Source of the DNA: a virus
Lineage: Duplodnaviria > Heunggongvirae > Uroviricota > Caudoviricetes
Strand: one strand, 5' to 3'
Virus record (IMG/VR): IMGVR_UViG_2585427731_000006
Length of the DNA stretch: 4,220 bases
The notes beneath the pieces are model-generated. The model did no database searches. It was not told the origin of the DNA and saw only the letters and a list, made by a program, of their open reading frames with translations. Positions within the stretch are counted from its first letter, which is position 1, and each line of letters starts with the position of its first letter. The translations under genes were made by a program, and so were the position numbers. Shown one piece after another: positions 1-4,220 of the stretch.

Positions 1-456
1 AAATGGCCCGAAATTCAGGCAGAGATGCGCATCTGGAAAAAACGTCGCGAAGGTGAACGCAAGGAAACCGGAAAATACACGTCTGTTGTTGATCTCGCCC
101 GCGCCAGAGCCAATCAACAGCACACTGAAAATTCAACAGGAAAAATCAACCCGGTCATTGCTGCCATTCATCGCGAATACAAGCAGACATGGAAAACACT
201 GGATGACGAACTGGCCTACGCTCTCTGGCCTGGTGATGTGGATGCCGGAAACATTGACGGCAGCATCCATCGCTGGGCAAAAAAAGAAGTTATCGACAAC
301 GACCGCGAAGACTGGAAGCGTATCTCGGCATCAATGCGCAAACAGCCTGATGCCCTTCGCTACGACCGCCAAACTATTTTTGGCCTTGTCCGTGAACGTC
401 CGATCGACATTCACAAAGACCCCGTAGCACTGAACAAATACATTACGAATACCTGA
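1..456 (+). CDS. hypothetical prophage protein, 5'-partial (frame open to the window edge)
   Basis: Frame 1 is open from nt 1 to TGA 454-456; the ORF track starts at the first ATG (25) but there is no upstream stop, so the gene probably begins outside the window. Composition is protein-like (mixed charged/hydrophobic, e.g. ...IHRWAKKEVIDNDREDWKRI...), whereas the overlapping ORF 53..427 is S/T/L-rich and looks like an alternate-frame artefact. I recognise no family motif. Confidence 0.5.
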   Translation, partial: KWPEIQAEMRIWKKRREGERKETGKYTSVVDLARARANQQHTENSTGKINPVIAAIHREYKQTWKTLDDELAYALWPGDVDAGNIDGSIHRWAKKEVIDNDREDWKRISASMRKQPDALRYDRQTIFGLVRERPIDIHKDPVALNKYITNT

Positions 457-538
457 CGACAAAGGGCGTGTTTGAGATGAAGAAACAAACCAGAGCACAA
501 CTGATACTCTCCAGTCATCAGAAACACAAACTGATGCA

Positions 539-823
539 GTGGAAACTGAGGTATCTGATATCCCAAAAAATGAAACCGCGCCGGAAGCTGAACCATCTGT
601 AGAGCGTGAGGGGCCGTTCTATTTCCTCTTCGCAGATAAGGACGGAGAAAAATACGGTCGCGCAAACAAACTTTCTGGTCTGGATAAGGCACTGGCTGCT
701 GGCGCCACTGAAATCACAAAAGAAGAATATTTCGCCCGAAAAAACGGCACATACACAGGCTCACAACAAAATACAGATACAGCTGAAGACCGAACAACCA
801 GAGCCAATAAAAGTTACCGCTGA
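539..823 (+). CDS. hypothetical acidic protein; start codon uncertain
   Basis: Frame 2 is open from 476 to TGA 821-823 and encodes a protein-like sequence (...[49 protein letters not shown]...). The only in-frame start is GTG at 539, with no obvious Shine-Dalgarno. An ATG at 477 with an upstream AAGGG sits in a different frame (frame 0, 41 codons). Net charge is mildly acidic. Confidence 0.3.
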
Positions 824-839
824 CGAAGTAAACAAAATT

Positions 840-1151
840 ATGCAGGCAGCCAATATCAGCCAGCCTGACGCCGATAAGTTGCTTGCTGCATCACGTGGTG
901 AATTTGTTGAAGGGATTAGTGACCCGAATGATCCGAAATGGGTTAAGGGGATCCAGACCCGCGATTCTGCGAACCAGAACCAGCAAGAAACGGAACAGAA
1001 CGACCAGAAAGCGGAACAAAACAGCCCAAATACGCAACAAAACGAGCCAGAAACGAAACAACCTGAACCAGTAGCGCAACAGGAACCGGAAAAGACTGCA
1101 CCGCCTGCGGTCAGACCGGCGGCGGCAACTGCCCTGATTGTGGCGCGGTGA
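840..1151 (+). CDS. hypothetical protein with a Q/E/N/P-rich low-complexity C-terminal tail
   Basis: Frame 0 ORF ending at TGA 1149-1151. The ORF track extends it to GTG 606, but the 606-800 stretch in this frame is W/basic-rich and overlaps the better-looking frame-2 ORF, so I place the start at ATG 840 (weak GAAG 11 nt upstream). Product: [25 protein letters not shown]...[41 protein letters not shown].... The stop overlaps the next start (TGATG, 1149-1153). Confidence 0.35.
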
Positions 1152-1918
1152 TGGGCGACGCAACATACCAAGAAACATTCGATGAAGAGAATCAGCCTGA
1201 AGTTCAGGAAGATGATCCGGAGGAAATGGAAGGCGCTGAACATCCACACAAGGAGAACACTGGCGGCAATCAGCATCACAATAGCGATAATGAAACTGGC
1301 GAGACGGCAGATCACCCAATTAAGGTGAACGGTCATCACGAAATCACATCCACCAGCAGGACGTGTGACCATCTAATGATCGACCTTGAAACCATGGGAA
1401 AAAATCCTGATGCCCCGATCATCTCAATAGGTGCAATATTTTTCGATCCGCAAACCGGAGATATGGGACCGGAATTTAGTAAGACTATCGATCTGGAAAC
1501 TGCTGGCGGAGTCATTGATCGGGACACCATTAAATGGTGGCTTAAGCAATCACGCGAAGCGCAATCTGCCATTATGACCGATGAAATCCCGTTAGATGAT
1601 GCACTGTTACAATTGCGGGAATTTATCGACGAAAACTCCGGTGAATTTTTTGTTCAGGTTTGGGGAAATGGAGCCAACTTCGACAACACGATTTTGCGCC
1701 GTTCATACGAACGGCAGGGGATCCCCTGCCCGTGGCGTTACTACAACGATCGCGATGTACGCACAATCGTTGAGCTGGGGAAAGCCATAGACTTCGATGC
1801 CAGAACGGCTATTCCATTCGAAGGTGAGCGCCATAATGCACTTGATGACGCCCGTTACCAGGCAAAATACGTTTCAGTTATCTGGCAAAAACTGATCCCG
1901 AGTCAGGCTGATTCTTAA
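1151..1918 (+). CDS. DEDDh-family (DnaQ-like) 3'-5' exonuclease with an acidic, His-rich N-terminal extension
   Basis: The three exonuclease motifs are present in the expected order: Exo [11 protein letters not shown] (D-x-E), Exo [15 protein letters not shown], Exo [13 protein letters not shown] (H...D). The catalytic domain is roughly 1373..1918; the first ~75 residues are acidic, low-complexity and His-rich ([34 protein letters not shown]). The ORF track starts at GTG 1148; ATG 1151 is more likely and overlaps the upstream stop, suggesting translational coupling. Confidence 0.8.
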
Positions 1919-1929
1919 TGTTCAACTGT

Positions 1930-1961
1930 CGCCGGTTGTGACTGGTATTCTGCAACCGGCG
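1930..1961. promoter_or_regulatory. perfect 9-bp inverted repeat (CGCCGGTTG / CAACCGGCG) with a 14-nt spacer, between the exonuclease gene and xis
   Basis: Read directly: 1930-1938 CGCCGGTTG and 1953-1961 CAACCGGCG are exact reverse complements. No U-tract follows, so it is not a canonical intrinsic terminator; it could be a protein-binding palindrome or an RNA stem-loop. Confidence 0.35.
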
Positions 1962-1990
1962 CTCGTCTGATGTAAGAGATAAAGAAATCG

Positions 1991-2242
1991 ATGAGCGAAG
2001 TAATCATGATTGTCTCTCCCGGCAAATGGGTATCCGAAGAGCAGTTAATTGCGCTGAAAGGAATAAAAAAAGGTACGTTAAAAAAGGCCCGGGAAAAATC
2101 GTTTATGGAAGGAAGGGAATATAAGCATGTCGCTCATGACGGTATGCCATGGGATAACAGTCCATGCTTTTACAACCTGGAAGAAATTGATCGCTGGATT
2201 GAGCGCCAGGCATCAGCGAGACCAAGACGTCATCTTACTTGA
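1991..2242 (+). CDS. xis: excisionase-like recombination directionality factor (putative Xis)
   Basis: An 83-aa basic protein encoded immediately upstream of, and co-oriented with, the integrase (20-bp gap), which is the canonical xis-int arrangement of lambdoid phages. The call rests on position and size rather than on a motif I can name with certainty. Confidence 0.55.
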   Translation: MSEVIMIVSPGKWVSEEQLIALKGIKKGTLKKAREKSFMEGREYKHVAHDGMPWDNSPCFYNLEEIDRWIERQASARPRRHLT

Positions 2243-2261
2243 CTAAAAGCCACACTAACTA

Positions 2262-3365
2262 ATGAGAGAAGTTGAAATGAAATATCCGACAGGCGTGGAA
2301 AACCATGGAGGGAAATTACGTATCTGGTTTGTTTATAAAGGCGTAAGAGTCAGGGAAAATCTGGGGGTTCCTGACACAGCAAAAAACAGGCGCGTTGCAG
2401 GTGAACTACGCTCCTCTGTTTGTTACGCAATAAAAACTGGTGTTTTCGACTATGCAAAACAGTTTCCCTCCTCACGCAATCTGGAAAAATTTGGTGAGGC
2501 CCGACAAGATTTAACCATAAAAGAACTGGCTGAAAAATTTCTGGCACTGAAAGAAACTGAAGTCGCCAAAACATCACTCAACACATACCGTGCCGTCATC
2601 AAAAATATCCTGAGCATAATCGGTGAAAAAAATCTTGCCTCATCGATTAATAAAGAAAAATTACTGGAGGTTCGTAAAGAGCTACTGACTGGATACCAGA
2701 TCCCCAAAAGTAACTATATTGTTACACAACCAGGGAGATCGGCTGTAACTGTAAATAATTACATGACAAATCTTAACGCCGTGTTCCAGTTTGGTGTTGA
2801 TAACGGTTACCTGGCAGATAATCCGTTTAAGGGGATCTCGCCATTAAAGGAATCAAGAACCATTCCGGATCCTCTTTCGCGGGAGGAATTTATCCGTCTT
2901 ATCGATGCGTGCAGAAATCAGCAAGCAAAAAATTTATGGTGTGTTTCTGTTTATACTGGCGTTCGCCCTGGTGAGCTGTGTGCACTTGGATGGGAGGACA
3001 TAGATCTGAAAAATGGAACAATGATGATCAGGAGAAATTTAGCAAAAGACCGTTTCACGGTACCAAAAACACAGGCGGGAACCAATCGGGTCATTCATCT
3101 TATTAAGCCAGCAATCGACGCTCTCCGGAGTCAGATGACATTAACGAGACTGAGCAAAGAGCATATCATTGATGTTCACCTCAGAGAGTATGGCAGAACA
3201 GAAAAACAAAAATGCACCTTTGTTTTTCAACCTGAAGTGTCAGCGAGAGTAAACAATTATGGTGACCATTTTACCGTTGACTCAATAAGGCAGATGTGGG
3301 ACGCAGCGATAAAACGTGCCGGACTCCGCCATCGAAAATCATATCAGTCGAGACATACTTATTGA
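2262..3365 (+). CDS. int: phage integrase (tyrosine recombinase), C-terminally truncated by IS3 insertion; likely non-functional
   Basis: N-terminus resembles the lambdoid arm-binding domain (KYPTGVENHGGKLRIWFVYKGVRVRENLG). The catalytic-domain box I Arg is present (YTGVRPGELCALGWEDIDLKNG). The ORF ends ...HRKSYQSRHTY and its TGA stop (3363-3365) is supplied by the first bases of the IS3 terminus, so the expected downstream His and the nucleophilic Tyr are missing. The start may be ATG 2277 (MKYPTGVE) rather than 2262. Confidence 0.85.
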   Translation: MREVEMKYPTGVENHGGKLRIWFVYKGVRVRENLGVPDTAKNRRVAGELRSSVCYAIKTGVFDYAKQFPSSRNLEKFGEARQDLTIKELAEKFLALKETEVAKTSLNTYRAVIKNILSIIGEKNLASSINKEKLLEVRKELLTGYQIPKSNYIVTQPGRSAVTVNNYMTNLNAVFQFGVDNGYLADNPFKGISPLKESRTIPDPLSREEFIRLIDACRNQQAKNLWCVSVYTGVRPGELCALGWEDIDLKNGTMMIRRNLAKDRFTVPKTQAGTNRVIHLIKPAIDALRSQMTLTRLSKEHIIDVHLREYGRTEKQKCTFVFQPEVSARVNNYGDHFTVDSIRQMWDAAIKRAGLRHRKSYQSRHTY

Positions 3366-3402
3366 TCTTACCCAGCAATAGTGGACACGCGGCTAAGTGA
3401 GT
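3363..3402. repeat. IS3 left terminal inverted repeat (IRL), about 40 bp
   Basis: The IS end begins with 5'-TG at 3363, directly abutting the integrase reading frame. The exact IR length was not verified because the right end is outside the window. Confidence 0.6.
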
Positions 3403-3427
3403 AAACTCTCAGTCAGAGGTGACTCAC

Positions 3428-3723
3428 ATGACAAAAACAGTATCAACCAGTAAAAAACCCCGTAAACAGCATTCGCCTGAATTTCGCAGTGAAGCCCTGA
3501 AGCTTGCTGAACGCATCGGTGTTACTGCCGCAGCCCGTGAACTCAGCCTGTATGAATCACAGCTCTACAACTGGCGCAGTAAACAGCAAAATCAGCAGAC
3601 GTCTTCTGAACGTGAACTGGAGATGTCTACCGAGATTGCACGTCTCAAACGCCAGCTGGCAGAACGGGATGAAGAGCTGGCTATCCTCCAAAAGGCCGCG
3701 ACATACTTCGCGAAGCGCCTGAA

Positions 3724-3727
<4 letters not shown>
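3428..3727 (+). CDS. insE: IS3 OrfA (InsE), transposase N-terminal DNA-binding subunit
   Basis: ATG 3428 with GAGGTG 6 nt upstream; the 99-aa product [57 protein letters not shown]...KRLK has helix-turn-helix and leucine-zipper character. The ORF track's GTG 3419 start is probably 3 codons too long. Confidence 0.9.
3690..3694 (+). other. IS3 programmed -1 ribosomal frameshift motif A-AAA-G (orfA to orfB)
   Basis: The orfA 0-frame codon AAG is at 3692-3694 and the -1 frame codon AAA at 3691-3693; the -1 frame is the orfB frame (3724 is in the same frame as 3691). This is consistent with the known IS3-family OrfAB transframe mechanism. Confidence 0.55.

Positions 3728-4220
<493 letters not shown>

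Follow-up and report, generated by a model that had tools for sequence, protein, structure and literature searches.

The DNA analysed here (the window) is 4220 nucleotides long and contains a short cysteine motif that appears to be caught between two reading frames. The motif is in frame with a downstream exonuclease and out of frame with the open reading frame that runs into it, which raises the question of how the motif comes to be translated. The initial annotation proposed a -1 ribosomal shift at an AAAAG motif just upstream, joining the upstream reading frame, a zinc ribbon and the nuclease, and offered a mutationally disrupted gene or a coincidence of base composition as alternatives. 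Its account of the letters held up. All coordinates refer to the plus strand, on which every feature described below lies. Translation confirmed that frame 2 is open from 1067, the preceding stop being a TGA at 1064-1066, and both direct reading and translation place the four Cys codons at 1097, 1106, 1130 and 1139, giving the pattern CxxCG-x6-CPxCG (1097-1144). This frame contains no ATG, GTG or TTG before the GTG at 1148 and the ATG at 1151. The upstream frame-3 reading frame spans 606-1151 and carries GAA AAG at 1089-1094, with AAG at 1092-1094, placing the slippery-type motif (1090-1094) in the phase A_AAG; tetramer and phasing both agree with those of the IS3 site at 3690-3694 further along the window. 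In the sequence GTGATGG at 1148-1153 the frame-3 stop (TGA, 1149-1151) overlaps the ATG (1151-1153) of the nuclease reading frame, an arrangement that mimics translational coupling.

The window is the whole of contig JORI01000057.1 from the draft assembly GCA_000713105.1. It holds one end of a lambdoid prophage, running from the exonuclease through an excisionase to an integrase split by IS3, and the contig ends in a repeat on both sides, the exonuclease at one end and IS3 at the other. The excisionase (1991-2242, PF06806) is identical to the xis coding region of E. coli 504239. The integrase (2277-3365) has its 3' end cut off by the IS3 insertion, and the left part of the element fills 3363-4220, with orfA at 3428-3727, its A_AAG frameshift site at 3690-3694 and orfB from 3724. 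Six complete E. coli genomes, among them the human-source genomes TW11681 and 504239, carry a junction between integrase and IS3 (3363-3365) that is 100% identical to this one. The insertion that truncates the integrase is real and inherited, and marks the Qin-like prophage beside rspB as defective.

Positions 1-1918 of the window correspond to the 3' 640 codons (residues ~184-823) of a gene for an 823-residue lambdoid-prophage exonuclease. This stretch is colinear, at ~97% DNA identity, with a single coding sequence annotated 'exonuclease' in E. coli 2015C-3101 (L001; WP_000048302), E. coli 504239 (L003; WP_000048316) and phage HannyBb (L002). In all three it is one coding sequence of 2472 nt with ydfD on one side and xis on the other, and in the two E. 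coli genomes it adjoins rspB. The synteny, dicB-ydfD-exo-xis-int next to rspB, is shared, and these relatives have the same Cys knuckle and the same PF16473 nuclease domain. The exonuclease, which matches PHROG 2082 over positions 1-822 of 823, is found in Qin-like, PPompW and related prophages and in phages HannyBb, Tritos and mEp460. When positions 460-1930 were used as a query, more than 3600 complete E. coli genomes and 17 phage records matched over at least 80% of the length; the full-length matches listed were all annotated as a single 'exonuclease' gene and were all 4 bases longer than the window. An E. coli genome carries a median of 2 copies and a maximum of 9. In contrast to the 823-residue relatives, the copy in the window lacks 5 bases at four places, has an interrupted reading frame, and contains allele-hybrid stretches that were seen in no finished genome.

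The 823-residue protein consists of a YdfE/RecE-like N-terminal region, an acidic linker rich in Q, N and E that carries the four-Cys knuckle, and a C-terminal DEDDh 3'-5' exonuclease domain. The upstream part matches Pfam YdfE_N and YdfE_C, as seen in the upstream reading frame of a second contig of the same assembly (L005). The nuclease domain (Pfam Rv2179c-like, PF16473) lies at 1370-1885 in the window, where it matches above the gathering score over profile positions 2-177 of 177 (E = 2.9e-68); the intact protein gives E = 4e-67 at its C-terminus, and AF2 models this domain with pLDDT > 90. Because the upstream reading frame, the Cys motif and the nuclease are all parts of one coding sequence in L001-L003, they belong to one polypeptide, with the motif in frame with both neighbours. 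The proposed fusion was therefore correct in its three pieces and mistaken in having a frameshift join them.

Aligning the homologues, as had been recommended, revealed one contiguous reading frame through the site, with the four Cys codons conserved in the knuckle frame. Among 80 related loci from IMG/VR, each taken with 400 nt of upstream sequence, no stop interrupts the knuckle frame anywhere in that stretch, and the residues that precede the knuckle are EKV, EKA or EKI. We also sampled complete genomes by taking 59 matches spread evenly down a ranking of 3567 records, and each of the 59 has one base more than the window between 1060 and 1160. At the protein level 119 of 120 representatives of 90%-identity clusters bear the knuckle, preceded by at least 21 and a median of 204 in-frame residues. 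The two-frame break was found in 0 of the 80 viral loci, 0 of the 59 sampled genomes and 0 of the 119 motif-bearing clusters, and was seen solely in contigs of GCA_000713105.1. The view that the motif can be translated only by way of a -1 shift is thus contradicted by the orthologues, which read through it in the frame of one contiguous gene. The methionine at ATG 1151 is an internal residue of the native protein.

Alignment of the window with L001 and L003 located the missing bases: one near 443, one at 476, two at 791 and one at 1095. These four deletions put the native reading successively into frames 1, 3, 2, 3 and 2, in agreement with the listed open reading frame fragments. The first (443-444; 1 nt, frame 1 to 3) is a deletion relative to all finished orthologues and is common to two other draft contigs, L006, which carries the ompW prophage of the same assembly, and L007, which covers the same int::IS3 locus in a sister assembly, but not to L005. 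The second (476-477; 1 nt, frame 3 to 2) turns GAGAATG or GAAGATG into GAG-ATG. The third (791-792; 2 nt, frame 2 to 3) is common to L005 and L006 and absent from the sister contig L007; a 63-nt query across it returned complete-genome matches that, among those listed, all span 65 nt. The fourth (1095-1096; 1 nt, frame 3 to 2) is the one that makes a -1 shift seem necessary. Natural alleles here read GAA AAG ATC TGC (L006, L007 and L009), GAA AAA GTC TGC (L001 and the phage PPompW_EH1846, L008) or GAA AAA GCC TGC (L003), and the window reads GAA AAG A-C TGC, the deletion-bearing sequence being GAAAAGACTGC. The loss of a single base after the Lys codon and before the first Cys codon is thus what puts the knuckle and nuclease in the -1 frame relative to the preceding sequence. 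Homopolymer slippage from A5 to A4, the reading obtained by comparison with L001, was abandoned in view of the allele with AAG ATC; the base lost is the T of ATC, or in the terms of a consensus a gap column. All four deletions fall within that portion of the gene which recurs from prophage to prophage.

The distribution and direction of the other differences point to where these deletions come from. Compared with E. coli 504239, the closest finished genome, the window is identical from 1198 to 4118, and carries 44 substitutions and the 5 missing bases in 121-1197 and one further substitution at 4119, within IS3; all of the differences thus sit in the two repeated ends of the contig. Of the 44 substitutions 42 replace a base by an alphabetically earlier one (p ~1e-10), comprising 15 G>A, 16 T>C, 6 T>A, 2 C>A, 2 G>C and 1 T>G, against only 2 A>G, at 1007 and 1094. 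The same letter-order bias recurs in L005, L006 and L007, the other draft contigs of the project, where the ratios found are 45:2, 47:13 and 62:29, whereas five control comparisons between finished sequences were symmetric. Ambiguity codes or ties thus seem to have been settled in favour of the first letter in collapsed repeats of this sequencing project. The substitution at 4119 changes TGG to TGA (G>A) at 4117-4119 in orfB of IS3, giving a premature stop where both 504239 and L007 have G; as IS3 is multicopy, this stop is probably a consensus artefact rather than an inactivated transposase.

Across 478-520 and 725-815 the window follows two natural alleles in turn, changing from one to the other base by base: B (represented by L001 and L003) and C (represented by L008 and L009). 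A search of 5426 complete genomes found no instance of the hybrid stretches at 478-520 and 750-812, the best identities being 86% and 84.6%. We found that all four deletions, including those at 476 and 1095, are reproduced by the lowest-cost gapped consensus of B and C under the rule that a gap beats a base and an earlier letter beats a later one, a rule inferred from the pattern and not from assembler documentation. At each of the four sites the window sequence is one of 1-4 lowest-cost outputs among 263-1669 possible. In these reconstructions the second copy in the window's genome was approximated by L009 and L006. Three contigs of the same assembly overlap the affected sequence and carry different subsets of the deletions: L005 has those at 791 and 1095, and L006 those at 443, 476 and 791. 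The sister contig L007 has 443 and 476 only, and differs from the window at just 3 positions over ~3 kb, from 1198 to the contig end.

Two further accounts of the substitutions were considered and rejected. Localised hypermutation, by strand-biased deamination or a DGR-like process producing G>A, T>C and T>A, does not fit, as all six later-to-earlier classes are present, including T>G, G>C and C>A; in addition, the window bases match a second natural allele, and the draft contigs are biased where finished sequences are not. A natural third allele or recombinant is likewise rejected, given the low best identities of the hybrid stretches among the complete genomes and a switch between alleles every few bases.

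The letter-order bias, the B/C hybrids, the deletions that can be regenerated and the inconsistent deletion subsets together argue for an origin in a collapsed two-copy repeat, and we consider it likely that the frame break is a consensus artefact of assembly. The assembler would have collapsed two paralogous copies of the exonuclease, one from the Qin-like prophage on the rspB side (allele B) and one from the prophage on the ompW side (allele C). Conflicting columns would then have been settled by a gap or by the alphabetically first base, producing the frame-breaking deletions, and recoding would play no part. On this reconstruction the real genome would most likely have two uninterrupted copies, GAAAAAGCCTGC and GAAAAGATCTGC. 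The alternative in the initial annotation of a disrupted multi-domain gene came close to this, in that a multi-domain gene is indeed broken in the contig, but the break is probably a product of the consensus and not a real mutation.

A less likely explanation, to which we would give perhaps one chance in six, is that the deletions are real, making the exonuclease a genuine pseudogene with several frameshifts in a decaying prophage; the part with the knuckle and nuclease may then still be made from the internal GTG at 1148 or ATG at 1151. The prophage is defective, its int::IS3 junction being common to six complete genomes, and the deletions at 443 and 476 are found again in a second assembly. 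Qin prophages of the K-12 type are said to retain only an N-terminal fragment, YdfE, and it is YdfE_N and YdfE_C that match the upstream reading frame in L005. Genuine exonuclease pseudogenes also occur in finished prophage sequences, since the copy in PPompW_EH1846 is annotated as frameshifted and has a 4-nt deletion equivalent to window positions ~842-845. However, neutral decay cannot account for the 42:2 bias in letter order, nor does it explain the base-by-base alternation between B and C. It would also have to spare 2.9 kb of adjacent unique sequence, in which another pseudogene lies and which shows zero differences, and to leave overlapping contigs of one assembly, and a near-identical sister contig, with differing sets of deletions. 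The variants themselves are present in none of the 5426 complete genomes.

That leaves the possibility of recoding, in which a hairpin would promote a programmed -1 shift at the A_AAG upstream of it (1090-1094) and so fuse the upstream reading frame to the knuckle and exonuclease. The site does have the outward features of such a signal. The tetramer is correctly phased, and of all such tetramers A_AAG shifts most readily in E. coli, with a rate of up to 5.6% that it reaches only with the IS3 pseudoknot (PMC4066793). Folding the GC-rich stretch downstream, as had been proposed, gave a hairpin at 1099-1150 of -30 kcal/mol that begins 4 nt 3' of the tetramer. This stability is marginal when compared with shuffled sequences (z = -2.0, 7 of 200 shuffles being as good), and the hairpin, which is formed by partly self-complementary codons of the knuckle, is essentially identical in intact orthologues, with just 14 near-identical variants among the 80 loci. 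The AAAAG motif is simply the Glu-Lys codon pair GAA AAG of the native protein and is not enriched in the window (13 observed against 16.3 expected); in the related loci the Lys codon is AAA in 77 of 80 and AAG in only 3. In E. coli shift-prone tetramers without a stimulator barely exceed background, at 0.147% against 0.112% (PMC4066793). Furthermore, the upstream frame is itself broken by the three deletions at ~443, 476 and 791, so there is no coherent upstream protein to fuse, and the GTG at 606 that starts the upstream reading frame falls in out-of-frame sequence. With the orthologues contiguous, the break specific to one assembly, the upstream frame incoherent and the Lys codon mostly AAA, a programmed -1 shift is unsupported; the site is almost certainly not a programmed frameshift, and we regard this explanation of the overlap as very improbable.

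The comparison with the orfA-orfB overlap of IS3, where A_AAG acts together with a pseudoknot, is instructive in this regard. The two sites share the tetramer, its phasing and GC-rich structure downstream. In IS3 the overlap is conserved and, in the identical copy of the element in 504239, annotated as a programmed frameshift, whereas the exonuclease overlap is seen only in the contigs of one draft assembly and its orthologues are contiguous and mostly carry AAA.

Were the deletion at 1095 real after all, low-level -1 slippage of tRNA-Lys on A_AAG, aided by the hairpin, could 'correct' the frame, although we think it highly doubtful that this occurs. Translation from the ATG at 840 would in that case give an N-terminally truncated protein with an otherwise native linker, knuckle and DEDDh exonuclease. 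An A_AAR tetramer is retained in the intact alleles in L006, L007 and L009, where the -30 kcal/mol hairpin follows it after 4-5 nt. One idea, taken from this arrangement of the sequence, is that a -1 shift at A_AAR in the intact alleles might give a product without the nuclease, ending at the TGA equivalent to 1149-1151.

A coincidental off-frame Cys pattern in a GC-rich overlap has next to no chance of being correct, since the GC-richness of the segment is all that speaks for it and the coding frame holds all four Cys unchanged in 119 of 120 clusters and 80 of 80 loci.

As the Cys motif lies in the native frame of the ancestral gene it is not a chance off-frame pattern, and the remaining question is what it represents. 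It occupies native residues ~551-566, within the linker that joins the YdfE/RecE-like region to the nuclease domain, and among the cluster representatives variation is confined to the residues between the invariant cysteines. The description as a zinc ribbon stands as far as the pattern goes, with its CPxCG signature and four invariant cysteines, but every Pfam match to the isolated motif falls below the gathering score. The best-scoring zinc-ribbon families are DZR, with 17.7 bits (E = 0.004) where the cut-off is 27.3, and Zn_ribbon_3, with 13.7 bits over its whole 26-position profile where the cut-off is 27. Like generic zinc ribbons and knuckles of the DZR, Zn_ribbon_3 and rubredoxin-type CPxCG kinds, it has two CxxCG knuckles, the second being CPxCG. 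Unlike them, it has an inter-knuckle spacer of only 7 residues and sits inside what is predicted to be a disordered linker, with AF2 pLDDT < 50 across most of the knuckle and linker, zinc being outside the AF2 model. Judging from the CxxCG...CPxCG pattern, the knuckle probably binds zinc.

The knuckle is kept within the E. coli-type subfamily, down to ~80% identity (P0124), and is absent from multi-domain homologues whose nuclease domains are 62% identical or less (P0127, P0128, P0131 and others). Its absence from these more distant multi-domain homologues identifies it as a lineage-specific, recent insertion in the acidic low-complexity linker. Distant homologues without the knuckle (among P0127-P0144) still keep the N-terminal region and the DEDDh domain.

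RecE, the exodeoxyribonuclease VIII of the Rac prophage, and YdfE of the Qin prophage are homologous to the exonuclease over its N-terminal and middle regions. The recE gene of Rac-SA53 is 85% identical to window positions 900-1300, and the NCBIfam model for RecE (NF007259) matches residues 242-625 with 281.6 bits, far under its equivalog cut-off of 1269. The C-terminal nuclease of RecE differs from the Rv2179c-like DEDDh domain found here. The protein looks like the outcome of a domain swap between two prophage exonuclease families, with a RecE/YdfE-like front and a DEDDh back. A literature search returned nothing on JORI00000000, nor on Rv2179c together with prophage.

Thousands of genomes already contain the exonuclease gene with this domain layout and Cys knuckle, and the biological weight of the locus is small. 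Its significance is rather as a caution, since small draft contigs that end in prophage or IS repeats can hold consensus hybrids with indels resembling recoding sites or pseudogenes. In this case a probably artefactual deletion immediately follows a Lys AAG codon and has a GC-rich hairpin downstream of it, and so imitates a frameshift signal of the IS3 type. The letter-order bias, towards A and then C, G and T, is a cheap diagnostic that could be used to flag collapsed-repeat consensus sequence in genome scans.

Follow-up and report, generated by a model that had tools for sequence, protein, structure and literature searches.

A DEDDh exonuclease reading frame in an Escherichia coli prophage contig is not an independent gene and very probably represents the end of a broken 823-aa YdfE-type gene

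We find that the 255-aa open reading frame (ORF) at positions 1151-1918 of the window (the whole 4,220-bp stretch of DNA that was analysed) is not an independent gene, and that this holds whether the breaks lying upstream of it are artefactual or real. Positions 1-1918 very probably constitute the C-terminal part (640 codons) of a single 823-aa prophage gene, the frame of which was broken most likely by assembly errors and, failing that, by decay into a pseudogene. The window is the complete contig JORI01000057.1 of the draft assembly GCA_000713105.1 (E. coli 6-537-08_S1_C1), and the product of ORF 1148/1151-1918 is deposited as KEM44311.1. The gene itself is already known, and what remains of modest interest is its parent family, together with the exchange of nuclease heads within it. 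The layout of the window is summarized in Table 1. The preliminary description of this DNA had placed the exonuclease next to xis-int, and it does lie directly before them, as the excisionase gene begins 72 nt after the exonuclease ORF and is followed by the integrase gene. The 3' edge of the window is a contig end that falls inside IS3, and a search for repeats in the window returned nothing relevant.

Table 1. Features of the 4,220-bp window, with coordinates, strand and basis of assignment.
Feature	Position	Strand	Basis
YdfE/Qin-type 823-aa prophage exonuclease gene, very probably codons 184-823	1..1918	+	Alignment to intact alleles; four frames as assembled
Short ORFs in shifting frames	25-456, 477-602/539-823, 840-1151	+	ORF list
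Exonuclease ORF	GTG 1148 / ATG 1151 to stop 1916-1918	+	ORF list
Frameshift 1, 1 base missing versus all intact alleles	443..445	+	Alignments; absent from JORI01000100
Frameshift 2, 1 base missing	475..477	+	Alignments; absent from JORI01000100
Frameshift 3, 2 bases missing	785..791	+	Alignments; absent from sister-isolate contig JOSC01000124
Frameshift 4, 1 base missing	1093..1096	+	Alignments; absent from JORI01000093 and the sister isolate
Zinc ribbon CTAC-x7-CPDC, in the exonuclease frame, 5' of any start codon	1097..1144	+	Sequence reading; RecE keeps CNACGQTGGDNCPDC
Acidic His-rich linker, predicted to be disordered, homologous to RecE ~536-592	1151..1372	+	Composition, pLDDT, NF007259, BLASTP
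DEDDh 3'-5' exonuclease domain	1373..1918	+	Exo I DLET, Exo II, Exo III HNALDDA
Excisionase (DUF1233)	1991..2242	+	PF06806, E 1.6e-31; annotated excisionase in relatives
Tyrosine integrase (intQ-type), C-terminal end lost to IS3 insertion	2277..3362	+	PF12167 and PF00589 (Arm-DNA-bind_2, Phage_integrase)
IS3, left part: orfA 3428-3727, orfB start from 3724	3363..4220	+	Relatives' 'IS3-like element IS3 family transposase'; Pfam HTH_Tnp_1, HTH_21

A megablast search against phage genomes revealed four phages with full-length matches to window 1-3362 (96-98.5% identity), these matches spanning 3367 bases as compared with the 3362 of the window. In HannyBb and mEp460, the equivalent of window 1-1918 is located inside a single 2472-nt coding sequence (CDS) that specifies 823 aa and is annotated as 'exonuclease'; the HannyBb CDS (L001 2452-4923) shows 98.5% DNA identity over the whole of 1-1918, mEp460 and ETEC 504239 are similar, and the intact 2472-nt CDS is present in APEC 102026 and E24377A as well. 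Aligned to these alleles, the first base of the window is the first base of codon 184, the earlier codons having been cut off by the contig end. Moreover, both pairwise and multiple alignments show that window 1-1918 lacks five bases at four sites, namely 1, 1, 2, and 1 nt at ~443, ~476, ~789, and ~1093, respectively. Since each gap shifts the frame and a stop codon follows soon after, the window displays a succession of small ORFs, and no single uninterrupted reading frame passes through the four frame-shifting gaps of this contig. The two acidic ORFs upstream of the exonuclease are therefore earlier pieces of the same protein read in other frames; they do belong with the exonuclease, as had been suggested, but as parts of one 823-aa gene and not as separate partner genes. 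It is the base missing at frameshift 4 (~1093-1095) that alone parts the exonuclease ORF from the upstream coding sequence, as seen against every intact relative examined. The exonuclease frame is open back to position 1067 with no start codon there, and it encodes, just upstream of the ORF as had been anticipated, a CxxC-x7-CxxC zinc ribbon, while ATG 1151 corresponds to an internal Met of the intact protein. On the phrog_2082 profile ('exonuclease', 823 positions), the ORF matches positions 569-822 and an intact relative positions 1-822.

The origin of the breaks was approached by comparing the window with further contigs from its own assembly and from a sister isolate, which had come to light through exact look-ups of the small ORFs. 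JORI01000093, a contig of the same assembly that carries a PPompW-type prophage beside ompW, ends exactly at the first base of the window and is 100% identical to window 1-1094, frameshifts 1-3 included; it possesses the base missing at 1095 and then diverges. JORI01000100, also of this assembly, comprises the Qin prophage's left arm together with the 5' part of the gene; it is free of frameshifts 1 and 2, contains additional indels, and shows 100% identity to window 495-1210, where frameshifts 3 and 4 are shared. The Qin copy is represented by two mutually contradictory contigs in one assembly. In JOSC01000124, from the sister isolate S1_C2 with the same xis-int-IS3 arrangement, window 1-517 is reproduced identically with frameshifts 1 and 2, and frameshifts 3 and 4 are absent; this contig differs from the window at 50 positions in 1-1930 as opposed to 2 positions in 1931-4220. 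The complete genome of ETEC 504239, in which the gene is intact, shows one mismatch in 1931-4220. Given that the unique part (1931-4220) is clean across the comparisons, all irregularities fall within the multi-copy part of the contig. At each gap, Qin-like bases give way to PPompW/mEp460-like ones or the reverse, in places from one base to the next. The deletions occurred in none of the 30 best matches among 5426 complete E. coli genomes, where the best identity over 380-1200 reached 95.5%, and an exact search for the frameshift-4 junction in contigs of one genome per species gave no match.

We thus consider it likely that the breaks are consensus errors, which arose when Qin-type and PPompW-type prophage paralogs were collapsed in a short-read draft assembly; this reading is drawn from the contig inconsistencies and presumes two or three paralogous copies as well as clonal isolates. 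Two points count against it: simple path switching in a de Bruijn graph does not, by itself, yield deletions of 1-2 nt, and PPompW_EH1846 is a natural allele whose annotated frameshift stems from another deletion, one of 4 nt. That allele was also considered as the origin of frameshifts 1-3 and was rejected, as its deletion aligns to window 842-845 and coincides with none of the gaps of the window. It is rather unlikely, though by no means far-fetched, that the four frameshifts are real and mark a pseudogene in decay within a cryptic Qin-like prophage, having spread between the paralogous copies by gene conversion. The prophage is defective, with IS3 residing in int, the K-12 ydfE gene is cut by IS2 and PPompW_EH1846 provides another frameshifted allele, and the blocks identical between contigs could be products of gene conversion; the C-terminal fragment might then arise by termination-reinitiation at the UGAUG overlap (1149-1153), where the stop codon of ORF 840-1151 overlaps ATG 1151 (TGATG). 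However, overlapping contigs of one assembly do not carry the same frameshifts, nor do the sister isolates, even though these are nearly identical in the unique part, and near the indels the allele type changes from one base to the next. Moreover, the gene is intact in ETEC genomes that share exactly this IS3 insertion, and a promoter scan of 1-2300 revealed no promoter-like site and reading of the sequence no Shine-Dalgarno sequence ahead of 1151 or 840. Programmed ribosomal frameshifting that restores the full protein from the broken frames is, in our opinion, practically ruled out: although site 4 lies in GGAAAAG, four shifts differing in sign and size would be needed, one of them across a 2-nt gap, none of the sites is at a canonical slippery heptamer, the intact relatives are all encoded in a single frame, and the deletions are unique to this assembly. 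Collapse of paralogs in the assembly is hence the reading that we prefer, and it carries a caution, since short draft contigs over multi-copy prophage genes can contain consensus indels, which split one long gene into several small 'novel' ORFs with odd termini.

Within these limits, ORF 1151-1918 carries a domain of the DEDDh (DnaQ-like) 3'-5' exonuclease superfamily, belonging to the PF16473/DexA clade. The Pfam model PF16473 (Rv2179c-like) matches the ORF with an E value of 2.6e-68 and 229.7 bits (cutoff 27) over profile positions 2-177 of 177, which bears out the assignment made in the preliminary description. The catalytic motifs were likewise confirmed in their places, with Exo I (DLET) at 1382-1393, Exo II (GNGANFDN) at 1664-1687, and Exo III (HNALDDA) at 1832-1852, and D78/E80, D178, and H228/D233 (counted from ATG 1151) align with D7/E9/D119/H186/D191 of T4 DexA. 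The domain is preceded by 74 residues with 20 D/E, 3 K/R, and 8 His (pI 4.4). In an AlphaFold2 model of the ORF (67 sequences), these residues have a pLDDT of ~44-63 and are predicted to be disordered, and the domain has a pLDDT above 90. The modelled domain matches the folds of RNase T, DexA, and the epsilon subunit, T4 DexA being the closest solved fold.

The acidic and His-rich composition of this stretch, pointed out earlier, as well as its predicted disorder, are thus upheld, but its standing as an N-terminus is not. In a BLASTP comparison with Rac RecE, residues 262-627 of the intact protein aligned with RecE 278-592 (E 1e-61), and within this region the zinc ribbon and the acidic/His stretch are nearly identical to RecE ~520-592. 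The NCBIfam model of RecE, NF007259, matches only positions 271-600, with 282.7 bits as against an equivalog cutoff of 1269, and the first 56 residues of ORF 1151-1918 match its positions 545-600 (E 2.4e-17); the homology ends at the start of the RecE nuclease region. Judging from these alignments, the acidic/His stretch is an internal interdomain linker or tether of the RecE type. The view of a minimal exonuclease with an atypical N-terminal extension is at odds with the intact 823-aa gene found in phages as well as many E. coli genomes, and that of an uncharacterised module with the outcome of the profile searches, which place the gene in PHROG 2082, and with the finding that the extension is shared almost throughout with a recombination exonuclease, RecE (528-592); this largely amounts to the outcome that the preliminary description had named as refuting its view.

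The likeness to RecE (Rac exonuclease VIII, 866 aa) comprises the homologous middle region and the place in the early-left operon before xis-int. The two proteins differ at both ends: RecE terminates in a PD-(D/E)XK 5'-3' nuclease, whereas the YdfE-type protein terminates in a DEDDh 3'-5' exonuclease, and the first 260 residues of the latter (YdfE_N) are unrelated to those of RecE (PF06630). In line with this, Pfam gave no DUF3799/PD-(D/E)XK match in the window protein, its C-terminus being PF16473. Neither in the window nor in the intact relatives is a RecT annealase gene adjacent, as xis follows directly. According to a review, the nuclease domain of RecE occupies residues 564-866, the N-terminal part of the protein has no known function, and full-length RecE boosts linear-linear recombination (PMC11611040).

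A search of representatives clustered at 50% identity returned 11,778 clusters, which fall into three groups. Many are standalone DEDDh proteins of ~180 aa. The second group consists of long proteins that join a RecE-type N-terminus (PF06630) to a DEDDh domain, as in P0123, where xis-like and int genes follow directly, and the third of long proteins with a YdfE-type N-terminus and a PD-(D/E)XK domain (DUF3799), as in P0141, where an overlapping RecT gene follows. The YdfE-type scaffold is thus also found fused to a RecE-type PD-(D/E)XK domain with RecT next to it, and RecT accompanies the PD-(D/E)XK head only. From these groups it follows that two N-terminal modules and two heads of opposite polarity combine at a common joint formed by the zinc ribbon and linker, so that a RecE-like middle part is joined either to PD-(D/E)XK with RecT or to DEDDh without it. 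Such an exchange of heads could help to explain the role of the N-terminal two-thirds of RecE, and the interest at the level of the family is independent of the broken copy in the window.

Since the catalytic pentad and the fold are those of DEDDh enzymes, the intact protein would be a Mg2+-dependent 3'-5' DNA exonuclease, tethered by a flexible linker to a RecE-like scaffold, and, once the prophage is induced, it would process DNA 3' ends during recombination or replication of the phage. We infer such a role from its fusion to the RecE scaffold, from the place of its gene in the early-left operon, and from the location of gp34 of Salmonella phage epsilon34, the nearest standalone homologue (56% identity), which is encoded between erf/ssb and abc2; the occurrence of the YdfE-type scaffold with a RecE-type PD-(D/E)XK domain and RecT likewise points to recombination. 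The intact protein is, then, probably a nuclease that processes DNA 3' ends and belongs to the early-left/recombination operon of the prophage. Against a part in recombination counts the observation that no annealase gene lies beside the DEDDh versions examined. Epsilon34 gp34 and other phage 'Rv2179c-like' exonucleases are, unlike the YdfE-type protein, standalone (~180 aa) and not fused to a RecE-like scaffold. Rv2179c of M. tuberculosis (PDB 4HEC) is standalone as well, and an exoribonuclease according to the Pfam family name. T4 DexA (PDB 8KEL/8KEN), a 3'-5' exodeoxyribonuclease with 28% identity, is a standalone protein of 227 aa with extra loops. Its residues W152 and D169, proposed to recognize 5hmC, align to Tyr and Ala here, the D169 region being a loop in which the alignment is uncertain; its tetramer-forming D90 is kept as Asp, and its S87 is replaced by Pro. 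EcD/'HREX' (HAK9828821.1) belongs to the same domain family, and its primer-derived start, MIDTET, resembles MIDLET here, but it consists of this domain alone and has Ala at the position of DexA D90, where the YdfE-type protein has Asp (PMC12153337).

The preliminary description had envisaged a standalone accessory DEDDh exonuclease with an acidic/His extension that forms a defence or anti-defence module with the two acidic ORFs in the xis-int slot. The intact DEDDh domain, the adjoining xis-int, and the report that EcD, a standalone E. coli homologue of DexA, protects against T4 (PMC12153337) are consistent with such a module, which we nevertheless regard as very improbable, considering that the three ORFs line up in order along a single gene and that the extension is the RecE-type linker described above. 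Moreover, PADLOC returned only a generic Cas-associated DEDDh model (E 1.8e-5 to 1.9e-6) along with a sub-threshold 'Effector' match, and the gene is a conserved early-operon gene and not variable cargo, region 380-1200, which is partly shared with recE, being matched in 4721 of the 5426 complete E. coli genomes at a median of two places per genome. We give a small chance, though a greater one than that of the module, to the possibility that the intact 823-aa protein is a prophage defence nuclease of the HREX/EcD kind, which degrades incoming phage DNA (e.g., DNA containing hydroxymethylcytosine) from its 3' ends. This would fit with T4 DexA as the closest solved relative, with the lack of an annealase partner, and with the bacterial DexA homologues reported as anti-T4 exonucleases (PMC12153337). 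On the other hand, the identity to DexA is low, the residues that align to W152 and (with the uncertainty noted) D169 match poorly, and D90, lost in the dimer-only EcD type, is kept; furthermore, the gene lies in a repressed early-lytic operon, is fused to a RecE scaffold, and has its nearest standalone homologue in a recombination module. When EcD primer sequences were compared with viral contigs, one search gave no match and the other gave five chance matches without the forward primer. Returning to 3'-end processing in the early-left operon as the more probable function, we would only tentatively, and with little confidence, go further and propose that the intact parent represents an unstudied class of prophage nucleases present in most E. 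coli genomes, in which a RecE-type scaffold (zinc ribbon and acidic linker) bears nuclease heads that are of opposite polarity and can be exchanged for one another. The DEDDh version would then act without an annealase, for instance as a recombination factor that does not require RecT, or as an induced nuclease, related to DexA/EcD, that serves defence or exclusion by degrading 3' ends.

The parent gene belongs to a very abundant and already annotated family and is among the commonest prophage genes of E. coli. At E <= 1e-5, the family comprises more than 7999 clusters (90% identity), one of which has 23,183 members. Its members include HannyBb XNS40216.1 and E. coli WP_000048316.1 (823 aa, PHROG 2082), and precomputed Pfam matches on the relatives list YdfE_N (PF27430), YdfE_C (PF27432), and PF16473. 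A literature search found no functional study of YdfE, only incidental mentions. The K-12 pseudogene ydfE of the Qin prophage corresponds, at 100% identity, to residues 1-256 of the intact protein and is then interrupted by an IS2 insertion. A full-length AlphaFold2 model (mean pLDDT 75.7, pTM 0.39) is folded at 1-205, 240-345, 385-435, and 641-820 and disordered at 346-384 and ~436-640, with the zinc ribbon appearing in the latter region at modest confidence. The parent is laid out as folded YdfE_N/YdfE_C, a long disordered Q/E-rich stretch, the zinc ribbon, the acidic/His linker, and the DEDDh domain. The window copy has the same neighbours as the YdfE/Qin gene (dicB-ydfD upstream, on contig JORI01000100, then xis and int) and differs from it in starting at codon 184, in having five bases fewer at four sites, and in having no full ORF. 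In ETEC 504239, the intact gene occupies the Qin slot dicA-ydfA-dicB-ydfD-[exonuclease]-xis-int-rspB, where int is interrupted by the same IS3 as in the window and its remainder resumes beyond the element.

Both ends of the contig are repeat boundaries. Its first base, in codon 184 of the exonuclease gene, is the exact start shared by three contigs from two assemblies, and its other end falls within IS3. The orfB frame of this element carries a TGA at a position where the contig of the sister isolate S1_C2 has TGG (Trp); either the transposase is prematurely terminated here, or this codon is a further consensus error in a multi-copy element. An identical IS3 insertion in the Qin-type integrase is common to several complete genomes, including those of strains 504239, 67-1, TW11681 and WS1933D, and suggests that the source strain lies within or near their lineage.

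The copy of the exonuclease gene in the finished genome of phage PPompW_EH1846 is annotated as a pseudogene. We found that this copy carries a 4-nt deletion, and true decay of the gene therefore happens too. The ATG of the ORF under study shares bases with the stop codon that ends the frameshifted ORF upstream (TGATG), a chance arrangement resembling translational coupling.

Module shuffling was also observed in the RecE-like family, whose members have YdfE_N or PF06630 as the N-terminal module and a DEDDh or a PD-(D/E)XK domain as the C-terminal nuclease, with a common zinc-ribbon/acidic-linker region as the joint between them; RecT lies downstream of the PD-(D/E)XK versions only. Additionally, gp34 of Salmonella phage epsilon34 is a standalone DEDDh homologue (56% identical), flanked by erf-like/ssb genes on one side and by abc2 on the other, a slot that in P22 is presumably filled by abc1.

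Shortly 3' of the exonuclease stop codon and 5' of xis lies a GC-rich hairpin, and the 81-nt region containing it has a folding energy of -23.8 kcal/mol (z = -2.6). No T run follows the hairpin, which may serve in the processing or retroregulation of the early-left RNA.

Coordinates of the features in the window and in the compared loci (L numbers)
Feature	Window	Compared loci
Shared contig start	1	L016 and L017 (contig ends)
4-nt deletion in PPompW_EH1846	842-845 (equivalent position)	
TGATG overlap	1149-1153	
Hairpin, GCCGGTTG-N14-CAACCGGC core	1930-1961	
IS3 insertion in integrase	3363	L003 9433-10823
TGA in orfB frame	4117-4119	
Contig end within IS3	4220	
PPompW_EH1846 pseudogene		L020 652-3119
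RecE-like module shuffling		L014 768-4354; L015 4001-7705; L001 (phage HannyBb) 2452-6562
epsilon34 gp34		L021 2269-4349

Follow-up and report, generated by a model that had tools for sequence, protein, structure and literature searches.

An integrase reading frame in a 4,220-nt stretch of tailed-phage DNA (IMG/VR record IMGVR_UViG_2585427731_000006, hereafter the window) runs directly into the end of an insertion sequence. This raises the question of whether transposition cut the gene short and, if so, which part of the recombinase was lost and whether the prophage could still leave the chromosome by this route. A first-pass annotation, made from the letters of the window, had proposed that IS3 removed the catalytic C-terminus. 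We compared the window with complete Escherichia coli genomes, public scaffolds and contigs, phage records and protein family profiles.

The integrase-IS3 junction

The plus-strand integrase frame opens with an ATG at 2262, or at 2277 in the RefSeq annotation, and closes with the residues ...KSYQSRHTY, followed immediately by TGA at 3363-3365. The first-pass annotation had read this stop as the first bases of an IS3 end. Alignment to the annotated K-12 IS3C bears this out, with window positions 3363-4220 matching from IS3C base 1 (TGATCTTACC...) and differing at 2 positions (856/858 identical). The coordinates of all features are collected in Table 1.

The element has TG...CA termini and a length of 1258 bp; its left repeat is present in the window, and the right repeat and full length were taken from relatives with the identical junction. 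In strain 504239 (locus L001), IS3 occupies 7102-8359, with inverted-repeat arms at 7102-7140 and 8321-8359 that are 72% complementary. orfA and orfB overlap in the sequence ATGA, and RefSeq annotates a programmed frameshift (-1 in the IS3 family). The full OrfB of relatives carries rve domains and matches the NCBIfam family transpos_IS3 at 339 bits, in line with the earlier naming of the element as IS3. K-12 IS3C shares the length, the termini, the 39-nt inverted repeats and the orfA/orfB arrangement with programmed frameshift, and the copy in a finished relative differs from it by 1 mismatch in 1258. IS3C likewise interrupts a gene of a cryptic prophage, renD in DLP12, at a different insertion site. 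Unlike IS3C, the window copy reads TGA in place of one TGG codon of orfB, possibly through an assembly artefact.

Table 1. Features of the window, and IS3 insertions at other sites of the same region in other strains (positions counted within the named gene; L001 is the locus of strain 504239)
Feature	Position	Strand	Remarks
Prophage exonuclease gene, 3' two-thirds	1-1918	+	Rv2179c-like 3'-5' exonuclease domain
Excisionase gene (xis), intact	1991-2242	+	83 aa; DUF1233 (PF06806, 1.6e-31); WP_000005552.1; upstream partner of int
Truncated Qin-type tyrosine integrase gene (int)	2277-3362	+	362 of 426 codons
TAT, left copy of 3-bp target-site duplication	3360-3362		codes for last residue, Tyr362; TAT/TAT in relatives
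TGA stop of truncated integrase	3363-3365	+	bases 1-3 of IS3
IS3, left 858 nt of 1258	3363-4220	+	co-oriented with int; matches K-12 IS3C; window ends inside element
IS3 left terminal inverted repeat, 39 nt	3363-3401		mapped from L001 7102-7140; same as K-12 IS3C start
IS3 orfA, insE-type	3428-3727	+	99 aa; HTH_Tnp_1; RefSeq transposase CDS start at L001 7167 corresponds to window 3428
IS3 orfB, insF-type, partial	3724-4220	+	HTH_21; TGA at 4117-4119, TGG in other copies
IS3 in int	nt 560		H9Ecoli; left flank rearranged
IS3 in int	nt 770-772		VTB97584v; duplication AAG
IS3 in int	nt 993		PSS-08-2; left flank rearranged
IS3 in int	nt 1165-1167		I4; duplication TTT; three codons before Tyr392; IS internally deleted
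IS3 in xis	nt 139-142		RCAD0514; duplication GTCG
IS3 in exonuclease gene	nt 324-326		CPEC80; duplication GCT
IS3 in ydfD	nt 131		Z1324SEC0014
IS3 in ydfD	nt 152-154		KSC1031; duplication TTA

Megablast of window positions 2262-3420 against 5426 complete E. coli genomes revealed thousands of genomes that carry the integrase with no IS at this point. In these, homology ends exactly at 3362 (query 1-1101), so the breakpoint is real and exact and not a chance resemblance. The whole query is 100% identical in six of the 5426 genomes: 504239, 67-1, TW11681, WS1933D, S1-NGR-02-A and LR883000. The right junction matches in the same six and in two megabase scaffolds (L005 and L008). In 504239, ...AGACATACTTAT precedes the element and TATGCCTGCTGG... 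follows it. In each of the five public sequences that span IS3 at the Qin locus (L001 and L005-L008), the element ends with ...GGTAGGATCA, TATGCCTGCTGG... comes next, and TAT stands on both sides.

The uninterrupted alleles (L002, L027) possess a single TAT, the intact gene reading ...AGACATACTTATGCCTGCTGG..., and in IS-free genomes the match to the right-junction query begins at position 71, with the TAT. One TAT in the empty sites and two around IS3 identify the trinucleotide at 3360-3362, the candidate of the first-pass annotation, as a true 3-bp target duplication. Past the right end of IS3, the missing 64 codons continue in frame in the relatives; integrase codons had been predicted after a second TAT beyond an element of about 1.26 kb, and they are found there in the six complete genomes. 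The window holds the first 858 nt of the 1258-nt element, and the right junction was verified in near-identical relatives; we infer the same right side in the window's own genome.

Two readings bear on these junctions. An assembly mis-join, in which a contig chimera at the repeated IS created the int-IS3 border, has only a very slight chance of being correct. A mis-join would not leave a complete 1258-bp element between the two copies of a perfect 3-bp duplication, window 2262-3420 agrees at every position with finished genomes, and six finished chromosomes and two megabase scaffolds carry the left junction, the right junction and the duplication. These observations stand against signs of a mixed consensus elsewhere in the window, the placement of the window's IS3 variant in a different IS3 copy by finished genomes, and the tendency of draft contigs of the lineage to break inside the int IS3.

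The second reading accepts the insertion and adds a later IS3-IS3 recombination, by deletion or inversion, that parted the int 5' portion from its remnant and attR in the window's genome. One draft contig (L009) continues from this left junction through IS3 into the flank (ycdT/pgaA) of a different IS3 site and lacks the TAT, so the far side can differ between genomes or assemblies; H9Ecoli and PSS-08-2 have IS3 in int next to unrelated left flanks, indicating IS3-associated rearrangements. However, the int remnant is colinear in five of the six public sequences that cross IS3 from this left junction, and L009, a 12-kb draft contig, may itself be a mis-join. We regard such a separation in the window's genome as distinctly improbable and retain the colinear insertion.

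The int::IS3 insertion is common to one clonal group of strains. Several of the junction-bearing strains come from human stool, and we take the strains to be enterotoxigenic E. coli (ETEC) from their names. Present in 6 of 5426 complete genomes, the junction together with its TAT duplication provides a clean clonal marker.

The missing catalytic end

Aligned with intact homologues, which measure 426 aa, the 362-aa product of the window lacks 64 residues, ACWSLTAGANPAFIANQMGHADAQMVFQVYGKWMSENNNAQVALLNTQLSEFAPTMPHNE(A/S)MKN. Reconstruction of the gene from window 2277-3362 and the remnant in 504239 (L001), minus IS3 and one TAT, yields a protein of 426 aa that is 2 residues off the intact allele WP_016232059.1. 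The lost segment includes His382 (in QMGH) and Tyr392 (in FQVYGKW), the latter being the sole tyrosine there; the placement of the nucleophile and a conserved histidine downstream of the break in the first-pass annotation agrees with this. The exact 362-aa product is recorded in 84 blocks of public assemblies.

Profile searches place the cut within the catalytic domain. The arm-type DNA-binding domain is complete (Pfam PF12167, Arm-DNA-bind_2; 83.2 bits, 1.3e-23, profile positions 1-65 of 65). The match of the window product to PF00589 (Phage_integrase) reaches 39.5 bits against a cut-off of 27.1 and covers only profile positions 4-134 of 172, versus 66.2 bits and positions 4-165 of 172 for the intact allele.

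The domain order, arm-binding followed by core-binding and catalytic, is that of the lambda-Int-type recombinases. Tn1549 Int (6EMY) is the closest solved structure by sequence, albeit a distant one (E = 4e-9), and the intact protein aligns its YQSRHTYACW...QMGHADAQMVFQVYGKW over the H-x-x-RHT...MGH...Y-x-H of that enzyme. The window integrase keeps the arm-binding domain, the core-binding region and, from the catalytic domain, R230 (in TGVRPGE) and Y356-x-x-R359. Tyr356 occupies the usual place of the first His in H-x-x-R, which sets the protein apart from Tn1549 Int, and the window product further lacks the active-site portion with His and Tyr. The tyrosine-recombinase active site is thus incomplete in the window frame, H382 and Y392 being coded only past IS3, in relatives; the frame is therefore a pseudogene of the tyrosine recombinase family and not a functional member.

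Tyrosine recombinases act through a covalent 3'-phosphotyrosine intermediate. Because His382 and the nucleophile Tyr392 are absent, the 362-aa protein would be unable to cleave or rejoin DNA and, from the established chemistry of the family, should not catalyse strand exchange.

Could the integrase instead end naturally at ...RHTY, with IS3 lying merely downstream of a complete gene? Such a short integrase was rejected, and its probability is negligible: the 426-aa reconstruction, the Pfam catalytic domain cut at profile position 134 of 172 and the full-length phage homologues exclude it, and all that speaks for it is the coincidence of a stop codon falling exactly at the IS end. In both E. 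coli and phage HannyBb, intact alleles have a length of 426 aa, and the remaining 64 codons stand in frame after IS3. Phage homologues at 51-61% identity, from Stx phages and a Providencia phage, align through to residues 420-426, so no natural ...RHTY ending is seen. The first-pass annotation had named full-length homologues with this ending as contrary evidence, and none occurs among 308 phage records with a match covering at least 80% of the protein.

The Qin prophage, its attachment site and its decay

The window itself carries the exonuclease 3' part, xis and int of the Qin gene set, which in relatives is ordered relE-relB-dicC-dicA-ydfA-dicB-ydfD-exonuclease-xis-int, then rspB-rspA. The locus of these relatives is the position of the K-12 cryptic prophage Qin, between ydfJ and ynfP/rspB. 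The 504239 element spans ~28 kb from ydfJ to the int remnant, includes IS2 and an IS66-family element, and contains no morphogenesis genes. The host element of the insertion is the cryptic prophage Qin, already decayed.

An 11-bp core, GAAATCCATAA, is present at both annotated ends of K-12 Qin, in attR and attL of ETEC 504239 and in attP of phage HannyBb (PP925841.1). Downstream of int, HannyBb agrees base for base with the ETEC attR arm as far as the core and with the K-12 attL arm beyond it, which defines attP, attL and attR. An IS2 copy is situated 137 bp from attL. The core is positioned ~40 bp past the int stop codon, within the ydfJ/ynfP reading frame (...LEFMDF...). The att site lies beyond IS3 and outside the window, as the first-pass annotation had supposed; its suggestion of a tRNA target did not hold. 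ARAGORN detected no tRNA in the window, nor in related loci covering 13 kb and 9 kb, and the target is ydfJ/ynfP coding sequence instead. In FDAARGOS_144, an intact int is followed, directly after the att core, by ydeR and not by ynfP/rspB.

K-12 intQ (b1579) is the same gene in the same place (dicB-ydfD-exo-xis-int next to ynfP/rspB), is 99.5% identical to window 2398-3362 and has also been inactivated by an IS. An IS2 remnant (IS2E) has cost K-12 the int 5' end, xis and most of the exonuclease gene, but not the catalytic 3' end of int; in the window, by contrast, the 5' 85% of int is preserved and a complete IS3 separates it from the catalytic 3' end. Wang et al. 2010 detected no excision of Qin in K-12 and put this down to inactive intQ (PMC3105296), and mutated intQ is common among Qin prophages (PMC6379469).

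With 426 aa, the Int of HannyBb has the same sequence as the intact chromosomal allele (L002) and is 2 residues off the protein rebuilt from the window and the L001 remnant. The phage shares the exo-xis-int order, and on either side of the core its attP arms match those of Qin attR and attL. It differs in its uninterrupted int with a single TAT and in its complete 45-kb phage genome.

Taken as a whole, the account of an IS3 insertion in Qin int with a TAT duplication, an inactive 362-aa product and lost excision is very probably correct. On this account, a 1258-bp IS3 transposed into codon 362/363 of int of this cryptic lambdoid prophage (in ydfJ, next to rspB), duplicating the 3-bp target TAT. 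The first bases of the element, TGA, end translation and leave a 362-residue protein, which keeps both DNA-binding domains (arm and core) and, from the catalytic domain, a part that includes R230 and R359. Loss of the last 64 residues, with His382 and Tyr392, would leave this protein incapable of DNA cleavage or rejoining. Int-dependent excision of Qin would then be abolished unless an identical Int were supplied in trans, a defect that the identical Int of a HannyBb-like phage could in principle complement.

Since Qin was already defective, the loss of excision represents one more step of decay and not the disabling of a live phage. As its own integrase would be unable to excise Qin in this lineage, dicB, relBE and other Qin genes would be fixed in the chromosome. 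Insertion sequences that inactivate the integrase are a textbook means by which prophages become domesticated. The event is already known in kind and visible in public annotation: RefSeq labels the locus as 'Arm DNA-binding domain-containing protein, missing C-terminus', an IS3 transposase and 'site-specific integrase, missing N-terminus', and the same gene is known as a pseudogene in K-12. Its importance extends little beyond annotation, as an ordinary prophage-decay step.

IS3 also occurs elsewhere in this region. Five independent IS3 sites were found in the 1.28-kb int (nt 560, 770-772, 993, 1084-1086 and 1165-1167), with four further sites in xis, the exonuclease gene and ydfD of different strains (Table 1). 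The search joined only co-oriented pieces, which biases these counts toward co-oriented IS3 copies. That IS3 insertion into the Qin-type excision module is recurrent and convergent, and no one-off, seems unlikely. If IS3 density were to exceed the neutral expectation in dispensable DNA, a regional IS3 target preference would be possible; an alternative cause would be selection that locks in a prophage with useful genes (dicB, relBE and cold-shock genes).

The truncated protein might also have been kept as a useful but inert binder of arm and core sites, either locking Qin in place or hindering the identical integrase of HannyBb-like phages. Its arm-binding and core-binding domains are intact, the 5' part of the frame is 100% identical across the lineage, an active phage with an identical Int exists, and int has been hit by IS3 repeatedly. 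We nevertheless consider this very improbable, given that identity inside one clonal lineage says nothing on selection and that the upstream IS3 insertions of other strains destroy these domains too, which fits neutral decay.

Variants elsewhere in the window

Between 121 and 1197 the window departs from finished genomes at 47 positions, and it does so once more at 4119. Among these differences are five single-base deletions, which split the 823-aa exonuclease gene into four ORFs, with four apparent frameshifts near 443, 476, 789-790 and 1089. For window 380-1260, the best match among complete E. coli genomes reaches 95.6%, and the stretch is thus not matched by any finished genome; the closest related locus compared is 98.9% identical to the window overall (local BLAST of fetched loci). 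Most of the differences recur in draft assemblies of this lineage into which a paralogous allele has been mixed.

A multiple alignment contained 51 differing columns within window 1-1300, and in 48 of them the symbol in the window is the alphabetically lower one (gap<A<C<G<T; binomial p = 2e-11). In the variable patches, the window shows the lower allele of the pair in 60 of 64 columns. The exonuclease-region differences bear the signature of a consensus artefact of collapsed paralogous prophage copies, probably with no biology behind them, and this pattern led us to reject the divergent stretch 380-1260 as real biology.

The single difference within IS3, G-to-A at 4119, converts a Trp codon of orfB into a stop and is present in 5 of the 5426 complete genomes. 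Four of these five carry the int::IS3 junction, but each has the variant in another of its IS3 copies; the remaining one, 214-4, is outside the junction-bearing set. The int IS3 copy of 504239 (L001) reads TGG, and the public sequences that cross the int IS3 code for full-length OrfB. The nonsense codon points to a mixed assembly of IS3 copies, and together with the upstream frameshifts it looks like an assembly artefact. In the two genomes whose context was fetched, the variant IS3 copy adjoins cysJ/queD.

Integrase, att core and prophage ends

The integrase of Escherichia phage HannyBb (45 kb genome) matches the intact chromosomal allele exactly; the phage also shares the exo-xis-int order of Qin and possesses a pinQ-like invertase. 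Its attP is composed of the Qin attR arm, GAAATCCATAA and the attL arm, placing the att core ~40 bp past the int stop, within ydfJ/ynfP. By sequence, HannyBb appears to be a live phage related to the Qin prophage.

Alignment of the window integrase to Tn1549 Int reveals a Tyr at the first-His position of the conserved H-x-x-R motif (Y356-Q-S-R359; window 3342-3353, codons 356-359). Tyr356 is likewise present in the intact int alleles, so the substitution is, on this sequence comparison, a trait of the integrase family and not a lesion.

FDAARGOS_144 (L002 5296-5400), with an intact int, carries the fimbrial genes ydeR-ydeQ-ydeP directly past the att core, replacing ynfP/rspB, with the attR arm preceding the core-ydeR join. 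This flank may mark a secondary site of integration, or else a deletion or inversion with one end at the att core. The 504239 locus (L025 7901-9330) harbors an IS2 137 bp from the attL core on the prophage side, with flanking matches overlapping by 5 bp, and an IS66-family element (ISCro1) lying deeper inside Qin than the IS2. Counting the IS3 in int with these two elements, Qin in this lineage has received at least three IS hits.

IS3 insertions in the dicB-int segment

Independent IS3 insertions in other strains (L028-L035) fall in the same prophage segment, mapped in L002 coordinates from dicB (716) to int (5296) by a search that detects co-oriented copies only. They interrupt int, xis, the exonuclease gene and ydfD, with the copy nearest the catalytic Tyr bearing an internal deletion that leaves 786 bp. 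The left flanks are unrelated in two of the int cases, which indicates IS3-associated rearrangement at these sites.

The draft contig L009 shares an identical left int::IS3 junction with the window. The right end of its IS3 runs into a MASE4/GGDEF gene followed by pgaA-pgaB, and TAT is absent there; on the K-12 map this flank belongs to a different IS3 site, on its ycdT side. The contig arose either by recombination between IS3 copies or by a mis-join during assembly.

Coordinates of att regions, IS3 insertions and window variants
Feature	Position	Detail
att region compared, HannyBb (L027)	5770-5900	
att region compared, 504239 (L001)	8546-8676	
att region compared, L004	3220-3350	
IS3 in L009	1638-2895	GCA_002206885.1, contig BDPA01000063.1
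IS3 in int	nt 560	
IS3 in int	nt 770-772	AAG
IS3 in int	nt 993	
IS3 in int	nt 1165-1167	TTT; three codons upstream of catalytic Tyr
IS3 in xis	nt 139-142	
IS3 in exonuclease	nt 324-326	
IS3 in ydfD	nt 131	
IS3 in ydfD	nt 152-154	
TGG-to-TGA (G-to-A at 4119)	window 4117-4119	stop at codon 132 of IS3 orfB, upstream of DDE domain
Exonuclease differences, window vs finished relatives	window 121-1197	clusters 396-509, 733-806, 970-1095, 1190-1197
Exonuclease single-base deletions	window near 443, 476, 789-790, 1089	

Variants of the window in the exonuclease gene and IS3 orfB

The exonuclease gene is whole in finished relatives (823 aa), but in the window five deletions of one base each, lying among clusters of substitutions, break it into four ORFs. 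This stretch has no match above 95.6% in any complete E. coli genome. In 48 of the 51 differing columns, the window's symbol is the one that comes first in alphabetical order (gap<A<C<G<T), and most of its variants recur in draft assemblies mixing in a paralogous allele. The pattern is most likely a consensus artefact of collapsed paralogues rather than real pseudogenization.

The orfB TGA variant, which if true would leave the window's IS3 copy unable to produce its own transposase, occurs in five of 5,426 complete genomes, four of them having the int::IS3 junction. All four carry the variant elsewhere in the genome and not at int, adjoining cysJ/queD in the two with context retrieved. The IS3 copy in int of 504239 (L001) reads TGG at this codon, and other public sequences spanning the int IS3 encode full-length OrfB. 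The TGA in the window probably reflects a mixed assembly of IS3 copies.
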